DNA from: Escherichia coli
GTDB taxonomy: Bacteria > Pseudomonadota > Gammaproteobacteria > Enterobacterales > Enterobacteriaceae
NCBI RefSeq assembly: GCF_044647545.1
Contig: NZ_CP172818.1
DNA: 64,000 bases
Reading direction: 5' to 3' (one strand)
Shown: positions 1 to 64,000 of the stretch, in pieces
How the letters are laid out: each line of letters opens with the position of its first letter
Position numbering within the stretch: position 1 is the first letter of the stretch
The notes under the pieces: model-generated
Told to the model about the DNA's origin: nothing
Seen by the model: the letters and a program-made list of their open reading frames with translations, nothing else
Databases searched by the model: none
Program-made: the position numbers and the translations under genes

Positions 1-52
1 AATGTCGCTAGTATTAATTCATTTCAATCGTTGACAGTCTCAGGAAAGAAAC

Positions 53-778
53 ATGGCTACCAATGCAAAACCCGTCTATAAACGCATTCTGCTTAAGTTG
101 AGTGGCGAAGCTCTGCAGGGCACTGAAGGCTTCGGTATTGATGCAAGCATACTGGATCGCATGGCTCAGGAAATCAAAGAACTTGTTGAACTGGGCATTC
201 AGGTTGGTGTGGTGATTGGTGGGGGTAACCTGTTCCGTGGCGCTGGTCTGGCGAAAGCGGGTATGAACCGCGTTGTGGGCGACCACATGGGGATGCTGGC
301 GACCGTAATGAACGGCCTGGCAATGCGTGATGCACTGCACCGCGCCTATGTGAACGCTCGTCTGATGTCCGCTATTCCATTGAATGGCGTGTGCGACAGC
401 TACAGCTGGGCAGAAGCTATCAGCCTGTTGCGCAACAATCGTGTGGTGATCCTCTCCGCCGGTACAGGTAACCCGTTCTTTACCACCGACTCAGCAGCTT
501 GCCTGCGTGGTATCGAAATTGAAGCCGATGTGGTGCTGAAAGCAACCAAAGTTGACGGCGTGTTTACCGCTGATCCGGCGAAAGATCCAACCGCAACCAT
601 GTACGAGCAACTGACTTACAGCGAAGTGCTGGAAAAAGAGCTGAAAGTCATGGACCTGGCGGCCTTCACGCTGGCTCGTGACCATAAATTACCGATTCGT
701 GTTTTCAACATGAACAAACCGGGTGCGCTGCGCCGTGTGGTAATGGGTGAAAAAGAAGGGACTTTAATCACGGAATAA
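53..778 (+). CDS. pyrH: UMP kinase
   Basis: 241-aa ORF; N-terminus [21 protein letters not shown] and amino-acid kinase fold motifs recognised. Confidence 0.95.
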
Positions 779-923
779 TTCCCGTGATGGATAAATAAGG
801 GTAAGATTCCGCGTAAGTATCGCGATCTTACCCGTAATATGTTTAATCAGGGCTATACTTAGCACACTTCCACTGTGTGTGACTGTCTGGTCTGACTGAG
901 ACAAGTTTTCAAGGATTCGTAAC

Positions 924-1481
924 GTGATTAGCGATATCAGAAAAGATGCTGAAGTACGCATGGACAAATGCGTAGAAGCGTTCAAAACCCAAATCAGCAA
1001 AATACGCACGGGTCGTGCTTCTCCCAGCCTGCTGGATGGCATTGTCGTGGAATATTACGGCACGCCGACGCCGCTGCGTCAGCTGGCAAGCGTAACGGTA
1101 GAAGATTCCCGTACTCTGAAAATCAACGTGTTTGATCGTTCAATGTCTCCGGCCGTTGAAAAAGCGATTATGGCGTCCGATCTTGGCCTGAACCCGAACT
1201 CTGCGGGTAGCGACATCCGTGTTCCGCTGCCGCCGCTGACGGAAGAACGTCGTAAAGATCTGACCAAAATCGTTCGTGGTGAAGCAGAACAAGCGCGTGT
1301 TGCAGTACGTAACGTGCGTCGTGACGCGAACGACAAAGTGAAAGCACTGTTGAAAGATAAAGAGATCAGCGAAGACGACGATCGCCGTTCTCAGGACGAT
1401 GTACAGAAACTGACTGATGCTGCAATCAAGAAAATTGAAGCGGCGCTGGCAGACAAAGAAGCAGAACTGATGCAGTTCTGA
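924..1481 (+). CDS. frr: ribosome recycling factor (GTG start)
   Basis: 185-aa [24 protein letters not shown]...; conserved position after pyrH. Confidence 0.95.
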
Positions 1482-1495
1482 TTTCTTGAACGACA

Positions 1496-1548
1496 AAAAC
1501 GCCGCTCAGTAGATCCTTGCGGATCGGCTGGCGGCGTTTTGCTTTTTA
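1496..1548 (+). terminator. putative rho-independent terminator after frr
   Basis: AAAACGCCGC ... GCGGCGTTTT inverted repeat followed by T-run. Confidence 0.5.
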
Positions 1549-1572
1549 TTCTGTCTCAACTCTGGATGTTTC

Positions 1573-2769
1573 ATGAAGCAACTCACCATTCTGGGCTCGA
1601 CCGGCTCGATTGGTTGCAGCACGCTGGACGTGGTGCGCCATAATCCCGAACACTTCCGCGTAGTTGCGCTGGTGGCAGGCAAAAATGTCACTCGCATGGT
1701 AGAACAGTGCCTGGAATTCTCTCCCCGCTATGCCGTAATGGACGATGAAGCGAGTGCGAAACTTCTTAAAACGATGTTACAGCAACAGGGTAGCCGCACC
1801 GAAGTCTTAAGTGGGCAACAAGCCGCTTGCGATATGGCAGCGCTTGAGGATGTTGATCAGGTGATGGCAGCCATTGTTGGCGCTGCTGGGCTGTTACCTA
1901 CGCTTGCTGCGATCCGCGCGGGTAAAACCATTTTGCTGGCCAATAAAGAATCACTGGTTACCTGCGGACGTCTGTTTATGGACGCCGTAAAGCAGAGCAA
2001 AGCGCAATTGTTACCGGTCGATAGCGAACATAACGCCATTTTTCAGAGTTTACCGCAACCTATCCAGCATAATCTGGGATACGCTGACCTTGAGCAAAAT
2101 GGCGTGGTGTCCATTTTACTTACCGGGTCTGGTGGCCCTTTCCGTGAGACGCCATTGCGCGATTTGGCAACAATGACGCCGGATCAAGCCTGCCGTCATC
2201 CGAACTGGTCGATGGGGCGTAAAATTTCTGTCGATTCGGCTACCATGATGAATAAAGGTCTGGAATACATTGAAGCGCGTTGGCTGTTTAACGCCAGCGC
2301 CAGCCAGATGGAAGTGCTGATTCACCCGCAGTCAGTGATTCACTCAATGGTGCGCTATCAGGACGGCAGTGTTCTGGCGCAGCTGGGGGAACCGGATATG
2401 CGTACGCCAATTGCCCACACCATGGCATGGCCGAATCGCGTGAACTCTGGCGTGAAGCCGCTCGATTTTTGCAAACTAAGTGCGTTGACATTTGCCGCAC
2501 CGGATTATGATCGTTATCCATGCCTGAAACTGGCGATGGAGGCGTTCGAACAAGGCCAGGCAGCGACGACAGCATTGAATGCCGCAAACGAAATCACCGT
2601 TGCTGCTTTTCTTGCGCAACAAATCCGCTTTACGGATATCGCCGCGTTGAATTTATCCGTACTGGAAAAAATGGATATGCGCGAACCACAATGTGTGGAC
2701 GATGTGTTATCTGTTGATGCGAACGCGCGTGAAGTCGCCAGAAAAGAGGTGATGCGTCTCGCAAGCTGA
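1573..2769 (+). CDS. dxr: 1-deoxy-D-xylulose 5-phosphate reductoisomerase
   Basis: 398-aa [29 protein letters not shown]-binding N-terminus. Confidence 0.95.
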
Positions 2770-2872
2770 GGATAATCCGGCTACAGAGAGTCGCGCTATT
2801 TGTTAGCGTAGGGCTTCAGTGATATAGTCTGCGCCATCTGATCGTAAGTAGTTGGCTTTATAAGGTCAGGTA

Positions 2873-2899
2873 TGCCGTGGTTTTACACGGCTTTTTTTT
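2873..2899 (+). terminator. putative rho-independent terminator after dxr
   Basis: GCCGTGG-loop-CACGGC hairpin followed by T8. Confidence 0.55.
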
Positions 2900-2954
2900 G
2901 TATAGGCTTCAGTATTCCTGAGTACCGTAAACCCTGTCAGGGAATAAGAAACGC

Positions 2955-3716
2955 GTGATGTTGTCTGCTACTCAACCACTTAGCGAAAAATTGCCAGCGC
3001 ATGGCTGTCGTCATGTTGCGATCATTATGGACGGCAATGGTCGCTGGGCAAAAAAGCAAGGGAAGATTCGTGCCTTTGGGCATAAAGCCGGGGCAAAATC
3101 CGTCCGCCGGGCTGTCTCTTTTGCGGCCAACAACGGTATTGAGGCGTTAACTCTGTATGCCTTTAGTAGTGAAAACTGGAACCGACCAGCGCAGGAAGTC
3201 AGTGCGTTAATGGAACTGTTTGTGTGGGCGCTTGATAGCGAAGTAAAGAGTCTGCACCGACATAACGTGCGTCTGCGTATTATTGGCGATACCAGTCGCT
3301 TTAACTCGCGTTTGCAAGAACGTATTCGTAAATCTGAAGCGCTAACAGCCGGGAATACCGGTCTGACGCTGAATATTGCGGCGAACTACGGTGGACGTTG
3401 GGATATAGTCCAGGGAGTCAGGCAACTGGCTGAAAAGGTGCAGCAAGGAAACCTGCAACCAGATCAGATAGATGAAGAGATGCTAAACCAGCATGTCTGT
3501 ATGCATGAACTGGCCCCTGTAGATTTAGTAATTAGGACTGGGGGAGAGCATCGCATTAGTAACTTTTTGCTTTGGCAAATTGCCTATGCCGAACTTTACT
3601 TTACAGATGTTCTCTGGCCCGATTTCGATGAACAAGACTTTGAAGGGGCGTTAAATGCCTTTGCTAATCGAGAGCGTCGTTTCGGCGGCACCGAGCCCGG
3701 TGATGAAACAGCCTGA
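2955..3716 (+). CDS. ispU: undecaprenyl diphosphate synthase (GTG start)
   Basis: 253-aa ORF; HVAIIMDGNGRWA cis-prenyltransferase motif. Confidence 0.95.
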   Translation: MMLSATQPLSEKLPAHGCRHVAIIMDGNGRWAKKQGKIRAFGHKAGAKSVRRAVSFAANNGIEALTLYAFSSENWNRPAQEVSALMELFVWALDSEVKSLHRHNVRLRIIGDTSRFNSRLQERIRKSEALTAGNTGLTLNIAANYGGRWDIVQGVRQLAEKVQQGNLQPDQIDEEMLNQHVCMHELAPVDLVIRTGGEHRISNFLLWQIAYAELYFTDVLWPDFDEQDFEGALNAFANRERRFGGTEPGDETA

Positions 3717-3728
3717 TGGGGGTCGCTT

Positions 3729-4586
3729 TTGCTGAAGTATCGCCTGATATCTGCTTTTGTGTTAATACCCGTCGTCATCGCGGCGTTGTTTCTGTTGCCG
3801 CCGGTGGGGTTCGCCATTGTAACGCTGGTGGTCTGCATGCTGGCAGCGTGGGAATGGGGACAGCTTAGCGGTTTTACCACTCGTGCGCAGCGAGTATGGT
3901 TGGCGGTGTTATGTGGGTTATTGTTGGCGCTGATGCTTTTTCTGTTGCCGGAATATCACCGAAATATTCATCAACCGCTGGTTGAAATCTCACTTTGGGC
4001 TTCGCTGGGTTGGTGGATTGTCGCGCTATTGCTGGTGCTGTTTTACCCAGGTTCCGCAGCAATCTGGCGTAACTCTAAAACATTGCGCATTATTTTTGGC
4101 GTGCTAACCATTGTTCCCTTCTTCTGGGGCATGCTGGCGTTACGGGCCTGGCACTACGACGAGAATCATTACAGTGGCGCAATATGGCTGCTCTATGTCA
4201 TGATCCTGGTATGGGGCGCTGACTCTGGCGCATATATGTTTGGCAAATTGTTTGGTAAACATAAGCTGGCTCCGAAGGTTTCTCCGGGTAAAACCTGGCA
4301 AGGCTTTATCGGTGGACTCGCGACTGCAGCGGTAATCTCATGGGGTTATGGCATGTGGGCGAATCTCGACGTCGCTCCCGTCACCTTACTCATTTGCTCT
4401 ATTGTCGCAGCGTTAGCCTCAGTGCTCGGCGATCTGACCGAAAGTATGTTTAAGCGTGAAGCAGGAATTAAGGACAGCGGTCATTTAATTCCAGGACACG
4501 GTGGTATTTTAGATCGTATTGATAGCCTGACGGCTGCGGTACCGGTCTTTGCTTGCTTGTTGTTACTGGTATTCAGGACGCTTTAA
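3729..4586 (+). CDS. cdsA: CDP-diglyceride synthase (TTG start)
   Basis: 285-aa polytopic membrane ORF; conserved order uppS-cdsA-rseP. Confidence 0.9.
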
Positions 4587-4597
4587 CGGAAGGTAAT

Positions 4598-5950
4598 ATG
4601 CTGAGTTTTCTCTGGGATTTGGCTTCGTTCATCGTTGCACTGGGTGTACTTATCACCGTGCATGAATTTGGTCATTTCTGGGTTGCCCGGCGTTGTGGTG
4701 TTCGCGTTGAGCGTTTCTCAATAGGGTTTGGTAAGGCGCTCTGGCGGCGAACTGATAAGCTCGGCACCGAATATGTTATCGCCCTGATCCCGTTGGGCGG
4801 TTATGTCAAAATGCTGGATGAGCGCGCAGAACCGGTCGTTCCGGAACTCCGCCACCATGCCTTCAATAATAAATCTGTCGGCCAACGAGCGGCGATTATT
4901 GCCGCAGGTCCGGTTGCAAACTTCATTTTTGCTATCTTTGCCTACTGGCTGGTTTTTATTATTGGTGTGCCTGGTGTACGTCCGGTGGTTGGCGAAATAG
5001 CAGCCAATTCGATAGCTGCGGAAGCACAAATTGCACCAGGTACGGAACTAAAAGCCGTAGATGGTATCGAAACGCCTGATTGGGATGCCGTGCGTTTGCA
5101 GTTGGTCGATAAAATTGGCGATGAAAGCACCACCATTACGGTAGCGCCATTTGGCAGCGACCAACGGCGGGATGTAAAGCTCGATTTACGTCACTGGGCG
5201 TTTGAGCCTGATAAAGAAGATCCGGTAACTTCGCTGGGGATTCGTCCTCGTGGGCCGCAAATTGAACCTGTACTGGAAAATGTGCAGCCAAACTCGGCGG
5301 CAAGCAAGGCAGGTTTGCAAGCAGGCGACAGGATCGTTAAAGTCGATGGTCAGCCCTTAACGCAGTGGGTGACCTTTGTGATGCTTGTCCGGGATAACCC
5401 GGGTAAATCCTTAGCGTTAGAAATCGAAAGGCAGGGGAATCCCTTGTCTTTGACATTAATCCCGGAGAGTAAACCGGGTAATGGTAAAGCGATTGGTTTT
5501 GTCGGTATTGAGCCGAAAGTCATTCCTTTGCCAGATGAGTATAAAGTTGTACGCCAGTATGGACCGTTCAACGCCATTGTCGAAGCCACGGACAAAACGT
5601 GGCAGTTGATGAAGCTGACGGTCAGTATGCTGGGAAAATTGATCACCGGTGATGTGAAACTGAACAACCTCAGTGGGCCGATCTCTATCGCCAAGGGGGC
5701 TGGGATGACAGCGGAACTCGGGGTTGTTTATTACCTGCCGTTTCTTGCGCTTATTAGCGTGAACTTAGGGATAATTAACCTGTTTCCGTTGCCCGTACTT
5801 GACGGGGGGCATCTGCTGTTCCTTGCGATCGAAAAGATCAAGGGCGGACCGGTATCCGAGCGGGTTCAAGACTTTTGTTATCGCATTGGCTCGATTCTGC
5901 TGGTGCTGTTAATGGGGCTTGCACTTTTCAATGATTTCTCTCGGTTATGA
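4598..5950 (+). CDS. rseP: regulated intramembrane proteolysis zinc metalloprotease RseP
   Basis: 450 aa from ATG at 4598 (MLSFLWDL...); HEFGHF zinc motif; PDZ region; track ORF starts 15 codons upstream. Confidence 0.92.
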
Positions 5951-5961
5951 GAGTTAGTTAG

Positions 5962-8412
<2,451 letters not shown>

Positions 8413-8533
8413 GTGTTCTCCACAAAGGAATGTAGTGGTAGTGTAGCGATGACTTTAGGCGATCAATATAAGATCGCCGGGCCACGCAAAGAACTGCACC
8501 TTCCGGTGCAAATGGGATGGTAAGGAGTTTATT

Positions 8534-9019
8534 GTGAAAAAGTGGTTATTAGCGGCAGGTCTCGGTTTAGCACTGGCAACTTCTGCTCAGGCGGCTGACA
8601 AAATTGCAATCGTCAATATGGGCAGCCTGTTCCAGCAGGTAGCGCAGAAAACCGGTGTTTCTAACACGCTGGAAAATGAGTTCAAAGGCCGTGCCAGCGA
8701 ACTGCAGCGTATGGAAACCGATCTGCAGGCTAAAATGAAAAAGCTGCAGTCCATGAAAGCGGGCAGCGATCGCACTAAGCTGGAAAAAGACGTGATGGCT
8801 CAGCGCCAGACTTTTGCTCAGAAAGCGCAGGCTTTTGAGCAGGATCGCGCTCGTCGTTCCAACGAAGAACGTGGCAAACTGGTTACTCGTATCCAGACTG
8901 CTGTGAAATCCGTTGCCAACAGCCAGGATATCGATCTGGTTGTTGATGCAAACGCCGTTGCTTACAACAGCAGCGATGTAAAAGACATCACTGCTGACGT
9001 ACTGAAACAGGTTAAATAA
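8534..9019 (+). CDS. skp: periplasmic chaperone Skp (GTG start)
   Basis: 161-aa ORF with signal peptide [20 protein letters not shown]. Confidence 0.95.
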
Positions 9020-9022
9020 GTA

Positions 9023-10048
9023 ATGCCTTCAATTCGACTGGCTGATTTAGCGCAGCAGTTGGATGCAGAACTACACGGTGATGGCGATATCGTCATCACC
9101 GGCGTTGCGTCCATGCAATCTGCACAAACAGGTCACATTACGTTCATGGTTAACCCAAAATACCGTGAGCATTTAGGCTTGTGCCAGGCGTCCGCGGTTG
9201 TCATGACCCAGGACGATCTTCCTTTCGCGAAAAGTGCCGCGCTGGTAGTGAAGAATCCCTACCTGACTTACGCGCGCATGGCGCAAATTTTAGATACCAC
9301 GCCGCAGCCCGCGCAGAACATTGCACCCAGTGCAGTGATTGACGCGACGGCGAAGCTGGGTAACAACGTCTCAATTGGCGCTAACGCGGTGATTGAGTCC
9401 GGCGTTGAACTGGGCGATAACGTGATTATCGGTGCCGGTTGCTTCGTAGGTAAAAACAGCAAAATCGGTGCAGGTTCGCGTCTCTGGGCGAACGTAACCA
9501 TTTACCATGAGATCCAGATCGGTCAGAATTGCCTGATCCAGTCCGGAACAGTGGTAGGCGCAGACGGCTTTGGTTATGCCAACGATCGTGGTAACTGGGT
9601 GAAGATCCCGCAGATAGGTCGCGTAATTATTGGCGATCGCGTGGAGATCGGCGCATGTACTACCATCGATCGCGGTGCGCTGGATGACACTGTTATTGGC
9701 AATGGTGTGATCATTGATAACCAGTGCCAGATTGCACATAACGTCGTGATTGGCGACAATACGGCAGTTGCCGGTGGCGTCATTATGGCGGGCAGCCTGA
9801 AAATTGGTCGTTACTGCATGATCGGCGGAGCCAGCGTAATCAACGGGCATATGGAAATATGCGACAAAGTGACGGTTACGGGCATGGGTATGGTGATGCG
9901 TCCCATCACTGAACCAGGCGTCTATTCCTCAGGCATTCCGCTGCAACCCAACAAAGTCTGGCGCAAAACCGCTGCACTGGTGATGAACATTGATGACATG
10001 AGCAAGCGTCTGAAATCGCTTGAGCGCAAGGTTAATCAACAAGACTAA
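9023..10048 (+). CDS. lpxD: UDP-3-O-(3-hydroxymyristoyl)glucosamine N-acyltransferase
   Basis: 341-aa ORF; hexapeptide-repeat left-handed beta-helix. Confidence 0.95.
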
Positions 10049-10152
10049 CGTTCCATCTTTTGTTCGCCAAACTTTACGGCCTGTCTCATTCTTACGATTG
10101 CGGCAGGCCGTGTTATTATTGTCGTTTCTTATATTTTGACAGGAAGAGTATC

Positions 10153-10608
10153 TTGACTACTAACACTCATACTCTGCAGATTGAAGAGATTTTAGAACTT
10201 CTGCCGCACCGTTTCCCGTTCTTACTGGTGGATCGCGTGCTGGATTTTGAAGAAGGTCGTTTTCTGCGCGCAGTAAAAAATGTCTCTGTCAATGAGCCAT
10301 TCTTCCAGGGCCATTTCCCTGGAAAACCGATTTTCCCGGGTGTGCTGATTCTGGAAGCAATGGCACAGGCAACAGGTATTCTGGCGTTTAAAAGCGTAGG
10401 AAAACTGGAACCGGGTGAGCTGTACTACTTCGCCGGTATTGACGAAGCGCGCTTTAAGCGCCCGGTCGTGCCTGGCGATCAAATGATCATGGAAGTCACT
10501 TTCGAAAAAACGCGCCGCGGCCTGACCCGTTTTAAAGGGGTTGCTCTGGTCGACGGTAAAGTAGTTTGCGAAGCAACGATGATGTGTGCTCGTAGCCGGG
10601 AGGCCTGA
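10153..10608 (+). CDS. fabZ: 3-hydroxyacyl-ACP dehydratase FabZ (TTG start)
   Basis: 151 aa from TTG at 10153 ([22 protein letters not shown]...); track ORF extends further upstream. Confidence 0.9.
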
Positions 10609-10611
10609 TAC

Positions 10612-11400
10612 GTGATTGATAAATCCGCCTTTGTGCATCCAACCGCCATTGTGGAAGAGGGCGCGTCGATTGGCGCGAACGCTCACATTGGTCCTTTTTG
10701 TATCGTTGGACCCCATGTCGAAATTGGTGAGGGTACCGTACTGAAATCTCACGTTGTCGTGAATGGTCATACTAAAATTGGCCGCGATAATGAGATTTAT
10801 CAGTTCGCCTCCATCGGCGAAGTTAACCAGGATCTGAAATATGCTGGCGAACCGACCCGCGTGGAAATCGGCGATCGTAACCGCATTCGCGAAAGCGTCA
10901 CCATTCATCGTGGCACAGTCCAGGGCGGTGGATTGACGAAGGTGGGCAGCGACAACTTACTGATGATCAATGCGCACATTGCGCACGATTGTACGGTAGG
11001 TAACCGCTGCATCCTCGCCAACAACGCAACGCTGGCGGGTCACGTATCGGTTGACGACTTCGCGATCATCGGCGGCATGACCGCAGTCCATCAGTTCTGC
11101 ATCATTGGTGCGCATGTGATGGTTGGCGGCTGCTCCGGTGTGGCGCAGGACGTCCCTCCTTATGTCATTGCGCAGGGTAACCACGCAACGCCGTTCGGTG
11201 TCAATATCGAAGGGCTGAAGCGCCGCGGATTCAGCCGTGAGGCGATTACCGCTATCCGCAATGCGTATAAGCTGATTTATCGTAGCGGTAAAACGCTCGA
11301 TGAAGTGAAACCGGAAATTGCTGAACTGGCGGAAACATATCCGGAAGTGAAAGCCTTTACCGATTTCTTTGCACGCTCAACGCGCGGTCTGATTCGTTAA
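10612..11400 (+). CDS. lpxA: UDP-N-acetylglucosamine acyltransferase (GTG start)
   Basis: 262-aa hexapeptide-repeat [24 protein letters not shown]. Confidence 0.95.
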
Positions 11401-12548
11401 TGACTGAACAGCGTCCATTAACGATTGCCCTGGTCGCCGGAGAAACCTCCGGCGATATCCTGGGGGCCGGTTTAATCCGTGCTCTGAAAGAACGTGTGCC
11501 CAATGCCCGCTTTGTTGGTGTTGCCGGGCCACGAATGCAAGCCGAAGGCTGCGAAGCCTGGTACGAAATGGAAGAGCTGGCGGTGATGGGCATTGTTGAA
11601 GTGCTCGGGCGTCTGCGCCGCTTACTGCATATTCGTGCCGATCTGACAAAGCGTTTTGGCGAACTGAAGCCAGATGTTTTTGTCGGTATTGATGCGCCTG
11701 ACTTCAATATTACCCTTGAAGGTAACCTTAAAAAGCAGGGGATCAAAACCATTCATTATGTCAGCCCGTCCGTCTGGGCGTGGCGACAGAAACGCGTTTT
11801 CAAAATAGGCAGAGCCACCGATCTGGTGCTCGCATTTCTGCCTTTCGAAAAAGCGTTTTATGACAAATACAACGTACCGTGCCGCTTTATCGGTCATACC
11901 ATGGCTGATGCCATGCCATTAGATCCAGATAAAAATGGTGCCCGTGATGTGCTGGGGATCTCTCACGATGCCCACTGTCTGGCATTGTTGCCGGGCAGCC
12001 GTGGTGCAGAAGTCGAAATGCTTAGCGCCGATTTTCTGAAAACGGCCCAGCTTTTGCGCCAGACATATCCGGATCTCGAAATCGTGGTGCCGCTGGTGAA
12101 TGCCAAACGCCGCGAGCAGTTTGAACGCATCAAAGCTGAAGTTGCGCCAGACCTGTCGGTTCATATGCTGGATGGGTTGGGCCGTGAGGCGATGGTCGCC
12201 AGTGATGCGGCGCTACTGGCGTCGGGTACGGCAGCACTGGAGTGTATGCTGGCTAAATGCCCGATGGTAGTGGGATATCGCATGAAGCCTTTTACCTTCT
12301 GGCTGGCGAAGCGACTGGTGAAAACTGATTATGTCTCTCTACCCAATTTGCTGGCGGGCAGAGAGTTAGTCAAAGAGTTATTGCAGGAAGAGTGTGAGCC
12401 GCAAAAACTGGCTGCGGCGCTGTTACCGCTGTTGGCGAACGGGAAAACCAGCCACGCGATGCACGATACCTTCCGTGAACTGCATCAGCAGATCCGCTGC
12501 AATGCCGATGAGCAGGCGGCACAAGCCGTTCTGGAGTTAGCACAATGA
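11400..12548 (+). CDS. lpxB: lipid-A-disaccharide synthase
   Basis: 382-aa ORF; start overlaps lpxA stop by 1 nt. Confidence 0.95.
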
Positions 12549-13141
12549 TCGAATTTGTTTATCCGCACACGCAGCTGGTTGCGGGTGTGGATGAAGTCGG
12601 ACGCGGGCCGTTAGTTGGCGCGGTCGTCACCGCTGCAGTGATCCTTGACCCGTCGCGCCCGATTGCCGGGCTGAATGATTCCAAAAAGCTGAGCGAAAAA
12701 CGCCGTCTGGCGCTCTGCGAAGAGATCAAAGAGAAAGCGTTGAGCTGGAGTCTGGGCCGCGCGGAACCCCACGAAATCGACGAACTGAATATTTTACACG
12801 CGACCATGCTGGCGATGCAGCGTGCCGTCGCTGGGCTGCATATTGCGCCGGAATATGTGTTGATTGATGGTAACCGCTGCCCGAAATTACCGATGCCTGC
12901 GATGGCTGTGGTGAAAGGCGATAGCCGCGTACCGGAAATCAGTGCCGCGTCTATCCTGGCGAAAGTGACGCGTGACGCCGAAATGGCGGCGCTGGATATT
13001 GTTTTCCCGCAATATGGTTTTGCCCAACACAAAGGGTATCCAACCGCTTTTCATCTGGAAAAACTGGCTGAATATGGCGCGACTGAACATCATCGTCGCA
13101 GCTTTGGGCCTGTCAAACGCGCACTGGGACTTGCGTCCTGA
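12545..13141 (+). CDS. rnhB: ribonuclease HII
   Basis: 198-aa [13 protein letters not shown] catalytic motif; 4-nt overlap with lpxB. Confidence 0.95.
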
Positions 13142-13177
13142 TTCTTGTGTCGAGATTAAGTAAACCGGAATCTGAAG

Positions 13178-16100
13178 ATGTCTGAACCACGTTTCGTACA
13201 CCTGCGGGTGCACAGCGACTACTCGATGATCGATGGCCTGGCCAAAACCGCACCGCTGGTAAAAAAGGCGGCGGCGTTGGGTATGCCAGCACTGGCGATC
13301 ACCGATTTCACCAACCTTTGTGGTCTGGTGAAGTTCTACGGAGCGGGACATGGCGCAGGGATTAAGCCTATCGTCGGGGCAGATTTTAATGTCCAGTGTG
13401 ACCTGCTGGGTGATGAGTTAACCCACCTGACGGTGCTGGCGGCGAACAATACCGGCTATCAGAATCTGACGTTGCTGATCTCAAAAGCGTATCAGCGCGG
13501 GTACGGTGCCGCCGGGCCGATCATCGATCGCGACTGGCTTATCGAATTAAACGAAGGGTTGATCCTTCTTTCCGGCGGGCGCATGGGCGACGTTGGACGC
13601 AGTCTTTTGCGTGGTAACAGCGCGCTGGTAGATGAGTGTGTCGCGTTTTATGAAGAACACTTCCCGGATCGCTATTTTCTCGAGCTGATCCGCACCGGCA
13701 GGCCGGACGAAGAAAGCTATCTGCACGCGGCGGTGGAACTGGCGGAAGCGCGCGGTTTACCCGTCGTGGCGACCAACGACGTGCGCTTTATCGACAGCAG
13801 CGACTTTGACGCACACGAAATCCGCGTCGCGATCCACGACGGCTTTACCCTCGACGATCCTAAACGCCCGCGTAACTATTCGCCGCAGCAATATATGCGT
13901 AGCGAAGAGGAGATGTGTGAGCTGTTTGCCGACATCCCCGAAGCCCTTGCCAACACCGTTGAGATCGCCAAACGCTGTAACGTGACCGTGCGCCTTGGTG
14001 AATACTTCCTGCCGCAGTTCCCGACCGGGGACATGAGCACCGAAGATTATCTGGTCAAGCGTGCAAAAGAAGGCCTGGAAGAGCGTCTGGCCTTTTTATT
14101 CCCTGACGAGGAAGAACGTCTGAAGCGCCGCCCGGAATATGACGAGCGTCTGGAGACTGAACTTCAGGTTATCAACCAGATGGGCTTCCCGGGTTACTTC
14201 CTCATCGTTATGGAATTTATCCAGTGGTCGAAAGATAACGGCGTACCGGTAGGGCCAGGCCGTGGCTCCGGTGCGGGTTCACTGGTGGCCTACGCGCTGA
14301 AAATCACCGACCTCGATCCGCTGGAATTTGACCTGCTGTTCGAACGTTTCCTTAACCCGGAACGTGTCTCCATGCCTGACTTCGACGTTGACTTCTGTAT
14401 GGAGAAACGCGACCAGGTTATCGAACACGTCGCGGACATGTACGGTCGTGATGCGGTATCGCAGATTATCACCTTCGGTACGATGGCGGCGAAAGCGGTG
14501 ATCCGCGACGTAGGCCGCGTACTGGGGCATCCGTACGGCTTTGTCGACCGTATCTCGAAACTGATCCCGCCCGATCCGGGGATGACGCTGGCGAAAGCGT
14601 TTGAAGCCGAGCCGCAGCTGCCGGAAATCTACGAAGCGGATGAAGAAGTTAAGGCGCTGATCGACATGGCGCGCAAACTGGAAGGGGTCACCCGTAACGC
14701 CGGTAAGCACGCCGGTGGGGTGGTTATCGCACCGACCAAAATTACCGATTTTGCGCCGCTTTACTGCGATGAAGAGGGCAAACATCCAGTCACCCAGTTT
14801 GATAAAAGCGACGTTGAATACGCCGGACTGGTGAAGTTCGACTTCCTTGGTTTGCGTACGCTCACCATCATCAACTGGGCGCTGGAGATGATCAACAAGC
14901 GGCGGGCGAAGAATGGCGAGCCGCCGCTGGATATTGCCGCGATCCCGCTGGATGACAAGAAAAGCTTCGACATGCTGCAACGCTCGGAAACCACGGCGGT
15001 ATTCCAGCTTGAATCGCGCGGCATGAAGGACCTGATCAAGCGTCTGCAACCTGACTGCTTCGAAGATATGATCGCACTGGTGGCACTGTTCCGCCCCGGT
15101 CCGTTGCAATCAGGGATGGTGGATAACTTTATCGACCGTAAACATGGTCGCGAAGAGATCTCCTATCCGGACGTGCAGTGGCAGCATGAAAGCCTGAAAC
15201 CGGTACTGGAGCCAACCTACGGCATCATCCTGTATCAGGAACAGGTCATGCAGATTGCCCAGGTGCTTTCTGGTTATACCCTCGGTGGCGCGGATATGCT
15301 GCGTCGTGCGATGGGTAAGAAAAAGCCGGAAGAGATGGCTAAGCAGCGTTCTGTATTTGCTGAAGGTGCAGAAAAGAACGGAATCAACGCCGAACTGGCG
15401 ATGAAAATCTTCGACCTGGTGGAGAAATTCGCGGGTTACGGATTTAACAAATCGCACTCTGCGGCCTATGCTTTGGTGTCATATCAAACGTTATGGCTGA
15501 AAGCGCACTATCCGGCGGAGTTTATGGCGGCGGTAATGACCGCCGATATGGACAACACCGAGAAGGTGGTGGGCCTGGTGGATGAGTGCTGGCGGATGGG
15601 GCTGAAAATCCTACCGCCGGATATAAACTCCGGTCTTTACCATTTCCACGTCAACGACGACGGCGAAATCGTGTATGGTATTGGCGCGATCAAAGGGGTA
15701 GGTGAAGGCCCGATTGAGGCCATCATCGAAGCCCGCAATAAAGGCGGCTACTTCCGCGAACTGTTTGATCTCTGCGCCCGTACCGACACCAAAAAGTTAA
15801 ACCGGCGAGTGCTGGAAAAACTGATCATGTCCGGGGCGTTTGACCGTCTTGGGCCACACCGCGCGGCGCTGATGAACTCGCTGGGCGATGCGTTAAAAGC
15901 GGCAGATCAACACGCGAAAGCGGAAGCTATCGGTCAGGCCGATATGTTCGGCGTGCTGGCCGAAGAGCCGGAACAAATTGAACAATCCTACGCCAGCTGC
16001 CAACCGTGGCCGGAGCAGGTGGTGTTAGATGGGGAACGCGAAACGTTAGGTCTGTACCTCACGGGACACCCTATCAACCAGTATTTAAAAGAGATTGAGC

Positions 16101-16660
16101 GTTATGTCGGAGGCGTAAGGCTGAAAGACATGCACCCGACAGAACGTGGTAAAGTCATCACGGCTGCGGGGCTCGTTGTTGCCGCGCGGGTTATGGTCAC
16201 CAAGCGCGGCAATCGTATCGGTATCTGCACGCTGGATGACCGTTCCGGGCGGCTGGAAGTGATGTTGTTTACTGACGCCCTGGATAAATACCAGCAATTG
16301 CTGGAAAAAGACCGCATACTTATCGTCAGCGGACAGGTCAGCTTTGATGACTTCAGCGGTGGGCTTAAAATGACCGCTCGCGAAGTGATGGATATTGACG
16401 AAGCCCGGGAAAAATATGCTCGCGGGCTTGCTATCTCGCTGACGGACAGGCAAATTGATGACCAGCTTTTAAACCGACTCCGTCAGTCTCTGGAACCCCA
16501 CCGCTCTGGGACAATTCCAGTACATCTCTACTATCAGAGGGCGGATGCACGCGCGCGGTTGCGTTTTGGCGCGACGTGGCGTGTCTCTCCGAGCGATCGT
16601 TTATTAAACGATCTCCGTGGCCTCATTGGTTCGGAGCAGGTGGAACTGGAGTTTGACTAA
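13178..16660 (+). CDS. dnaE: DNA polymerase III alpha subunit
   Basis: 1160-aa ORF; PHP domain N-terminus [20 protein letters not shown]. Confidence 0.97.
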
Positions 16661-16672
16661 TACAGGAATACT

Positions 16673-17632
16673 ATGAGTCTGAATTTCCTTGATTTTGAAC
16701 AGCCGATTGCAGAGCTGGAAGCGAAAATCGATTCTCTGACTGCGGTTAGCCGTCAGGATGAGAAACTGGATATTAATATCGATGAAGAAGTGCATCGTCT
16801 GCGTGAAAAAAGCGTAGAACTGACGCGTAAAATCTTCGCCGATCTCGGTGCATGGCAGATTGCGCAACTGGCACGCCATCCACAGCGTCCTTATACCCTG
16901 GATTACGTTCGCCTGGCATTTGATGAATTTGACGAACTGGCTGGCGACCGCGCGTATGCAGACGATAAAGCTATCGTCGGTGGTATCGCCCGTCTCGATG
17001 GTCGTCCGGTGATGATCATTGGTCATCAAAAAGGTCGTGAAACCAAAGAAAAAATTCGCCGTAACTTTGGTATGCCAGCGCCAGAAGGTTACCGCAAAGC
17101 ACTGCGTCTGATGCAAATGGCTGAACGCTTTAAGATGCCAATCATCACCTTTATCGACACCCCGGGGGCTTATCCGGGCGTGGGCGCAGAAGAACGCGGT
17201 CAGTCTGAAGCCATTGCACGCAACCTGCGTGAAATGTCTCGCCTTAGCGTACCGACTATTTGTACCGTTATCGGTGAAGGTGGTTCTGGCGGCGCGCTGG
17301 CGATTGGCGTGGGCGATAAAGTGAATATGCTGCAATACAGCACCTATTCCGTTATCTCGCCGGAAGGTTGTGCGTCCATTCTGTGGAAGAGCGCCGACAA
17401 AGCGCCGCTGGCGGCTGAAGCGATGGGTATCATCGCTCCGCGTCTGAAAGAGCTGAAACTGATCGACTCCATCATCCCGGAACCGCTGGGCGGCGCTCAC
17501 CGTAACCCGGAAGCGATGGCGGCATCGTTGAAAGCGCAACTGCTGGCGGATCTGGCCGATCTCGACGTGTTAAGCACTGAAGATTTAAAAAATCGTCGTT
17601 ATCAGCGCCTGATGAGCTACGGTTACGCGTAA
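16673..17632 (+). CDS. accA: acetyl-CoA carboxylase carboxyltransferase alpha subunit
   Basis: 319-aa [23 protein letters not shown]. Confidence 0.95.
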
Positions 17633-17652
17633 TTCGCAAAAGTTCTGAAAAA

Positions 17653-17680
17653 GGGTCACTTCGGTGGCCCTTTTTTATCG
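17653..17680 (+). terminator. putative rho-independent terminator after accA
   Basis: GGGTCAC-TTCG-GTGGCCC hairpin (with G-U pair) followed by T6. Confidence 0.55.
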
Positions 17681-17730
17681 CCACGGTTTGAGCAGGCTAT
17701 GATTAAGGAAGGATTTTCCAGGAGGAACAC

Positions 17731-19872
17731 ATGAACATCATTGCCATTATGGGACCGCATGGCGTCTTTTATAAAGATGAGCCCATCAAAGAACTGGAGT
17801 CGGCGCTGGTGGCGCAAGGCTTTCAGATTATCTGGCCACAAAACAGCGTTGATTTGCTGAAATTTATCGAACATAACCCTCGAATTTGCGGCGTGATTTT
17901 TGACTGGGATGAGTACAGTCTCGATTTATGTAGCGATATCAATCAGCTTAATGAATATCTCCCGCTTTATGCCTTCATCAACACCCACTCGACGATGGAT
18001 GTCAGCGTGCAGGATATGCGGATGGCGCTCTGGTTTTTTGAATATGCGCTGGGGCAGGCGGAAGATATCGCCATTCGTATGCGTCAGTACACCGACGAAT
18101 ATCTTGATAACATTACACCGCCGTTCACGAAAGCCTTGTTTACCTACGTCAAAGAGCGGAAGTACACCTTTTGTACGCCGGGTCATATGGGCGGCACCGC
18201 ATATCAAAAAAGCCCGGTTGGCTGTCTGTTTTATGATTTTTTCGGCGGGAATACTCTTAAGGCTGATGTCTCTATTTCGGTTACCGAGCTTGGTTCGTTG
18301 CTCGACCACACCGGGCCACACCTGGAAGCAGAAGAGTACATCGCGCGGACTTTTGACGCGGAACAGAGTTATATCGTTACCAACGGAACATCGACGTCGA
18401 ACAAAATTGTGGGTATGTACGCCGCGCCGTCCGGCAGTACGCTGTTAATTGACCGCAATTGTCATAAATCGCTGGCGCATCTGTTGATGATGAACGATGT
18501 AGTGCCAGTCTGGCTGAAACCGACGCGTAATGCGTTGGGGATTCTTGGTGGGATCCCGCGCCGTGAATTTTCTCGCGACAGTATCGAAGAGAAAGTCGCT
18601 GCCACCACGCAAGCACAATGGCCGGTTCATGCGGTGATCACCAACTCAACCTATGATGGCTTGCTCTACAACACCGACTGGATCAAACAGACGCTGGATG
18701 TCCCCTCGATCCACTTCGATTCCGCCTGGGTGCCGTACACCCATTTTCATCCGATCTACCAGGGTAAAAGTGGTATGAGCGGCGAGCGTGTTGCGGGAAA
18801 AGTGATCTTCGAAACGCAATCGACCCACAAAATGCTGGCGGCGTTATCCCAGGCTTCGCTGATCCACATTAAAGGTGAGTATGACGAAGAGGCGTTTAAC
18901 GAAGCCTTTATGATGCATACCACCACCTCACCCAGTTATCCCATTGTTGCTTCGGTTGAGACGGCGGCGGCGATGCTGCGTGGTAATCCGGGCAAACGGC
19001 TGATTAACCGTTCGGTGGAGCGGGCGCTGCATTTTCGCAAAGAGGTCCAGCGGCTGCGGGAAGAGTCTGACGGCTGGTTTTTCGATATCTGGCAACCGCC
19101 GCAGGTGGATGAAGCCGAATGCTGGCCCGTTGCGCCTGGCGAACAGTGGCACGGCTTTAACGATGCGGATGCCGATCATATGTTTCTCGATCCGGTTAAA
19201 GTCACTATTTTGACACCGGGGATGGACGAGCAGGGCAATATGAGCGAGGAGGGGATCCCGGCGGCGCTGGTAGCAAAATTCCTCGACGAACGAGGGATCG
19301 TAGTAGAGAAAACCGGTCCTTATAACCTGCTGTTTCTCTTTAGTATTGGAATCGATAAAACCAAAGCAATGGGATTATTGCGTGGGTTGACGGAATTTAA
19401 GCGCTCTTACGATCTCAACCTGCGGATCAAAAATATGCTGCCCGATCTCTATGCTGAAGATCCCGATTTCTACCGCAATATGCGCATTCAGGATCTGGCG
19501 CAAGGGATCCATAAGCTGATTCGTAAACACGATCTTCCCGGTTTGATGTTGCGGGCATTTGATACCTTGCCGGAGATGATCATGACGCCACATCAGGCAT
19601 GGCAGAGACAGATTAAAGGTGAAGTAGAAACCATTGCGCTGGAACAACTGGTCGGTAGAGTATCGGCAAATATGATCCTGCCTTATCCACCGGGCGTACC
19701 GCTGTTGATGCCTGGAGAAATGCTGACCAAAGAGAGCCGCACAGTACTCGATTTTCTACTGATGCTTTGTTCCGTAGGGCAACATTACCCCGGTTTTGAA
19801 ACGGATATTCACGGCGCGAAACAGGACGAAGATGGCGTTTACCGCGTACGAGTCCTAAAAATGGCGGGATAA
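17731..19872 (+). CDS. ldcC: lysine decarboxylase 2 (constitutive)
   Basis: 713-aa ORF; PLP-dependent Orn/Lys/Arg decarboxylase family; position after accA. Confidence 0.93.
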   Translation: MNIIAIMGPHGVFYKDEPIKELESALVAQGFQIIWPQNSVDLLKFIEHNPRICGVIFDWDEYSLDLCSDINQLNEYLPLYAFINTHSTMDVSVQDMRMALWFFEYALGQAEDIAIRMRQYTDEYLDNITPPFTKALFTYVKERKYTFCTPGHMGGTAYQKSPVGCLFYDFFGGNTLKADVSISVTELGSLLDHTGPHLEAEEYIARTFDAEQSYIVTNGTSTSNKIVGMYAAPSGSTLLIDRNCHKSLAHLLMMNDVVPVWLKPTRNALGILGGIPRREFSRDSIEEKVAATTQAQWPVHAVITNSTYDGLLYNTDWIKQTLDVPSIHFDSAWVPYTHFHPIYQGKSGMSGERVAGKVIFETQSTHKMLAALSQASLIHIKGEYDEEAFNEAFMMHTTTSPSYPIVASVETAAAMLRGNPGKRLINRSVERALHFRKEVQRLREESDGWFFDIWQPPQVDEAECWPVAPGEQWHGFNDADADHMFLDPVKVTILTPGMDEQGNMSEEGIPAALVAKFLDERGIVVEKTGPYNLLFLFSIGIDKTKAMGLLRGLTEFKRSYDLNLRIKNMLPDLYAEDPDFYRNMRIQDLAQGIHKLIRKHDLPGLMLRAFDTLPEMIMTPHQAWQRQIKGEVETIALEQLVGRVSANMILPYPPGVPLLMPGEMLTKESRTVLDFLLMLCSVGQHYPGFETDIHGAKQDEDGVYRVRVLKMAG

Positions 19873-19928
19873 CTTGCCAGAGCGGCTTCCGGGCGAGTAA
19901 CGTGCTGTTAACAAATAAAGGAGACGTT

Positions 19929-20318
19929 ATGCTGGGTTTAAAACAGGTTCACCATATTGCGATTATTGCGACGGATTATGCGGTGAGCAAAGCTTTCTAC
20001 TGCGATATTCTTGGTTTCACGCTGCAAAGCGAAGTCTATCGCGAAGCGCGCGACTCGTGGAAAGGGGATTTGGCGCTTAATGGGCAATATGTGATTGAGC
20101 TTTTCTCATTTCCGTTCCCGCCGGAGCGCCCCAGCCGACCGGAAGCTTGCGGCCTGCGTCATCTGGCTTTTAGCGTTGATGATATCGATGCGGCAGTGGC
20201 GCACCTTGAAAGCCATAACGTGAAGTGTGAAGCCATCCGTGTCGATCCATACACGCAAAAACGCTTCACGTTCTTTAACGATCCCGACGGGCTGCCGTTG
20301 GAACTGTATGAGCAGTAA
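19929..20318 (+). CDS. yaeR: VOC/glyoxalase-family protein
   Basis: 129 aa from ATG at 19929 (MLGLKQVHHIAII...). Confidence 0.85.
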   Translation: MLGLKQVHHIAIIATDYAVSKAFYCDILGFTLQSEVYREARDSWKGDLALNGQYVIELFSFPFPPERPSRPEACGLRHLAFSVDDIDAAVAHLESHNVKCEAIRVDPYTQKRFTFFNDPDGLPLELYEQ

Positions 20319-20382
20319 GGCTTGTCATCGCCGCATTTGCCCGGTAACGTGCCGGGCATTGCTACTGTAAAATCGCACCATC

Positions 20383-21681
20383 ATGACACTCACGCTCAAT
20401 AGACAACTTCTCTCCTCACGCCAGATTCTGGTGGCCTTTAGCGGCGGGCTTGACTCCACCGTTCTGCTGCATCAGTTGGTGCAGTGGCGGACGGAAAATC
20501 CGGGCGTCACTCTACGCGCTATCCATGTGCATCACGGTTTAAGTGCCAATGCCGATGCCTGGGTTAGGCATTGCGAGAACATCTGCCAACAGTGGCAGGT
20601 GCCGCTGGTGGTCGAGCGCGTGCAACTTGCGCAAGAAGGACTGGGCATTGAGGCCCAGGCGCGGCAGGTGCGTTATCAGGCATTTGCTCGTACCCTGTTA
20701 CCCGGTGAAGTGCTGGTCACCGCGCAACATCTCGACGATCAATGTGAAACCTTTCTGCTGGCGCTAAAACGCGGTAGCGGCCCTGCCGGGCTTTCGGCTA
20801 TGGCGGAAGTCTCGGAGTTTGCCGGAACGCGGCTTATCCGCCCGTTGCTCGCCCGCACGCGGGGAGAACTGGTGCAGTGGGCGCGTCAGTATGATTTACG
20901 CTGGATTGAAGACGAAAGTAATCAGGATGATAGCTACGATCGTAACTTCCTGCGCCTGCGCGTGGTGCCGTTATTGCAGCAGCGTTGGCCGCATTTTGCC
21001 GAAGCAACGGCCCGCAGCGCTGCGCTTTGCGCTGAACAAGAGAGCCTGTTAGATGAACTGCTGGCGGATGATATAGCGCACTGTCAAAAGCCGCAGGGGA
21101 CGCTGCAGATTGCGCCAATGCTGGCGATGAGTGATGCCCGCCGCGCGGCGATTATCCGCCGCTGGCTGGCAGGGCAGAATGCACCGATGCCTTCCCGCGA
21201 CGCGTTGGTGAGGATCTGGCAGGAAGTGGCGCTGGCGCGGGAAGATGCTTCCCCCTGTTTACGTCTGGGCGCGTTTGAAATCCGCCGCTATCAGTCGCAA
21301 CTGTGGTGGATTAAATCCGTTGCCGGGCAAAGCGAAACCATTGTGCCGTGGCAGACGTGGCTACAACCGCTGGAATTACCGGCGGGACTGGGAAGTGTAC
21401 AGCTTACTGCGGGAGGCGATATTCGCCCTCCGCGTGCAGACGAAGCGGTCAGCGTGCGTTTCAAAGCGCCAGGATTGCTGCATATTATCGGGCGCAACGG
21501 CGGACGTAAGCTGAAGAAAATCTGGCAAGAGCTGGGTGTGCCGCCGTGGCTACGTGACACCACGCCACTGCTGTTTTATGGCGAAACGTTGATTGCGGCG
21601 GCAGGGGTATTTGTGACGCAAGAAGGTGTGGCTGAAGGTGAGAATGGCGTCAGTCTTGTCTGGCAGAAAACGCTTAGTTAA
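20383..21681 (+). CDS. tilS: tRNA(Ile)-lysidine synthetase
   Basis: 432-aa ORF; PP-loop SGGLDS motif near N-terminus. Confidence 0.93.
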
Positions 21682-21688
21682 GTGAAAG

Positions 21689-21721
21689 CCGGATAAGACG
21701 CTTCAAACGTCGCATCCGGCG
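21689..21721. repeat. REP-like palindromic unit between convergent tilS and rof
   Basis: GCCGGATAAGACGC ... GTCGCATCCGGC imperfect palindrome. Confidence 0.5.
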
Positions 21722-21729
21722 AAAGTCAA

Positions 21730-21984
21730 TCAGGACTCGCTCACCACCACCGTACCAATTTCCGGGTGGCTAAAGCTGGTAATTTTATCCAGACGTAGCT
21801 CGCGGGTTTCGCCAGCAGCTTCGACGACCAGATATTCCACATTTTTGCGGGAGACTAAATCGCTGGCCTTCCCCTGCAGTTTTTCGCCATCTTTCAGCTC
21901 AAGTGTCAGCATTAAATGATGCTGGCAGGCGAGCTCAAGATTATCGTAATCATCACAATTGATTGGTTGATACGTATCATTCAT
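21730..21984 (-). CDS. rof: Rho-specific transcription termination inhibitor Rof
   Basis: 84 aa from second Met ([23 protein letters not shown]...); track ORF starts 2 codons earlier. Confidence 0.85.
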
Positions 21985-22177
21985 TGACATAATCGCTCAC
22001 CAGTAAGTTTGCCGCAGCGTATGCTGCTTTTTCCCTGACAGCCTCAGAAAGGGCATCGTCGGCAGCCATTTCATTCAGCACTTTCAAAACGCAGCCCAGC
22101 GCGTCCGGAACGTATCCTAAGTCTCCGCTGGCGATTTCCGCGTACCGCTTGCGTATTAACTCACAATATTTTTCCAC
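21977..22177 (-). CDS. yaeP: small conserved protein YaeP (GTG start)
   Basis: 66 aa (M)[21 protein letters not shown]...; 8-nt overlap with rof start. Confidence 0.8.
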
Positions 22178-22342
22178 ATGCCCTCCTGTCAGCACTCTGA
22201 CTTAACCGTGGATGCAAGTCTAAGCCTACGAAGATAAACTCTGTTTCGCAAGGTGACTATACCACACTCATTTCTGCAATATCAGCGCCGCAACTGCACG
22301 TATTCCGTTACAATGGCCTCCTGATTCGAAAGGAGTTTTCTT

Positions 22343-22888
22343 ATGGCGCTTAAAGCGACGATTTATAAAGCGACGGTTAATGTGGCCGATCTCGACCGCA
22401 ACCAGTTTCTCGATGCCTCTCTGACGCTGGCGCGCCATCCTTCAGAAACCCAGGAGCGCATGATGCTGCGCCTGCTGGCGTGGCTGAAATATGCTGATGA
22501 ACGTCTGCAATTTACCCGAGGTTTGTGTGCCGATGATGAGCCGGAAGCGTGGCTGCGTAACGATCACCTGGGCATTGATTTATGGATTGAACTGGGGCTG
22601 CCGGATGAGCGACGGATTAAGAAAGCCTGCACTCAGGCCGCAGAAGTGGCGCTGTTTGCCTATAATAGTCGGGCGGCGCAAATCTGGTGGCAGCAAAATC
22701 AGAGCAAATGTGCGCAGTTTGCCAATCTTTCCGTCTGGTATCTGGACGATGAACAACTGGCGAAAGTGAGCGCCTTTGCCGATCGTACCATGACGCTGCA
22801 GGCAACGATTCAGGATGGTGTTATCTGGTTATCGGATGATAAGAATAATCTGGAAGTGAACTTAACCGTCTGGCAACAACCTTCATGA
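22343..22888 (+). CDS. yaeQ: conserved protein YaeQ
   Basis: 181-aa [25 protein letters not shown]. Confidence 0.9.
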
Positions 22889-23307
22889 TTGTGATTTCCC
22901 GACATGTTGCTATCCCTGATGGCGAGTTTGAGATCACCGCCATTCGTGCGCAGGGCGCGGGCGGGCAGCATGTTAATAAGACCTCAACGGCTATTCATCT
23001 GCGTTTTGACATTCGGGCGTCCAGCCTGCCAGAGTATTACAAAGAGCGTCTGCTCGCCGCCAGCCATCATTTGATCAGCAGTGACGGAGTGATTGTCATT
23101 AAGGCACAGGAATACCGCAGTCAGGAACTGAACCGCGAAGCGGCGCTGGCCCGGCTGGTGGCAGTGATTAAAGATTTAACAACAGAACAAAAAGCCCGAC
23201 GACCTACGCGGCCCACCCGTGCATCGAAAGAGCGCAGGCTGGCATCGAAAGCACAAAAATCAAGCGTGAAGGCGATGCGCGGCAAAGTGCGCAGCGGTCG
23301 GGAATAA
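22885..23307 (+). CDS. arfB: alternative ribosome-rescue factor / peptidyl-tRNA hydrolase ArfB
   Basis: 140-aa ORF with GGQ motif ([20 protein letters not shown]) and basic C-terminal tail. Confidence 0.93.
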
Positions 23308-23320
23308 AAAGAAGGAATGG

Positions 23321-24031
23321 ATGGTGAAAAAAGCGATAGTGACAGCGATGGCTGTAATCAGCCTCTTTACTCTGATGGGATGTAATAATCGGGCCGAAGT
23401 CGATACGCTTTCTCCGGCACAGGCTGCCGAACTGAAACCGATGCCGCAAAGTTGGCGCGGCGTGCTGCCGTGTGCTGATTGCGAAGGAATCGAAACCTCT
23501 CTGTTCCTCGAAAAAGACGGAACCTGGGTGATGAATGAGCGTTATCTGGGGGCTCGTGAAGAACCTTCCTCCTTCGCTTCCTACGGTACATGGGCGCGAA
23601 CCGCTGACAAGCTGGTATTAACCGATAGCAAAGGTGAAAAGTCATATTATCGCGCGAAAGGAGATGCGCTGGAGATGCTCGATCGTGAAGGTAATCCGAT
23701 TGAATCGCAGTTCAACTATACGCTGGAACCGGCACAATCCAGCTTACCCATGACACCGATGACCCTGCGGGGCATGTATTTTTATATGGCTGATGCGGCG
23801 ACCTTCACTGATTGCGCGACCGGAAAACGTTTCATGGTGGCGAATAACGCAGAGCTGGAGCGTGGCTACCTGGCTGCGCGCGGTAACAGTGAAAAACCGG
23901 TGTTACTGTCAGTAGAAGGTCACTTTACGCTTGAGGCTAATCCGGATACCGGTGCGCCGACCAAAGTATTAGCGCCCGATACGGCAGGTAAATTTTACCC
24001 AAACCATGATTGCAGTAGTTTGGGGCTGTAA
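23321..24031 (+). CDS. nlpE: outer membrane lipoprotein NlpE
   Basis: 236-aa ORF with lipobox LMGC and CXXC motif. Confidence 0.93.
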   Translation: MVKKAIVTAMAVISLFTLMGCNNRAEVDTLSPAQAAELKPMPQSWRGVLPCADCEGIETSLFLEKDGTWVMNERYLGAREEPSSFASYGTWARTADKLVLTDSKGEKSYYRAKGDALEMLDREGNPIESQFNYTLEPAQSSLPMTPMTLRGMYFYMADAATFTDCATGKRFMVANNAELERGYLAARGNSEKPVLLSVEGHFTLEANPDTGAPTKVLAPDTAGKFYPNHDCSSLGL

Positions 24032-24063
24032 CCCGTCTTGAGACAGAAACAAATGAAATATTG

Positions 24064-24166
24064 CCTCATGCGCTGCGCTTATCAGGCCTAAAGCATACAA
24101 TGCAATATTTTGAATTAGCACAATTTTGTAGGCCGGATAAGGCGTTCACGCCGCATCCGGCATTTT
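24064..24166. repeat. BIME: two REP palindromic units in opposite orientation
   Basis: ...GCGCTGCGCTTATCAGGCCTA... and ...TAGGCCGGATAAGGCGTTCACGCCGCATCCGGCA... Confidence 0.7.
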
Positions 24167-24186
24167 GCGCACGAGGCTGGCTTTTA

Positions 24187-25011
24187 TCACTGAGTCAGCC
24201 CAACAAAGCGGCCTGCCTTGATATAAATCCCAGGCTTCATGTGCCCAACATACTGTAACTGCGTTTCTGGCTTAAACGCAGAGATATCGCCAGTACGCAT
24301 ATGCATCAGATCGGCAGGGCTAATCCAGCCTGATTGCGCCAGCGTAAGCGGATGCCCGGCTTTGGCAAATGCATCAGTGACAAATTCCGAACAAAACCAC
24401 GACTTTTTGTCTCCTTCGCCAACGTTACTTAACTGTGCTTTCGCCAGGCCGCTGACGCACTGTTGACGAAAATCCTCGGAGAATGGATTTAGTGAGCACA
24501 TCTGGCGAGTCACCATAAATGGAATAAATTCGACAATGCCGCGATAGTTGTAACCGCTATCTTTAATTTTGTTGGCGAACGCGGTGATTTCTGTGGCTTG
24601 TTGCGGGGTAAGATCCGGGACTCGTAAGACGAAAAGCTTATCACTATGCTTTATGGCTTTTTTAAGGGAAACAATCTGGACGCCAGCGCCTGTCGCTTCG
24701 GCAACGTTGTTATCTCCCAAATAGATTGCAACGTGACTCACAGAGGAAGTGCTGAATACGCGGATACCAAATGAGGTTACCCCAAGGCTTGAGGAGAAAA
24801 GCAAATCGCCGGGTTTGAGATCTGGTTCCGTTATTTCTTTTATTGATTGTTCGGTGAAAGAGCTTTGATGCTGGAATTTAACAGCCCATGTTTTCGCCTC
24901 GGCATTTACCACTGTGGCTGATGAGTCTGGCTGGCTGATATCAACGGTACAGGCCGAAAGTACAAGAAAGCAGGGGAGAAGCAGGCGGCAGTACGCCTTT
25001 GGTTTATCCAT
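24187..25011 (-). CDS. yaeF: putative NlpC/P60-type lipoprotein
   Basis: 274 aa from MDKPKAYCRLLLPCFLVLSAC (lipobox); track ORF 3 codons longer. Confidence 0.85.
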   Translation of the reverse strand: MDKPKAYCRLLLPCFLVLSACTVDISQPDSSATVVNAEAKTWAVKFQHQSSFTEQSIKEITEPDLKPGDLLFSSSLGVTSFGIRVFSTSSVSHVAIYLGDNNVAEATGAGVQIVSLKKAIKHSDKLFVLRVPDLTPQQATEITAFANKIKDSGYNYRGIVEFIPFMVTRQMCSLNPFSEDFRQQCVSGLAKAQLSNVGEGDKKSWFCSEFVTDAFAKAGHPLTLAQSGWISPADLMHMRTGDISAFKPETQLQYVGHMKPGIYIKAGRFVGLTQ

Positions 25012-25063
25012 TTTATACAATCCATGTAAAAAAGGGCCCCGAAATTCAGGACCCTTTCTGGCA

Positions 25064-26782
25064 TCAGCCTTTAATCTGTTTCACCAGATAATCGACGATG
25101 TCACCAGTCTTAATTAACTGTTTCTCGCCGTTACGACGATATTTATATTCGATATCATCGTTGTCGAGGTTACGGTCGCCCAGCACAATAGTGTGCGGAA
25201 TACCGATCAGTTCCATATCAGCAAACATCACGCCCGGACGCTCTTTGCGGTCATCCAGCAGCACTTCGATACCTTGTGCGCGCAGTTCGCTGTACAGTTT
25301 CTCAGCAAGTTCCTGTACGCGGAAGGATTTGTGCATGTTCATTGGCAGAATCGCCACCTGGAACGGCGCGATAGCGTCAGGCCATACGATGCCGCGTTCG
25401 TCGTAGTTCTGCTCAATCGCCGCTGCTACCACACGCGTTACACCGATACCGTAGCAACCCATCGTCAGGATTTGGTTACGGCCATCTTCACCCTGTACGG
25501 AGGCTTTCAGTGCTTCGGAGTACTTGGTACCCAGCTGGAAGATGTGACCGACTTCGATACCACGTTTGATCAGCAGCGTACCCTGACCATCCGGGCTTGG
25601 ATCGCCAGCCACCACGTTGCGGATATCAGCAATTTCCGGGGTAGCGACATCGCGATCCCAGTTGATACCGAAGTAGTGTTTACCATCAATGTTAGCACCA
25701 GCAGCAAAATCACTCATCGCAGCAACGGTACGGTCAATCACCACCGGAATCGGCATGTTTACCGGACCCAGTGAACCCGGACCGGCTTTAACCACGGCAC
25801 GAATTTCTTCTTCAGTCGCAAAAGTCAGCGGGCTTGCAACCTGCGGCAGTTTTTCTGCTTTAACTTCGTTCAGCTCGTGGTCACCGCGCACCAGCAGCGC
25901 AACCAGCGGGAAGCTACTGCCTTCAACGGCTTTAACCAGCAGAGTCTTCACCGTTTTCTCAATCGGCAGATTGAACTGTTCAACCAGTTCCGCGATGGTT
26001 TTCGCGTTCGGCGTATCAATCAGCGTCATTTCCTGGGTAGCAGCAGCGCGCGGTTCTTTCGGCGCGATAGCTTCTGCCAGCTCAATGTTCGCTGCATAGT
26101 CAGAGGTGTCGGAGAAGACCACATCGTCTTCACCGCTCTGCGCCAGCACCTGGAATTCATGAGAGGCGCTACCGCCGATAGAACCAGTGTCGGCCTGTAC
26201 GGCGCGGAAATCCAGCCCCATGCGGCTGAAGATTTTGCTGTAGGCCGCATACATTGCATCGTAGGTTTCCTGCAGGGATTCCTGAGAAGTATGGAAAGAG
26301 TAAGCATCTTTCATCAGGAATTCGCGGGAACGCATGACGCCGAAACGCGGACGCACTTCGTCGCGGAACTTGGTCTGGATCTGATAGAAGTTCAGCGGCA
26401 GCTGTTTGTAAGAGCTCAGCTCGTTACGAATCAGGTCAGTGATAACTTCTTCATGAGTTGGGCCGAGTACGAACGGACGGTCACCACGGTCAGCAATACG
26501 CAGCAATTCCGGGCCATACTGTTCCCAACGACCACTCTCTTGCCACAGTTCAGATGGCTGAACCACCGGCATTAACACCTCGATCGCACCGGCGTTGTTC
26601 ATCTCTTCACGCACGATGTTTTCGACTTTTTTCAGAACGCGCACGCCGGTCGGCAGCCAGGTATATAACCCGGAGGCCAGCTTGCGGATCATCCCGGCGC
26701 GCAGCATCAGCTGATGGCTGATCACCTCGGCGTCGGCAGGTGTCTCCTTGAGAGTGGAGAGCAGGTATTGGCTAGTACGCAT
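25064..26782 (-). CDS. proS: prolyl-tRNA synthetase
   Basis: 572 aa from [20 protein letters not shown]; class II aaRS motifs; track ORF includes 18 extra upstream codons. Confidence 0.95.
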
Positions 26783-26892
26783 GTTGTTACGGTTCCAGTT
26801 GGAAGGTAGAACAGGCTCAAGGCGAGCCTGGGACAAAAAAAGTGATTTAGTTTACCAGTGCAAAAGAAATGTCAAAAGAGAAGGGCGTGAAT

Positions 26893-27600
26893 TTAACGCG
26901 GTTCCAGCGCAAAGACTTCAAAACCTGCGTCGGTGACGCGCCAGCGAACATTAAAATCATGCAGCCAGACGGCATAGGTTTTGCCCGTTTCCTCACCTTT
27001 ACGATAGGCCGGGCGCGGGTCCTGCGCCAGTACTTCGCGGATAAACAGCGTTAACTGCGGATAACGCTTCTCCAGCGTCAAAAGCTGCTTTTCGACCTCT
27101 GCGGTAAAACACACCGCCATTTCTGCCGCTGGCGCACTTTGCGCATAGCTGGCACTGGCATCGGGAAGCGATTCGGCAAAGGGGAGATACGGTTTGATAT
27201 CCACTACCGGCGTACCATCGACCAGATCCAGACTGCCGAGCTTCAGAATCACGCTGTCTTTATGGCAAACAACCTCTTTCAGCTCTACCAGCGACATACC
27301 AATTGGGTTAGGGCGAAAAGTGGAGCGCGTAGCGAAAACACCCATTCTGGCATTACCGCCAAGACGAGGCGGACGCACAGTCGGACGCCAGCCGCCTTCC
27401 ATCGTTTGATGAAAGACGAAAAGGATCCATAAATGGCTGAATGCTTCCAGGCCGCGAACGGCGTCGGCCTGGTTGTAGGGTGCAATGAGATGTAGTTCGC
27501 CGTTGGCGCTTTTTACCAGACCTGGCTGGCGCGGAACGGCGAATTTTTCTTTATAGGGCGAGCGAATAACGCCTATTTGCTCGAACTGGAAACTGCTCAT
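26893..27600 (-). CDS. tsaA: tRNA (adenine37-N6)-methyltransferase
   Basis: 235-aa ORF MSSFQFEQIGVIRSPYKEKF. Confidence 0.9.
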   Translation of the reverse strand: MSSFQFEQIGVIRSPYKEKFAVPRQPGLVKSANGELHLIAPYNQADAVRGLEAFSHLWILFVFHQTMEGGWRPTVRPPRLGGNARMGVFATRSTFRPNPIGMSLVELKEVVCHKDSVILKLGSLDLVDGTPVVDIKPYLPFAESLPDASASYAQSAPAAEMAVCFTAEVEKQLLTLEKRYPQLTLFIREVLAQDPRPAYRKGEETGKTYAVWLHDFNVRWRVTDAGFEVFALEPR

Positions 27601-28001
27601 TTCGCCGTGATGTTAAGCGCAGAACCGATACATACAGCCTGACGATAGCAGCCTGGCGTACCGCTGGTGACTTCGCAGCTATGCAGTAATACCGCATTGG
27701 CTTTCATTTTCGAGGCGTTGATTTGCATCCGCTTACGTGCGGTTGGAATGCTCGGCGGAGAGTCCTGATTAGAGGCCTGGCAAGAGTCGCCACTGACTTC
27801 ACCGAGATCGCGGAACGGTTTGCCGACTAATTCTTCTGCATTGGTATAAATTCGGACCGGCGTGGCGCGCGGCGCTTTCGGTTTTGCAGGCTCCGCTTTC
27901 GGCTGGGGTGCAGTGCTTTGAACGGGTTCGACAGGGGATCTGCTTAACATGGAACAGCCGCTTAGCATGAGTGCTACTAAACAGATCGGTAAAGCACGCA
28001 T
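27597..28001 (-). CDS. rcsF: outer membrane lipoprotein RcsF (Rcs phosphorelay sensor)
   Basis: 134-aa ORF; lipobox LSGC; Pro/Lys-rich linker; 4-nt overlap with tsaA. Confidence 0.93.
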   Translation of the reverse strand: MRALPICLVALMLSGCSMLSRSPVEPVQSTAPQPKAEPAKPKAPRATPVRIYTNAEELVGKPFRDLGEVSGDSCQASNQDSPPSIPTARKRMQINASKMKANAVLLHSCEVTSGTPGCYRQAVCIGSALNITAK

Positions 28002-28063
28002 AGTATTTCCTCAATGTATGATCAAAACGTCAATATTGAATCAGGCGCTTGTAAAAATGACAA

Positions 28064-28081
28064 GACGGGCAAGCGCCCGTC
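28064..28081 (-). terminator. hairpin downstream of metQ
   Basis: GACGGGC-AAGC-GCCCGTC perfect 7-bp stem. Confidence 0.45.
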
Positions 28082-28118
28082 CTGAATGATATTACAAATT
28101 GTGGAAACAGCCTAAATA

Positions 28119-28934
28119 TTACCAGCCTTTAACAGCGCCGCCGTTAAACACTTTGTTTGCTGCTTCGTAAACTTCGTCAGACTGATAAGCCTGAACGAAT
28201 TTCTTCACGTTTTCGGCGTCTTTGTTGTCTTCACGCGTTACGATCAGGTTTACGTACGGGGACTCTTTATCTTCGACAAAGATACCGTCTTTCGCTGGAG
28301 TCAGGCCAATCTGGCTGGCATAGGTGGTATTGATAACTGCCAGAGCGATTTGCGCGTCGTCCAGAGAGCGCGGCAGCTGCGGTGCTTCCAGTTCAACAAT
28401 TTTCAGATTTTTTGGGTTCTCAACAACATCAAGAACGGTCGGCAGCAGGCCAACGCCATCTTTCAGTTTGATCAAGCCCACTTTTTGCAGCAGCAGCAGT
28501 GAACGACCAAGGTTAGTTGGGTCGTTTGGCACGGCAACCTGCGAACCATCCTGCAGTTCATCCAGTGATTTGATTTTCTTGGAGTAACCTGCAATCGGAT
28601 AAACAAAAGTGTTGCCTACTGCGACCAGTTTGTAGCCACGATCTTTCAGTTGCTGATCAAGGTACGGTTTATGCTGGAAGGCGTTGGCGTCGATATCGCC
28701 TTTGCTCAATGCTTCGTTTGGCAGAACATAGTCGTTGAAGGTTACCAGCTCAACGTCCAGGCCATATTTGTCTTTCGCAACTTTCTGCGCGACTTCTGCA
28801 ACCTGCTGTTCGGCACCAACAATCACGCCGACTTTAATGTGGTTTGGATCTTTTTCATCCTGACCGCAGCCTACCAGTGCCAGTGATCCAATCAGGGCTC
28901 CCACTGCCGCAAAGGTTTTGAATTTGAACGCCAT
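28119..28934 (-). CDS. metQ: D-methionine ABC transporter substrate-binding lipoprotein
   Basis: 271-aa ORF; lipobox LVGC. Confidence 0.95.
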   Translation of the reverse strand: MAFKFKTFAAVGALIGSLALVGCGQDEKDPNHIKVGVIVGAEQQVAEVAQKVAKDKYGLDVELVTFNDYVLPNEALSKGDIDANAFQHKPYLDQQLKDRGYKLVAVGNTFVYPIAGYSKKIKSLDELQDGSQVAVPNDPTNLGRSLLLLQKVGLIKLKDGVGLLPTVLDVVENPKNLKIVELEAPQLPRSLDDAQIALAVINTTYASQIGLTPAKDGIFVEDKESPYVNLIVTREDNKDAENVKKFVQAYQSDEVYEAANKVFNGGAVKGW

Positions 28935-28973
28935 ACCTTATTCCTTCTTCAATTATTTATGTTGTGTTGAACG

Positions 28974-29627
28974 TTACTTGCGAGTGACAGCCCGGACGAT
29001 GCGGTCGCCTGCGAACTGAATTAAATAAACCAGAATGACCAGCAATACCAGTACCGTATTCATCACCGTCGCGTTGTAGCCGATGTAGCCATACTGATAG
29101 CCAATCTGACCTAAACCACCGGCACCGACTGCACCACCCATCGCGGAATAACCGACCAGGGTAATCAGGGTGATAGTCGCAGCATTCACCAGACCCGGCA
29201 ATGCTTCCGGTAACAGCACTTTACGGACGATCTGCATCGGCGTGGCACCCATTGCGCGGGAAGCTTCAATTAACCCGGTTGGGATCTCCAGCAGAGCGTT
29301 CTCGACCATACGGGCAATAAACGGTGCTGCACCAACGGTTAACGGAACAATCGCTGCCTGCAAACCAATCGATGTACCGACAATAACTCGGGTAAACGGA
29401 ATCATCCATACCAGCAAGATAATGAACGGGATAGAACGGAAAATGTTCACAATCGCAGAAACGGTACGATACAGCTTCGCGTTAGCAATAATTTGCCCCG
29501 GACGCGTGACATAAAGCAGGACGCCAACCGGCAGACCAATCACAAACCCAAAAAATCCGGATACGAAGGTCATTGCCAGCGTTTCCCATACGCCACGAAC
29601 CAGCAGCCACATCATCGGCTCAGACAT
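28974..29627 (-). CDS. metI: D-methionine ABC transporter permease
   Basis: 217-aa hydrophobic ORF. Confidence 0.95.
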
Positions 29628-30651
29628 AACCCAGTACCTCTACTTTTACATGGTGTTCCTGCAGCCAGGCAATGGCGGCTTGCGTATCTTGTTGTGTACC
29701 GTGCATTTCAGTCAGCATGATGCCGAACTTAACGCCACCGGCGTAATCCATCTGCGCACTAATAATGTTGTTGTTGACGTTGAAACGACGCGCGGTTTCA
29801 GAAAGCAGCGGGGCATCAACCGATTGACCGGTAAACTCCAGACGCAGCATTGGCACGCAGTCAGCGAATGGTTCCGCTTGCAGACGTTCTTGATAATCTT
29901 CCGGGATATCCAGATGCAGGGTCGACTGAATAAACTTCTGCGCCAGCGGCGTTTTCGGATGCGAGAACACTTCACTTACCGTGTCCTGCTCGATCAACTC
30001 GCCATTACTGATCACCGCCACGCAATCACAAATGCGCTTCACAACGTCCATTTCGTGGGTGATCAACAGAATCGTCAAACCCAGACGACGATTGATGTCT
30101 TTCAGCAGTTCGAGAATAGAACGTGTCGTTGCCGGGTCCAGCGCGCTGGTGGCTTCATCACACAGCAATACTTTGGGATTGCTGGCTAATGCACGGGCAA
30201 TCGCCACACGTTGTTTCTGCCCACCGGAAAGATTCGACGGGTAGCTATCATGCTTATCGCCAAGACCAACCAATGACAGCAATTCCGTCACGCGACGTTT
30301 GATCTCGTCTTTCGGTGTGTTGTCCAGCTCCAGCGGCAGAGCAACGTTGCCAAAAACAGTACGCGAAGAGAGCAGGTTAAAATGCTGGAAAATCATACCA
30401 ATCTGGCGACGAGCTTTGGTCAACTCGGATTCTGACAGCGTGGTCAGTTCCTGGCCATCGACCAGCACGCTACCCTCGGTTGGGCGCTCCAGCAGGTTTA
30501 CACAACGTATAAGCGTACTCTTACCCGCGCCTGAGGCACCGATAACGCCATAAATTTGTCCAGCTGGCACATGCAGGCTGACGTTGTTCAACGCCTGGAT
30601 GGTGCGGGTGCCCTGGTGGAACACTTTGGTGATATTCGAAAGTTTTATCAT
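29620..30651 (-). CDS. metN: D-methionine ABC transporter ATPase
   Basis: 343-aa ORF; Walker [13 protein letters not shown] signature LSGGQKQR. Confidence 0.95.
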
Positions 30652-30741
30652 TGATTATTTATTATCGTCATTAAGTTAGTCGTGGCATTTCGAATGCCTG
30701 GAACGGGCAACGCCGTCAATGAAATGGATGTTAAGGCATCC

Positions 30742-30757
30742 AGACGTCTAAATCAAT
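30742..30757 (-). promoter_or_regulatory. MetJ operator (tandem met boxes) upstream of metN
   Basis: AGACGTCT followed by AAATCAAT, matching the AGACGTCT met-box consensus. Confidence 0.6.
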
Positions 30758-30838
30758 CAGGTTTATGCGAAGAGCACTTTCTTGCAGGTCGAAACATGCG
30801 ATACTAGCGTCACATGCCTTATTAAGGAGCTATAAAAG

Positions 30839-31411
30839 GTGGCGAAGAGCGTACCCGCAATTTTTCTTGACCGTGATGGCACCATTAATGTCGATCACGG
30901 CTATGTCCATGAGATCGACAACTTTGAATTTATCGACGGTGTTATTGACGCCATGCGCGAGCTAAAAAAAATGGGCTTTGCGCTGGTGGTAGTAACCAAC
31001 CAGTCTGGCATTGCTCGCGGTAAATTTACTGAAGCACAGTTTGAAACGCTGACCGAGTGGATGGACTGGTCGCTGGCGGACCGCGATGTCGATCTGGATG
31101 GTATCTATTATTGCCCGCATCATCCGCAGGGTAGTGTTGAAGAGTTTCGCCAGGTCTGCGACTGCCGCAAACCACATCCGGGGATGCTTTTATCGGCACG
31201 CGATTATTTGCATATTGATATGGCCGCTTCTTATATGGTGGGCGATAAATTAGAAGATATGCAGGCAGCGGCTGCGGCGAACGTGGGAACAAAAGTGCTG
31301 GTGCGTACGGGTAAACCTGTTACGCCTGAAGCAGAAAACGCGGCGGATTGGGTGTTAAATAGCCTGGCAGACCTGCCGCAAGCGATAAAAAAGCAGCAAA
31401 AACCGGCGTAA
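30839..31411 (+). CDS. gmhB: D,D-heptose 1,7-bisphosphate phosphatase (GTG start)
   Basis: 190-aa ORF; HAD motif FLDRDGTIN. Confidence 0.9.
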
Positions 31412-31454
31412 TGATTAAAAGATGAGCGGTTGAAATAAAAATGCATTTTTCCGC

Positions 31455-31482
31455 TTGTCTTCCTGAGCCGACTCCCTATAAT
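31455..31482 (+). promoter_or_regulatory. rrnH P1 promoter
   Basis: -35 TTGTCT, 16-nt spacer, -10 TATAAT; AT-rich UP region upstream. Confidence 0.7.
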
Positions 31483-31564
31483 GCGCCTCCATCGACACGG
31501 CGGATGTGAATCACTTCACACAAACAGCCGGTTCGGTTGAAGAGAAAAATCCTGAAATTCAGGG

Positions 31565-31592
31565 TTGACTCTGAAAGAGGAAAGCGTAATAT
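31565..31592 (+). promoter_or_regulatory. rrnH P2 promoter
   Basis: -35 TTGACT, 16-nt spacer, -10 TAATAT. Confidence 0.7.
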
Positions 31593-31776
31593 ACGCCACC
31601 TCGCGACAGTGAACTGAAAGCCGCGTCGCAACTGCTCTTTAACAATTTATCAGACAATCTGTGTGGGCACTCGAAGATACGGATTCTTAACGTCGCAAGA
31701 CGAAAAATGAATACCAAGTCTCAAGAGTGAACACGTAATTCATTACGAAGTTTAATTCTTTGAGCATCAAACTTTT

Positions 31777-33318
<1,542 letters not shown>

Positions 33319-33386
33319 CCTTAAAGAAGCGTACTTTGCAGTGCTCACACAGATTGTCTGATGAAAATGAGCAGTAAAACCTCTAC

Positions 33387-33463
<77 letters not shown>

Positions 33464-33505
33464 AATTTGCACCGCAAATTTGAAGAGGTTTTAACTACAT
33501 GTTAT

Positions 33506-33581
33506 GGGGCTATAGCTCAGCTGGGAGAGCGCCTGCTTTGCACGCAGGAGGTCTGCGGTTCGATCCCGCATAGCTCCACCA
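33506..33581 (+). tRNA. alaV: tRNA-Ala (TGC)
   Basis: GGGGCTATAGCTCAGCTGGG...CTCCACCA, 76 nt. Confidence 0.95.
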
Positions 33582-33765
33582 TCTCTGTAGTGATTAAATA
33601 AAAAATACTTCAGAGTGTACCTGCAAAGGTTCACTGCGAAGTTTTGCTCTTTAAAAATCTGGATCAAGCTGAAAATTGAAACACTGAATAGCCGAAAGTT
33701 ATTCGTGAGTCTCTCAAATTTTCGCAACACGATGATGAATCGAAAGAAACATCTTCGGGTTGTGA

Positions 33766-36669
<2,904 letters not shown>

Positions 36670-36768
36670 ACAACGCCGAAGGTGTTTTGGCGGAAGAGAC
36701 ATCGACAAGTAAGCTTGATACAGATTAAATCGACAGGTCAGAACAGGACGTGTTGATAAAACAGAATT

Positions 36769-36888
36769 TGCCTGGCGGCCGTAGCGCGGTGGTCCCACCT
36801 GACCCCATGCCGAACTCAGAAGTGAAACGCCGTAGCGCCGATGGTAGTGTGGGGTCTCCCCATGCGAGAGTAGGGAACTGCCAGGCAT
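36769..36888 (+). rRNA. rrfH: 5S ribosomal RNA
   Basis: TGCCTGGCGGCCGTAGCGCGG ... AACTGCCAGGCAT; 120 nt. Confidence 0.97.
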
Positions 36889-36940
36889 CAAATTAAGCAG
36901 TAAGCCGGTCATAAAACCGGTGGTTGTAAAAGAATTCGGT

Positions 36941-37017
36941 GGAGCGGTAGTTCAGTCGGTTAGAATACCTGCCTGTCACGCAGGGGGTCGCGGGTTCGAG
37001 TCCCGTCCGTTCCGCCA
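36941..37017 (+). tRNA. aspU: tRNA-Asp (GTC)
   Basis: GGAGCGGTAGTTCAGTCGGTTAGAATACC...TCCGCCA, 77 nt, distal to 5S. Confidence 0.95.
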
Positions 37018-37028
37018 CTTATTAAGAA

Positions 37029-37057
37029 GCCTCGAGTTAACGCTCGAGGTTTTTTTT
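37029..37057 (+). terminator. rrnH operon rho-independent terminator
   Basis: GCCTCGAG-TTAAC-GCTCGAGG hairpin followed by T8. Confidence 0.8.
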
Positions 37058-37179
37058 CGTCTATATTTCTATTATTGCTTAAATCGCAAAAATCCTCTGC
37101 GTTTTACGCCCTTTTTCCGCAACATTCTAAAGCCCATAATCACTTCAGTTAACGAAAATAGCATTAAAAGAGGCATATT

Positions 37180-37983
37180 ATGGCTATCCCTGCATTTGGT
37201 TTAGGTACTTTCCGTCTGAAAGACGACGTTGTTATTTCATCTGTGAAAACGGCGCTTGAACTTGGTTATCGCGCAATTGATACCGCACAAATCTATGATA
37301 ACGAAGCCGCAGTAGGTCAGGCGATTGCAGAAAGTGGCGTGCCACGTCATGAACTCTACATCACCACTAAAATCTGGATTGAAAATCTCAGCAAAGACAA
37401 ATTGATCCCGAGTCTGAAAGAGAGCCTGCAAAAATTGCGTATCGATTATGTTGATCTGACGCTAATCCACTGGCCGTCACCAAACGATGAAGTCTCTGTT
37501 GAAGAGTTTATGCAGGCGCTGCTGGAAGCCAAAAAACAAGGGCTGACGCGTGAGATCGGTATTTCCAACTTCACGATCCCATTGATGGAAAAGGCGATTG
37601 CTGCTGTTGGCGCTGAAAACATCGCTACTAACCAGATTGAACTCTCACCTTATCTGCAAAACCGTAAAGTGGTCGCCTGGGCTAAACAGCACGGCATCCA
37701 TATTACTTCCTATATGACGCTGGCGTATGGTAAGGCCCTGAAAGATGAGGTTATTGCTCGTATCGCAGCTAAACACAATGCGACTCCGGCACAAGTGATT
37801 CTGGCGTGGGCTATGGGGGAAGGTTACTCCGTAATTCCTTCTTCTACTAAACGTAAAAACCTGGAAAGTAATCTTAAGGCACAAAATTTACAGCTTGATG
37901 CCGAAGATAAAAAAGCGATCGCCGCACTGGATTGCAACGACCGCCTGGTTAGCCCGGAAGGTCTGGCTCCTGAATGGGATTAA
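37180..37983 (+). CDS. dkgB: 2,5-diketo-D-gluconate reductase B (aldo-keto reductase)
   Basis: 267-aa [25 protein letters not shown]. Confidence 0.93.
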
Positions 37984-38894
37984 GCCTCTCTGACAGCTCC
38001 TCCGGGAGCTGTTTTTACATGCTCGCTAAGGAAATCGATAAAAGCCCGGATGCGTGTACTTACCGCACGGTCGCTGTAATATACGGCACTGAATGGCATT
38101 TCCACTGGCAATACTTTATCTGCCATTAACTCCACCAATTCTCCGCGAGCGATTTCTCTGTCGATCATGTAGTCGGACAAACACGCAATCCCGTTGCCAC
38201 TCAGGCAAAGCTGTTTCAGTGTTTCCCCACTATTGGATGACAAACCGTACTTCACCTCATGTAATTGTCCATCACTACAGGCTATCGGCCAGGTATTGAG
38301 GGAAGCGGGTTCAGTGAATCCCAGGCAAATATGTTGCTTTAAATCGTCGATCGTTTCTGGCTTCCCGTAGCGGGAAATATAATCGGGGGAGGCGATAATT
38401 TTTCGATAACTGTTAAATAACGGCCTGGCACGTAAGCTGGAATCCGTTAACGTACCGGCGCGTATCGCGACATCCACTTTTCTTTCGATCAAATTAATAA
38501 TCGTTTCGGAGGAGACTAGCGATAAAGTGACTTCCGGATAGCGTTCACGAAAAGGCTTAATCAACGGCATCAGAAAGTGCAGCACCACTGGAGTTGCGGC
38601 ATCGATCCGTAACAGTCCACGCGGTGTATTACGCGTCTCCATAATTTCTGATTCTGCCGCTGCCATCTCCTGCAAAATTGACTGTACGCGACGAAAATAA
38701 CGCTCGCCTTCTTCCGTCAGGCTAAGTTGTCGCGTGGTCCGATTAAGCAGGCTAACGCCAAGTTTCATCTCCAGCTTTTTCACCGCCCGGCTTACCGCTG
38801 AGTTTGCTTGCCCTAATTGTTCCGCTGCCCGGCTAAAGCTGCCGCTTTCGACGACTGAAACAAAAATGGCGAGTTCTTCCGACGTGGCTTTCAT
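37980..38894 (-). CDS. yafC: LysR-family transcriptional regulator
   Basis: 304-aa ORF with N-terminal HTH; stop codons of dkgB and yafC overlap. Confidence 0.9.
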
Positions 38895-39083
38895 TTTTGC
38901 TCCTGTTGCAAAATAGAAGAGATATTTTGAATTTATTTGTCATTAAACCATCAGGATGCGAGATATGTCATCCGATTTAATGTTCTCAATAATGAGCAAA
39001 TTTCTGACCGGTGTAAGCACTTGCTTACATAGCAATATACAATTGCTCGTTGAAAGAGTGAGCTAAAATCCCTATAACAGTAG

Positions 39084-39935
<852 letters not shown>

Positions 39936-39938
39936 GGT

Positions 39939-40610
39939 ATGTCAGGTCTGCCACAGGGCAGACCAACGTTTGGCCCCCTTTAAAAAAAAAAAGACACCAA
40001 TACAACACAACAAAAAAAAAGCGCTGCGCAAAACGTGAGCGCGGTGGTGGCGTATGACTTATCTGCCCAAATGCTGGATGTCGTGGCACAAGCTGCCGAA
40101 GCCGGGCACCTGAAAAATATCGCCACCCGCCAGGGATATGCCGAAAGTCTGCCATTTGCCGATAACGCATTTGATATTGTTATCAGCCGTTATTCTGCCC
40201 ATCACTGGCATGATGTTGGTGCAGCACTGCGAGAAGTGAATAGGATATTGAAACCTGGCGGTAGGCTGATTGTGATGGACGTAATGTCTCCGGGTCACCC
40301 AGTGCGCGACGTCTGGTTACAGACGGTAGAAGCATTACGCGATACCTCTCACGTACGAAACTACGCCAGCGGTGAGTGGTTGACGTTAATCAATGAAGCC
40401 AATCTGATAGTTGATAATTTAATTACAGATAAGTTACCGCTGGAATTTTCTTCATGGGTCGCGAGAATGCGTACGCCAGAAGCGTTAGTAGACGCTATTC
40501 GCATTTACCAACAGAGCGCATCGACAGAGGTGAGAACGTATTTTGCCTTGCAGAATGACGGCTCTTTCACCAGTGATATCATCATGGTAGAAGCACATAA
40601 AGCGGCATAA
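39939..40610 (+). pseudogene. yafE: truncated/interrupted SAM-dependent methyltransferase
   Basis: ATG at 39939 is in frame with the methyltransferase body (GTG 40035 to stop 40610) but separated by a 48-nt A-rich tract with in-frame TAA (39981-39983); body lacks Gly-rich motif I. Confidence 0.7.
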
Positions 40611-40657
40611 ATAAAAAAGGCACCGGGGGAATCGGTGCCTTTTGATTATCTGATTTG

Positions 40658-42016
40658 TCAGGAATCTGGCATGTTGTTGTTTTTCACAAACAACGTCAGC
40701 TTATCGCCTGGTTGCAGATTCGCAGTGTCGCTGTTCCAGCGCATCACATCTTTGATGTTCACGCCGTGGCGTTTAGCAATGCTTGAAAGCGAATCGCCTT
40801 TGCGCACACGATACGTAATGCTATCGCTGTTGTTTGCCAGTCGCTGTGCGCTACTGCCTGCGCCAATCGTCAAACTTTGGCCTGGCTTCAGCTTAGATCC
40901 GCGCAGTTTGTTCCACTGCTGCAAATCTTTGGTGCTTACGCCGAGACGTGAAGCGATACTTGAAAGCGTGTCGCCAGAGCGTACGGTGTAAACACGGCTG
41001 TTAAGCGGCGTATTGTCGGCAACCAGCGTCGACTGTACAGCAGCAATTTCGCCTGAAGCCAGAGATTCACGCAGTTGATCTGCATGCTTCTTTGGCACCA
41101 TCACGTACTGCGGACCACTTGCGCCCAGCGTGGAGCCTTTCACGCCTGCGTTGAATGTCTTCAGCTTGCTGACGGAAATCCCCGCCATATCTGCAACCTT
41201 CGCCATTTCAACCGGGCTGCTCAGGTGCACACGCGCCAGAGCACGGCTTTCATCGGTCGTTGGCAGACGTACGCCATAACGCTTGCTGTTTTTGAGAATA
41301 TCACTCAATGCCAGCATTTTAGGCACGTACTGCTTCGTTTCCTGCGGCAACGGTAACGACCAGAAGTCCGTGGATTTCCCACGCGCTTTGTTCGTTTTAA
41401 TTGCCTTCATGACCCGACCTTCGCCGCTGTTATAAGCCGCTACGGTCAGAAGCCAGTCGCCGTCAAACATCTTGTTCAGACGCTGCATCATGTTCAGCGC
41501 GGCAGTTGTTGAAGCAACAACATCGCGACGCGCGTCATAATTGCGGGTCTGTTTCAAACCATAATTGCGCCCCGTGCTCGGAATGATCTGCCAGATGCCC
41601 GCGGCATTGGCGCCAGACGTTGCGTGAGGATCAAAAGCGCTCTCCACTATGGGTAGTAGTACCAGTTCCATAGGCATGTTACGTTTTTTAACTTGCCCGG
41701 CTATCCAGTACATATACGGCTCTGCCCGTAAAGTTACATCGTGGAGATAGCTCTTATTGCGTAAATATTTCTGTTTCTGTTCGCGAATCCGGTCGTTTTC
41801 CGGAATTCCCATCTTTAGCTCGTCGCCAATGAAAGCCCACAAGTCACCATCTGGCGCGATAGACGTCCCATCGTCCATCCATCGTGCCTGACTTGTAAAC
41901 TTTGCTGCTTCCCCTTGACCAGCTGCAGAAAGGCTCTGTGCGTGCTGTTGAACGTTGCCGGTGCTCTGGCAACCCACGAGCAGGACAGAGGCGAGTAATA
42001 TCGCTTTTGCCTTCAT
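40658..42016 (-). CDS. mltD: membrane-bound lytic murein transglycosylase D
   Basis: 452-aa ORF; lipobox LVGC; C-terminal LysM repeats. Confidence 0.93.
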   Translation of the reverse strand: MKAKAILLASVLLVGCQSTGNVQQHAQSLSAAGQGEAAKFTSQARWMDDGTSIAPDGDLWAFIGDELKMGIPENDRIREQKQKYLRNKSYLHDVTLRAEPYMYWIAGQVKKRNMPMELVLLPIVESAFDPHATSGANAAGIWQIIPSTGRNYGLKQTRNYDARRDVVASTTAALNMMQRLNKMFDGDWLLTVAAYNSGEGRVMKAIKTNKARGKSTDFWSLPLPQETKQYVPKMLALSDILKNSKRYGVRLPTTDESRALARVHLSSPVEMAKVADMAGISVSKLKTFNAGVKGSTLGASGPQYVMVPKKHADQLRESLASGEIAAVQSTLVADNTPLNSRVYTVRSGDTLSSIASRLGVSTKDLQQWNKLRGSKLKPGQSLTIGAGSSAQRLANNSDSITYRVRKGDSLSSIAKRHGVNIKDVMRWNSDTANLQPGDKLTLFVKNNNMPDS

Positions 42017-42087
42017 GTGTGTGTCAATAGTTGCTTAAAAGACGACCGATCATAACGGCGAACGGAGCCGATGACAAGAAAGTTTTA

Positions 42088-42846
<759 letters not shown>

Positions 42847-42876
42847 TTACCTCTCAGTGTGAAACGGAAGGTTGTG

Positions 42877-43599
42877 ATGAAACCGGCAAGAGTCCCTCAA
42901 ACTGTCGTGGCTCCTGATTGCTGGGGCGATTTGCCCTGGGGAGAGCTTTATCGCAAGGCGCTGGAGCGCCAGCTCAACCCGTGGTTCACTAAAATGTATG
43001 GTTTTCATCTGCTTAAGATTGGCAATTTAAGCGCAGAAATCAATTGCGAAGCGTGCGCGGTTTCTCATCAAGTGAATGTTTCTGCGCAAGGACTGCCCGT
43101 CCAGGTGCAGGCGGACCCACTTCATCTTCCTTTTGCCGATAAATCCGTTGATGTTTGTCTACTGGCACATACATTGCCGTGGTGCACCGATCCGCATCGT
43201 TTATTGCGTGAAGCCGATCGGGTACTGATTGATGATGGCTGGCTGGTGATTAGTGGCTTCAATCCCATAAGTTTAATGGGATTACGCAAACTTGTACCGG
43301 TATTGCGCAAAACCTCGCCCTATAACAGCCGGATGTTTACTCTGATGCGGCAGCTGGACTGGCTCTCTTTGTTGAATTTTGAAGTGCTACACGCCAGCCG
43401 TTTCCACGTTCTCCCGTGGAACAAACACGGTGGAAAACTATTGAATGCGCATATTCCTGCGCTTGGTTGCTTACAACTTATTGTCGCCCGGAAACGGACT
43501 ATTCCTTTAACGCTAAATCCGATGAAACAGAGTAAAAACAAGCCACGAATTCGCCAGGCGGTTGGAGCCACCCGGCAATGTCGTAAACCACAGGCTTAA
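42877..43599 (+). CDS. yafS: putative SAM-dependent methyltransferase
   Basis: 240 aa from [22 protein letters not shown]; track ORF starts 6 codons upstream. Confidence 0.85.
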
Positions 43600-44063
43600 A
43601 CTTCGACTTGATAGCCCGTATCTTCCAGTGTGGGATTCATCGCTGCGGCACGAGCCAGTTCATCGCAACGTTCGTTTTCTGGATGACCGGCATGGCCTTT
43701 AACCCATTCCCATTTGATTTGATGCTGCCCCAGCGCAGCATCAAGACGTTGCCAGAGATCGACATTTTTTACTGGTTTTTTGTCTGCTGTTTTCCAGCCA
43801 CGTTTTTTCCAGTTATGGATCCACTGGGTGATACCCTGGCGGACATACTGGCTGTCGGTACTCAAAATGACTTCGCAATGTTCTTTTAACGCCTCCAGCG
43901 CGACAATAGCGGCCATCAACTCCATACGGTTGTTGGTGGTGCGGGTGTAGCCTGCGCTAAAGGTTTTCTCGCGTCCGCGATAGCGTAAAATAGCGCCGTA
44001 ACCCCCAGGTCCAGGATTACCCAGACACGAACCATCGGTGAAAATTTCTACCTGTTTAAGCAT
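43596..44063 (-). CDS. rnhA: ribonuclease HI
   Basis: 155 aa from [23 protein letters not shown]; track ORF extends 24 codons upstream. Confidence 0.95.
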
Positions 44064-44127
44064 CTCTGGTAGACTTCCTGTAATTGAATCGAACTGTAAA
44101 ACGACAAGTCTGACATAAATGACCGCT

Positions 44128-44859
44128 ATGAGCACTGCAATTACACGCCAGATCGTTCTCGATACCGAAACTACCGGTATGAACCAGATTGGTGCGCACT
44201 ATGAAGGCCACAAGATCATTGAGATTGGTGCCGTTGAAGTGGTGAACCGTCGCCTGACGGGCAATAACTTCCATGTTTATCTCAAACCCGATCGGCTGGT
44301 GGATCCGGAAGCCTTTGGCGTACATGGTATTGCCGATGAATTTTTGCTCGATAAGCCCACGTTTGCAGAGGTAGCCGATGAGTTCATGGACTATATCCGC
44401 GGCGCGGAGCTGGTGATCCATAACGCAGCGTTCGATATCGGCTTTATGGACTACGAGTTTTCGTTGCTTAAGCGCGATATTCCGAAGACCAATACCTTCT
44501 GTAAGGTCACCGATAGCCTTGCGGTGGCGAGGAAAATGTTTCCCGGTAAGCGCAACAGCCTCGATGCGTTATGTGCCCGCTACGAAATAGATAACAGTAA
44601 ACGAACGTTGCACGGGGCATTACTCGATGCCCAGATCCTTGCGGAAGTTTATCTGGCGATGACTGGTGGTCAAACGTCGATGGCTTTTGCGATGGAAGGA
44701 GAGACACAACAGCAACAAGGTGAAACAACAATTCAGCGCATTGTGCGTCAGGCAAGCAAGTTACGCGTTGTTTTTGCGACAGATGAAGAGCTTGCGGCAC
44801 ATGAAGCCCGTCTCGATCTGGTGCAGAAAAAGGGCGGAAGCTGCCTCTGGCGGGCATAA
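44128..44859 (+). CDS. dnaQ: DNA polymerase III epsilon subunit (3'-5' proofreading exonuclease)
   Basis: 243 aa from [17 protein letters not shown] (Exo I motif); divergent from rnhA. Confidence 0.95.
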
Positions 44860-44991
44860 ATACCTGTAAAAGGCGCTAAAATTAGCGACTTGGGCGATTT
44901 TTGCAGCAAACGATTCAAAAGATGAGAAAAACCGTTGACGAAGGGTGAGGCAATCCGTAATATTCGCCTCGTTCCCAACGGAACACAACGC

Positions 44992-45068
44992 GGAGCGGTA
45001 GTTCAGTCGGTTAGAATACCTGCCTGTCACGCAGGGGGTCGCGGGTTCGAGTCCCGTCCGTTCCGCCA
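44992..45068 (+). tRNA. aspV: tRNA-Asp (GTC)
   Basis: Identical in sequence to the aspU copy at 36941-37017. Confidence 0.95.
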
Positions 45069-45097
45069 AATTCACTCATGAAAATGAGTTCAGAGAA

Positions 45098-45127
45098 CCG
45101 CAAGATTTTTAATTTTGCGGTTTTTTG
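45098..45127 (+). terminator. putative terminator after aspV
   Basis: CCGCAA ... TTGCGG hairpin followed by T6. Confidence 0.5.
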
Positions 45128-45393
45128 TATTTGAATCCCGCCATTTCTCTGTTCAATGATTTTACTCTAGCGTAAGTGCGTGATTCTCGCTTGTTGTCTC
45201 ATTCATTAAAATTCAATAATGATATCGAGCCATTCAGCTTAAATATATTTTCAGAGAATAATTTTATATTGATTAAGTGAATGTATATTTCAAATTGATT
45301 TTATTTGTTATTATTTAAGTGGGGTATATAATTAGAGTTCGTTATCAGTGCTAAATATTCTAATCATTATGACAGGCGAGGGAGTGTCCGATT

Positions 45394-46179
45394 ATGAATT
45401 CAAAAAAGGTTTGTTGCATATGTGTGTTATTCTCGCTGCTTGCAGGATGTGCCTCTGAATCTTCTATTGATGAAAAGAAGAAAAAAGCTCAAGTCACACA
45501 AAGTAATATTAATAAAAATACCCCCCTGCAACTGACAGACAAAGATTTATTCGGTAATGAAACCACTCTGGCCGTATCCGAGGAGGATATTCAAGCTGCG
45601 CTTGATGGAAATGAGTTCCGCGTTCCCCTTAATTCTCCTGTAATACTTGTTCAATCCGGCAACCGCGCACCGGAAACCATTATGCAGGAGGAGATGCGAA
45701 AATATTATACTGTTTCCACATTCTCTGGTATCCCGGACAGGCAAAAGCCTCTGACTTGTAACAAAAACAAAGATAAAAATGAGAACGAGGATGTTGCCAG
45801 TGCTGAAAATATGAACTGGATGCAGGCATTGCGTTTTGTGGCTGCGAAAGGGCATCAGAAAGCGATTATTGTTTACCATGATACGTTGCAGACAGGAAAA
45901 TATGACACTGCACTGAAATCAACAGTATGGTCCGATTATAAAAATGAAAAAATTACTAACACAATCTCACTGCGCTATCTGGTGCGATTCACGCTGGTGG
46001 ATGTAACTACAGGTGAGTGGGCTGCCTGGTCGCCGGTGAATTATGAATATAAAGTGCTTCCACCATTGCCCGGCAAGAATGAAGCCAGTACGACTGATAT
46101 GACAGAGCAGCAAATCATGCAACTTAAGCAAAAGACCTATAAAGCGATGGTAAAAGATTTGGTTAACCGCTATCAATAA
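45394..46179 (+). CDS. yafT: putative lipoprotein
   Basis: 261-aa ORF; signal peptide plus lipobox LAGC; AT-rich codon usage. Confidence 0.85.
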
Positions 46180-46328
46180 TAAATTATATCTGCCGCCAGG
46201 AATTTCTGGCGGCAATAATACAGAATTCTTTGCATAAGAAATTTTTTCCTGACAAAGACTGTGCAAAAAAGGACATGGAATCCGGAGTTAAAAACTGTTT
46301 GTTTTAGAATATTTAATTATTTAACTGC

Positions 46329-46796
46329 TTAATCTTCCTTGCGAGAAATATATTCATTATTACATTTCATGCCATTTTTAATATAGGTTGCTCCTGGGAA
46401 AATCCCCGTGTTATTACCGCAGGGGTGATAATTATCATTAACATATCCTGTGACAAAAGGAGCTATTAAAGGTGCTATTACGATAGCTATTAGTAAAAAT
46501 ATAAGAGTTAGCTGTATTGTTATGTCTGTGGCGAAATTGATTACCTTTGTTTTTTTTATTAAGAATGATTTTATTATCGTTAGTAAAATTACATGAATAT
46601 TTAACAAGGAAAACGATATGAAACCGAAGCATAGAATCAACATTCTCCAATCATAAAATATTTCCGTGGAGCCTTTTATTATTGAATATAGAGGTTTAAT
46701 TCCGGTAAAAAACAAAGATGCATTGAATGCAGGGAAAAATAATATGGCTATAAAAAACATCGAAAGAAACTCTTTCAATTTAACATGTAAACGCAT
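46329..46796 (-). CDS. ykfM: putative inner membrane protein
   Basis: 155-aa hydrophobic, AT-rich ORF; start may lie a few codons upstream. Confidence 0.65.
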   Translation of the reverse strand: MRLHVKLKEFLSMFFIAILFFPAFNASLFFTGIKPLYSIIKGSTEIFYDWRMLILCFGFISFSLLNIHVILLTIIKSFLIKKTKVINFATDITIQLTLIFLLIAIVIAPLIAPFVTGYVNDNYHPCGNNTGIFPGATYIKNGMKCNNEYISRKED

Positions 46797-46810
46797 AGTT
46801 AATCCTCATA

Positions 46811-47098
46811 TCACAGGGGGGTGTTAAGAACATACATAAATGGAGTCATGTTTTCCCTTTTCCATTTATCAAGTTCCTGTTGCCGTTTTAGTCCATCTCT
46901 AATTGCATCTTTTAATTTTTCTGATAAATGGTATTGAACATCGATTTCATTTAAAACAACTGTACACACTATCCCCGTAAGTAAAATTGCTCCTCCTACA
47001 AGAATTACTGGAAGGCCAAAACTAAGACAGGCAAAAGAAGCCAGGCTTCCAATAGCGGTTGCAACACCGCCTGCAATCACTGCTTTGGCCACATCCAT
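46811..47098 (-). CDS. yafU: putative small membrane protein
   Basis: 95-aa ORF with a hydrophobic helix; start uncertain. Confidence 0.6.
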   Translation of the reverse strand: MDVAKAVIAGGVATAIGSLASFACLSFGLPVILVGGAILLTGIVCTVVLNEIDVQYHLSEKLKDAIRDGLKRQQELDKWKRENMTPFMYVLNTPL

Positions 47099-47162
47099 TG
47101 AAAAATCACCAAGAAAATTAACCAGATCTCGCTCTGAACTCGTAATAAATTCTATGGTTCTG

Positions 47163-47439
47163 CTGATTTAACCGCAGAAAAGTTCGCCACAGCAATCCGA
47201 AACCACTGGCACGTGGAGAATAAGCTGCACTGGCGTCTGGACGTGGTAATGAATGAAGACGACTGCAAAATCAGCGAAAGAGGAAACGCCGCAGAATTAT
47301 TTTCAGGATACGGCGCATCGCTATTAATATTTTGACGAATGATAAGGTATTTAAGGCAGGGTTAAGACGTAAGATGCGAAAAGCAGCTATGGACAGAAAC
47401 TATCTGGCGTCAGTCCTTGCGGGGAGCGGGCTTTCGTAG
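47163..47439 (+). mobile_element. yafF: H-repeat (ISAs1-family) transposase C-terminal fragment, frameshifted
   Basis: Translation ...[40 protein letters not shown]... then, after a frame change, ...[36 protein letters not shown]. Confidence 0.75.
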
Positions 47440-47477
47440 TCTTCCCCGACTCTCCCCGGCCTTAAATACAACACCAC

Positions 47478-48248
47478 TCACCACAACCTAAACTCATCCG
47501 CATCCCGCCATGCCGGAAACTTTTCTCTATATTCCCGCAATGCCACCATCGACAGCTCCGCATCAATGCGCGTTGCCTGATGCGCGTCGGCAGTAGCGAT
47601 AATCTCGCCCTGTGGATTAATCACCCTGCTGTCACCACGATAATGGCAGCCGTTGCCATCGCTGCCGACGCGATTGCATCCCGCCACATACGCCTGATTC
47701 TCAATCGCGCGGGCTGTCAGCAATGCCTGCCAGTGCAGAGAGCGCGGAGCAGGCCAGTTGGCGACGTACAGGGCGAGGTCATAATCGTTGAGATTGCGCG
47801 ACCACACAGGAAAACGTAAGTCGTAGCACACCAGCGGCAAAATACGCCAGCCGCGCCATTCCACAATCACTCGCGCATTGCCCGCTTTATAATGCAGATG
47901 CTCATCTGCCATGCGGAACAGATGACGCTTATCATAAAAATGTACCGTGCCGCCCGGCTCAACCAGCAAAAAGCGGTTAACCGAACCAGACTCCGTTTGT
48001 AATGCAACACTGCCTGCAATCAGCGCATTGCACTGCTGCGCCTTAGCTGTCATCCAGTTCACTACGTCATTTTGTGCTAGCGACGAAGCTGCCGCTTCCA
48101 TGGCAAAGCCGCTGGTAAACATCTCCGGTAGAACGATCACATCGCGCCCGGTAATACCTTCCAGTTGACGATCAAAATGGCGCAGGTTGGCAGGGCCATC
48201 CATCCACACCAGTGGTTGCTGCAAAAGCGTAATCTTCAAACCAGGCAC
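47478..48248 (-). CDS. yafV: omega-amidase / nitrilase-family hydrolase (GTG start)
   Basis: 256 aa (M)PGLKITLLQQPLVWMDGPANL; CN-hydrolase fold. Confidence 0.88.
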   Translation of the reverse strand: MPGLKITLLQQPLVWMDGPANLRHFDRQLEGITGRDVIVLPEMFTSGFAMEAAASSLAQNDVVNWMTAKAQQCNALIAGSVALQTESGSVNRFLLVEPGGTVHFYDKRHLFRMADEHLHYKAGNARVIVEWRGWRILPLVCYDLRFPVWSRNLNDYDLALYVANWPAPRSLHWQALLTARAIENQAYVAGCNRVGSDGNGCHYRGDSRVINPQGEIIATADAHQATRIDAELSMVALREYREKFPAWRDADEFRLW

Positions 48249-48401
48249 GGTGTACAACTCCTTTATGCGAAGGGTTTTATAACTCTAACACCTTATCAGG
48301 CAGTTGCCTTAGCGCAGAATAAATTGATAACAAATGCTGATATTGGAAATATCTGATTTGCAAATTATCGTGTTATCGCCAGGCTTTAGGAGGTTAATAA
48401 C

Positions 48402-48875
48402 ATGGGCAGGATAAGCTCGGGAGGAATGATGTTTAAGGCAATAACGACAGTCGCCGCTCTGGTCATCGCCACCAGTGCAATGGCGCAGGATGATTTAACC
48501 ATTAGCAGCCTTGCAAAGGGCGAAACCACCAAAGCGGCGTTTAATCAGATGGTGCAAGGGCATAAGCTGCCTGCCTGGGTGATGAAAGGCGGTACTTATA
48601 CCCCTGCACAAACCGTAACGTTGGGAGATGAGACGTATCAGGTGATGAGCGCGTGCAAACCGCATGACTGTGGCTCGCAACGTATCGCTGTGATGTGGTC
48701 CGAGAAATCTAATCAGATGACGGGGCTGTTCTCGACCATTGATGAGAAAACGTCGCAAGAGAAACTCACCTGGTTGAATGTGAACGATGCGCCTTCTATT
48801 GATGGTAAAACGGTGCTGTTCGCGGCGTTGACCGGCAGCCTGGAAAACCATCCGGATGGCTTTAATTTTAAATAA
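48402..48875 (+). CDS. ivy: inhibitor of vertebrate lysozyme
   Basis: 157-aa ORF with signal peptide; CKPHDCG inhibitory loop. Confidence 0.9.
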   Translation: MGRISSGGMMFKAITTVAALVIATSAMAQDDLTISSLAKGETTKAAFNQMVQGHKLPAWVMKGGTYTPAQTVTLGDETYQVMSACKPHDCGSQRIAVMWSEKSNQMTGLFSTIDEKTSQEKLTWLNVNDAPSIDGKTVLFAALTGSLENHPDGFNFK

Positions 48876-48917
48876 TTAGCGGATAAAGAAACGGAGCCTT
48901 TCGGCTCCGTTATTCAA

Positions 48918-51362
48918 TTACGCGGCTTCAACTTTCCGCACTTTCTCCGGCAACTTTACCGGCTTCGTCGCCAGCTCTTCCGGATCAAAGTCATCAACGT
49001 TAATACTGCGCAGACGGCTTTCTTCAGCTTTCACAAGAATAGCGGCTTCATCTTTATCAATCAGCCCCTTCGCCAGCGCGTTATGCGCCAGTTCATCCAG
49101 ACGGGTAAACGGCAGGTTTTTACCCAGCTCTTTACAGATCCGCTGATGAATTGGGTCGGCGGCAATCACATCCACCAGCGCCTCTTCCAGTAAACCAACC
49201 GGGTTATGCTCGCTCGGCGTCAGGTACTGACCGCGACCAATACGTGAACGGGTGGCGTTCGGCACTTGTAAAATCTTCGCCACCTTATGATCCAGCTTAT
49301 CAGAAGGTGCCAGATAATGACGTCCGGTCGGGAAGATCACCACATTCAGCAGCCCGGCAACCACGCGGTTCGGGAAGTTTTGCAGTAAATCGTCCATCGC
49401 CTGCTCTGCCTGATACAGCGCATCCTGTACGCCCCAGTGCACCAGCGGCAGGTCGGCTTCATTACGGCCTTCGTCGTCATAACGCTTCAGAACGGCAGAG
49501 GCGAGGTAAAGCTGGCTTAAAATATCCCCCAGACGTGCCGAGATGCGCTCGCGACGTTTCAGGCTGCCGCCCAGCACCGCCATCGAGACATCAGAAAGCA
49601 GGGCGAGGTTGGCGCTCAGGCGGTTCAGGTGCTGATAGTAGCGTTTAGTGGCATCGCCGGTTGGCGTGCTGCTGGTTAAACCGCGCGTCAGGCCCAGCCA
49701 GAAGCTGCGAACTTTGTTGCTACCGACGTGACCGATATGTTTGAACAGCAGTTTATCGAACGCATTTACGTCATTGTTCTTCGCCGCTTCCATCTCTTCC
49801 AGCACGTACGGATGGCAACGAATCGCTCCTTGTCCGAAGATCATCATGCTGCGGGTCAGAATGTTAGCCCCTTCAACGGTGATGGCAATCGGTGCGCCCT
49901 GGTAAGCACGGGCCAGGAAGTTGCTCTGCCCGAGCATAATGCCTTTGCCACCAGTGATATCCATCGCATCAATAATCGACTGCTGCCCACGGTGGGTACA
50001 GTGATACTTAACGATAGCCGACAGCACGGCAGGTTTTTCACCGAGCATAATGCCGTAGGTAATCAGCGATGCCGCAGCATCCATTACATAAGCGTTTCCG
50101 GCAATACGCGCCAGCGGCTCTTCAATCCCTTCCATCTTACCAATAGAGATTTTGAACTGACGGCGGATGTGCGCATACGCACCCGTTGCCAGCGCTACCG
50201 ATTTCACGCCGCCGGTTGAGTTGGAAGGCAGGGTGATACCGCGGCCTACCGAGAGGCACTCCACCAGCATCCGCCAGCCTTGCCCGGCCATTTTTGGTCC
50301 GCCGATAATGTAATCGATCGGTACGAAGACATCTTTACCGCGCGTCGGTCCGTTCTGGAACGGCACGTTCAGCGGGAAGTGGCGACGACCAATTTCCACG
50401 CCCGGCGTGGTGGTCGGGATCAGCGCACAGGTAATACCTAAATCTTCTGCGCCACCCAGCAGTTTTTCCGGGTCGGAGAGTTTAAACGCCAGACCAAGCA
50501 CGGTCGCAATCGGCGCGAGCGTAATGTAGCGTTTGTTCCAGGTCAGTCGCATCCCCAGCACCTGCTGGCCCTGCCACTCGCCCATGCAAACAATCCCGGT
50601 ATCCGGAATCGCGCCCGCATCGGAACCCGCTTCGGGGCTGGTCAGTGCAAAGCAAGGGATCTCCTGACCACGCGCCAGACGCGGCAGATAGTGATCTTTC
50701 TGCTCGTCAGTGCCGTAATGTTGCAGTAGCTCACCCGGGCCTAATGAGTTTGGCACGCCGACGGTAATCGCCAGGATCCCGCTCACGCCGGAGAGTTTTT
50801 GCAGCACGCGAGACTGGGCATAAGCCGAGAACTCCAGCCCGCCGTACTCTTTTTTGATGATCATCGCGAAGAAGCGATGCTCTTTAAGATACGCCCACAG
50901 CTCCGGCGGCAAATCCGCCAGCTCATGGGTAATCTGGAAATCATTCGCCATCCGGCAGGCTTCTTCTACCGGACCGTCGAGAAACGCTTGCTCTTCAGCG
51001 GTCAGGCGCGGCTGCGGATAGTTATGCAGCTTTTTCCAGTCCGGCTTGCCCTGGAACAAGTCGCCCTCCCACCAGGTGGTGCCCGCATCAATCGCTTCTT
51101 TCTCAGTGCGCGACATCGGCGGCATTACCTTACGGAAACCGCGAAATACCGGCGCGGAAATCATCGACTTACGCATAGGCGCAAAGTTAAATGGCACGAG
51201 GATAATGGCCAGAGGCACCAGTACCCACGCCGACCACAGACCAGCAACGCCGAGTGCGGCTGTCCAGGCGAGCAAAATCAGACTGCTGATAAATAAGCTC
51301 ACGCGGTGATAGAACAACGCGCCGAGCAGGACAACCGTAGCGAGAATACTCAAAATCATCAT
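48918..51362 (-). CDS. fadE: acyl-CoA dehydrogenase
   Basis: 814 aa from [24 protein letters not shown]; track ORF carries 26 extra upstream codons. Confidence 0.93.
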
Positions 51363-51601
51363 AACGAAAAGCCCCTTACTTGTAGGAGGTCTGACCACTT
51401 GTGATGATATGGTTGTAGTGGATGTAAAAACATTTAGCAATGTGTTTACAATATAATTACAACGAAGCTCACATTGTTGCTGTTTTTATCCGCACTTCAG
51501 GTCAAAAAGTCCTGGTCATAGCATCTGCCCGTACTTCTCGCTTTTGGCGGTATCCGGTACACTGCATTTTGTCTATTACATTTATGCTGAAGGATATCCT
51601 C

Positions 51602-52180
51602 ATGTACCAGGATCTTATTCGTAACGAACTGAACGAAGCGGCGGAAACGCTGGCTAATTTTTTAAAAGATGACGCCAATATTCACGCCATTCAGCGCGCG
51701 GCGGTCCTGTTAGCAGACAGCTTTAAAGGCGGTGGCAAAGTGCTTTCTTGCGGCAACGGCGGCTCCCATTGCGACGCTATGCACTTTGCTGAAGAGTTGA
51801 CGGGGCGCTACCGTGAAAACCGTCCGGGCTACCCGGCGATTGCCATTTCTGACGTTAGTCATATTTCCTGCGTCGGTAACGATTTTGGTTTCAATGATAT
51901 TTTCTCCCGTTACGTTGAAGCGGTAGGTCGCGAAGGCGATGTACTGCTGGGGATCTCTACCTCCGGTAACTCTGCAAACGTGATCAAAGCGATCGCAGCG
52001 GCGCGTGAGAAGGGGATGAAAGTGATCACCCTGACCGGTAAAGATGGCGGCAAAATGGCTGGCACGGCGGATATTGAAATTCGCGTTCCGCACTTTGGTT
52101 ATGCCGACCGCATTCAGGAGATCCACATTAAAGTGATCCATATCCTGATCCAGTTAATTGAAAAAGAGATGGTTAAGTAA
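51602..52180 (+). CDS. gmhA: sedoheptulose 7-phosphate isomerase
   Basis: 192 aa from [20 protein letters not shown] domain. Confidence 0.93.
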
Positions 52181-52291
52181 GGTCTTTTCTCCCCAGGGAG
52201 AGGGCCGGGTGAGGGTAACAGCCTGCACCTTTGTACTTTTTAATCAATCTTCGCCGGGGGCCATGCGCTCCCGCTGTTGTGGAGGTTACCC

Positions 52292-53059
52292 ATGTGCGAA
52301 TTGCTCGGGATGAGCGCCAACGTCCCTACTGATATCTGCTTTAGTTTCACCGGGCTTGTACAGCGTGGTGGTGGAACCGGGCCACATAAAGATGGCTGGG
52401 GCATCACCTTTTACGAAGGTAAAGGCTGTCGCACATTTAAAGATCCACAACCCAGCTTTAATTCCCCCATCGCCAAACTTGTCCAGGACTACCCGATAAA
52501 ATCCTGTTCGGTTGTGGCTCATATTCGCCAGGCCAATCGGGGCGAGGTGGCGCTGGAAAATACTCACCCGTTTACCCGCGAGTTATGGGGACGTAACTGG
52601 ACTTATGCCCATAACGGGCAACTGACGGGGTACAAATCACTGGAAACCGGCAACTTCCGCCCGGTCGGTGAAACCGACAGCGAAAAAGCCTTCTGCTGGC
52701 TCCTGCATAAATTAACGCAGCGTTACCCGCGCACACCGGGCAATATGGCGGCAGTGTTTAAATATATCGCCTCACTGGCGGATGAACTGCGGCAGAAGGG
52801 CGTTTTCAACATGCTGCTTTCTGACGGACGCTATGTAATGGCGTATTGCTCGACTAATTTACACTGGATCACCCGCCGCGCGCCGTTTGGCGTGGCAACG
52901 TTGCTGGATCAGGATGTGGAAATCGACTTCAGCTCGCAGACCACACCGAATGATGTGGTCACGGTGATTGCAACACAGCCGCTGACGGGCAATGAAACCT
53001 GGCAAAAGATTATGCCAGGCGAATGGCGCTTATTTTGCCTCGGGGAGCGTGTAGTTTGA
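52292..53059 (+). CDS. yafJ: class II glutamine amidotransferase-like protein
   Basis: 255 aa from [19 protein letters not shown] (Cys at position 2). Confidence 0.88.
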
Positions 53060-53770
53060 TGCCAGCTGTGGCTGCACAACTTCGTGGCTTAACGGCTTGC
53101 TGACCACGTAACGGCCATTGACCACAGAAACGGTCGGTGGCTTACGGGTTTGCTCAAAGTAGTCGTAGCCCGGCTTCAGTTGCTCCCAGAAGTCCTTAAA
53201 GTTGGAATATTTATGGCGCTTCATATTGGCGTCGGTCATGCGGAACGGGTAAATACTCACTTGCACGCTCGGCTGACCAAACACCAGCGCACCAGTAACG
53301 AACTGGAAGATCTCATCAATACCCTGATTGGTCATCGCGTAGCAGCCGATGGAAACACAATCGCCGTGGATCATCAGATATTTCCCTTCATAACCATGCG
53401 CACGGTCATAGGCATTGGGGAATCCAATATTAATCGCTTTGTAGTAACGGCTGTCTGGTTTTAACTGATTACGCTGGACGCTATAAAACCCTTCCGGGCT
53501 TTTGAAATCGCCCTGACGCTGTTTTGGCCCTAAGCCGCCGGAATATTTACAGATTTTATAGCTGTCGAGCAGTTGATATTGCTCGCCCATTTTGACGTAG
53601 AGATCGAGCGTACGTTCTTCCTTGAAGATCTGGATGTAGACAGGGGATCCCATCAACTGCTGCTTATACTCTTTGCTCACTGGCGTGGTCGAGCTACTGC
53701 TGCCCAGCAAACCGGCAAACGAAACGCACGGGATCAACAACATCGCAAGAATTAATGCGATTTTACGCAT
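53030..53770 (-). CDS. yafK: L,D-transpeptidase
   Basis: 246-aa ORF with signal peptide; YkuD-type motif around [12 protein letters not shown]. Confidence 0.88.
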
Positions 53771-53924
53771 ACTGCTTATTCCTTGATAAAACGGTTACAC
53801 ACGCCAGGACGGCAAAATGGATCCCAAATCGGAATAGTCTGGATTTGGAAGGCTCACATTATCACCAAAAGAGTTTTACGCAAGCCTGTCGGCGCAGGGT
53901 TTACAAATTTCATCGGCAGCGGGC

Positions 53925-54203
53925 TTTACCCAAATAGCGCCGCGTGAGTTCCAGTTCTCTCAAATCGTAAAAGTTTATCGGTAAGTTTGTAAATCAGGAT
54001 CCAGTCCGGTTCGACATGAGCATCGCGATAACCTTTCCATGAACCTTGCAGCGGGTGGTCTTTATAAACAGCTGGAAGCAGTAAAGTATTATTGATAAGA
54101 GCGTCATAAGATATTTCAATTTATTCATATCCTTATGACGCTTTTGTGCAAGTTTTACATCCTTTGAAAATTGTCCCGAGTATTCAATATCCCTTTGAAT
54201 CAT
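53925..54203 (-). pseudogene. yafQ: YafQ mRNA-interferase toxin, frameshifted
   Basis: First 36 codons from ATG at 54203 match YafQ; frame breaks near 54094-54096; the +1 frame continues with ...YKDHPLQGSWKGYRDAHVEPDWILIYKL...FERTGTHAALFG to 53925. Confidence 0.8.
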
Positions 54204-54205
54204 AT

Positions 54206-54466
54206 TTAAATTCCTAATTTATCAAATAAATCATCGGCGTCTTTGGCCTTATGAATACCAACGCCAGCTTCGCTGTTTTTGATTGATTGAATAGTTAATT
54301 GATTAGGCTCGCGTAAATCAAACGGCAATGCCTTTTCACGCGCGACCTTTGTGAGGGTTATGCGAACCAGGTCAGAGATGGTCAGCCCCATCCCGGCCAG
54401 TACGTCCGCCGCCTGATTCTTCAGATCTTCATCGATTCGGGCGCGAACAAACGCGTTAGCAGCCAT
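54206..54466 (-). CDS. dinJ: DinJ antitoxin
   Basis: 86-aa ORF MAANAFVRARIDEDLKNQAADVLAGMGLTISD; immediately upstream of yafQ. Confidence 0.92.
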   Translation of the reverse strand: MAANAFVRARIDEDLKNQAADVLAGMGLTISDLVRITLTKVAREKALPFDLREPNQLTIQSIKNSEAGVGIHKAKDADDLFDKLGI

Positions 54467-54482
54467 TGGGATATCTCCTGTG

Positions 54483-54498
54483 CTGTATATTTATTCAG
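54483..54498 (-). promoter_or_regulatory. LexA-like box in dinJ promoter region
   Basis: CTGTATATTTATTCAG, close to CTGT-N8-ACAG. Confidence 0.5.
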
Positions 54499-54675
54499 CT
54501 TGAATTGTAGCTCAAATGAGCAACAGCGACAATCCATGAGTAATTTAATAAACGGATGTTTTTACATAATTAACTGAAATATATTTATTAATTTTATAAT
54601 AATGGTTTATTAAGTTTGTTCAGGTACGGGCCGGGATACACTGCAACATCAATGCATGACCAGCCATTATTGAGA

Positions 54676-55425
54676 ATGTCTTTGCCGTCGATTCCCTCTT
54701 TTGTGTTGTCGGGATTACTGTTGCTTTGCTTGCCGTTTTCTTCATTTGCCAGCGCCACCACATCACATATCTCTTTCAGCTACGCCGCCCGCCAGCGGAT
54801 GCAAAACCGTGCGCGTTTATTAAAACAGTACCAAACCCATCTGAAAAAACAGGCCAGCTATATTGTGGAAGGCAATGCCGAAAGCAGAAGGGCGCTACGC
54901 CAGCACAACCGGGAGCAGATAAAACAGCATCCAGAATGGTTTCCTGCGCCGCTCAAGGCGAGTGACAGACGCTGGCAGGCGCTGGCGGAAAACAACCACT
55001 TTTTAAGCAGCGATCACCTGCATAACATCACCGAAGTGGCGATTCACCGCCTGGAGCAGCAGCTTGGCAAGCCTTATGTCTGGGGCGGCACGCGGCCCGA
55101 TAAAGGCTTCGACTGTAGCGGGTTGGTTTTTTATGCCTACAACAAGATCCTTGAGGCGAAGCTCCCGCGCACAGCCAATGAGATGTATCACTACCATCGG
55201 GCAACGATTGTGGCGAACAACGACCTGCGCCGGGGAGATTTGCTGTTTTTCCATATTCACAGCCGCGAGATAGCCGATCATATGGGGGTGTATCTGGGAG
55301 ACGGTCAGTTTATCGAGTCACCACGTACCGGCGAAACCATTCGGATAAGCCGGTTAGCTGAACCTTTCTGGCAGGATCATTTTTTAGGCGCGCGGCGGAT
55401 TTTGACGGAAGAGACGATTTTGTAG
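54676..55425 (+). CDS. yafL: NlpC/P60-family putative peptidoglycan endopeptidase
   Basis: 249 aa from MSLPSIPSFVLSG; signal peptide; conserved Cys (DCSGLV) and His. Confidence 0.85.
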   Translation: MSLPSIPSFVLSGLLLLCLPFSSFASATTSHISFSYAARQRMQNRARLLKQYQTHLKKQASYIVEGNAESRRALRQHNREQIKQHPEWFPAPLKASDRRWQALAENNHFLSSDHLHNITEVAIHRLEQQLGKPYVWGGTRPDKGFDCSGLVFYAYNKILEAKLPRTANEMYHYHRATIVANNDLRRGDLLFFHIHSREIADHMGVYLGDGQFIESPRTGETIRISRLAEPFWQDHFLGARRILTEETIL

Positions 55426-57182
55426 GCAGGGATCTCCCCCACAACACTCAACGCCCCCATAATCTTCAACTCCAGCTCGTCCGGCACTTCGTTATACGAC
55501 AGCACATGCAGCCCCGGCGCAAACAATCTCGCATAGCGCGCCAGCAAAGGGCGCAACTGCGGTGGCACCAGCAGCACAGGGTCTTTCCCCGCCGCTTTCA
55601 TCTGCTCCTTCACCTGCGGCATCGTACTCTGGAACTGGTTGAGCATATTCGGGTCTACCGGCACGCTGTCGAGCATCACTTTGCCGGCCTGTTGCGCCTG
55701 ATTCACCACGTTGGTCAGCAGATTTTCCAGCTCATTATTCAGCGTATACACCGTCAGCTCCTGCTTGCGAACGAACGGATGGGTAATGCTGCGCCGCAGC
55801 GCCAGGCGCACATCTGCCGCCAGCAGAATATGATCTTTGGTCACCGCACTACTGGCGACCAGCACGGTGGCGATGGTGACGATATCGCGCAGGGAAACGC
55901 CTTCAGTCAGCAGCGCCCGGTACACTTTCAGCAACTGGCTGTAATTCAGCGCCGCGCTCAAATCCTCCGCCAGTCGCGGTGCCATCGACGACAGGCGGTT
56001 ATGCAACTGCGTAATATCGTCATAGTTAAATAAATCAGGAATATAGCTGCGCACAATCTTATTCACATGCGTGGCAATTACGCTGGCGCTGTCGATCACC
56101 TGATACCCCATATTCAGCGCCTTCGCTTTCTGCGCAGGCTGAATCCAGGTGACCGGCATCCCATATGCCGGGTCATTCCCCAGTACGCCGTCAATCTCGC
56201 CGTAGGTTTCGCTGGAGGGCAGGGCCATCAGTTTATCCGCCGGAATATCCGCTTCATCAGCCTTAATGCCGTTGATGAAAATGGCGTACTGGCTGGGCTT
56301 GAGACGGAAGTTTTCCCGAATACGGATCTCCGGCAGCAGCACGCCGTTACCGTCGGATATCACCTGCCGCACGCCGCGAATCCGCTGGGTGAGCGGGTTC
56401 CCCTGCGCTTTGTCCACCAGCGCCACCAGCTTGTAGCCGAGGCTTAAGCTGATGGGCTCGATCAGCGGAATGGTTTCCCAACTGACCTGTTGCTCGCTGG
56501 TTTCGGTGATGGTTCGGGTCAGCGTTTCGAGGCTTTTCTCCTCCGCCTCCGCCGCCTGCGGGCGTTTGCTCATCCGCCAGCCGGTAAAGCCAAGCAGGGC
56601 GCTGAACAGCAAAAATGGCAGATGCGGCATCCCCGGCACCACCGCCAGCACAAACATGATCCCGGTGGCGGTGTAGAGCACCGACGGACTTGCCAGCAGC
56701 TGGTGGCGCACGTCATGGGCGATATCGCCGTTGTCGCTGACGCGGGTGACGATAATTGCCGCCGCGGTGGAGAGCAGCAGGGACGGGATCTGCGCCACCA
56801 GCCCGTCGCCGATAGTCATCAGCACATATTGCTGGAAGGCGGCGTCGGCGCTCAGGTTGTATTTGAAGATCCCGATACAGACGCCGCCGATCAGGTTGAT
56901 CGCCAGAATCATCATCCCGGCGATGGCATCGCCGCGCACAAACTTCGATGCCCCGTCCATTGCGCCGTAGAAATCGGCCTCGCTGGCAACATCTTTACGC
57001 CGGGTTTGTGCCTGCGCCTGGTTGATCAATCCGGCGTTAAGATCGGCGTCAATCGCCATCTGTTTACCGGGCATCGCGTCCAGGGTAAAGCGGGCAGAAA
57101 CCTCGGAAATACGCTCGGCCCCTTTGGTGACGACGATAAAGTTGATTGTCAACAGCGTCAGTAAATCCGAGCGTGAAAGCAT
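55377..57182 (-). pseudogene. lfhA: FlhA-like flagellar export protein remnant (Flag-2 cluster), 5'-truncated
   Basis: About 600-aa ORF with FlhA-family similarity (…FVRGDAIAG…, C-terminal cytoplasmic domain) lacking the N-terminal TM region and a credible start. Confidence 0.8.
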
Positions 57183-57912
57183 TATCGCCGCGCTACACGG
57201 GCAGTCGATTTTTAACGGTGGCGGGCTGTCGCCGTTAAATAAAATCAGCCCGTCTCATCCGTCAAAACCTGCCACCGTGGCAGTGCCGGAAGAGACGGAG
57301 AAAAAAGCGCGCGACGTCAACGAGAAAACGGCGCTGCTGAAGAAGAAATCCGCCACCGAGCTTGGCGAGCTGGCGACCAGTATCAATACCATCGCCCGTG
57401 ATGCGCATATGGAAGCGAATCTGGAGATGGAGATTGTTCCCCAGGGATTACGCGTGCTGATTAAAGACGACCAGAACCGCAATATGTTCGAACGCGGCAG
57501 CGCACAGATTATGCCGTTCTTTAAAACTTTGCTGGTGGAGCTTGCGCCAGTGTTCGACTCGCTCGATAACAAAATTATTATTACCGGGCATACCGATGCG
57601 ATGGCCTACAAAAACAATATCTACAATAACTGGAACCTTTCGGGTGACCGCGCGCTTTCGGCTCGTCGGGCGCTGGAAGAGGCAGGAATGCCGGAAGATA
57701 AAGTGATGCAGGTGAGCGCAATGGCGGACCAGATGCTGCTGGACGCGAAAAATCCGCAAAGCGCGGGCAACCGGCGCATTGAGATTATGGTGCTGACTAA
57801 AAGCGCGTCCGATACGCTGTATCAATACTTTGGTCAGCATGGGGATAAAGTGGTGCAGCCGCTGGTGCAAAAGCTGGATAAGCAGCAGGTGCTTTCACAG
57901 CGAACGCGTTAA
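57157..57912 (+). pseudogene. lafU: MotB/OmpA-like flagellar motor protein remnant (Flag-2 cluster), 5'-truncated
   Basis: C-terminal OmpA-like domain (NWNLSGDRALSARRALEEAG...NRRIEIMVL); no N-terminal TM segment or start codon; 5' boundary approximate. Confidence 0.7.
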
Positions 57913-57948
57913 ATGCTGAATCTTTACGCATTTCTCAAACTCTGAAAT

Positions 57949-57968
57949 CACTGTATACTTTACCAGTG
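57949..57968 (+). promoter_or_regulatory. LexA operator (SOS box) of dinB
   Basis: CACTGTATACTTTACCAGTG about 15 nt upstream of the dinB start. Confidence 0.8.
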
Positions 57969-57982
57969 TTGAGAGGTGAGCA

Positions 57983-59038
57983 ATGCGTAAAATCATTCAT
58001 GTGGATATGGACTGCTTTTTCGCAGCGGTGGAGATGCGCGACAATCCCGCCCTGCGCGATATCCCTATTGCTATTGGCGGCAGCCGCGAACGTCGGGGGG
58101 TGATCAGCACCGCCAATTATCCCGCGCGTAAATTTGGCGTACGCAGCGCTATGCCGACAGGGATGGCGCTCAAATTATGCCCACATCTCACGCTGCTTCC
58201 AGGGCGCTTTGACGCCTACAAAGAAGCCTCAAATCATATCCGCGAAATTTTCTCGCGCTATACCTCGCGCATTGAACCGTTATCACTGGATGAAGCCTAT
58301 CTCGACGTCACCGATAGTGTGCATTGCCACGGTTCTGCGACCCTCATCGCCCAGGAAATCCGTCAGACGATCTTTAACGAGCTGCAACTGACGGCATCTG
58401 CGGGCGTTGCGCCGGTAAAGTTTCTCGCCAAAATTGCTTCCGACATGAATAAACCCAACGGTCAGTTTGTGATTACGCCGGCAGAAGTTCCGGCATTTCT
58501 GCAAACCTTACCGCTGGCAAAAATTCCCGGCGTCGGCAAAGTCTCGGCGGCAAAACTGGAAGCGATGGGGCTGCGGACCTGCGGTGATGTGCAAAAGTGT
58601 GATCTGGTGACTCTGCTCAAACGTTTTGGCAAATTTGGCCGCATTTTGTGGGAGCGTAGTCAGGGGATTGACGAGCGCGACGTTAACAGCGAGCGGTTGC
58701 GAAAATCCGTCGGCGTGGAACGCACGATGGCGGAAGATATTCATCACTGGTCTGAATGTGAAGCGATTATCGAGCTGCTGTATCCTGAACTTGAACGCCG
58801 TCTGGCAAAGGTAAAACCTGATTTACTGATTGCTCGCCAGGGGGTGAAATTAAAGTTCGACGATTTTCAGCAAACTACTCAGGAGCACGTCTGGCCGCGG
58901 CTGAATAAAGCTGATCTGATCGCCACCGCGCGTAAAACCTGGGATGAACGTCGCGGCGGGCGCGGTGTGCGACTGGTGGGGCTGCATGTGACGTTGCTTG
59001 ACCCTCAAATGGAAAGACAACTGGTGCTGGGATTATGA
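57983..59038 (+). CDS. dinB: DNA polymerase IV (Y-family translesion polymerase)
   Basis: 351-aa [25 protein letters not shown]. Confidence 0.95.
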
Positions 59039-59089
59039 TGTATACTATTATGTATATTCTGATGTTCATTATTATGAGGGGATCACTGT

Positions 59090-59383
59090 ATGCATCGAAT
59101 TCTCGCTGAAAAATCGGTCAATATCACTGAGTTACGTAAAAACCCAGCTAAATACTTTATTGATCAACCGGTTGCGGTTCTTTCTAATAATCGCCCCGCA
59201 GGATATCTCTTAAGTGCCAGCGCATTTGAAGCGTTAATGGACATGCTTGCTGAACAAGAGGAGAAAAAACTGGTTAAGGCGCGCTTCCGTCCGAGTGCCG
59301 CAAGATTAGAGGAAATTACACGCCGCGCTGAACAATATCTTAATGATATGACGGATGATGATTTCAATGACTTTAAGGAATAA
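59090..59383 (+). CDS. yafN: YafN antitoxin
   Basis: 97-aa ORF; Phd/YefM-like; precedes yafO. Confidence 0.88.
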   Translation: MHRILAEKSVNITELRKNPAKYFIDQPVAVLSNNRPAGYLLSASAFEALMDMLAEQEEKKLVKARFRPSAARLEEITRRAEQYLNDMTDDDFNDFKE

Positions 59384-59385
59384 GG

Positions 59386-59784
59386 ATGCGGGTATTCAAA
59401 ACAAAACTTATTCGCCTGCAACTTACAGCAGAGGAACTTGATGCGTTAACAGCGGATTTTATTTCCTATAAGCGTGACGGTGTTTTGCCAGATATATTTG
59501 GTCGCGATGCACTCTACGACGACTCGTTTACCTGGCCATTAATCAAATTTGAGCGAGTTGCTCATATTCATCTGGCAAATGTGAATAATCCATTTCCGCC
59601 ACAGTTGCGCCAATTCAGCAGAACGAATGACGAAGCGCATTTGGTATATTGTCAGGGTGCGTTTGATGAGCAAGCATGGTTGCTCATTGCCATTCTGAAA
59701 CCTGAACCTCATAAACTGGCTCGAGATAACAACCAAATGCATAAAATTGGGAAAATGGCAGAAGCGTTTCGCATGCGTTTTTGA
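59386..59784 (+). CDS. yafO: YafO ribosome-dependent mRNA interferase toxin
   Basis: 132-aa ORF MRVFKTKLIRLQLTAEELDALTADF. Confidence 0.88.
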   Translation: MRVFKTKLIRLQLTAEELDALTADFISYKRDGVLPDIFGRDALYDDSFTWPLIKFERVAHIHLANVNNPFPPQLRQFSRTNDEAHLVYCQGAFDEQAWLLIAILKPEPHKLARDNNQMHKIGKMAEAFRMRF

Positions 59785-59793
59785 ATTTATATT

Positions 59794-60246
59794 ATGAATA
59801 ACATACAAATAAGAAACTATCAGCCTGGCGATTTTCAGCAACTATGCGCTATTTTCCTTAGAGCGGTTACGATGACCGCCAGTCAGCATTATTCACCACA
59901 ACAAATTGCCGCCTGGGCGCAGATTGACGAATCTCGCTGGAAGGAGAAACTCGCGAAATCACAAGTGCGGGTTGCAGTTATTAATGCACAACCGGTTGGT
60001 TTTATTACCCGCATTGAACATTATATCGATATGTTATTTGTTGAACCTGAATACACCCGACGCGGGGTTGCCAGCGCTTTGTTAAAACCATTGATTAAGT
60101 CTGAATCCGAACTTACGGTGGACGCCAGCATAACCGCAAAGCCCTTTTTTGAACGTTATGGTTTTCAGACAGTTAAGCAGCAGTGCGTTGAATGCCGGGG
60201 AGAGTGGTTTACTAATTTTTATATGCGATATAAACCGCAACATTAA
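59794..60246 (+). CDS. yafP: GNAT-family N-acetyltransferase
   Basis: 150-aa ORF; acetyl-CoA-binding motif RRGVASALL. Confidence 0.88.
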   Translation: MNNIQIRNYQPGDFQQLCAIFLRAVTMTASQHYSPQQIAAWAQIDESRWKEKLAKSQVRVAVINAQPVGFITRIEHYIDMLFVEPEYTRRGVASALLKPLIKSESELTVDASITAKPFFERYGFQTVKQQCVECRGEWFTNFYMRYKPQH

Positions 60247-60424
60247 ATCCAGCTTGCAATGAAAATAACGCCCGCCTAGTATGTGTGCGTTTTCTTATTC
60301 CACAAACTGCAAGGAGGTAAATCATGACAAATCCTTTATCAATGACTCTTTGCAGACCTTTCCAGGATTAATTCTTTTTTTCTTGCCCTGGATTCGTCTG
60401 CCATTTCCTGATTTTTATTCATAA

Positions 60425-60691
60425 ATGGAATGGTACATGGGCAAATATATTCGTCCCTTATCCGATGCGGTATTTACCATCGCATCTGATGACCTGTGGA
60501 TCGAGAGTTTAGCGATCCAACAATTACACACCACGGCAAATTTACCCAACATGCAACGCGTAGTAGGGATGCCAGATTTACATCCCGGACGCGGCTATCC
60601 GATTGGCGCAGCGTTCTTCTCCGTAGGCCGTTTTTACCCGGCAAGACGTCGCGGTAACGGTGCTGGAAACAGAAACGGGTCGCTACTCTGA
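60425..60691 (+). pseudogene. ykfJ: RtcB-like RNA ligase N-terminal fragment
   Basis: 88-aa ORF with RtcB-type motif GMPDLHPGRGYPIGAAF, then terminates; overlaps prfH. Confidence 0.7.
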
Positions 60692-61160
60692 CACACTGCG
60701 TTCGGCGCTGATTTCTCTGGATGGCGATAACGCATGGGCTCTAAGCGAAAGCTGGTGTGGCACTATCCAGTGGATTTGTCCGAGTCCGTATCGGCCTCAT
60801 CATGGGCGCAAAAACTGGTTTCTGGGCATTGGGCGTTTTACCGCTGATGAGCAGGAACAATCCGACGCGATCCGTTATGAGACGCTGCGTTCGTCGGGGC
60901 CGGGCGGTCAACATGTCAATAAAACCGACTCGGCGGTACGCGCCACGCATCTGGCATCCGGTATTAGCGTGAAGGTTCAGTCAGAGCGCAGTCAGCATGC
61001 TAACAAACGGCTGGCGCGATTACTGATTGCCTGGAAGCTGGAACAACAGCAACAGGAAAATAGCGCGGCGCTGAAATCGCAGCGGCGAATGTTCCATCAT
61101 CAAATTGAACGTGGCAATCCGCGACGGATATTTACCGGGATGGCTTTTGTTGCTGTGTAA
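60660..61160 (+). CDS. prfH: peptide chain release factor homolog RF-H (likely N-terminally truncated)
   Basis: 166-aa ORF with GGQ motif ([20 protein letters not shown]). Confidence 0.85.
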
Positions 61161-61580
61161 TTGAAGAATGAAACTCCCGCCGTTTTCTATATGAAAGCGC
61201 GCGCAAAACGAAAGAATCTCATTTTATCTCTCTTCCCTTTTTTTGATAAATCTTTCTTGTAGAACTTCTGTTGCTTCATCGCGCCGGTTTTTGGCTTAGT
61301 TTGGCCATTCGCCCGTTTTTGATCTTTTTGGCGTCGGGTGGTAACGCCAAACTCACTTTTTCCTCTTAGGCATAATATGGTTTGTCCGCCGGGGGGCTAG
61401 TTTTGGGCGGAAAAGAGAAAAACCCTTTCCAAATTGTTTTTCGACTGCGATCTGGGTCTTTCGGTAACACTTTCCTACATAGGTATTTTTTTTTTATTTT
61501 TAAAAAAAAAAAAAATCAAAAAAAGATAGCCATTGGCTTCAAACAGAAGTCCACGCCCGCAGGCGTGGACATTATCGTAA

Positions 61581-63038
61581 TTACTTCGCCGGAATTTCTT
61601 TCAGCAGTTCAGTCAGCAGTGTCCAGTAATGGCCTACGCTTTCGATGTGAACTTGCTCATCCGGAGAGTGTGGACCGGTGATTGTTGGCCCGATAGAAAC
61701 CATGTCCATTTCCGGATACGGTTTTTTGAACAGACCACATTCCAGGCCCGCGTGGATAATCTGGATGTTCGGCGTCTTGTTGAACAGACGCTGATAGGTT
61801 TCACGTACCAGATGCATCACCGGAGAATTAGCGTCCGGCTGCCAGCCAGGATATGCGCCTTTCGCTTCGGTTTTCGCGCCAGCCAGTTTACCCAGCGAAT
61901 CCAGCATGCTCACCACGTAGTCTTTACCGCTGTCGATCAGTGAACGGATCAGGCAGTGAATTTCTACGTTATTGTCAGTCATGGTCACCACACCGACGTT
62001 CAGGGAGGTTTCGACCACACCTTTTGCAACGTCGGAATTGCGGATCACACCGTTCGGGGTGGCGTTCAGCAGACGAATAAAGGTATCGCGAGATTTCGCA
62101 ATCAGGGCAGCTTTATCGTTCGCAACAGAGTCCAGCAGCAATGCCAGATTTTTCTCTTTCTCTGCCAGCTCGTTTTTCAGGATCTCCTGATAGGTATTCA
62201 CCAGAGATTTCAGTGTATCGACTTTATCAGCTGCGACAGCAATGGTCGCAAAGGCTTCACGCGGGATGGCGTTACGCAGTGTGCCGCCGTTGAAATCAAT
62301 AAGACGCAGGTCCAGTTCTTCTGCATGACCCGCCAGGAAGCGCACCAGCAGTTTGTTGGCATTACCCAGGCCAACGTGGATTTCACCGCCGGAGTGACCG
62401 CCTTTCAGACCTTTTAAGGTTAACTTGAAGGTTTCAAAACCAGCTGGAACCGCTTCACGATCTAAATGCAGGTTGGAGGTGAAGTCGATACCTCCCGCAC
62501 AACCCATGTAGATTTCACCTTCTTCTTCGGAGTCGGTGTTAATCAGAATATCAGCCTGCAACCAGTTGCTCTGTAAGCCAAAAGCACCGTCCATACCGGC
62601 TTCTTCGGTCATGGTCAGCAGCACTTCCAGCGGGCCGTGAACCACGTTTTCGTCAGCCAGAACCGCCAGTGCAGAGGCCATACCAATGCCGTTATCCGCA
62701 CCCAGCGTGGTGCCGCGTGCTTTAACCCATTCGCCATCAATATAAGGCTGGATAGGATCTTTAGTGAAGTCATGCACGGTGTCGTTATTTTTTTGCGGCA
62801 CCATATCGAGGTGGGCCTGCAAGACGACCGGTTTACGATTTTCCATACCTGCGGTAGCAGGTTTACGAATCAGGATATTACCTACCTGATCGCGTTCGAC
62901 ATGGAAACCTTTCTCTTTTGCCCAACCAACAATGTATTCAGCGAGTTGCTCTTCATGATAGGACGGGTGAGGAATAGAACAGATTTTGGCAAAAATATCC
63001 CACAGCGGCTGTGGAGATAATTGAGACAGTTCAGACAC
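61581..63038 (-). CDS. pepD: cytosol nonspecific dipeptidase (aminoacyl-histidine dipeptidase)
   Basis: 485-aa ORF MSELSQLSPQPLWDIFAKICSIPHPSYHEEQ; M20 family. Confidence 0.95.
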   Translation of the reverse strand: MSELSQLSPQPLWDIFAKICSIPHPSYHEEQLAEYIVGWAKEKGFHVERDQVGNILIRKPATAGMENRKPVVLQAHLDMVPQKNNDTVHDFTKDPIQPYIDGEWVKARGTTLGADNGIGMASALAVLADENVVHGPLEVLLTMTEEAGMDGAFGLQSNWLQADILINTDSEEEGEIYMGCAGGIDFTSNLHLDREAVPAGFETFKLTLKGLKGGHSGGEIHVGLGNANKLLVRFLAGHAEELDLRLIDFNGGTLRNAIPREAFATIAVAADKVDTLKSLVNTYQEILKNELAEKEKNLALLLDSVANDKAALIAKSRDTFIRLLNATPNGVIRNSDVAKGVVETSLNVGVVTMTDNNVEIHCLIRSLIDSGKDYVVSMLDSLGKLAGAKTEAKGAYPGWQPDANSPVMHLVRETYQRLFNKTPNIQIIHAGLECGLFKKPYPEMDMVSIGPTITGPHSPDEQVHIESVGHYWTLLTELLKEIPAK

Positions 63039-63298
63039 GTTAAGTCTCCTTGTCGATCACCCGCAAAACAGTATTGCAGGTCACAGGGTTAGCAGAAAAT
63101 GTTGTCAACACAAGACAGGCTTGCGAGATATGTTTGAGAATACCACTTTATCCCGCGTCAGGGAGAGGCAGTGCGTAAAAAGACGCGGACTCATGTGAAA
63201 TACTGGTTTTTAGTGCGCCAGATCTCTATAATCTCGCGCAACCTATTTTCCCCTCGAACACTTTTTAAGCCGTAGATAAACAGGCTGGGACACTTCAC

Positions 63299-63757
63299 AT
63301 GAGCGAAAAATACATCGTCACCTGGGACATGTTGCAGATCCATGCACGTAAACTCGCAAGCCGACTGATGCCTTCTGAACAATGGAAAGGCATTATTGCC
63401 GTAAGCCGTGGCGGTCTGGTACCGGGTGCGTTACTGGCGCGTGAACTGGGTATTCGTCATGTCGATACCGTTTGTATTTCCAGCTACGATCACGACAACC
63501 AGCGCGAGCTTAAAGTGCTGAAACGCGCAGAAGGCGATGGCGAAGGCTTCATCGTTATTGATGACCTGGTAGATACCGGTGGTACTGCGGTTGCGATTCG
63601 TGAAATGTATCCAAAAGCGCACTTTGTCACCATCTTCGCAAAACCGGCTGGTCGTCCGCTGGTTGATGACTATGTTGTTGATATCCCGCAAGATACCTGG
63701 ATTGAACAGCCGTGGGATATGGGCGTCGTATTCGTCCCGCCAATCTCCGGTCGCTAA
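63299..63757 (+). CDS. gpt: xanthine-guanine phosphoribosyltransferase
   Basis: 152-aa [27 protein letters not shown] motif [11 protein letters not shown]. Confidence 0.95.
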
Positions 63758-63848
63758 TCTTTTCAACGCCTGGCATTGCCGGGCGTTGTTCTTTTTAACT
63801 TCAGGCGGGTTACAATAGTTTCCAGTAAGTATTCTGGAGGCTGCATCC

Positions 63849-64000
63849 ATGACACAGGCAAACCTGAGCGAAACCCTGTTCAAACCCCGCTTTAAACATC
63901 CTGAAACCTCGACGCTAGTCCGCCGCTTTAATCACGGCGCACAACCGCCTGTGCAGTCGGCCCTTGATGGTAAAACCATCCCTCACTGGTATCGCATGAT
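63849..64000 (+). CDS. frsA: esterase FrsA, 5' end only (runs off the window)
   Basis: ATG at 63849; [27 protein letters not shown]. Confidence 0.8.

Follow-up and report, generated by a model that had tools for sequence, protein, structure and literature searches.

The known SOS box of dinJ and a probable DinJ operator are unaltered in an Escherichia coli strain with a frameshifted yafQ toxin gene

The LexA-like box located upstream of dinJ in the 64,000-nucleotide stretch of Escherichia coli DNA analysed here (hereafter, the window) is the already known SOS box of this gene, unaltered in a strain with a broken yafQ; as a regulatory element, it is real but ordinary. The name dinJ stands for ‘damage-inducible J’, the gene having been named for its textbook SOS box. 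We consider it highly probable (about 0.9) that the region is the sigma-70 promoter/operator of the dinJ-yafQ operon, encoded on the minus strand and containing two separate repressor sites, with both controls left intact. A LexA dimer bound to CTGAATAAATATACAG would block either the binding of RNA polymerase or promoter escape, and RecA-stimulated self-cleavage of LexA following DNA damage would lift this block. The DinJ ribbon-helix-helix dimer would autoregulate the operon from another palindrome, GTTGCTCA-TT-TGAGCTAC, positioned in the promoter spacer and over the -10 element, and the frameshift in the toxin gene would leave both the LexA and the DinJ controls intact. Sequence identity, matrix score, position relative to the promoter and the transcription start site, and the pattern of conservation were all computed in the present analysis.

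The LexA box

On the plus strand, CTGTATATTTATTCAG is present at positions 54483-54498 and, in agreement with the original prediction, shows a single mismatch to the CTGT-N8-ACAG consensus (TCAG for ACAG). Read on the minus strand, which is the dinJ strand, the same 16-mer is CTGAATAAATATACAG, the published SOS box of dinJ. Its structure is CTG-AATAAATATA-CAG (54498-54483; 20-mer context, 54481-54500), in which 10 nt lie between CTG and CAG, as in gammaproteobacterial LexA boxes. It differs at two positions from the full palindrome CTGTATATATATACAG and is the sole match with three or fewer mismatches to this palindrome in the entire 64 kb, where 0.12 such matches are expected. The shorter pattern, CTGT-N8-ACAG with at most one mismatch, has 22 matches in the window, compared with 17.8 +/- 4.3 in shuffled sequences; given the lack of excess over the shuffles, the one-mismatch pattern was dropped as a criterion, and the full palindrome and a scoring matrix were used instead.

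The matrix was derived from 14 LexA boxes, those of recA, lexA (two boxes), uvrA/ssb, uvrB, dinG, yebG, ruvAB, recN (three boxes), umuDC, sulA and dinI, with the boxes of dinJ and dinB excluded. For each of these classical boxes, an exact match immediately ahead of the gene concerned was confirmed in the K-12 sequence. Every 20-mer of the window, on either strand, was scored using the Berg-von Hippel heterology index (HI). This scoring, which the original prediction had called for, ranked the dinJ 20-mer at the top of the window, with an HI of 6.6 for the gene-oriented matrix and 7.6 for the symmetrised one, so that the dinJ box, with its AT-rich spacer, scores within the range of 1.4-11.4 that the training sites themselves gave in leave-one-out scoring. 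Sites scoring this well are expected 0.02-0.03 times per shuffled window. The second-best score (HI 8.9-10.8) belongs to the known LexA box of dinB, CACTGTATACTTTACCAGTG (57949-57968, 15 nt upstream of dinB), which serves as an internal positive control for the matrix; dinB itself occupies positions 57983-59038 on the plus strand and encodes a protein of 351 aa. Two weaker LexA-like matches, at 63466-63485 and 51416-51435 (HI about 10-11), each lack one CTG/CAG trinucleotide and are probably due to chance.

It is very improbable that the dinJ box, too, arose by chance within AT-rich intergenic sequence and is devoid of any regulatory role. The AT-rich surroundings and the ordinary frequency of one-mismatch CTGT-N8-ACAG sites are in line with such an interpretation, but they have to be set against the top matrix score in the 64 kb, the position of the box exactly on the mapped start site described below and the LexA binding reported in the literature.

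Anatomy of the dinJ promoter

The only experimentally mapped (RACE) transcription start site of dinJ is K-12 position 246533 (reverse strand), as listed in the supplements of PMC7567609. In the gap-free alignment of K-12 with the window, this nucleotide corresponds to position 54497, the T of CTG and the second base of the box, which gives a 5' untranslated region of 31 nt. A promoter scan places the -10 hexamer TACAAT at 54504-54509, 7 nt upstream of the start site equivalent, and the -35 hexamer TTGTCG at 54527-54532, with a 17-nt spacer between the two hexamers, all on the minus strand; the Shine-Dalgarno sequence of dinJ, AGGAG, is apparent on the same strand at 54475-54479. The LexA 16-mer starts 5 nt past the -10 element and spans positions -1 to +15 of the transcript, and hence bound LexA should block RNA polymerase. 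Such a location, overlapping the promoter or the start site, is usual for functional LexA operators (PMC2814082), and the LexA boxes of other toxin-antitoxin operons similarly overlap the -10 element or the start site (PMC2814082, PMC9040746). Unlike those LexA-controlled operons, the dinJ promoter has a second repressor, the antitoxin, acting directly upstream of the box, and the toxin is dead in the lineage analysed here.

In K-12, the Reg-Seq approach detected one repressor site at the dinJ promoter, at +5 to +14, which was left without an assigned repressor (PMC7567609, supplement files 5 and 13). The equivalent of this footprint (K-12 246520-246529) in the window is 54484-54493, on the minus strand, so that, by our own mapping of the coordinates, as distinct from any claim of the Reg-Seq authors, the site would fall within the LexA box. 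According to these authors, the known LexA and DinJ-YafQ sites fall outside the mutagenised interval, and the +5 to +14 site was not assigned to LexA (PMC7567609).

The dinJ-yafQ promoter/operator of K-12 has the same neighbours (dpaA/yafK, yafL, lfhA and dinB) and controls a gene for DinJ with the same DNA-binding domain. The 65 nt from the -35 hexamer through the Shine-Dalgarno sequence are identical in K-12 and in the window, and 2632 of the 3253 matching records show 100% identity to this 65-mer. Differences from K-12 are one T/C change in the stretch separating the Shine-Dalgarno sequence from the ATG and two further changes within the AT-rich tract discussed below. The LexA-like box predicted upstream of dinJ is thus the canonical dinJ SOS box, matching K-12 base for base and lying on the transcription start, and it is also unchanged in O55:H7, O157:H7 and Escherichia sp. 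MOD1-EC7003. Conservation within E. coli was considered, and rejected, as a sign of selection acting on the box: the absence of differences over 65 nt is insignificant because the overall divergence between K-12 and the window is only about 2.5%.

A second operator shared by dinJ homologues

The palindrome GTTGCTCA-TT-TGAGCTAC, running from 54524 to 54507 on the minus strand, fills the spacer of the dinJ promoter, overlaps the -10 hexamer by 3 nt and is the probable operator of DinJ. In PMC6529426, the site of DinJ or DinJ-YafQ is described as a palindrome that in part overlaps the promoter elements, and the sequence found here, which overlaps the promoter and is conserved among homologues, fits this description. 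It was the comparison of homologous promoters that revealed the palindrome; an inverted-repeat finder applied to 54440-54640 returned AT-rich pairs only and missed this short operator.

For this comparison, species-representative genomes were surveyed with a degenerate nucleotide pattern encoding the N-terminus of DinJ, yielding at least 120 loci. Among the matches listed, GCTACA/TGTAGC is present within 100 nt upstream of the gene in 109 of the 116 dinJ-type promoters, which come from very diverse phyla. The LexA box shows the opposite distribution: of the 111 promoters with enough upstream sequence among the matches listed, a single one, that of Escherichia sp. MOD1-EC7003, contains a box with an HI below 12, and this is the identical 20-mer; the next-best promoter among these matches has an HI of 14.8, and the median of 22.6 is no different from that of control windows (23.9).

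The promoters of the DinJ/RelB family in Photorhabdus, Xenorhabdus, Yersinia, Pectobacterium and an Enterobacter cloacae plasmid have the same layout as the one in the window, with TTGATT followed by GTAGCTCA-NN-TGAGCTAC that overlaps a TACANT -10 element, but no LexA box is found between the -10 element and the Shine-Dalgarno sequence (best HI at least 14.8), where the window has one. Among the matches listed, this architecture is located about 20-60 nt upstream of the dinJ homologues. Nor was a LexA box found in five plasmid homologues (44%-79% protein identity), with the best HI anywhere in the locus exceeding 16; a palindrome with GCTACA-type half-sites is present at or beside the -10 element in four of these five, the Providencia plasmid being the exception. 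The family-wide conservation of the palindrome, combined with the occurrence of the LexA box in 1 of the 111 listed promoters, indicates that the two operators are distinct and that the palindrome is probably the operator of the antitoxin. Judging from the listed matches, the LexA box appears to be an Escherichia-specific addition, inserted between the -10 element and the ribosome-binding site.

These distributions also bear on the possibility that the 16-mer is, or also is, a DinJ site, rather than exclusively a LexA site, in which case DinJ would recognise LexA-box-like palindromes, such as the one in the cspE promoter. This idea follows from a review table that assigns both CTGAATAAATATACAG at dinJ-yafQ and TACTG(TA)5CAGTA at cspE to DinJ (PMC11610964), with Prysak 2009 cited for the dinJ-yafQ entry, and it would accommodate the Reg-Seq repressor at +5 to +14, which has no assigned identity. 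Other reviews, however, put DinJ on the promoter-overlapping palindrome and present LexA as a separate, external regulator. Furthermore, the palindrome conserved in the homologues of DinJ is GTAGCTCA-NN-TGAGCTAC at the -10 element and not the LexA-like box, and DinJ proteins with near-identical N-terminal domains in Photorhabdus, Xenorhabdus, Yersinia and the E. cloacae plasmid are encoded behind promoters without such a box. The abstract of the study cited for the table entry reportedly has LexA, not DinJ, binding the palindrome. Overall, we regard recognition of the 16-mer by DinJ as unlikely, and assign this site to LexA and the palindrome over the -10 element to DinJ.

Evidence for LexA and DinJ control

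The binding of LexA and DinJ is taken from the literature, as is the statement that DinJ represses as well as the DinJ-YafQ complex. LexA is described as binding the dinJ promoter in reviews that draw on Ruangprasert 2014 and Prysak 2009 (PMC4996492, PMC8138530, PMC10135005, PMC6529426), and among the same reviews are those stating that DinJ alone and DinJ-YafQ repress equally. RegulonDB, as quoted in PMC4576408 and PMC7567609, lists dinJ-yafQ as LexA-regulated.

Even in K-12, the sources disagree on whether this binding translates into SOS induction of dinJ in the cell. According to PMC4996492, which refers to Fernandez de Henestrosa 2000 and Armalyte 2012, induction of dinJ by DNA damage ‘has not been seen’; dinJ-yafQ is counted among the SOS-induced mRNA interferases in PMC2814082, with Prysak 2009 as the source. 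In Salmonella, a gene annotated as dinJ carries a LexA box with an HI of 8.27, at 14 bp from the ATG, and is upregulated 7.8-fold with nalidixic acid (PMC8072944).

The dispute leaves room for a different interpretation of the locus, in which the box binds LexA in vitro and is near-silent in vivo, DinJ at the adjacent operator keeping the promoter shut after LexA cleavage, and dinJ-yafQ does not in practice operate as part of the SOS regulon, be it in the window strain or in K-12. We take this as a serious possibility, albeit one with odds below even. The geometry of the promoter is compatible with it: the two operators are 8 nt apart and the DinJ operator lies over the -10 element, so that occupancy by DinJ alone should block the promoter. 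The reported lack of induction upon DNA damage (PMC4996492) and the absence of a LexA box from 110 of the 111 family promoters scored among the matches listed point in the same direction. By contrast, the inclusion of dinJ-yafQ among the SOS-induced interferases in PMC2814082 and the response to nalidixic acid of the Salmonella gene, which has a comparable box, argue for a box that functions in the cell, as does the Reg-Seq repressor footprint within the box, which was obtained in unstressed cells and implies that these bases matter for expression.

The antitoxin gene and the yafQ pseudogene

The dinJ-yafQ pair is a type II toxin-antitoxin operon of the RelB/RelE superfamily. The antitoxin/autorepressor gene dinJ (54206-54466, minus strand) comes first in the operon and is an intact open reading frame of 86 codons, the product of which matches Pfam RelB with E = 5e-34. 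Compared with K-12, 83 of the 86 residues match: the three substitutions are confined to residues 69-71, so that residues 1-68, and with them the DNA-binding domain, are the same in both proteins.

The toxin gene that follows, yafQ (53926-54203, minus strand), is a pseudogene. The frameshift noted in the original prediction was confirmed as a 1-nt deletion near 54100, which converts GCTTCTT of the intact K-12 gene into GCTCTT (coding strand) and leaves the first 36 codons in frame. Strains with the identical sequence, for example SMS-3-5, have yafQ annotated as ‘frameshifted’ in RefSeq. The Pfam YafQ_toxin profile matches residues 5-37 only, with a score of 24.7 bits, under the curated cut-off of 30, and a functional toxin is not recognised. 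The frameshift allele is present in 157 of 5426 complete E. coli genomes, in all cases on the chromosome, and an allele that is intact at the same position is present in 3138; the frameshift is a lineage-specific pseudogenisation. Independent decay of the module is seen elsewhere: a derivative of O157:H7 86-24 has a different yafQ frameshift, and in strain EC96, ISKox3 is inserted inside the LexA box and dinJ is lost.

The original prediction had asked whether autoregulation or SOS responsiveness of the operon survives the frameshift in the toxin gene. Because both operators and the DNA-binding domain of DinJ are intact and repression is reportedly independent of YafQ, autoregulation and LexA binding are expected to persist in the yafQ-frameshift strain, an extension to this strain of what the literature describes for K-12.

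Genomic neighbourhood and the AT-rich tract

The gene order around the promoter is dpaA(yafK)-yafQ-dinJ-yafL-lfhA-dinB. Many complete E. coli genomes, including those of SMS-3-5, ‘ST648’, MS6198 and ECONIH1, match a 701-nt query comprising yafQ, dinJ and the promoter at 100% identity, and the 3.5 kb on the right-hand side of the promoter are 99.9% identical to those strains except SMS-3-5. Following the names of the matching strains, the lineage of the window can be provisionally labelled ‘ST648-like’. The window lacks rayT, the gene for a REP-associated tyrosine transposase, which K-12 and SMS-3-5 have between yafL and lfhA. A truncated lateral-flagellar lfhA open reading frame of 601 aa (55377-57182, minus strand) shares about 49 bp with the 3' end of yafL (55425), and dinB closely follows lfhA, resembling the Flag-2 deletion scar of K-12.

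The dinJ-yafQ module is part of a presence/absence cassette, found in 3337 of 5426 complete E. coli genomes and absent from about 38%. The boundaries, 53911-54747, were obtained by a BLAST comparison of the window with the cassette-less strain E. coli MLI106K3, in which homology to the window stops at 53910 and resumes at 54748, within yafL, with 232 unrelated bp (512-743 of the MLI106K3 locus sequence) in place of 837 bp. Besides the two genes of the module and their promoter, the 837-bp cassette takes in the AT-rich tract and roughly 24 codons at the start of yafL. The swap thus covers the start of yafL, so that this gene has two alternative 5' ends in E. coli. A scan of 53900-54750 against Rfam produced no family match, the one hit, to a miRNA, being meaningless (E = 0.87), and thus gave no sign of an RNA element.

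The very AT-rich stretch that had been described as following the LexA box is real, with a G+C content of 7.5%-20% in 40-nt windows across 54540-54619, but it does not adjoin the box: the -10/-35 region, at 54504-54532 and with about 40% G+C, intervenes. The tract lies upstream of the dinJ -35 hexamer, between the dinJ promoter and yafL, in the 209-bp intergenic region from which the two genes diverge, the annotated ATG of yafL being at 54676. On the plus strand, the tract contains a candidate yafL -10 element, a perfect TATAAT at 54595-54600, 76 nt upstream of the yafL ATG, and the promoter scan identified an overlapping promoter-like site on the same strand, at 54574-54603. From these sequence features, we infer that the AT-rich tract likely carries the yafL promoter.

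Concluding remarks

The toxin of the module is dead, and dinJ, its operator and the LexA box are all intact, which raises the prospect that DinJ has been kept in the ST648-like lineage as an orphan, SOS-responsive transcription factor, with the Escherichia-only box representing a recent rewiring of the module into the SOS network. The action of DinJ on cspE and RpoS, reported for K-12, offers examples of the targets that such an orphan regulator might have. We consider this scenario rather improbable; the data fit equally well a neutral frameshift of recent origin, in a module undergoing decay in several lineages.

As a known SOS box that has remained unchanged, the element identified here carries little weight beyond annotation. 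The comparison of dinJ-type promoters portrays the LexA box and the DinJ operator as separate elements whose evolutionary histories differ. Lineages that are naturally yafQ-null and have kept dinJ and the operators intact, represented by 157 complete genomes, could be used to address the toxin-independence of DinJ and LexA control, and the same lineages could bear on the old dispute over the SOS inducibility of dinJ.

Follow-up and report, generated by a model that had tools for sequence, protein, structure and literature searches.

In Escherichia coli K-12 MG1655 the transposase gene rayT (b0228) lies between yafL and the lfhA pseudogene, whereas in the 64,000-nucleotide stretch of E. coli DNA analyzed here (the window) the same two genes appear as convergent reading frames whose 3' ends overlap. 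The question raised by this locus is whether such a junction represents the site without its transposase or a sequence of another origin. The initial annotation, which rightly placed rayT at this position in K-12, had read the overlap as an empty site or a precise loss of the rayT module, offering a direct view of REP/RAYT presence-absence polymorphism.

The junction between yafL and lfhA in the window

In the list of open reading frames, the yafL frame extends from 54616 to 55425 on the plus strand and an FlhA-like frame of 601 aa from 55377 to 57182 on the minus strand; their common interval, 55377..55425, reproduces the overlap of 49 nt that had been described. The features of the junction and of related positions elsewhere in the window are collected in Table 1. 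The gene upstream of the junction is annotated as yafL (WP_010349174.1) in the ST648, STLIN_13 and PD23 genomes, and over its final 300 nt it matches theirs at 100% identity. The 3' end of lfhA is 100% identical over 404 nt to that of ST648 and PD23, but only 96.8% identical to that of the rayT-bearing STLIN_13. lfhA is annotated as incomplete or as a pseudogene in ST648, STLIN_13 and K-12, and in the window its remnant is followed by lafU', which lies in the open reading frame 57022..57912, and then by dinB.

Table 1. Positions in the window of the yafL-lfhA junction, its flanking genes and the sister scars
Feature	Position	Strand	Remarks
yafL (NlpC/P60 C40 peptidase), 249 aa	54676..55425	+	CDS of annotated length; TAG at 55423-55425
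Junction filler GCAGGGATCTCCCCCACAACA, 21 nt	55426..55446		From alignments; 101 nt here in ST648-lineage genomes
Non-native lfhA run-on, 22 codons and TGA stop	55377..55445	-	Antisense of yafL
lfhA' remnant, lateral-flagellar FlhA lacking the N-terminus	55446..57182	-	Pseudogene left by the Flag-2 deletion
lafU' (mbhA), other edge of the Flag-2 deletion	57127..57912	+	Placed from the ST648 lafU annotation
Sister scar, GGGG missing	820..828		pyrH terminator hairpin; K-12/ST648 divergence point, 824
Sister scar A, lossy copy of 47 nt including poly-A runs	39975..40021		Corresponds to the first part of the ST648 insert
Sister scar C, lacking TTT and one G	52194..52207		Inside the boxC-like hairpin that follows gmhA
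Sister scar F, about 360 nt from about 810 nt of ST648	61165..61523		Metal-dependent hydrolase gene and neighbor

The overlap results from the loss of the native lfhA stop, after which the frame runs on into the antisense strand of yafL. The intact LfhA of PD23 (697 aa) ends in ...KIMGALS followed by TGA, and the same ...MGALS* ending was found in nine Citrobacter genomes, whereas the translation of the frame in the window ends in ...KIMGALSVVGEIPAYKIVSSVKIRRAPKK*, with VVGEIPAYKIVSSVKIRRAPKK as its 22 non-native codons. Once a stop has been lost, about 20 further codons are expected by chance.

The two frames had been described as having nothing between them. They do overlap, yet the 21 nt of GCAGGGATCTCCCCCACAACA, which occur as a single copy within the 64-kb window, lie between the stop of yafL and the point where homology to lfhA of relatives begins, and nothing else does. 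The 101 nt found at this place in the ST648-lineage genomes, which are the nearest relatives of the window and have no rayT, consist of the lfhA stop and an intergenic spacer of 97 nt, in which there is a boxC-like hairpin. The spacer of ECONIH1, MS6198, ST648 and PD23, which in ECONIH1 occupies 278699-278795 of NZ_CP009859.1, contains a 10-bp GC hairpin (-36 kcal/mol, z -3.48), whereas no significant fold was found at the window junction (z 0.16), nor was any terminator-like site. We tentatively place this spacer with the boxC family, as a putative truncated copy of that palindromic repeat. A second boxC-like copy is found downstream of gmhA in ST648 genomes, and a full-length copy of 165 nt is present in Pseudocitrobacter vendiensis. 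BoxC is a listed repeat family of E. coli (PMC2267715).

Compared with the ST648-type allele, with which it shares both the yafL and the lfhA flanks (100% identity for 300 nt of yafL and 404 nt of lfhA), the window lacks 80 nt, including the whole hairpin and the TGA of lfhA, and has five additional changes at the edges. At the left edge two bases differ from ECONIH1 (GACGG to GCAGG) inside otherwise identical DNA; at the right edge CATCA-ACTC has become CACAACACTC, through two substitutions and a 1-nt insertion, and the flanking DNA is again otherwise identical. These changes at both edges rule out a clean deletion. Where the ST648-type allele has MGALS-TGA and the 97-nt hairpin spacer, only TCTCCCCCA is left in the window, a right-hand remnant of the ST648 spacer, next to an lfhA end (...ACTCAACG) that is also of the ST648 type.

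All 127 genomes with the flank type of the window carry the full spacer. A comparison across strains, which the initial annotation had proposed for the direct yafL-lfhA junction, returned the window junction in 0 of 5,426 complete E. coli genomes, and two scans of JGI metagenome contigs gave 0 matches to the junction or to its right half alone. Manual comparison was also made with the products expected from a deletion between the direct repeats TCTCCC...TCTCCC and from an inversion of a hairpin arm, and neither reproduced the sequence of the window. An ordered-subsequence test of the 21-mer against the ST648 spacer was passed, as it was by 73% of shuffled 21-mers, and hence does not discriminate.

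Sister scars in the window and the origin of the junction

Comparison of the window with ECONIH1 (ST648) revealed 100.000% identity over 40022-47161 and 61524-63363 and 99.98% over 1-38538, and between 55433 and 60643 the two sequences are identical save within 12 nt of the junction. The remaining differences that consist of indels or garbled sequence (at 824, 39975, 52194 and 61165) all fall at structural breakpoints between K-12-type and ST648-type genomes. At scar A 172 nt of ST648 sequence are cleanly deleted in K-12, between end points identical to those in the window; at scar C the cassette differs between the K-12 and ST648 types; and scar F, where K-12 has 36 nt, contains dozens of deletions of 1-4 nt and ends in TTTTTTTTTTATTTTTAAAAAAAAAAAAAA (poly-T/poly-A). 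Scars A and F were contiguous in 0 of the 5,426 genomes. Nor did these genomes contain a contiguous 100% match to the window, and its genome was absent from the GTDB species representatives; exact protein look-ups with the 601-aa lfhA frame and with a frame from scar F gave no match, and a 191-aa YafE fragment matched an unrelated Logan contig with a normal, frameshifted yafE.

Larger segments follow a similar pattern. The 23.5-kb T6SS island of ST648/ECONIH1 is absent from the window, which is K-12-like in this respect (the T6SS-less structure occurs in 370 genomes), and its place is taken at 47162-47420 by a 260-nt ISAs1-like remnant about 95% identical to that of K-12. One kb of rtcB is also absent, as in K-12. 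ST648 alleles reach within about 20 nt of the T6SS and rtcB breakpoints, a pattern that natural recombination would rarely give.

Three further observations concern individual genes of the window or of its relatives. The deletion in rtcB, of 1,020 nt, lies near 60643 (60425-61160) at an imperfect repeat (ACCCGGCA/ACCCGACA) with flanks identical to ECONIH1, and leaves an 88-aa YkfJ-like frame and a 166-aa PrfH, matching the ykfJ/prfH pseudogene arrangement of K-12. The gene yafQ, for the toxin of the DinJ-YafQ pair (53994-54203, minus strand), is frameshifted and encodes a frame of 69 aa with an aberrant C-terminus, next to dinJ at 54206-54466; as the frameshift is also annotated in ST648, ECONIH1, STLIN_13 and PD23, it is a trait of the lineage, in which dinJ is an orphan antitoxin. 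The ST648 record NZ_CP008697.1 has frameshifts in dinB, yafP and ykfM, which are probably errors of that record since neither ECONIH1 nor the window has them.

The window comes from an ST648-lineage, phylogroup-F-like E. coli of the minor rayT-less allele class, in which the real sequence at the site is the 97-nt boxC-like hairpin spacer followed by the native TGA of lfhA. The whole set of anomalies is in keeping with an assembly of such a genome on a structural frame resembling that of K-12, and the limits of the collapsed yafL-lfhA segment are also those of the rayT cassette in K-12; we consider it probable that the junction is one more scar of this kind. The ST648-type reads would have been rebuilt on the K-12-like frame, perhaps through reference-guided consensus or polishing, a process that would keep the single-base alleles of ST648 throughout, drop large insertions present only in the sample, leave medium-sized ones garbled or lossy, and cut out with ragged edges the sequence present only in the frame. 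At yafL-lfhA the spacer would thus have collapsed to the garbled 21 nt, the lfhA stop would have gone with it, and the dead lfhA frame would then read through 22 codons antisense to yafL, yielding the 49-nt "overlap".

Artefacts of reference-guided consensus or polishing combine single-base alleles of the sample with a foreign structure and with garbled inserts ending in homopolymers, as the window does. We infer the mechanism from these sequence relationships, which were themselves observed directly, and the likeness to such artefacts does not extend to MG1655 as the frame: MG1655 was excluded as the literal reference by the ISAs1 remnant at 47162-47420, which shows about 5% divergence from its K-12 counterpart. 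Nor would the process have been uniform, since the ST648-specific cassette of the gmhA-yafJ spacer was almost fully recovered and is nearly intact in the window. Against an artefact it may also be said that palindromic elements are prone to deletion in vivo and that complex deletion junctions do occur.

These last points favor a real deletion, private to this strain, in which hairpin-promoted slippage or error-prone repair would have removed the boxC-like spacer (about 80 bp net) together with the lfhA stop, leaving a small scrambled junction. Strong GC hairpins are deletion-prone, and the hairpin of the ST648 spacer is a strong one; small deletions are also present in the second boxC-like hairpin (52194-52207) and in the terminator hairpin at 824, and the flanks are otherwise perfect. 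A single slippage event, however, cannot give five additional base changes across both edges; neither the 5,426 genomes nor the metagenome contigs share the junction; the same window contains lossy poly-A/T copies that cannot be natural; and every anomaly coincides with a structural breakpoint between K-12 and ST648. We thus regard such a deletion as unlikely. Were the junction real, its sole effect would be the loss of a hairpin, a putative terminator, that probably terminates yafL transcription, and no further functional consequence would follow because lfhA is already a pseudogene.

Cassettes at the yafL-lfhA site

The location of the junction, between yafL and lfhA/fhiA, is that of the REPtron. 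In contrast to the REPtron, the window has no open reading frame for an HUH/Y1 transposase (RayT, about 165 aa), with 21 nt between yafL and lfhA, and no REP/BIME palindromes flank the junction. Both absences had been noted initially and were upheld: tblastn of K-12 RayT against the whole 64 kb gave a best E value of 0.26, and a fuzzy scan with the Y, Z1 and Z2 REP consensus sequences detected no REP at 55300-55500, the only REP-like sequences in the window being those at 24060-24161. By comparison, rayT occupies the yafL-lfhA site in K-12, Sakai, LR-28, STLIN_13, E. albertii and other Escherichia.

Variation at this site has been described before. Among 110 E. coli/Shigella genomes, tnpAREP was found between yafL and fhiA in 74, had been precisely excised with retention of the BIMEs in 7 (B2 strains), and was replaced by hicAB in 24, mostly B1 (Ton-Hoang et al. 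2012, NAR 40:3596, PMC3333891); E. coli genomes with and without RAYT have also been compared for their REPIN content (Park et al. 2021, PMC8049555). Our census covered 5,426 RefSeq complete E. coli genomes, 5,387 of which hold the locus, and distinguished four states of the gap that sum to roughly that number. The gap contains rayT in 3,569 genomes (66%), hicAB in 1,371-1,480 (about 25-27%), a Nissle-type REP-only sequence of 278 nt in about 190-206 (about 4%, counting only records with at least 95% identity, as this query is confounded by REP copy number), and the 97-nt spacer with its GC-rich hairpin, found in the ST648 lineage, in 127 (2.3%). The proportions for rayT, hicAB and the REP-only gap reproduce the published 74/110, 24/110 and 7/110. 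The presence or absence of RAYT between yafL and lfhA and the two main replacement alleles have thus been known since 2012; the site is polymorphic, as the initial annotation held, but the polymorphism is not new. The boxC-like spacer is a fourth, minor occupant of this cassette site, sometimes beside an intact Flag-2 cluster.

An instance of the latter is PD23, which has ST648-type flanks and in which an intact Flag-2 cluster (flhA, 697 aa, flhB, fliR, fliQ and fliP; locus L006, 4424-8681) adjoins the boxC-like spacer. It follows that the Flag-2 deletion and the type of cassette assort independently within the ST648-type allele group.

The window falls into neither of the published rayT-less classes, as it has neither flanking BIMEs nor hicAB. 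The B2-type excision allele, represented by Nissle and D10, leaves a REP-only gap of 278 nt (range 274-278 nt), whereas the gap in the window is 21 nt long and free of REP sequences, and the hicAB replacement of OkiPb01714 is a cassette of 792 nt, for which the 21-nt gap is too small.

Outside E. coli, rayT was found at the site in E. albertii, in two other Escherichia species and in Pseudocitrobacter faecalis, and not in Citrobacter. The Citrobacter genomes have a gap of 41-42 nt between yafL and lfhA (38-39 nt between stops, both of them intact), which contains a conserved 9-bp GC hairpin, AAGGCGGTGC...GCACCGCCTT (-22.5 kcal/mol; loci L017-L023, L026 and L028, at about 4762-4805), a likely bidirectional terminator. 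This arrangement is the genuine empty, pre-RAYT state of the site. It resembles the window in that yafL and lfhA are immediate convergent neighbors without a cassette between them, but it has the hairpin and intact stops, whereas the window has no hairpin and has lost a stop.

Two side observations came from the relatives. Across yafL-lfhA, the DNA of Pseudocitrobacter is 90-94% identical to that of E. coli, compared with about 76-83% for Citrobacter, and the cassettes there are of E. coli type, namely the 165-nt boxC-like palindrome in P. vendiensis (L011, 4739-4903) and rayT in P. faecalis (L012); this closeness points to horizontal exchange of this stretch of DNA or else to a kinship nearer than expected. 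On the other hand, a 3.4-kb contig assigned to a Clostridiales genome (SFGJ01000062.1, "MAG: Clostridiales bacterium W0P5.003"; L009) carries yafL, with 99% amino acid identity to that of E. coli, hicAB and lfhA, and is almost certainly E. coli contamination of the bin.

The proposal that the junction is an empty RAYT site, or the product of a precise rayT-REP excision that left a REPtron target or footprint, can be weighed against these alleles. It draws on the presence of rayT here in K-12 and in most of the genomes surveyed, on STLIN_13, a close relative that shares the yafL allele of the window and has rayT, and on the two ends of the collapsed segment, 55426 and 55448, which correspond to positions 20463 and 21364 of the K-12 locus, the boundaries of its rayT cassette. 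The right edge of the junction nevertheless consists of TCTCCCCCA and ...ACTCAACG, which are of the ST648 type, while rayT-type alleles end in ...CCTACATCAACG; the junction is therefore not a rayT excision. The lfhA flank, ST648-type throughout and divergent from the rayT-bearing STLIN_13, also speaks against it. In the published alleles, B2 excision of rayT leaves the BIMEs, with a gap of 274-278 nt, and B1 strains have hicAB instead (PMC3333891). The pre-insertion site of Citrobacter, finally, shows a hairpin-containing gap between intact stops and no overlap. That the rayT module was precisely lost is thus unsupported, and the empty-site reading is largely refuted; we consider it very improbable. 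An ancestral and functional overlap of the two convergent genes has a next to negligible probability and was rejected, for although both frames are open throughout the overlap, lfhA is an N-terminally truncated pseudogene, its run-on is of the length expected by chance after loss of the stop, the intact LfhA of PD23 and 9 Citrobacter species ends in MGALS* at 38-97 nt from the yafL stop, and no relative or outgroup in the PD23 and Citrobacter comparisons has the overlap.

Significance of the junction

Most likely, the overlapping junction without its spacer does not reflect real biology. It seems rather improbable that the junction is genuine and that a boxC-like palindromic element was recently lost there in a near-precise way; if so, the alleles with and without it would offer a rare and direct before/after view of how boxC-like repeats, a poorly understood family, turn over, at a site where at least four cassettes (rayT/REP, hicAB, REP-only and boxC-like) are found. 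Because the window carries scars of reconstruction, odd findings at 824, 39975-40021, 52194-52207, 60643 and 61165-61523, as well as the missing T6SS, should be distrusted. The junction matters little as biology, the rayT polymorphism having been described in 2012. The useful outcomes are that a fourth occupant of the cassette site has been counted, that the arrangement of Citrobacter has been identified as the genuine empty site, and that suspect coordinates have been flagged.

Follow-up and report, generated by a model that had tools for sequence, protein, structure and literature searches.

The region between positions 55446 and 57912 of the window, a 64,000-nucleotide stretch of an Escherichia coli genome (contig NZ_CP172818.1, assembly GCF_044647545.1), is the canonical deletion scar of the Flag-2 flagellar cluster, in which the 3' 567 codons of lfhA and the 3' 254 codons of lafU are retained and about 36 kb between them have been lost. 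In the intact cluster, which specifies a second flagellar system of the lateral type, lfhA is the gene for the FlhA-type export gate and lafU that for the MotB-type stator. The identity of this scar is already known, both from the pseudogene annotation of E. coli K-12 and from the literature. The finding that the same joint occurs on different E. coli haplotypes and in different genera is a lead that goes beyond the known scar, and some of the results on the recurrence of the joint may have been published already. We consider it probable that the deletion is a repeated, nucleotide-precise event, not a single accident that was spread by descent, and the canonical scar together with repeated precise deletion is very likely the best explanation of the observations taken as a whole.

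With regard to annotation, both open reading frames (ORFs) in the window are remnants, and pipelines that name the lafU fragment as an intact protein are misleading. If one exact joint recurs across genera, there would be a directed route by which bacteria shed a complete and costly flagellar system. The patchy distribution of Flag-2 would then be read as repeated loss, not as a single loss followed by spread, and the locus would lend itself to studying how a large segment can be deleted precisely where hardly any sequence homology is available.

The two remnants and their joint in the window

The gene order in this part of the window is yafJ-dpaA-yafQ-dinJ-yafL / lfhA' lafU' / dinB-yafNOP. 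In the ORF list for the 54.6-59.0 kb region, yafL (plus strand) lies on the 5' side of the remnants and is followed by a minus-strand ORF of 601 aa (55377-57182), a plus-strand ORF of 296 aa (57022-57912) and dinB (57983-59038). According to this list and to the annotation of both the nearest relative and K-12, the two remnants lie head to head and abut each other between yafL and dinB. No other Flag-2 gene is present in the yafL-dinB interval of the window, and the nearest relative is annotated alike; the statement of the preliminary description that no intact system is left agrees with the two truncated fragments found there.

The Flag-2 locus of strain Z1323HEC0462 (L003), with an lfhA of 697 aa, a lafU of 307 aa and about 40 genes between them, was used as the intact reference for mapping. 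The product of the minus-strand ORF matches the Pfam family FHIPEP over model positions 99-656 of 657 (E 4e-189), with about the first 100 model positions absent. Its alignment to the intact lfhA assigns positions 55446-57146 (minus strand) to codons 131-697 of the Flag-2 FlhA homologue, ungapped, at 95.9% identity and with all 567 codons open; codons 1-130 are missing, and the retained end is position 57146. At the other end of the fragment, the natural lfhA stop is absent. When aligned with the nearest complete genome, E. coli FDAARGOS_497 (L001, 99.9% identical), about 80 bp are missing and the stop region is altered, and translation of the fragment reads through 22 codons into the 3' end of yafL (55377-55445, minus strand).

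The product of the plus-strand ORF contains only an OmpA domain in the Pfam search. Based on this domain and on the alignment to intact lafU, the remnant of this MotB-like gene (57147-57912, plus strand) starts with the last base of codon 53 and ends at the stop, so that codons 1-52 are absent and the 3' 254 codons, starting at 57147, are kept. The lost part includes the transmembrane helix AFADFTLAMMALFMTLW (within residues 1-52) and the plug; correspondingly, full-length LafU relatives contain both PF13677 and PF00691, and truncated ones contain PF00691 only.

Both fragments are preceded by mechanical start codons, each of which lies in the antisense of the other fragment and does not restore the missing N-terminal part. 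The ATG at 57182 (minus strand) is supplied to the lfhA fragment by 12 spurious codons, MLSRSDLLTLLT, which are read from lafU antisense upstream of the joint (57147-57182). The GTG at 57127 (plus strand) is the start used by the NCBI pipeline for a 261-aa 'LafU' CDS in FDAARGOS_497 (4908-5693 of L001, corresponding to 57127-57912 of the window), and the beginning of this CDS (57127-57146) is read from lfhA antisense, giving V/M-TTIKL and the first two bases of an Ile codon. In the same annotation, the minus-strand ORF is labelled as 'FlhA, incomplete, missing N-terminus' and the plus-strand ORF as lafU. The earlier claim that neither frame has a credible start is thus correct in that the N-terminal parts are truly gone, but it overlooked these mechanical starts.

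For a functional FlhA-type export gate, 130 N-terminal codons are absent and the partner genes (flhB, fliPQR) lie in the deleted 36 kb. For a functional MotB-type stator, residues 1-52 are gone, PF13677 is absent from the truncated forms and lafT (motA) has been deleted. Neither fragment can serve its original function: LfhA' has lost the beginning of the FHIPEP membrane region, about 130 residues at the N-terminus, and LafU' is without its membrane anchor and plug.

A BLAST comparison of the window with the intact reference gave an lfhA-side match up to 57146 and a lafU-side match from 57141. In a base-by-base, three-way display of the window, the lfhA side and the lafU side, the sole perfect overlap of both sides is GAT (57144-57146), a 3-bp identity of the two parental sites that marks the deletion joint. 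These sites, GTTGAT|GATCATCAG and GTGGAT|TGTCAACAG, match at 11 of 15 positions. The joint falls inside the range 57120-57180, near which the preliminary description had placed the meeting of an FlhA-like minus-strand frame with a MotB/OmpA-like plus-strand domain. An alignment to the intact Flag-2 locus of E. coli 042, which that description had proposed, maps the end points of a 36,008-bp deletion (NC_017626.1, 286386-322393), with the crossover bordered by 286385 and 322394. About 40 flagellar and accessory genes lie between these breakpoints in 042 and are absent from the window; outside the breakpoints, 042 and the window are collinear over both gene remnants and the genes that flank them.

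In K-12 MG1655, lfhA (b0229, formerly fhiA) and lafU (b0230, formerly mbhA) are annotated as pseudogenes at the same place, with the same fragments, neighbours (yafL and dinB) and joint, and the alignment across the joint is gapless. Compared with K-12, the window is about 5% divergent at the nucleotide level, is without the rayT/REP block between yafL and lfhA, and has additionally lost about 80 bp including the lfhA stop. All four features of the reference scar are found in the window, namely the lfhA 3' part, the abutting divergent lafU 3' part, the position between yafL and dinB, and the K-12 joint. The domains, the alignment to the intact locus and the K-12 pseudogenes bear out the earlier identification of a Flag-2 scar with lfhA and lafU remnants.

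The scar has been described by De Maayer et al. (2020), who cite Ren et al. (2005); in the passages concerned, a truncated lfhA/lafU pair is reported in 531 of 4,028 Enterobacterales strains, including Citrobacter, and direct repeats at the cluster ends are taken to suggest recombination as the cause of the loss (PMC6993521). The same account of the scar, again citing Ren et al. (2005), was given for K-12 and B by Archer et al. (2011; PMC3032704).

Scar and intact alleles within E. coli

A 100-nt query spanning the joint was found at full coverage in 4,085 of 5,426 complete E. coli genomes. In the same set, 1,291 genomes have the interior 390 nt of lfhA, and 1,323 have the corresponding interior end at lafT-lafU. 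This one joint accounts for about 98.8% of the genomes without the lfhA-side interior end, and other configurations are limited to a few dozen among the 5,426. An assembly artefact was rejected, since the joint occurs in thousands of independent complete genomes.

Neither the 1,701-nt lfhA part nor the 765-nt lafU part shows a gap or stop in any of the strains aligned, nine with the scar and five (later six) with the intact cluster. Among the nine scar strains, dS ranges from 0.17 to 0.28 and dN/dS from 0.01 to 0.05, and the intact alleles show the same values. Up to the joint itself, scars and intact alleles are equally diverse in nucleotide sequence, and the diversity between the two classes is no different. 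No fixed difference was found between the nine scar and five intact alleles, and the polymorphic sites closest to the joint (-11 and +67 to +80) are common to both states. Polymorphism around the joint is mildly reduced (lowest 4-8% of windows); this was set aside as evidence for a conserved site, being mild and possibly a reflection of the coding of conserved hydrophobic helices.

To compare the two states on one background, the two flanks of intact strains were joined into virtual scars and searched against all genomes; the scar partners given here are the best matches out of thousands of genomes. The virtual scar of CREC-591 (intact, B1-type) is 100.0% identical over 3,000 nt to eight of eight scar genomes among the matches listed, and CREC-591 is identical to the scar strain O91 RM7190 from -2011 to +3881. 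MSB2_1A (intact, B2-type) is identical to the scar strain 82.0311 from -482 to +3358, so that the identity blocks of the B1- and B2-type pairs measure 3.8-5.9 kb. E. coli 042 (intact, D-type) differs from the scar strain C4 at five sites in 5.6 kb (-4688 to +953). Against a scar of ST69, 042 is identical over the whole lfhA remnant, and on the other side a foreign tract begins within 67 nt of the joint, with 43 differing sites between +67 and +1289. The three haplotypes are about 5% apart, with several differing sites within 70 nt of the joint. As judged from these comparisons, at least three deeply separated backgrounds show a change between presence and absence of the 36-kb segment with unchanged flanks.

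Recombination is clearly active at this locus, as indicated by the tracts beside the joint and by Chi sites at 56699 (about -447) and 57531, which lie near several boundaries of the identity blocks; left ends of blocks at -482, -441 and -383 are close to the first of these Chi sites. A look for breakpoint discontinuities inside intact lfhA revealed only a general mosaic in five sequences. The number of independent events within E. coli is uncertain, because an exchange of state between strains of the same haplotype would leave no trace.

The joint in other genera

Other genera were reached by a protein search with the LafU fragment, which covered a handful of genomes per genus; among species-representative genomes, at least three relevant loci were found (one E. 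albertii scar and two intact Citrobacter loci). Truncated LafU proteins without the MotB-plug domain occur in Citrobacter gillenii, C. amalonaticus, Citrobacter sp., Kluyvera ascorbata, Kluyvera sp., Atlantibacter hermannii, Atlantibacter sp. and strain H11S18. All of those that keep sequence upstream of IVNSVSK begin with TTIKL or KL, that is, with lfhA antisense, and the LafU start peptide MTTIKLIVNSVSK is seen in many genera. The Atlantibacter scar has MFLRSFSLTLLT, which is analogous to the spurious codons of the lfhA fragment in the window.

At the DNA level, the arrangement yafL - lfhA' | lafU' was confirmed in the other genera, with genus-specific bases on both sides of the joint. The joint reads AARTTRAT|YGTNAAYAGC in E. 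albertii, Kluyvera, Citrobacter, Atlantibacter and strain H11S18. The crossover follows AARTTRAT in seven taxa, and the core AT is common to both parental sites wherever both could be seen. Hence, the same crossover and a shared core, as would be expected of site-specific excision, are found in what are probably independent events. The type strain of E. albertii has the identical joint sequence and a 22-bp frameshifting deletion in the lfhA fragment. Beside the joint, the Kluyvera scar is identical to the Kluyvera intact locus at 40 of 40 positions and to E. coli at 31 of 40, and it shares 98.6% identity with the Kluyvera intact locus over 3.3 kb of the right flank. In Atlantibacter subterranea, scar and intact sequences are 99.0% identical over 2.65 kb of the lfhA flank; the last 116 nt are identical and divergence begins exactly at the joint. 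In all of the 21 compared sequences, the 567 codons of lfhA stay open and without gaps, even though the lfhA remnants are 17-26% divergent between genera at the nucleotide level, and the scars form no clade; of the scars outside E. coli, only that of E. albertii is not open throughout. Since the flanks are genus-specific, the transfer of a scar between genera is excluded. The Citrobacter, Kluyvera and Atlantibacter loci carry the same truncated pair as that reported by De Maayer et al. (PMC6993521), in whose passages on the subject a nucleotide-identical joint across genera, on each species' own haplotype, is not stated.

We infer repeated deletion because the same joint is present on several unrelated E. 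coli haplotypes and is accompanied by genus-specific flanks in at least four other genera. The classical reading, in which one ancient deletion was inherited and spread by homologous recombination and its flanks subsequently became uniform with those of intact strains through gene conversion, seems unlikely. It agrees with the identical joint in 4,085 genomes, and the mere 2-3-bp identity at the crossover makes independent recurrence by chance very unlikely. Recombination tracts of the kind required do lie beside the joint (such as that of ST69, whose 43 differing sites relative to 042 all fall outside the lfhA remnant), several block ends lie near the Chi site at 56699, and a later acquisition of Flag-2 by a lineage with the scar has been reported for ST131, in a paper that cites Ben Zakour et al. 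(PMC5369007). However, this reading leaves unexplained the genus-specific flanks that extend up to the joint in Kluyvera, Citrobacter and Atlantibacter, as well as the divergent remnants without stop or indel, and within E. coli it requires that crossovers took place on both sides of the joint, at distances of no more than about 11-67 nt, on at least two haplotypes. A single ancient scar would need remnants that stayed open and indel-free throughout the divergence of the genera and continued to match the intact alleles of each species, which would be possible only if the fragments themselves were under strong selection. Nothing else supports such selection: the N-termini are missing, the E. 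albertii fragment is frameshifted, and the lfhA stop is lost in the window. The simplest reading is that the same deletion arose independently several times. Accordingly, the proposal of the preliminary description that one deletion removed everything between the two fragments stands with respect to the 36,008-bp loss, but 'one' goes beyond the evidence from unrelated haplotypes and other genera.

Possible mechanism and comparison with known systems

On balance, we favour the proposal that Flag-2 loss is a recurrent precise excision between two conserved, partly palindromic sites in lfhA and lafU, which would have arisen separately in Escherichia, Citrobacter, Kluyvera, Atlantibacter and relatives, and within E. 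coli probably on several occasions. This would imply an unrecognised site-directed mechanism, based on either a host enzyme or DNA structure. The joint lies within the 2-3-bp identity (AT/GAT) of the two sites; as a speculation, the DNA might break at, or recombine between, the two palindromic sites across the shared central AT. By rough arithmetic, the 36-kb cluster should hold thousands of short repeats better than 2-3 bases, so that chance or homology-driven slippage would be insufficient to explain a single joint with so little shared sequence, and some site-directed process would be needed.

The lafU-side breakpoint lies in the 3-nt spacer of TGACGCTGTGGA-TTG-TCAACAGCGTCA, at the tip of a quasi-palindrome whose 12-nt arms are 92% complementary. 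On the lfhA side, the breakpoint is 2 nt off the centre of TGATGA|TCATCA, a perfect 12-nt palindrome. The palindromes may be relevant; in Kluyvera and Citrobacter, however, only part of the palindrome is conserved, and both palindromes may simply reflect the coding of two similar hydrophobic helices in opposite orientation. The interior ends were also considered as terminal inverted repeats, as they share about 16 of 23 bases in a hand alignment; this candidate was rejected, the likeness being explained by the similar hydrophobic helices of both genes. To our knowledge, the sites are not convincingly similar to dif (Xer), invertase sites or the gyrase cleavage consensus.

Besides recurrent excision by a host enzyme or DNA structure, there is a small chance that Flag-2 is itself a site-specifically excising, perhaps re-integrating island, in which the breakpoints would serve as attachment sites and the scar would be the empty site. 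The central AT common to both sites in every genus, the quasi-palindromic arms, the switches of state without flank change and the predominance of one joint among the losses (about 98.8%) are all consistent with such an island. Nevertheless, no recombinase domain was detected by Pfam in nine Flag-2 proteins, including non-flagellar and unassigned ones, and apart from IS transposases no recombinase gene is present in the annotation of two intact loci, so that the cluster shows no integrase of its own in these searches. The reciprocal joint of an excised circle (expected in E. coli as ...GACGCTGTGGATGATCATCAGGATGA...) had no full-length match in 5,426 E. coli genomes, and it had no match in metagenome contigs either; in both cases absence from assemblies is weak evidence. 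Against an island there is also the partial conservation of the palindrome in Kluyvera and Citrobacter, and an 'empty site' that is made of gene fragments cannot be the original target.

It is quite improbable that LfhA', LafU' or both are expressed and have a new role for which selection maintains them, in which case the scar could be old: the open frames of both fragments (567 lfhA codons and the lafU frame) in nine E. coli scar strains and four other genera, the dN/dS of 0.01-0.05, the mechanical starts, the LafU CDS called by NCBI annotation and a weak promoter-like site (57208-57181, minus strand) would fit this, but both proteins lack their membrane-anchoring N-termini, the lfhA fragment has a 22-bp frameshifting deletion in E. 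albertii and no stop in the window, K-12 curators regard both genes as pseudogenes, and the -10 box of the promoter-like site abuts the ATG at 57182 and leaves no leader. Moreover, a low dN/dS is equally expected if each scar was recently derived from a working gene, and the identical flanks of scar and intact alleles support this latter explanation.

Reproducible joints after the loss of a large segment, with a very short shared core and partly palindromic sites, are known from the precise excision of Tn10 and Tn5, from the skin element of Bacillus and from the attachment sites of large serine recombinases. Flag-2 differs from these systems in that long terminal inverted repeats, a recombinase encoded by the element and a detected circle are all lacking, and the formation of the scar destroys two genes and restores none. 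By analogy, the proposed recurrent excision of Flag-2 would resemble them in the large size of the loss, the reproducible joint, the very short core and the partly palindromic sites.

Divergence of the lfhA remnant and its 3' spacer

The lfhA remnant (window 55446-57146, minus strand) shows a synonymous divergence of 0.17-0.30 among the E. coli alleles compared (loci L001-L015), and this range was obtained both in scar strains, which lack the ~36-kb Flag-2 cluster and carry the deletion joint (57144-57146), and in intact strains, which have kept the cluster. The usual synonymous divergence between E. coli strains is several times lower.

The spacer between yafL and the 3' end of lfhA is a variable spot, as seen by comparing window 55426-55445 with loci L004, L006, and L100. 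It contains rayT and REP elements in K-12, hicAB in O104:H4 and O91, and one copy of ISEc31 in ST69, and nothing is inserted in the window. Here the spacer is ~80 bp shorter than in FDAARGOS_497, the nearest complete E. coli genome (99.9% identical), and a GC-rich hairpin is part of the absent segment. The stop codon of lfhA is altered in the window, and thus the reading frame of the lfhA fragment continues for another 22 codons, into the end of yafL.

On the far side of yafL, the yafQ toxin gene (53926-54203, minus strand) is frameshifted by the deletion of one nucleotide near 54099 relative to K-12, and dinJ, encoding its antitoxin (54206-54466), is intact. Annotation of both genes in the nearest relative is the same as in the window.

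Chi sites and the surroundings of the joint

The 750 nt on either side of the joint contain five Chi octamers, two on the plus strand (56699-56706 and 57531-57538) and three on the minus strand (at 56414, 56423, and 56795). The window as a whole contains 16 Chi octamers, compared to two expected by chance. Several boundaries of between-strain haplotype blocks adjoin the Chi site at 56699.

Between the lafU stop codon and dinB, CTGTATACTTTACCAG (57951-57966) is unaffected by the Flag-2 deletion; it has the form of a LexA box, in line with the known regulation of dinB. In E. albertii NBRC 107761, gene order past the lafU fragment is unlike that of E. coli, and no dinB homologue was detected by tblastn in the locus compared. 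Searches of E. coli genomes also returned 17 matches to the lfhA-lafU region on records labelled as plasmids.

A second deletion scar at rtcB-prfH

A second deletion scar is present at 60204-61179, where an RNA ligase gene of the rtcB family is cut off after its first ~200 nt and fused to the 3' portion of prfH; ~1 kb is missing, and there is a 9-nt overlap at the fusion point (60635-60643). Both genes are intact in strain MSB2_1A, and K-12 ykfJ/prfH is collinear with the window across the compared stretch (60421-60958).

Follow-up and report, generated by a model that had tools for sequence, protein, structure and literature searches.

The locus at positions 57949-60246 of the window (the whole 64,000-nucleotide stretch of Escherichia coli DNA that was analysed) is almost certainly the chromosomal E. 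coli dinB-yafN-yafO-yafP SOS operon in its four-gene form. We examined the sequence anatomy of the locus, the integrity of its genes, its regulatory identity with K-12 and its distribution in the E. coli population. LexA control, co-transcription, a second promoter and the activities of the proteins were taken from published K-12 experiments, and by analogy would be expected to hold in this strain as well.

Layout of the locus and comparison with K-12

The interval begins exactly with the first base of a LexA box and ends exactly with the final base of the yafP stop. The box is a 20-mer read directly from the sequence (CACTGTATACTTTACCAGTG, 57949-57968, no strand assigned). Downstream of it, the + strand carries dinB (57983-59038), encoding DNA polymerase IV of 351 aa, yafN (59090-59383), encoding a Phd/YefM-type antitoxin of 97 aa, yafO (59386-59784), encoding a ribosome-dependent mRNA interferase toxin of 132 aa, and yafP (59794-60246), encoding a GNAT-family N-acetyltransferase of 150 aa. 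The four reading frames are uninterrupted and share the same strand, and lafU ends at 57912, upstream of the dinB promoter region. The measured gaps between the genes are 51 nt (dinB-yafN), 2 nt (yafN-yafO) and 9 nt (yafO-yafP). An initial annotation of this DNA had given gaps of 3-10 nt throughout, a range that fits the yafO-yafP gap and roughly fits the yafN-yafO gap, but is far exceeded by the dinB-yafN spacer. An Rfam scan of the whole window revealed no RNA families in or near the operon; the Rfam matches in the window, all located at 31.8-45.1 kb, comprised StyR-44 and an rRNA operon with its tRNAs.

A 2,501-bp region covering the locus was 100% identical to several RefSeq complete E. 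coli chromosomes, in which the RefSeq annotation gives the gene order lafU-dinB-yafN-yafO-yafP. The operon of K-12 MG1655, described by Christensen-Dalsgaard et al. 2010 (PMC2814082), consists of the same four genes in the same order, with the same lengths, the same start and stop positions, and the same gaps of 51, 2 and 9 nt. Nucleotide identity between K-12 and the window over this region is 96.8%, the LexA box is identical, and the flanks are also as in K-12, with a lafU/flhA-like Flag-2 scar upstream and an rtcB/prfH remnant downstream. Compared with K-12, two amino acids differ in DinB (M210T and R265L), two in YafN (P61L and I62V), one in YafO (E66V) and eight in YafP (pN/pS 0.30), and no frame is disrupted. 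Comparison with the published dinB operon, which had been proposed as a check, yielded agreement in gene order, lengths, gaps and LexA box; together with the Pfam and NCBIfam assignments and the RefSeq comparison, it bore out the identities, order and intactness of the genes and the description of the locus as a known arrangement.

The encoded proteins

The dinB gene is preceded by a Shine-Dalgarno sequence, AGAGG, at 57972-57976. Its product was assigned to the NCBIfam equivalog NF002677 with 545 bits (cut-off 256), contains the Pfam domains IMS (173 bits), IMS_HHH and IMS_C, and matched the solved structure of E. coli Pol IV (4ir1) with E = 3.9e-235. The catalytic residues D8, D103 and E104 and the C-terminal clamp-binding sequence QLVLGL are present, and DinB therefore carries the marks of a Y-family Pol IV, namely the catalytic core, little-finger domain, acidic triad and beta-clamp motif.

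YafN was recovered over its full length by the NCBIfam equivalog NF007300 (194 bits) and by the Pfam family PhdYeFM_antitox (PF02604; 32.6 bits, cut-off 29.8), and YafO was recovered over its full length by the NCBIfam equivalog NF007377 (246 bits) and by the Pfam family YafO_toxin (PF13957; 132 bits). The two genes are co-oriented with the antitoxin gene first, and yafO starts 2 nt past the yafN stop codon. Because of this 2-nt gap and the location of the yafO Shine-Dalgarno sequence (AAGGA, 59375-59379) inside yafN, translation of yafO is probably coupled to that of yafN. YafO has been demonstrated in K-12 to be a translation-dependent mRNA interferase, and its activity and the autoregulation by YafN were shown in the same strain (PMC2814082). 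A PDB sequence search found no solved structures of YafN or YafO. We also looked for signs of recent exchange of yafNO through plasmids. In the plasmid collection, the close copies of YafO were E. coli or Shigella records, and genuine homologues on plasmids, from Klebsiella and Enterobacter, reached only 32-36% identity; no sign of recent plasmid exchange was thus found.

YafP was assigned to the NCBIfam equivalog NF007338 (325 bits) and to the Pfam families Acetyltransf_10 (68 bits), Acetyltransf_7 and Acetyltransf_1, and its nearest solved relative is 2fiw (E = 6e-18). No recognisable Shine-Dalgarno sequence was found upstream of yafP, which begins 9 nt after yafO. YafP has been implicated in the handling of nitroaromatic genotoxins.

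A weak LexA box over the dinB promoter

Next, we investigated the regulatory sequences upstream of dinB. A consensus scan revealed a promoter-like site on the + strand at 57932-57959, composed of a -35-like TTCTCA (57932-57937), a 16-nt spacer and a -10-like TATACT (57954-57959), with 9/12 matches to the consensus, which we infer to be the dinB promoter. The LexA box (57949-57968) is located 15 nt upstream of the dinB ATG and covers this -10-like element, as placed by the consensus scan only. In sequence the box does not differ from its K-12 counterpart at any base, and in the core promoter the only difference from K-12 is a spacer SNP at 57941. The 76-nt promoter region is present at at least 95% identity in 4,674 of the 5,426 complete E. 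coli genomes.

To score the box, we took as the defining feature of a LexA site a 16-nt CTG-N10-CAG core inside a 20-nt imperfect palindrome related to TACTGTATATATATACAGTA, and employed a symmetrised, leave-one-out position weight matrix (PWM) from 17 other published E. coli LexA boxes. The dinB box retains CTG-N10-CAG and matches the 20-nt consensus at 13 of its 20 positions; a search of the window for this consensus with up to 3 mismatches returned no match, because the dinB box has 7. With the leave-one-out PWM the box scored 13.5 bits, at the same level as polB, the weakest of the training boxes; this score is the third best in the window and falls inside the range of the published boxes. 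About 19% of random 64-kb sequences generated by a first-order Markov model hold a site scoring at least as well, and by sequence score alone the dinB box would be unremarkable. The 13.5-bit score, the frequency of equal or better sites in random sequence and the 7 mismatches to the consensus all favour a reading in which the 20-mer is a chance match to which LexA does not bind here, with dinB under other inputs, for example RpoS. Against this, the 20-mer has the same sequence as a K-12 box with published LexA dependence (PMC11228462), it precisely covers the -10 element, and the promoter region is conserved in the 4,674 genomes mentioned above; a chance match is consequently so improbable that it can hardly be entertained. 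The reading of the 20-mer as the dinB LexA box is credible on these same grounds, namely the overlap with the -10, the exact match to a validated K-12 site and the conservation of the promoter region.

The sequence also matches the published dinB box in a table of LexA boxes upstream of UV-induced genes (PMC3009722). In a second table, of classical SOS genes, the dinB box has a heterology index of 9.4 and occupies the 27th of 30 rows, and dinB showed a 5.4-fold induction by AZT and a 6.9-fold lexA dependence (PMC11228462). The dinB box is among the weakest classical SOS boxes, and the LexA site is real but weak. The initial annotation was right to place a LexA box before dinB, but its description of that box as near-consensus was overstated, given the 13/20 matching positions, the heterology index of 9.4 and the outcome of the LexA binding-site scoring that it had suggested, which put the box level with polB.

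A useful comparison is provided by dinJ-yafQ, 3.5 kb upstream in the window, the other type II toxin-antitoxin locus associated with a LexA box. Like yafN-yafO, it consists of small antitoxin and toxin genes, and its promoter carries a LexA box. The dinJ-yafQ box is much stronger (19.7 bits, versus 13.5 bits for the dinB box) and is located directly at the toxin-antitoxin promoter, whereas the dinB box is upstream of the polymerase gene. The toxin gene yafQ is frameshifted in the window, whereas yafO is intact.

Continuity of the operon and the second promoter

The dinB-yafNOP operon was reportedly first demonstrated by McKenzie et al. in 2003. To examine its continuity in the window, we searched for terminators by pattern scan and folding. 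Two terminator-pattern matches were found on the + strand inside the operon, one at 59166-59179 and the other at 59759-59783, the latter being a weak hairpin where yafO ends, which resembles a terminator by pattern alone. The hairpin at 59759-59783 had a folding energy of -9.1 kcal/mol (z = -0.96), with 34 of 200 shuffles folding as well, and that at 59166-59179 had z = -1.66 versus shuffled sequence. Both candidates were rejected as internal terminators since they fold no better than shuffled sequence, and between the operon genes the pattern scan and folding revealed no hairpin more stable than the shuffled controls. The absence of a convincing internal terminator is consistent with transcription from the dinB promoter reading through into yafP. 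Downstream of the operon, a modest hairpin followed by UUUCUUAUU is present on the + strand at 60267-60291, 21 nt 3' of the yafP stop codon. This hairpin was missed by the pattern scan, and folding of 60240-60320 gave -16 kcal/mol (z = -1.21); the hairpin and U-rich run could possibly act as a weak operon-end terminator. Co-transcription of dinB-yafN-yafO-yafP is cited secondarily in two papers on the operon (PMC2814082, PMC3105422).

The 51-nt dinB-yafN spacer has a conspicuous internal structure. With the final 7 nt of dinB included, it forms an array of 12-nt units, ATTATGATGTAT / ACTATTATGTAT / ATTCTGATGTTC / ATTATTATGAGG, located at 59032-59079 on the + strand. The repeat search detected three overlapping copies with 12-nt spacing (family D1), and TRF reported a period of 12, 2.7 copies and 80% matches. 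The consensus scan placed a promoter-like TGGAAA-18-TATGAT at 59010-59039, and farther along come TATACT and TATATT. The array region also holds the palindrome GTATAC, and the array ends in the yafN Shine-Dalgarno sequence GAGGGG (59076-59081). We suggest that the 12-nt units serve as the YafN operator. Compared with K-12, 48 of the 51 spacer positions are identical, and the three SNPs (59062, 59066 and 59081) mean that the strengths of the proximal promoter and operator could differ between the strains.

In K-12, this spacer contains a second mapped promoter that is LexA-independent and autoregulated by YafN (PMC2814082). YafN represses this yafNO promoter and its activation needs Lon; chloramphenicol and amino-acid starvation induce it, whereas mitomycin C does not (PMC2814082). 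Deletion of the dinB promoter in K-12 abolished the induction of yafNO mRNA by mitomycin C (PMC2814082), and the damage control of yafNO therefore runs through the dinB LexA box. The literature has also suggested that the yafNO promoter carries a LexA box of its own, and we considered this possibility. The best PWM score across 59001-59119 was -3.1 bits, in agreement with the published SOS-insensitivity of the yafNO promoter, and a functional LexA site there was rejected.

These data bear on the possibility that yafN-yafO, with or without yafP, is a separate unit that is expressed mainly from its own spacer promoter, with read-through from dinB being minor. Such a unit would accord with the active, YafN-autoregulated promoter mapped in K-12 and its strong response to chloramphenicol and amino-acid starvation (PMC2814082), with the repeat-structured spacer and its promoter-like hexamers, and with the gain and loss of yafNO across strains independently of dinB and yafP. 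It is nonetheless very unlikely, since the dinB promoter accounts for all SOS induction of yafNO (PMC2814082), no terminator was found between dinB and yafN, no better-than-chance promoter was found upstream of yafP except for one 9/12 site at 59768-59795, and yafP is SOS-induced in strains in which it directly follows dinB (PMC3105422).

For the four-gene SOS operon, the K-12 data indicate that the second promoter would add an input to yafNO and leave co-transcription from the dinB promoter unbroken. The initial annotation had named a strong terminator or independent promoters separating dinB from yafNOP as evidence that would speak against the operon. No strong terminator was found, and an independent promoter does exist according to the published K-12 work (PMC2814082); this promoter does not refute SOS control, because induction by damage runs through the dinB promoter. 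The earlier claim that the toxin-antitoxin pair is under DNA-damage control is accordingly supported by the published deletion of the K-12 dinB promoter (PMC2814082), with the qualification that yafNO should not be called purely damage-controlled, since it has a second, SOS-independent input.

Four-gene and two-gene forms in E. coli

To examine the prevalence of the four-gene form, we searched 5,426 complete E. coli genomes with the 2.5-kb query. The full query was covered to at least 80% in 2,835 genomes, and the dinB-yafN junction was present in 2,838 (52%). Most of the remaining genomes showed 70% coverage in two pieces and were annotated with dinB-yafP only. This two-gene form, found in CFT073 and about half of strains, has the same dinB promoter, LexA box, dinB and yafP (PMC3105422), but is without the 759 bp comprising the spacer, yafN and yafO, a segment that the window retains. 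In the two-gene form the dinB stop codon overlaps the yafP start codon (ATGA), and yafP is induced by the SOS response (PMC3105422).

The two-gene form corresponds to a deletion of 759 bp whose end points are a pair of 7-nt ATTATGA repeats, both copies of which are present on the + strand of the window. The left copy (59032-59038) includes the dinB stop codon and falls within the first of the 12-nt units, and the right copy (59791-59797) includes the yafP start codon. In ZLWT, which has the two-gene form, the junction reads GGGATTATGAATAAC, and the two BLAST pieces overlap by 7 nt; this overlap is ATTATGA, the two copies of which are 759 bp apart in the window. In the survey of Gutierrez et al. 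2011, four-gene strains made up 60% and two-gene strains, with the ATGA overlap, 40%, and their account gives a 4-nt ATGA and a deletion only (PMC3105422). Judged from the junction sequence, the microhomology of the deletion is 7 nt rather than the published 4 nt. We put forward, as a speculation that is more probably wrong than right by a good margin, that the 12-nt array is a YafN operator that also supplies the ATTATGA microhomology for precise and possibly recurrent excision of yafNO; if true, excision would always restore a translationally coupled dinB-yafP fusion. Conversely, the overlapping dinB-yafP pair may be the ancestral state, into which yafNO was inserted as a cassette bordered by a 7-nt duplication.

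Regulation and significance

The published K-12 experiments suggest how the locus would operate. In an undamaged cell, a LexA dimer on the box over the dinB -10 element would keep transcription low. Upon DNA damage, RecA filaments would stimulate LexA self-cleavage and the dinB promoter would open, and the derepressed operon would be read as a single transcript encoding dinB (translesion Pol IV), yafN, yafO and yafP. YafN would neutralise YafO, a toxin expected to cleave mRNA on the ribosome. YafN would also repress the spacer promoter, and its degradation by Lon during translational or amino-acid stress would lead to release. The YafN-autoregulated promoter would thereby keep yafN-yafO expressed independently of damage.

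Earlier publications already cover the operon and its LexA box, the YafNO pair, the second promoter and the four-gene/two-gene polymorphism. The value of the present analysis is as an annotation record, documenting an intact locus of the four-gene variant. Because the dinB box is weak, basal Pol IV would be appreciable and its induction moderate; a weak SOS box is in keeping with the high basal Pol IV level.

Upstream neighborhood of the dinB operon

A second toxin–antitoxin locus, dinJ-yafQ, lies 3.5 kb upstream of the dinB operon on the minus strand (53994–54500) and carries a LexA site. The site, TGCTGTATATTTATTCAGCT (54481–54500), scored 19.7 bits with the weight matrix built from published E. 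coli LexA boxes, which was the highest score of the whole window; the dinJ start codon (ATG) lies 15 nt downstream of the site. The reading frame of the yafQ toxin is interrupted after approximately 36 codons; what remains is a 69-aa ORF whose tail is unrelated, and RefSeq labels yafQ as "frameshifted" in a genome identical to the window over the dinJ-yafQ stretch. Because of the broken frame and this label, we conclude that the toxin of this SOS-box neighbor is decayed; by contrast, yafO is intact.

The region between the two loci contains a deletion scar of Flag-2, the lateral flagella system (55377–57912). A truncated flhA-like ORF on the minus strand (55377–57182), labeled "incomplete, missing N-terminus" by RefSeq, overlaps the start of lafU, which is on the plus strand and ends at 57912; the same overlapping arrangement is present in K-12. 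Elsewhere in the window, we observed a complete rRNA operon (31777–37014; 16S, two tRNAs, 23S, 5S, and one tRNA) with a StyR-44 match in its spacer, and an additional tRNA (44992–45065), none of which is related to the dinB operon.

Downstream neighborhood of the dinB operon

Downstream of the operon is an rtcB-like and prfH remnant (60425–61236), in which an 88-aa ORF corresponding to the RtcB N-terminus runs into a 166-aa ORF corresponding to the PrfH C-terminus. Approximately 1.0 kb present at this position in the nearest genomes, which are otherwise 99.9% identical, is absent from the window, with a 9-nt overlap at the junction (60635–60643). K-12 has this same junction, which the nearest genomes lack, and contiguous matches across it among 5,426 complete E. 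coli genomes reached at most 95.5% identity, despite 2,637 of them carrying a deleted form, which points to a recurrent deletion or else a recombinant mosaic.

An unannotated 15-codon ORF, MTNPLSMTLCRPFQD (60324–60371, plus strand), is present between yafP and the remnant, preceded by a strong Shine-Dalgarno sequence (AAGGAGG) and identical in K-12. It could encode a leader peptide of rtcB-prfH, or be a chance ORF.

Annotation and divergence of operon members

YafN (59090–59383) is named "type I toxin-antitoxin system antitoxin" by both NCBIfam and RefSeq. However, YafN matches Pfam PhdYeFM_antitox and belongs, as a protein antitoxin, to a type II system; the "type I" label is a naming slip, carried into thousands of genome annotations.

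Compared with K-12, dinB has 45 nucleotide differences leading to only 2 amino-acid changes (pN/pS 0.02), whereas yafP (59794–60246) has 15 nucleotide differences leading to 8 amino-acid changes (pN/pS 0.30). Since its protein-level divergence far exceeds that of its operon partners, the sequence comparison suggests that the acetyltransferase YafP is under relaxed or diversifying selection.

Follow-up and report, generated by a model that had tools for sequence, protein, structure and literature searches.

A short open reading frame between yafP and the rtcB2-prfH remnant

The window (the whole 64-kb stretch of E. coli DNA analysed here) contains dinB, yafN, yafO, yafP, 'ykfJ', 'prfH', pepD, and gpt in this order, with pepD on the minus strand, and a 178-bp spacer separates the yafP stop (60246) from the K-12-style ykfJ start (60425). 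Within this spacer, the Shine-Dalgarno sequence (SD) AAGGAGG (60311-60317) is followed after 6 nt by an ATG (60324-60326), which opens 15 sense codons (MTNPLSMTLCRPFQD) closed by TAA (60369-60371); the nucleotides 3′ of this short ORF (sORF) are TTCTTTTTTTCTT (60372-60384). The spacer length and the positions of the SD, gap, ATG, and stop codon given in an initial annotation of this DNA all agreed with the sequence. The start of rtcB2 was taken as the ATG at 60437, which is the PGAP placement in strains with an intact gene, and the distance from the sORF stop codon to this ATG is 65 nt in E. coli. The sORF corresponds to 253239-253286 in MG1655, where no feature is annotated between yafP (ending at 253161) and ykfJ (starting at 253467) in NC_000913.3. 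The features discussed below are collected in Table 1.

Table 1. Features between yafP and the operon remnant, in window coordinates (promoter and helices are predictions).
Feature	Coordinates	Strand	Description
Putative sigma70 promoter	60254..60282	+	-35 TTGCAA 60254-60259, 17-nt spacer, -10 TAGTAT 60277-60282
H0 5′ arm	60309..60316	+	GCAAGGAG; pairs with 60346-60353; overlaps sORF SD 60311-60317; RNAalifold consensus and MFE fold
Leader sORF	60324..60371	+	ATG, 15 codons MTNPLSMTLCRPFQD, TAA; orthologue of PA5471.1
H0 3′ arm	60346..60353	+	CTCTTTGC; codons 8-10; includes invariant UUUGC
H1 5′ arm	60352..60366	+	within sORF; GCAGAC 60352-60357, CCAGG 60362-60366; stop codon 2 nt on
H1 apical loop	60367..60386	+	pyrimidine-rich; contains sORF stop codon and T-rich stretch
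Candidate H3 partner, TTGCCC	60383..60388	+	3′ end of H1 loop; anti-start element, against GGGCAA
H1 3′ arm	60387..60401	+	CCTGG 60387-60391, GTCTGC 60396-60401
H2 5′ arm	60400..60408	+	GCCATTTCC; predicted anti-SD for rtcB2; abuts H1 3′ arm
H2 3′ arm	60427..60434	+	GGAATGGT; weak rtcB2 SD region
rtcB2 start and GGGCAA	60436..60444	+	ATG 60437-60439; candidate H3 partner of TTGCCC
Operon remnant	60437..61160	+	rtcB2 5′ end joined to prfH 3′ part; ~1-kb deletion

The operon remnant corresponds to the 'ykfJ' and 'prfH' pseudogenes of K-12, with which its ORF lengths agree, and had been correctly recognized as a remnant in the initial annotation; the K-12-type rtcB2-prfH deletion has been described (PMC1586002). 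The window differs from K-12 in that K-12 has an extra 127-bp ERIC-type element, located between the sORF region and the rtcB2 start (at 60417/60426), which is absent from the window. The segment deleted in the window is present in 2715 of the 5426 complete E. coli genomes and the spacer is found in about 5400 of them, and 5373 of 5398 E. coli records contain the 101-nt core at 60300-60400 with no more than a single mismatch and without annotation. The leader in the window is identical to leaders that precede an undamaged operon, for example in strains FDAARGOS_497 and CE10, where the sORF is followed by intact rtcB2 and prfH on the same strand. The leader is thus an intact relic in this genome and a live element in the species; since the genes that it would regulate are deleted here, leaving it a gene remnant only, no present-day function can be deduced for it in this strain. 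In five comparisons within Escherichia, the 95 nt from the SD to the 3′ arm of helix H1 (see below) showed 100% identity in four and 96.9% in the fifth, compared with 91-95% for the 3′ half of yafP and 92-97.5% for the 5′ coding region of rtcB2, indicating that the leader is under stronger constraint than its neighbouring genes.

The motif AAGGAGG-N4-9-ATG occurs once in the 64-kb window, both strands included, and occurred on average 0.63 times in shuffled windows, with at least one match in 50 of 100 shuffles. The motif alone is not above chance. A chance ORF behind a chance SD-like heptamer would be in keeping with this expected frequency; that reading is, however, refuted by the comparative conservation described in the next section, and we regard its probability as negligible. 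As judged from the genomes compared, conservation, unlike the motif, exceeds chance, the ORF, SD, length, and position being kept between flanks that cannot be aligned.

Distribution of the leader

Loci of rtcB2 were gathered by genome scan, exact-protein look-ups, and tblastn against plasmids. All sampled genomes of Enterobacterales, Pseudomonas, and Ralstonia had an sORF with a strong SD 5′ of rtcB2-prfH, as did an IncC plasmid carrying a divergent rtcB2-prfH pair. The carriers are four Escherichia species or lineages, Klebsiella (2), Citrobacter, Salmonella, Kosakonia, Cronobacter, Entomohabitans, Intestinirhabdus, Providencia, Proteus, Limnobaculum, Leminorella, Pseudomonas (2), Ralstonia, and the IncC plasmid. 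In these 19 leaders from genomes and the plasmid, the ORF comprises 13-15 codons, its SD is of the GCAA(A)GGAGG type and precedes the ATG by 6-9 nt, and the rtcB2 ATG follows at a distance of 108-140 nt, or more where a repeat or insert is present. The initial annotation had pointed out that the window alone offers no evidence of conservation; the ORF, SD, length, and position were retained across genera. The unit of leader, rtcB2, and prfH occurs in at least five gene neighbourhoods: it is flanked by dinB/yafP and pepD in Enterobacteriaceae and by other genes in Providencia, Proteus, Limnobaculum/Leminorella, Pseudomonas, Ralstonia, and the plasmid. The presence of the same ORF amid differing neighbours indicates that it travels with the rtcB2-prfH operon.

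A metagenome scan with an RtcB2 alignment yielded 80 loci (96-48% RtcB2 identity to E. coli), in 74 of which prfH directly follows rtcB. When an SD and an ORF of 8-24 codons containing UUUGCRG were required, the sORF was found in 6/6 loci with RtcB2 identity of at least 70%, 22/30 at 55-69%, 10/16 at 52-54%, and 1/23 below 52%; that is, 38 of the 52 loci with at least 52% identity carry it, and the ORF in these metagenome leaders has 12-19 codons. Some loci lacking the motif contain another conserved ORF of about 19 codons (MQKNTTSLW[A/T]GSAVAGL...). At the most distant metagenome loci no sORF was found by the SD-based criterion, which would also miss bacteria not using an SD. In Methylosinus (RtcB2 identity 41%), a 14-codon ORF with an SD lies 132 nt upstream; it contains no UUUGCAG and did not match the covariance model described below, and was left as uncertain.

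A covariance model was built from 15 leaders, leaving out those of P. aeruginosa, Ralstonia, and the plasmid. The model nevertheless matched the left-out leaders (E = 1e-4 for P. aeruginosa, 2e-3 for Ralstonia, and 2e-8 for the plasmid), gave a single match in the window, and matched 22 of the 80 metagenome rtcB loci at E < 1e-4, every match ending at position +5 of the rtcB ATG. In Rfam 15, the best match to the leader in the window, with STnc350 on the minus strand, scored 21.8 bits (gathering threshold 60; E = 0.61), and the leaders of Salmonella, Klebsiella, and P. aeruginosa gave no Rfam match. A sub-threshold Rfam match to V_AS5 in Salmonella falls on an ERIC-like repeat upstream.

Of 17 taxa, 16 have a TTGCnn-17-TAnnAT arrangement 40-60 nt 5′ of the sORF ATG, in surroundings otherwise not alignable. 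In the window it scores 8/12, which is under the threshold of a generic promoter scan. This conserved arrangement suggests that the operon has its own promoter, from which transcription would start near 60289 and the leader RNA about 35 nt before the ORF.

Correspondence with PA5471.1 of P. aeruginosa

PA5471.1, the leader of armZ-PA5470 in P. aeruginosa, is said to have been reported by Morita et al. 2009 (J Bacteriol 191:4966). In P. aeruginosa the RtcB-like gene armZ (PA5471) lies upstream of PA5470 (prfH), and PA5471.1 encodes a 13-residue leader peptide about 250 bp 5′ of armZ, as stated in the MexXY reviews; the leader is covered in PMC3516279, PMC12057347, and PMC13041342. PA5471.1 couples ribosome stalling to armZ-prfH expression, which becomes constitutive on introduction of early stop codons or deletion of the leader (PMC13041342, PMC12057347). 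According to the MexXY reviews, armZ-prfH expression is raised by ribosome-targeting drugs, suhB or cca mutations, the early amber mutation Q3Am, and leader deletion, and in the published model full translation of PA5471.1 leads to a terminator, the formation of which is prevented by stalling.

In our P. aeruginosa locus, MIQFSTLCRLRLA is encoded 254 nt 5′ of armZ and was identified as PA5471.1 on the basis of its 13 residues, Gln3, Phe4, and the published distance of about 250 bp. This leader shares with that of E. coli the SD context GCAAAGGAGG, CCTTTGCAGGC, GGTCTGCC, and ATGGATTGG-N-ATG, and all six positions of the lower stem of H1 pair in it. Its ORF is separated from GGTCTGCC by about 140 nt more than in E. 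coli, and its score against the covariance model (26.3 bits, E = 1e-4) is low because of this insert. On account of the shared elements, and because a model built without P. aeruginosa finds its leader, the E. coli sORF is regarded, from sequence comparison, as the orthologue of PA5471.1.

Predicted RNA helices of the leader

The RNAalifold consensus from the alignment of 15 leaders consists of three abutting helices, H0, H1, and H2 (Table 1), and the single-sequence MFE fold of the E. coli leader agrees with it, although its energy alone is not significant (z = -1.5). Within H1, 60354-60357 pair with 60396-60399 and 60362-60366 with 60387-60391; two G-C pairs between 60352-53 and 60400-01 would be an alternative extension of H1, the same 3′ nucleotides beginning the arm of H2, which contains the rtcB2 SD. 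The T-rich stretch after the sORF pointed out in the initial annotation is present, and was identified as part of the H1 apical loop rather than the tail of a terminator. A pairing first picked by eye, CAGGA (60363-60367) with TCCTG (60406-60410), is not conserved in Klebsiella and Salmonella and was dropped.

When 34 leaders were aligned to the model, 90.1% of cells were paired, compared with 30-57% when partners were slid, and double changes were observed at 11 pairs in 46 cells versus 15 ± 2.9 in shuffles (0/500); as this alignment was fitted to the covariance model, these pairing counts lean towards it. Helices 2 and 3 of this test, which bear on the 3′ arm of H1, showed two-sided changes in eight of nine pairs. 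As an independent check, the lower stem of H1 was sought by a motif-anchored search without the model, and 6/6 positions paired in 19/19 genomes and in 27/28 distinct metagenome leaders. The stem exists in about a dozen covarying versions, with compensatory forms including GCGGGC/GCCCGC, GCAGAT/ATCTGC, GCAGCC/GGCTGC, and GCAGTC/GACTGC. H2 showed a compensatory A-U/U-A exchange at one pair (17 versus 6 sequences), with 82.5% of cells paired. H0 was paired in 97.9% of cells in the 34 sequences, in which its changes were one-sided and wobble-compatible only (C-G to U-G seven times, A-U to G-U three times) and no double compensatory change was found. H0 is therefore plausible but not proven as a helix, and its conservation could reflect the SD or other needs.

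Except where a repeat has been inserted, the 3′ arm of H1 and the rtcB2 ATG are a constant 30-42 nt apart, and inserts are confined to the loops of H1 or H2. The H1 loop is 20-32 nt long, reaching about 170-190 nt in P. aeruginosa and Intestinirhabdus. In addition, complementarity between UUGCCC and GGGCAA, the candidate helix H3, was above shuffles (z ≤ -1.6) in 12 of 17 taxa; Limnobaculum, Leminorella, UBA3516, and the IncC plasmid either lack it or do not exceed chance. H3 is regarded as a candidate pairing only.

Constraint on the RNA and on the reading frame

The leader peptides of representative carriers are listed in Table 2. The first 7-8 codons are unconserved across leaders. In 15 distinct metagenome leaders, the frame across the invariant motif UUUGCAG is xUU-UGC-AGx (Leu/Phe/Ile-Cys-Arg/Ser); in 13 others it is UUU-GCA-Gxx (Phe-Ala-Gly/Val), which is also the frame of the IncC plasmid. 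An invariant nucleotide motif in two frames indicates constraint on the RNA, though an ORF across the motif is always retained. The stem covariation GCAGAC to GCGGGC or GCGGAC likewise turns Arg into Gly in Providencia, Proteus, and Ralstonia.

Table 2. Peptides encoded by the leader sORF.
Carrier	Leader peptide
E. coli	MTNPLSMTLCRPFQD
K. oxytoca	MNTDFQNALCRPSQE
Salmonella	MTLYSLNALCRHFQH
Cronobacter	MTYTTLITLCRLTQE
Proteus	MTTINMNTLCGQSQK
Limnobaculum	MQQIQLNILCRRIQD
Pseudomonas sp. YH-1	MQALITLCRSRLA
P. aeruginosa	MIQFSTLCRLRLA
Ralstonia	MRYTVPPLCGPRLG
IncC plasmid	MQNTSTSFAGLVR

These observations bear on a 15-residue peptide functional in trans, or acting as a specific nascent arrest peptide in the exit tunnel. 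The C-terminal half is similar in Enterobacteriaceae, with the pattern (L/F/I)-C-R-x-x-Q-x (e.g. LCRPFQD/E), in keeping with such a peptide; its codons, however, lie in the paired arms of helices H0 and H1, identical nucleotides give Phe-Ala-Gly/Val in the 13 other leaders, the N-terminal half is unconserved, and the replacement of Arg by Gly occurs exactly where the stem covaries. No amino-acid conservation beyond the needs of the RNA structure was found in the test for a trans-acting small protein, and no conserved nascent arrest peptide was seen, the peptides being unrelated outside the RNA-constrained codons and the motif being read in two frames. A functional peptide is thus very unlikely. 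Of the two possibilities raised in the initial annotation, the leader peptide is supported by its travelling with rtcB2-prfH, its homology to PA5471.1, and the covarying helices, while the small protein is disfavoured by the unconserved N-terminal half and the conserved nucleotides in two frames.

The opposite reading is that only a structured RNA is present, in which the SD-like sequence and ATG merely form the arms and loop of H0 and the ORF is untranslated, any regulation being exerted by a protein or small RNA binding UUUGCAG/GCAAAG. Conservation at the nucleotide level and the sequestration of part of the SD by H0 are compatible with it, as is the ribosome-profiling supplement of Stringer 2021, which has no entry near 253239; the apidaecin supplement likewise contained nothing for the sORF. 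Against it, about 45 distinct leaders keep the ATG, an ORF length of 12-19 codons, an in-frame stop codon whose position within the H1 loop is fixed, and a perfect 7-8-mer SD with optimal spacing; the first 7-8 codons are free to vary, yet length differences within the ORF are multiples of three; and start-proximal nonsense and missense mutations in P. aeruginosa behave as expected for a translated ORF. We consider an untranslated element quite improbable. The pattern is the signature of an ORF whose translation, as far as conservation tells, would matter while its product would not. Translation of the sORF in E. coli is suggested by the conserved ATG, stop codon, length, and frame, and it is probably the passage of ribosomes, rather than the peptide itself, that is relevant.

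Proposed switch

Ribosome footprints were masked codon by codon on the leader and the equilibrium fold was computed. With a ribosome on codons 9-16, UUGCCC (60383-88) pairs with GGGCAA (60439-44), enclosing H2, and with a ribosome on codons 1-5 the full H1 forms. Opening -15 to +12 of rtcB2 was computed to cost about 3.0 kcal/mol more when the ribosome sat on the last sORF codon than when it sat on the start codon, and this direction held in 14/15 genomes and 21/22 independent metagenome leaders (35/37), the sole null being the unconstrained state. The rtcB2 SD stays mostly paired in H2 at every ribosome position, and the change in its unpaired probability is small and not seen in every taxon. 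An erm-like model, with the rtcB2 SD exposed by ribosome stalling, was set aside in favour of the comparison of opening energies, as masking leaves H2 paired, with small changes only.

Based on these folds, the following switch is proposed. The leader RNA, made from its own promoter about 35 nt 5′ of the ORF, would fold into the three abutting helices, with H0 pairing the strong sORF SD with codons 8-10, the 5′ arm of H1 lying in codons 10-14, and H2 hiding the rtcB2 SD. In a healthy cell, ribosomes would load on the strong SD, reach the stop codon, and occupy the 5′ arm of H1; the freed 3′ arm, together with UUGCCC, would pair with the rtcB2 start region and extend H2, keeping the operon off. 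Damaged or inhibited ribosomes would stall at or near the sORF start codon and allow H1 to form; its 3′ arm would then be unavailable and the rtcB2 initiation region easier to open, so that the operon is expressed. This logic is favoured because it fits the genetics of P. aeruginosa (ORF completed, off; ribosome absent or stalled at the start, on), because ribosomes cleaved by colicin E3 are reported to stall at the start codon (PMC13166195), and because it would explain the maximal SD of the sORF. In K-12, ykfJ is reported to respond to 4-azaleucine by induction (PMC3516279), as might be expected of an operon switched on when translation is perturbed.

The same element and sensor could instead act by transcription attenuation as in P. 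aeruginosa, where a terminator after complete translation of PA5471.1 has been described: complete leader translation would let a terminator or a pause hairpin form ahead of the U-rich tract at 60409-60419, and stalling would prevent this. A U-rich tract does lie 8-12 nt 3′ of the H1 3′ arm in most taxa, and the reported induction of K-12 ykfJ comes from secondary sources that give no level (RNA or protein). However, a generic promoter/terminator scan found no terminator-like site between 60372 and 60436, and the U-rich tract forms the loop of the covarying H2 instead of flanking a GC stem. With a loop of 20-190 nt and a U-tract not adjacent to it, H1 would make a poor terminator and was rejected as one; a terminator at the T-rich stretch was likewise discarded, as the scan gave nothing at this site. 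The approximately 140 extra nt of P. aeruginosa, which are missing in E. coli, could hold its terminators, and the P. aeruginosa mechanism may not transfer to the terminator-less 65-nt spacer of E. coli. Since no terminator is detectable and the U-rich tract is the loop of H2, translational output is favoured for the compact enterobacterial form, and we consider attenuation of transcription unlikely.

Taken together, the sORF probably represents a translated, cis-acting leader ORF of the repair/rescue operon rtcB2-prfH, orthologous to PA5471.1, which probably switches the operon on when ribosomes stall; we put the probability of this reading, the switch included, at roughly 0.7. More tentatively, and as a possibility rather than an expectation, the leader could be the damage sensor of a closed repair loop ancestral to proteobacterial rtcB2-prfH operons. 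Ribosomes cut in 16S rRNA, as by colicin E3, would bind the perfect SD and stall on the start codon, thereby inducing the operon, and the induced PrfH and RtcB2 would release and repair such ribosomes, including the one bound to the leader, and so reset the switch. UUUGCAG/GCAAAG and the three stacked helices would then constitute the RNA logic of the loop, which P. aeruginosa would later have co-opted, via ArmZ, for MexXY efflux.

Relation to previous work and to known systems

Papers on E. coli RtcB2-PrfH (2022-2026) deal with how the proteins rescue and re-ligate ribosomes cut by colicin E3; those that could be searched mention neither a leader, promoter, or upstream regulatory element nor ArmZ. 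Pseudomonas papers on MexXY and ArmZ treat the ribosome-stalling leader as a peculiarity of pump regulation. In the searchable literature, no single paper contained both 'ArmZ' and 'RtcB2', 'leader peptide' and 'prfH' co-occurred only in Pseudomonas papers or general reviews, and no occurrence of the sORF peptide string was found; an enterobacterial counterpart of PA5471.1 was not mentioned in this literature, which excluded Morita et al. 2009. The kind of leader has been known since 2009 (PA5471.1), and its E. coli member, with a possibly different, terminator-less output, is apparently new. The shared element would provide a testable model for the induction of ribosome repair in enterobacteria and suggests that the ArmZ leader is older than its connection with efflux. 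It also adds an unannotated, near-invariant, and putatively translated ORF to the E. coli map, and the approximately 45 natural sequence variants form a family with which the switch can be dissected.

The PA5471.1 system resembles the E. coli locus in having an rtcB-family gene followed by prfH as operon partners, the SD context GCAAAGGAGG, the invariant CUUUGCAGR encoding Leu-Cys-Arg, the 3′ elements GYCUGCC and AUGGAUUGG before the gene start, the promoter layout, and an ORF of similar size (13 codons versus 15 in E. coli); its logic is known, the operon being switched on when ribosomes stall or fail on the leader. The two differ in the distance from the stop codon to the gene ATG (about 210 nt in P. 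aeruginosa versus 65 nt in E. coli), in that the E. coli leader has no recognizable terminator and its output may be translational rather than transcriptional, in that RtcB2 of E. coli is known for ligating 16S rRNA and not as a MexZ anti-repressor, and in that the E. coli ORF is unannotated.

Small upstream ORFs that sense ribosome-targeting antibiotics also include toiL-topAI and the leader ORFs of ABC-F or efflux resistance genes, whose sequences are unrelated to the present leader and which control other genes, some of them by Rho-dependent termination. Translational attenuators of the erm/cat/cmlA type, which are induced by a stalled ribosome, share with the rtcB2-prfH leader a short ORF that contributes one helix arm at the RNA level, a downstream SD in a hairpin (here H2, with compensatory changes), and a response, proposed for the present leader, to impaired translation. 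They differ from it in that the rtcB2-prfH leader has no conserved arrest peptide, that the classical 2:3 anti-sequestor pairing was not found in it, and that its proposed logic would be inverted, normal translation of the 3′ half of the leader keeping the operon off and the absence of a ribosome from that half turning it on.

Insertions in the loops of the leader

The H2 loop, which lies between the anti-Shine-Dalgarno (anti-SD) and Shine-Dalgarno (SD) sequences of rtcB2, was a hot spot for insertion of ERIC/IRU-type repeats. A full 127-bp copy was present at this position in K-12 and in Escherichia sp. MOD1, an insert of about 50 bp was present in Escherichia sp. E1V33, and in K. spallanzanii this position was occupied by about 60 nt of inserted sequence. 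The yafP-rtcB2 spacer was longer by 55 or 127 bp in many E. coli genomes, and the 127-bp insert separates the rtcB2 anti-SD from its expected partner SD by 127 nt more. The apical loop of H1, the helix whose 5′ arm lies inside the leader ORF, was enlarged by an insert of about 140-190 nt independently in two lineages. Downstream of one of these inserts, in Intestinirhabdus, prfH was broken up into a pair of short ORFs of 144 and 61 aa, and this rtcB2-prfH copy therefore looks decayed.

Coordinates of features in and around rtcB2-prfH leaders (L, comparison loci with their own coordinates)
Feature	Position	Remarks
G/C-rich block and U run	window 60283-60303 and equivalent positions in other taxa	GTGTGCGTTTT, ACGCGCACTTT, GCCCGCGATTTTT, TTCGCCGCTTTTT
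H2-loop insertion site	window 60417/60426; L002 about 1720-1850 (K-12 copy); L005, L007, L010	
H1-loop insert	L020 1221-1500	Intestinirhabdus alba
H1-loop insert	L024 1289-1460	P. aeruginosa
rtcB2-prfH deletion junction	window 60640-60660	
Divergent rtcB2-prfH pair	L026 1028-2912	K. pneumoniae IncC plasmid p2247421-T5-MAC_1
Second-family leader ORFs	L046, L061, L072	metagenome loci; ~185 nt upstream of rtcB
Candidate rtcB-prfH leader ORF region	L027 1033-1164	Methylosinus trichosporium plasmid pOB3b_02

Signals near the 5′ end of the leader

The first 10-15 nt past the putative -10 element were of a conserved type, in which a U run comes after a G/C-rich block. A 47-codon ORF on the + strand (window 60281-60424, MCAFSYSTNCKEVNHDKSF...) spans the whole leader in a different frame and starts within the -10 element; its conservation across species is unlikely, given interspecies differences in loop length that are not multiples of three. 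In Salmonella, Rfam V_AS5 generated a sub-threshold match on the minus strand of L012 (1180-1303; 39.9 bits, E = 9e-6; gathering score 96). The matching site is an imperfect palindrome resembling an ERIC-type repeat, located upstream of the leader promoter, and is unrelated to the leader itself.

Distribution of the operon and other leader types

Of 5426 complete E. coli genomes, only 2715 contained the rtcB2-prfH segment that the window and K-12 lack; the ribosome-repair operon is therefore dead in about half of E. coli. The leader upstream of the dead operon was perfectly conserved. The IncC plasmid pair, also found in E. coli NZ_MG450360.1, has a leader ORF of its own (MQNTSTSFAGLVR), and its RtcB2 showed 54% identity to chromosomal RtcB2. 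The pair adjoins sul1 on conjugative IncC resistance plasmids, and thus resistance genes and ribosome repair genes travel together.

A second family of leader ORFs encodes a conserved peptide of 19-20 aa (MQKNTTSLW[A/T]GSAVAGL...) and lacks the UUUGCAG motif, and two loci (L050 and L074) carried a further type with the peptide ...GLVF.... Several unrelated leader types may serve the rtcB2-prfH operon. The candidate leader region of the alphaproteobacterium Methylosinus trichosporium, whose rtcB-prfH pair showed 41% identity, contained neither UUUGCAG nor a match to the covariance model of leaders. A 14-codon ORF with a GAGGA SD (MKAIISRSLRSPTA) lies 132 nt upstream of this pair, with GC-rich hairpins after it, and may represent a leader of analogous kind.

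Follow-up and report, generated by a model that had tools for sequence, protein, structure and literature searches.

Both ends of an rtcB2-prfH operon around a single 1,027-bp deletion, probably of assembly origin, in an ST648-type Escherichia coli sequence

The ykfJ and prfH genes at 60425-61160 of the window, the 64,000-nt stretch of Escherichia coli DNA that was analysed, represent the two ends of an rtcB2-prfH operon left by a single deletion of 1,027 bp, a deletion that in this copy is likely to have come from the template of an assembly. The genes lie in the order dinB-yafN-yafO-yafP-ykfJ-prfH-pepD-gpt. Truncation of ykfJ and prfH is itself already known: a description was published in 2006, and in 2022 the truncated operon was shown to give no protection from colicin E3. 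A useful by-product of the present analysis is the exact endpoints of the deletion, which is 1,027 bp long, its proposed mechanism (loss between imperfect 9-bp repeats, with a shift of frame) and an allele frequency of about 50:50.

The two stumps and the deletion between them

Alignment to a full-length locus, which the earlier note had recommended, defined the deletion. The reference was the intact locus of FDAARGOS_497 (L001), in which rtcB (3188-4327, 379 aa) and prfH (4324-4938, 204 aa) have an overlapping stop and start. The stumps in the window are 100% identical to this locus on either side of a single gap of 1,027 bp. The features of the interval, all on the + strand, are as follows.

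60425-60691, +, ykfJ ORF, 88 aa: RtcB2 codons 1-69, preceded by 4 extra codons and followed by a frameshifted tail of 15 codons
60437-60643, +, RtcB2 codons 1-69, 100% identical to L001 3188-3394; the annotated start in intact strains is MGKYIRPL
60635-60643, +, deletion junction, the hybrid 9-bp repeat TACCCGGCA, from alignment to L001
60636-61160, +, prfH remnant, PrfH codons 31-204, 100% identical to L001 4422-4938
60644-60691, +, out-of-frame ykfJ tail of 15 residues, prfH DNA read in the wrong frame
60660-61160, +, prfH ORF, 166 aa, PrfH residues 39-204, from a GTG at codon 39 that is the first usable start
60903-60911, +, GGQ peptidyl-tRNA hydrolysis motif, PrfH G120-G121-Q122, read from the sequence

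The lengths of 88 and 166 residues and the 32-nt overlap given previously are exact, the two frames sharing 60660-60691. YkfJ, which the earlier note had taken for a fragment of an RtcB-type RNA ligase, is indeed the N-terminal fragment of one. The 88-aa frame contains GMPDLHPGRGYPIGAAF, and its residues 5-73 align over their full length to positions 1-69 of the 379 in NF007153, the model for PrfH-coupled RtcB (E=7.6e-31); the match to TIGR03073 has E=6.1e-29. As a full-length RtcB2 of about 379 aa it falls short, with 107.4 bits against the NF007153 cut-off of 407, and with the Pfam RtcB model it reaches 23.3 bits where the gathering score is 27. The catalytic apparatus is absent: the RtcB sequence ends after A69, and GNDIGCG starts at residue 72 of the intact protein. 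The deletion took RtcB2 residues 70-379, including the metal ligands D74 and C77 and the nucleophile His294, the EcRtcB2 active-site residue mutated in PMC9304027. As 1,027 is not a multiple of 3, the rtcB frame enters the prfH DNA shifted by one base, giving the 32-nt overlap; the overlap of rtcB2 stop and prfH start seen in intact loci (1-4 nt) is missing here, that junction lying within the deleted 1,027 bp.

The prfH frame matches TIGR03072 (release_prfH) over model positions 38-200 of 200 (E=5.1e-81; 271 bits, cut-off 166.65), and is therefore a prfH gene fragment by descent. It also matches Pfam RF-1 (E=9e-25), and the prfB and prfA models give 76-90 bits against cut-offs of 370-423, placing it outside RF1 and RF2. 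The GGQ motif is retained, as had been noticed earlier; its Q122 is the catalytic PrfH residue mutated in PMC9304027, and the GGQ hydrolase domain (PrfH residues 108-161) is complete. The rRNA-recognition domain, whose limits have been set at residues 2-98 plus 180-204 (PMC9304027), is incomplete: residues 1-30 are deleted (1-38 if counted from the GTG) and TIGR03072 positions 1-37 are unmatched. The 30 residues are the most conserved N-terminal part of this domain and include the block MILLQLS..GP.EC..AV, invariant in PrfH from E. coli, a Klebsiella plasmid and Ralstonia. PrfH also lost its own start codon and its translational coupling to rtcB2, and an AGGAGG-like motif was not found in the 15 nt before the GTG. 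The earlier note was thus right that prfH is shortened, by 30-38 residues, and wrong that the codon-recognition region was what it lost. Intact PrfH (204 aa; cryo-EM structure PDB 7SA4) aligns only to RF2 residues ~115-300, so that the absence of RF domain 1 is a family trait; PrfH has been described as natively without RF domain 1 and the stop-codon reader (PMC1586002).

In the intact locus, two imperfect 9-bp direct repeats stand 1,027 bp apart. Copy 1 (TACCCGGCA, L001 3386-3394) covers rtcB codons 67-69 (Y67-P68-A69) and copy 2 (TACCCGACA, L001 4413-4421) covers prfH codons 30-33; one hybrid copy is left in the window. A single deletion between these repeats made both stumps.

On ribosomes cut at A1493/G1494, intact PrfH brings about peptide release and RtcB2 then religates the 16S rRNA (Tian et al. 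2022, PMC9304027), and the operon protects ATCC 25922 from colicin E3 (Maviza et al. 2022, PMC9223846), in keeping with the earlier description of the intact pair as a ribosome rescue and repair module. In intact strains, a colicin E3-type toxin cuts 16S rRNA between A1493 and G1494, PrfH enters the A site of the cut ribosome and frees the nascent peptide, and RtcB2 then reseals the rRNA. A deletion of ~1,000 nt was reported in K-12, W3110, Sakai and EDL933, and both genes were termed pseudogenes (Baranov et al. 2006, PMC1586002). The truncated operon of BW25113 is without protective function, and knocking it out leaves the response of BW25113 to colicin E3 unchanged (PMC9223846); the experiments on loss of function concern colicin E3 in BW25113. 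Judged by its sequence, the window allele is the same as the K-12 ykfJ/prfH pseudogene allele. From the K-12 literature we infer that neither stump product can do its job and that the locus is therefore a null allele. The terms 'decayed' and 'fossil' used in the earlier note go too far: the stumps are 100% identical to intact alleles, and so there has been no decay beyond one clean deletion.

In a set of 5,426 complete E. coli genomes, 2,677-2,715 have the deleted internal 1 kb, and a junction 54-mer is covered to at least 80% in no fewer than 1,931-2,688, a rough count in which G-type and A-type junctions were both retrieved (the 54-mer queries were meant to separate the two, and the variable base was off-centre). 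The split between intact and deleted is therefore roughly even, and by these counts the deletion allele is carried by about half of the genomes. The junction is the same base for base in K-12-like, O157:H7 Sakai and other genomes, and in K-12-like genomes RefSeq records this structure as a pair of partial pseudogenes. Many deletion alleles are damaged further, by frameshifts or by a second deletion of ~165 bp in prfH. A general junction 23-mer was found in none of the GTDB species representatives, which places the deletion in no other species' representative and the window outside that set.

Natural deletion alleles comprise three junction variants (TACCCGGCA, TACCCGACA and TATCCGGCA) on several flanking haplotypes. 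Differences between their prfH stumps are almost all synonymous, with a pN/pS of 0.0-0.17 and pS up to ~0.16, so that they must date from a time of selection on the gene. Selected variation among deletion alleles could reflect repeated deletion, or flanks refreshed by recombination with intact alleles.

The promoter-like element and leader upstream of ykfJ

The region before ykfJ contains four further features.

60254-60282, +, promoter-like element TTGCAA-N17-TAGTAT, read from the sequence, its promoter function being putative
60311-60317, +, Shine-Dalgarno sequence AAGGAGG, a perfect match in the sequence
60324-60371, +, 15-codon leader sORF encoding MTNPLSMTLCRPFQD and a stop, from the sequence and cross-locus comparison
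60372-60436, +, rest of the 5' leader, with a conserved GCCUGCCA block, a U-rich tract and the rtcB2 ribosome-binding region, from alignment and RNAalifold

A scan for consensus promoters between yafP and ykfJ gave no match; the promoter-like element, at 8 of 12 positions, is under the threshold. TTGCA-N17-TAnnAT occurs at the same distance before the leader sORF in Kangiella, Solimonas, Ralstonia and Pseudomonas-type loci. A GC-rich hairpin-like stretch at 60268-60300 had been considered as a yafP terminator and was dropped, as it lies within this element, which is conserved across genera. Over ~80 nt of this promoter and leader region there is not one SNP in eight E. coli haplotypes that differ by 4-5% elsewhere.

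The search for related loci, made with PrfH, returned 80 loci of which 11 have an RtcB neighbour; RF1 and RF2 dominate the rest through the GGQ pattern. A sORF of 13-15 codons stands in the same place in 13 of the 15 rtcB2-prfH loci of Gamma- and Betaproteobacteria examined, E. coli among them, most of these sORFs with an [LP]C[RG] motif (M..LITLCRSRLA in the Pseudomonas-type form). In the loci of Massilia and Methylobacterium there is also an upstream sORF with a strong Shine-Dalgarno sequence, of other length and without the motif. The conserved leader blocks can pair, with 91% of cells paired in the RNAalifold helices, and compensatory changes were seen at 8 pairs, compared with 3.8±1.2 in shuffles. 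No Rfam family covers the leader at E<=1.

The window leader has the traits of a PA5471.1-type leader, namely a sORF with a strong Shine-Dalgarno sequence ~110-200 nt before an RtcB-like gene, together with pairing segments. The E. coli leader corresponds to the PA5471.1 leader of the P. aeruginosa armZ-PA5470 operon (PMC12057347, PMC13041342). The idea that it is a new kind of leader was given up, since the PA5471.1 literature describes a counterpart; neither the E. coli leader sORF nor the family-wide breadth of such leaders was found in the searchable literature. The colicin E3 repair operon of E. coli and the armZ-PA5470 operon, which in P. aeruginosa governs aminoglycoside resistance by MexXY, would accordingly share a leader-peptide sensor, which links two separate literatures and suggests, by analogy, that the whole family may be induced by ribosome stalling.

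Since the promoter-like element and leader are intact, it is probable that translation stress still leads to transcription of the stumps. The earlier note had asked whether prfH is transcribed; the literature offers an induction of K-12 ykfJ by 4-azaleucine (Morita 2006), as cited in a 2012 review (PMC3516279).

Origin of the deletion in the window copy

The window is ~95% identical to K-12 at this locus and is therefore not K-12. To the ST648-like genome FDAARGOS_497 it is 99.977% identical and colinear over the first 39.4 kb, and 99.9-100% identical elsewhere; all 82 genomes that match the segment at >=99% carry the intact operon. Within 64 kb there are only five structural differences from FDAARGOS_497, all of them where K-12 is without the sequence in question.

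39960-40022, a loss of ~170 bp and a garbled patch (difference 1)
47161-47421, a 23.5-kb type VI secretion island lost and a 260-bp ISAs1 remnant in its stead (difference 2)
near 55427-55447, an 88-bp segment cut to a few bases (difference 3)
60635-60643, the junction of the 1,027-bp rtcB-prfH deletion (difference 4)
61165-61523, a garbled patch of ~360 bp with T10 and A14 runs (difference 5)

Garbled, homopolymer-rich patches mark three of the five sites. At the last of them FDAARGOS_497 has an 877-bp stretch with a YdjM-family hydrolase and a small ORF. When 61237-61523 was compared with the YdjM-family gene as its decimated form, the longest common subsequence was 272, against 265±2.2, which is weak support; the same test on 39960-40022 gave none. 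The ykfM-ISAs1 remnant-yafV junction is present in only 373 genomes, those listed being K-12-type, and in the window the interior of this junction is only 94% K-12-like, which is what reads from other ISAs1 copies would give.

Five K-12-shaped changes in a sequence that is four SNPs from an intact relative over 39 kb make a natural origin very unlikely. From this pattern of differences we infer that the window is most probably an assembly that was guided by a reference, or wrongly polished, on a K-12-type frame. The deletion would then have been inherited from a K-12-type template in a reference-guided or chimeric assembly and would not be the ST648-like strain's own, and the real strain would, if so, probably have an intact operon. 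ST648-type flanks together with the deletion were found in none of the 5,426 complete E. coli genomes and in none of the contigs read in two exact-protein look-ups of the 88-aa and 166-aa products, where the matches were K-12-type loci with the deletion, or intact loci in which the gene had been called too short. A 69-mer of the window allele was absent from JGI metagenomes, and none of six metagenome contigs carrying the general junction had the ST648-type haplotype. Against an assembly artefact, two insertions specific to K-12, rayT and an ERIC-like element of 126 bp, are absent from the window, and its ~360 bp of garbled sequence correspond to a stretch that in K-12 measures only 56 bp; a simple 'K-12 consensus' leaves some details unexplained. 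The window is a structural mosaic of ST648-type sequence on a K-12-type frame, and presence or absence calls made from it, that of the rtcB2-prfH deletion included, may mislead for the real strain.

A genuine, recent and independent deletion in an ST648-like strain, by slippage or microhomology at 9-bp repeats that act as a recurrent hot spot, is unlikely. It would account for flanks that are identical to intact alleles right up to the junction, and, with the nearest K-12-type SNPs at 7 nt before and 37 nt after the junction repeat, the allele did not arrive by import from K-12-like strains. Deletion alleles on several haplotypes with three junctions make natural recurrence on an ST648-type haplotype conceivable, and the low pN/pS among the stumps fits several young deletions. 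However, each of the four other structural differences in the window also coincides with K-12 structure, garbled patches included, and the combination of haplotype and deletion is absent from the genomes, junction metagenome contigs and protein look-up contigs searched. An imperfect 9-bp repeat 1 kb apart is moreover a weak substrate for recurrence, and recombination with intact alleles could also yield the diversity of haplotypes. Slightly less likely still is the broader proposal that the deletion recurs at the 9-bp microhomology, that its frequency of ~50% reflects a balanced polymorphism of colicin E3 defence, that the window holds a fresh ST648-type occurrence and that the stumps are still induced by ribosome damage.

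Two further readings concern the stumps themselves. That translation stress leads to production of truncated PrfH or YkfJ, and that purifying selection maintains the stumps for some remaining or newly gained function, seems highly improbable. The intact promoter-like element and leader, the reported 4-azaleucine response and the complete GGQ domain would agree with it, as would the mainly synonymous differences between K-12, 1409 and Sakai in their full-length prfH stumps; but the GTG has no Shine-Dalgarno sequence and coupling to rtcB2 is lost, the missing residues 1-30 are the most conserved part of the domain by which PrfH binds the damaged decoding centre (PMC9304027), and Baranov et al. 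argue that the domain would not fold (PMC1586002). The additional frameshifts and ~165-bp prfH deletions in many deletion alleles, the lack of a colicin E3 phenotype in BW25113 knockouts (PMC9223846) and substitutions beside the GGQ in the Sakai stump also speak against a living remnant. The chance that ykfJ is a complete small protein unrelated to RtcB, merely overlapping prfH, is close to nil. Its 88 codons are continuous and begin with ATG, and older annotations call it a hypothetical protein; its residues 5-73, however, match exactly the N-terminal sequence of the 379-aa protein of intact strains, and its last 15 are out-of-frame prfH DNA. The idea was rejected on that identity and on the NF007153 match. 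YkfJ is thus related to RtcB, and prfH is without a complete rRNA-recognition domain, so that neither finding which the earlier note said would overturn its view was made.

Comparison with known systems

The closest counterpart of the window locus is the K-12 pair ykfJ (b0235) and prfH (b0236), which has the same order (dinB-yafNOP-ykfJ-prfH-pepD), the same 88-aa and 166-aa frames and the junction TACCCGGCA|AGACG. It differs in nucleotide sequence (~95% identity, 35 mismatches in 759 bp), the window flanks being ST648-type, and in one residue of the YkfJ tail (S in one, P in the other). K-12 has the 126-bp ERIC-like insertion between leader and ykfJ, whereas the window is without it. With the intact module of ATCC 25922 and FDAARGOS_497 (PrfH PDB 7SA4) the window shares the promoter-like element and leader, and its stumps are 100% identical to the FDAARGOS_497 genes; it lacks the 1,027 bp encoding RtcB2 70-379 and PrfH 1-30, and with them the coupling ATGA stop/start.

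The P. aeruginosa locus PA5471.1-armZ-PA5470, in which armZ (PA5471) is RtcB-like and PA5470 is prfH, is the same type of operon, with a leader of 13 codons. There, ribosome stalling on PA5471.1 turns on armZ and PA5470 through attenuation (PMC12057347, PMC13041342). In E. coli the leader is 15 codons long and is without the variable hairpin after the sORF, and attenuation is suggested by analogy; homology to PA5471.1 was assessed by way of related Pseudomonas loci and published accounts. The anti-MexZ role of ArmZ is specific to Pseudomonas.

ArfB (YaeJ) is likewise a small GGQ protein derived from release factors and without codon-recognition domains, and an intact ArfB gene lies in the same window at 22885-23307. 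The prfH stump matches the ArfB model NF006718 weakly (E=1.7e-8; 34 bits, compared with 271 on the PrfH model). The two proteins differ in what they sense: ArfB detects an empty mRNA channel by its C-terminal tail, whereas PrfH reads the cut 16S rRNA by its RF2-like domain 2/4.

Variation between naturally occurring deletion alleles

The prfH stump (window 60645-61160) was compared across rtcB2-prfH loci, with L002, L004, L007 and L013-L017 set against L001 (the intact operon of FDAARGOS_497), L003, L008 and L009. Differences in the natural deletion alleles were nearly all synonymous (pN/pS 0.0-0.17; pS no greater than ~0.16), as in intact alleles, and the deletion junction occurs in three forms (G, A and TATCCG). 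The synonymous bias of the stump, together with the three junction forms, suggests that the deletion is recurrent or that recombination with intact alleles is frequent. Many deletion alleles (L005, L006, L012, L018, L024-L026 and L028-L031) carry a second deletion of ~165 bp within the stump (corresponding to window 60829-60995) or extra frameshifts, which shows that decay is still under way in some lineages.

Structural differences and other genes in the window

Several further features of the window are listed here; of the strains named for comparison, FDAARGOS_497 is a close relative and K-12 carries the same rtcB2-prfH deletion:

22885-23307: arfB, intact, 140 aa, with GGQ
39960-40022: second garbled patch (A11, A9)
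47161-47421: ISAs1 remnant, where FDAARGOS_497 has its 23.5-kb type VI secretion island
53994-54203: toxin gene yafQ (partner of dinJ), shortened to a 69-aa ORF
55427-55447: a handful of odd bases
61165-61523: garbled patch of ~360 bp, homopolymer-rich (T10, A14)

The site of the ~360-bp patch is occupied by 877 bp in FDAARGOS_497, with a 93-aa ORF and a gene for a metal-dependent hydrolase of the YdjM family, and by 56 bp in K-12. The patch had no match among complete E. coli genomes, and it resembles noise in a consensus at a point where structures differ. The second patch replaces ~170 bp of FDAARGOS_497 that lie between yafD and yafE and in the 5' end of the methyltransferase gene; K-12 likewise lacks ~150 bp there. 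The junctions of the ISAs1 remnant are identical to those of K-12, and no more than 373 of 5,426 genomes have this structure; the two remnants share only ~94% identity, and that of the window carries small indels. At the odd bases, FDAARGOS_497 has 88 bp and K-12 the ~900-bp rayT segment (REP-associated transposase).

The shortened yafQ agrees with the frameshifted yafQ annotation in FDAARGOS_497. ArfB is the window's other small ribosome rescue factor derived from a release factor.

Plasmid records and the leader upstream of ykfJ

A divergent rtcB2-prfH pair (54% identity) is present on the Klebsiella pneumoniae IncC plasmid NZ_CP086440.1 (L033, 1501-3212). It has its own leader sORF, adjoins sul1 and is carried by conjugative IncC resistance plasmids; its PrfH is shorter at the C-terminus (182 aa). 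The same arrangement occurs on E. coli plasmid NZ_MG450360.1. The 24-kb Shigella flexneri record NZ_CP012736.1 (L032), labelled as a plasmid, has the chromosomal context yafO-yafP-leader-rtcB-...-pepD and probably represents a piece of chromosome assigned wrongly; the tblastn match of its rtcB was only 76.6%.

In the window, the region upstream of ykfJ contains:

60254-60436: promoter-like element, strong SD and leader sORF, all intact
60324-60371: the leader sORF itself, 15 codons, MTNPLSMTLCRPFQD

A 126-bp ERIC-like repeat is inserted downstream of the leader, ahead of the ykfJ start, in K-12 and Sakai (L002, 3170-3298, and L007; corresponding to window 60418-60421), and a shorter version in CFSAN018748 and ET350; it is absent from the window and from intact strains. 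A leader of this kind is shared by 13 of 15 proteobacterial rtcB2-prfH loci. No report of the E. coli sORF or its family-wide conservation was found in the searchable literature; the counterpart of this leader in P. aeruginosa is PA5471.1, the attenuator of armZ-PA5470.

Follow-up and report, generated by a model that had tools for sequence, protein, structure and literature searches.

What is the low-complexity sequence that separates prfH from pepD in the 64,000-nt stretch of DNA analysed here (the window)? The prfH gene is a truncated ORF of 166 codons on the plus strand (60660-61160; 99.8-100% identical to E. coli FDAARGOS_497). The intact pepD gene (485 codons, minus strand, 61581-63038; the exact protein was found on at least 1000 contigs) has its stop codon at 61581-61583, leaving a convergent spacer of 420 bp (61161-61580) between the two. 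The first-pass annotation had described this spacer as low-complexity, had supposed that its K-12 counterpart is much shorter, and had considered an insertion remnant, a decayed gene or an assembly artefact as its origin. The features it described are indeed present, and the spacer in K-12 measures 56 bp. The homopolymer block consists of T10 (61486-61495), A, T5, A14 (61502-61515), TC and A7 (61518-61524), as previously described except that the long A run is 14 and not 13 nt, and runs of at least 9 nt occur elsewhere in the 64 kb only as the A11 and A9 at 39982-40020, within the yafE tract to which the first-pass annotation had already confined them. The spacer contains only short ORFs, ARAGORN detected no tRNA in it, and its best score against the Rfam covariance models was 18.6 bits, obtained with an unrelated Drosophila family and to be compared with a gathering score of 62, in agreement with the earlier statement that the sequence outside the pepD palindrome holds no convincing ORF or tRNA/sRNA-like structure. 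Readings of the spacer as a small RNA, a tRNA or a promoter were rejected.

A longer interval at the same position was identified in 329 of the 5,426 complete E. coli genomes, among them FDAARGOS_497 (NZ_CP033850.1 2635786-2636662), where 877 bp lie between prfH and pepD and carry a 510-bp gene annotated as 'metal-dependent hydrolase' (169 codons, plus strand) and a 282-bp hypothetical ORF (93 codons, minus strand). The hydrolase product matches the Pfam family YdjM (PF04307), an assignment that rests on precomputed Pfam hits, and no NCBIfam name was matched by either of the two island proteins. In 326 of the 329 genomes at least 80% of the interval is matched at 90-100% identity, and natural alleles have nucleotide divergences of up to about 5-10% while keeping their length (875-877 nt in the full-length matches listed). 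Each of the 23 contigs read in which the exact 166-aa PrfH fragment is encoded has an intact YdjM gene as well as the small ORF (called at 80-93 aa). Over shared sequence the window matches FDAARGOS_497 at 99.93-100% identity along its whole length, and at this locus the left flank (57687-60643) is 100% identical to the relatives L005 and L006 over 2957 nt and the right flank (61524-64000) to L001, L005, L006 and L008 over 2477 nt. The divergence time between the window and these relatives is therefore essentially zero.

The spacer of the window has the same position and identical flanks as the FDAARGOS_497-type interval, but is 420 instead of 877 nt long and retains no ORF. Its outer ends match the intact interval closely; the first 38 nt (61161-61198, intergenic sequence 3' of prfH on the plus strand, aligned to L001 3062-3098) are near-identical to it, and the last 57 nt (61524-61580, minus strand) are 100% identical to the relatives and comprise the first 49 nt of the 93-codon ORF (ATG at 61572-61570) together with the spacer to the pepD stop codon. 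Between these ends, 61199-61400 (plus strand) is collinear with L001 3099-3354 and corresponds to a leader and the first ~230 nt of the YdjM-family hydrolase gene in apparently corrupted form, and 40-nt blocks over 61161-61400 map in order to L001 3062-3354 with z values of 2.1 to 10.9 relative to shuffles. The following stretch, 61401-61485 (plus strand), is more heavily collapsed, and block-wise alignment traced part of it to the hydrolase gene, with 61441-61480 still in the same order and mapping to L001 3436-3503 (z = 3.8) and 61401-61440 giving no significant match to L001 in the shuffle test. The homopolymer block at 61486-61524 likewise has no counterpart in L001 by this test (z = -1.8), and this filler occupies the place of ~380 nt that in the intact interval cover the hydrolase gene's 3' end and the greater part of the 93-codon ORF. 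The start codon of the hydrolase gene is destroyed at about 61221-61223, and no reading frame survives. These alignments indicate that the tract descends from the accessory two-gene interval of YdjM-family hydrolase and 93-codon ORF. Genuine in the spacer are the 38 nt that follow prfH, its last 57 nt and the terminator hairpin of pepD discussed below.

The way in which the traceable part differs from the intact interval is unusual for a decaying gene. Window positions 61181-61400 align to 275 reference nt with 200 matches, 69 deletions, 14 insertions and 6 substitutions, i.e., 83 indels against 6 substitutions (14:1), and roughly one in four reference bases is missing; G was lost most often and T least often, and A-to-T changes extend T runs. 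The dropout rate jumps after ~40 nt and then stays roughly flat at 25-40% until the alignment is lost, so that a strict 5'-to-3' gradient in quality was only partly borne out, and identity returns abruptly to 100% at 61524. The flanks show 0 differences in 5434 nt, as opposed to 89 edits in the 275 nt of the tract, and because of these difference-free flanks far fewer than one change would be expected in 275 nt. In natural decay, substitutions outnumber indels; the tract is collinear with an intact gene at the same locus, as a pseudogene would be, but neither its amount of divergence, when set against that of the flanks, nor its mutation spectrum is that of natural decay. The octamer TTTTKGGC, which occurs six times in the window with three copies inside 61288-61408, was rejected as a repeat motif. 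The first two of these three sites read GGTTATTGGC and TCTTTTCTGGTGC in the intact relatives and the third aligns loosely, and at least two of the three copies thus arise from differing underlying sequences through A-to-T changes and dropouts. The cluster, which is absent from the intact relatives, appears to be a by-product of corruption.

Megablast and blastn searches did not recover the spacer tract from any of 5426 complete E. coli genomes, an exact 45-mer of it was not found in the GTDB representative genomes or the JGI metagenomes, and the tract had no match in plasmids or phages. The first-pass annotation had named an identical spacer in K-12 or in other E. coli genomes as the observation that would make this ordinary intergenic sequence, and no such spacer was found among the 5426 complete genomes. 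Nor did these genomes, the GTDB representatives or the JGI metagenomes reveal related genomes sharing the tract or any intermediate state on the way to it. A relic that had accumulated 89 events should be common to other genomes, yet it is absent from the collections searched, which argues against evolutionary decay. A tract present in a single record and bordered by flanks identical to those of other records is what would be expected of an artefact, and its uniqueness argues for corruption rather than novelty.

Errors of this kind are also present at other, unrelated sites of the window. At 39975-40020 (plus strand), a segment of ~217 nt in relatives that spans the yafD-yafE spacer and the 5' end of yafE has shrunk to 46 nt containing A11 and A9, a sequence present in no complete genome searched. 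Positions 39965-40012 form a perfect subsequence of FDAARGOS_497 (48 matches and 23 deletions, with 0 substitutions and 0 insertions), degradation is immediate and not gradual, and exact sequence resumes after the tract at CGCTGCGCAAAACG. This tract sits exactly on the junction of the K-12 yafE deletion, which is marked by a CGCTGC direct repeat, and removes the yafE start codon; the exact 191-aa YafE fragment was found solely on a Logan contig, where a simple frameshift is present. At 55427-55445, ~107 nt of hairpin-rich intergenic sequence of FDAARGOS_497 are reduced to ~20 nt, and the junction is a mix that matches neither FDAARGOS_497 nor K-12, in which this is the rayT site. Micro-dropouts relative to FDAARGOS_497 were additionally observed at 824, where G5 is reduced to G1, and at 52194-52207, where the hairpin loop TTT and one G are lost, and K-12 carries a different intergenic insert at both of these sites.

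A three-way comparison of the window, FDAARGOS_497 and K-12 revealed that all non-SNP differences between the window and FDAARGOS_497 fall at structural breakpoints between K-12 and FDAARGOS_497, save two single-base indels at 33699 (rRNA operon) and 46550 (T run). Of the eight breakpoints that the region contains, seven are affected, namely the pyrH-frr spacer (824), the K-12 yafE 5' deletion, the 23.5-kb T6SS island of FDAARGOS_497, which the window lacks, the lpcA-yafJ spacer (52194-52207), the rayT site (55427-55445), the K-12 junction of a 1018-bp rtcB-prfH deletion, and the prfH-pepD interval. This co-location is suggestive but not proof, as hypervariable intergenic sites would tend to coincide between any two strains. 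The rrnH operon (31679-34081) differs from FDAARGOS_497 at five positions, three of which agree with K-12 while two are unique to the window, and this fits either differences among rRNA copies or a consensus in which several copies were collapsed.

At two of the affected breakpoints the window carries a K-12-like arrangement. The clean 1018-bp deletion that left the truncated prfH lies between copies of the imperfect 9-bp repeat TACCCGRCA (60635-60643) and matches the ykfJ/prfH junction of K-12. No natural contig examined combined this truncation with a background 100% identical to strains whose operon is intact, and the exact RtcB fragment was found in K-12-like alleles that are only about 95% identical to the window; the deletion is either an independent recurrence or a further structural error of the record. 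The site of the T6SS island (47162-47420) is occupied, as in K-12, by a 260-nt 3' fragment of an ISAs1-family transposase gene, which is at most 96.8% identical to any of the 5426 complete genomes between flanks that are ~100% FDAARGOS-like. It is 95-97% identical to known copies, mostly through substitutions, and ~5% off K-12, and its divergence looks natural.

At the prfH-pepD interval itself, K-12 and the window have the same flanking genes and the same rtcB-prfH truncation, and traces of K-12 are visible at the nucleotide level. Positions 61165-61173 are a blend, in which all four differences from FDAARGOS_497 are K-12 bases and the neighbouring diagnostic bases are FDAARGOS-like. The corrupted tract is moreover bracketed by two 8-mers specific to the K-12 spacer, ATGAAACT at 61168 and AAATCAAA at 61513, which is suggestive only, as at least one shared 8-mer was obtained in 15% of shuffles. 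On the other hand, the K-12 spacer has a REP-like hairpin of its own (CTGCCGGAAGGCG...CGCCATCCGGCAG) that is missing from the window, and the window has island-specific sequence at both ends of the spacer. The combination of FDAARGOS_497-like sequence with K-12-like structure at most breakpoints raises the suspicion of a reference-guided record or a mixed-haplotype consensus.

We consider it very probable that 61199-61523 is a corrupted, half-length rendering of the 877-bp interval, which probably arose when a consensus was built across a structural difference. The source consensus would have been computed either on a backbone without the island, such as a K-12-like one, or from mixed reads with and without it. 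In each insertion column a base would then be voted on against a gap and weakly supported bases would be dropped, and such column voting would yield a subsequence that is near-perfect and has hardly any substitutions. Where insertions are long, only the parts near their anchors would be rebuilt, whereas their middle would never be reconstructed and would be replaced by low-complexity fill. A consensus of this kind would account for the error spectrum, the positions of the errors, the perfect flanks and the uniqueness of the tract. Collapsed or error-laden consensus at insertion sites is a known class of artefact in draft, reference-guided and long-read-polished assemblies, and the window resembles it in that its errors are indel-dominated, deletion-biased and smoothed into homopolymers, and in that the tract is confined to structural-variant sites, with perfect flanks and in one record only; the specific type of artefact proposed here is a deduction, and the pipeline is uncertain. 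Of the origins listed by the first-pass annotation, an artefact is thus favoured, and its suggestion of a decayed gene holds for the gene origin of the tract but not for evolutionary decay, against which stand the 14:1 excess of indels, the identical flanks, the uniqueness and the recurrence at other sites.

Some observations do not fit the consensus model well. The last 54 island-specific nt (61524-61577) are perfect although K-12 does not contain them, which counts against a K-12 backbone, as does the natural-looking divergence of the ISAs1 fragment, and the flat dropout without a clean gradient counts against the model as such. A simple consensus with K-12 itself as the reference was rejected, given that the window lacks the K-12 hairpin and that its ISAs1 fragment is ~5% off K-12.

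The main technical rival is that a coverage gap was bridged by the low-quality tail of one read, or by a long read left uncorrected, with no divergent backbone or mixed haplotypes involved. Such a filler would explain the perfect left edge, the onset of errors at 61199, the homopolymer junk at the end and the abrupt return of good sequence at 61524, and indel-dominated, deletion-biased errors are also typical of poor base calls. However, a poor read leaves unexplained that all five dropout sites coincide with K-12/FDAARGOS breakpoints and that K-12-like bases are found at 61165-61173, and the yafE tract degrades at once and not gradually, and we therefore regard this origin as possible but unlikely. 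An origin in silico, with the window deliberately degraded or filled in by a model, appears improbable. The yafE tract, being a perfect subsequence without substitutions, would be compatible with it, as would the drift into homopolymers followed by exact re-synchronisation and the association of K-12-like structure with a 100% FDAARGOS_497 background seen in no natural contig examined, but a public contig is listed as encoding two proteins specific to the window, a truncated ORF of 95 aa and the RtcB fragment of 84 aa, which suggests a real record.

A genuine strain-specific relic, in which the YdjM-family gene and its neighbour ORF decayed in situ by many small deletions, is very improbable in our view and close to refuted. 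Bacterial genomes have a known deletional bias, the tract is collinear with the intact genes, and natural partial versions of the 877-bp interval do exist in three complete genomes, all of which could be counted in favour of a relic. Against it stand the 89 edits next to unchanged flanks, the excess of indels over substitutions, the absence of the tract from every other genome searched and the recurrence of one signature at unrelated loci within the 64 kb. Harder still to credit is that the tracts at the spacer, yafE and 55427-55445 are real scars, in which part of a gene was overwritten by an extremely error-prone copy that ended in A/T runs and recombined back at its own locus, for example cDNA derived from a polyadenylated 5' decay fragment of the local plus-strand transcript, or a catastrophic error-prone repair patch. 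Both main tracts do start within the 5' leader of a gene on the plus strand and run out into A-rich stretches of that strand, as such a scar would predict, but the main feature would be left unexplained, because we know of no polymerase that drops a quarter of its template bases. A foreign insertion (MITE, IS remnant, other mobile-element scar or small-RNA gene) has a negligible probability, since, although the spacer is low-complexity, AT-rich and far longer than in K-12, its first 240 nt are demonstrably local island sequence whose collinear alignment to the resident island refutes this origin, there is no Rfam or tRNA match, the inverted repeats other than the pepD hairpin are T-run/A-run or other low-complexity pairings only, and searches of E. 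coli genomes, plasmids and phages yielded no second copy.

Within the genuine right end of the spacer, the palindrome next to the pepD stop codon had been proposed as the terminator of this gene, quoted in its minus-strand reading, and our analysis supports this proposal. On the minus strand, 61549-61570 reads GTCCACGCC-TGCG-GGCGTGGAC and is followed by the tail TTCTGTTTGA; the hairpin begins 11 nt past the stop codon and has a 9-bp stem with 7 G-C pairs and a loop of 4. It scores as a terminator-like site and has a folding energy of -19.9 kcal/mol (z = -3.4), and the element is 100% conserved in the island-carrying relatives. With a G+C-rich stem-loop, a T-rich tail and a position just 3' of a stop codon, it has the characteristics of an intrinsic (Rho-independent) terminator, supporting its designation as a genuine, putative terminator of pepD. 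The 93-codon ORF annotated in the intact relatives (minus strand; L001 3649-3930) starts inside this hairpin, with its ATG at 61572-61570, and its annotation is therefore doubtful; since the 93-aa hypothetical protein had no match in NCBIfam or Pfam, the ORF may even be spurious.

In conclusion, the prfH-pepD spacer of the window is best understood as a data artefact laid over an ordinary accessory two-gene interval and not as a real feature. A scan that flags it as a new element, a decayed gene or a MITE would chase a corrupted consensus, and the value of the finding lies in data hygiene. The record misrepresents at least three loci, the prfH-pepD interval, yafD-yafE and the rayT site, and may also misrepresent larger structure, i.e., the missing T6SS island and the rtcB-prfH truncation. 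The latter concerns RtcB2-PrfH, a module for the rescue and repair of ribosomes that confers protection against colicin E3; K-12 has a truncated operon, and strains such as ATCC25922 have an intact one (PMC9223846; PMC9304027). Unless backed by reads, gene-content calls based on this record are not to be trusted, be it the loss of the YdjM-family gene, of the yafE start or of a functional RtcB2-PrfH.
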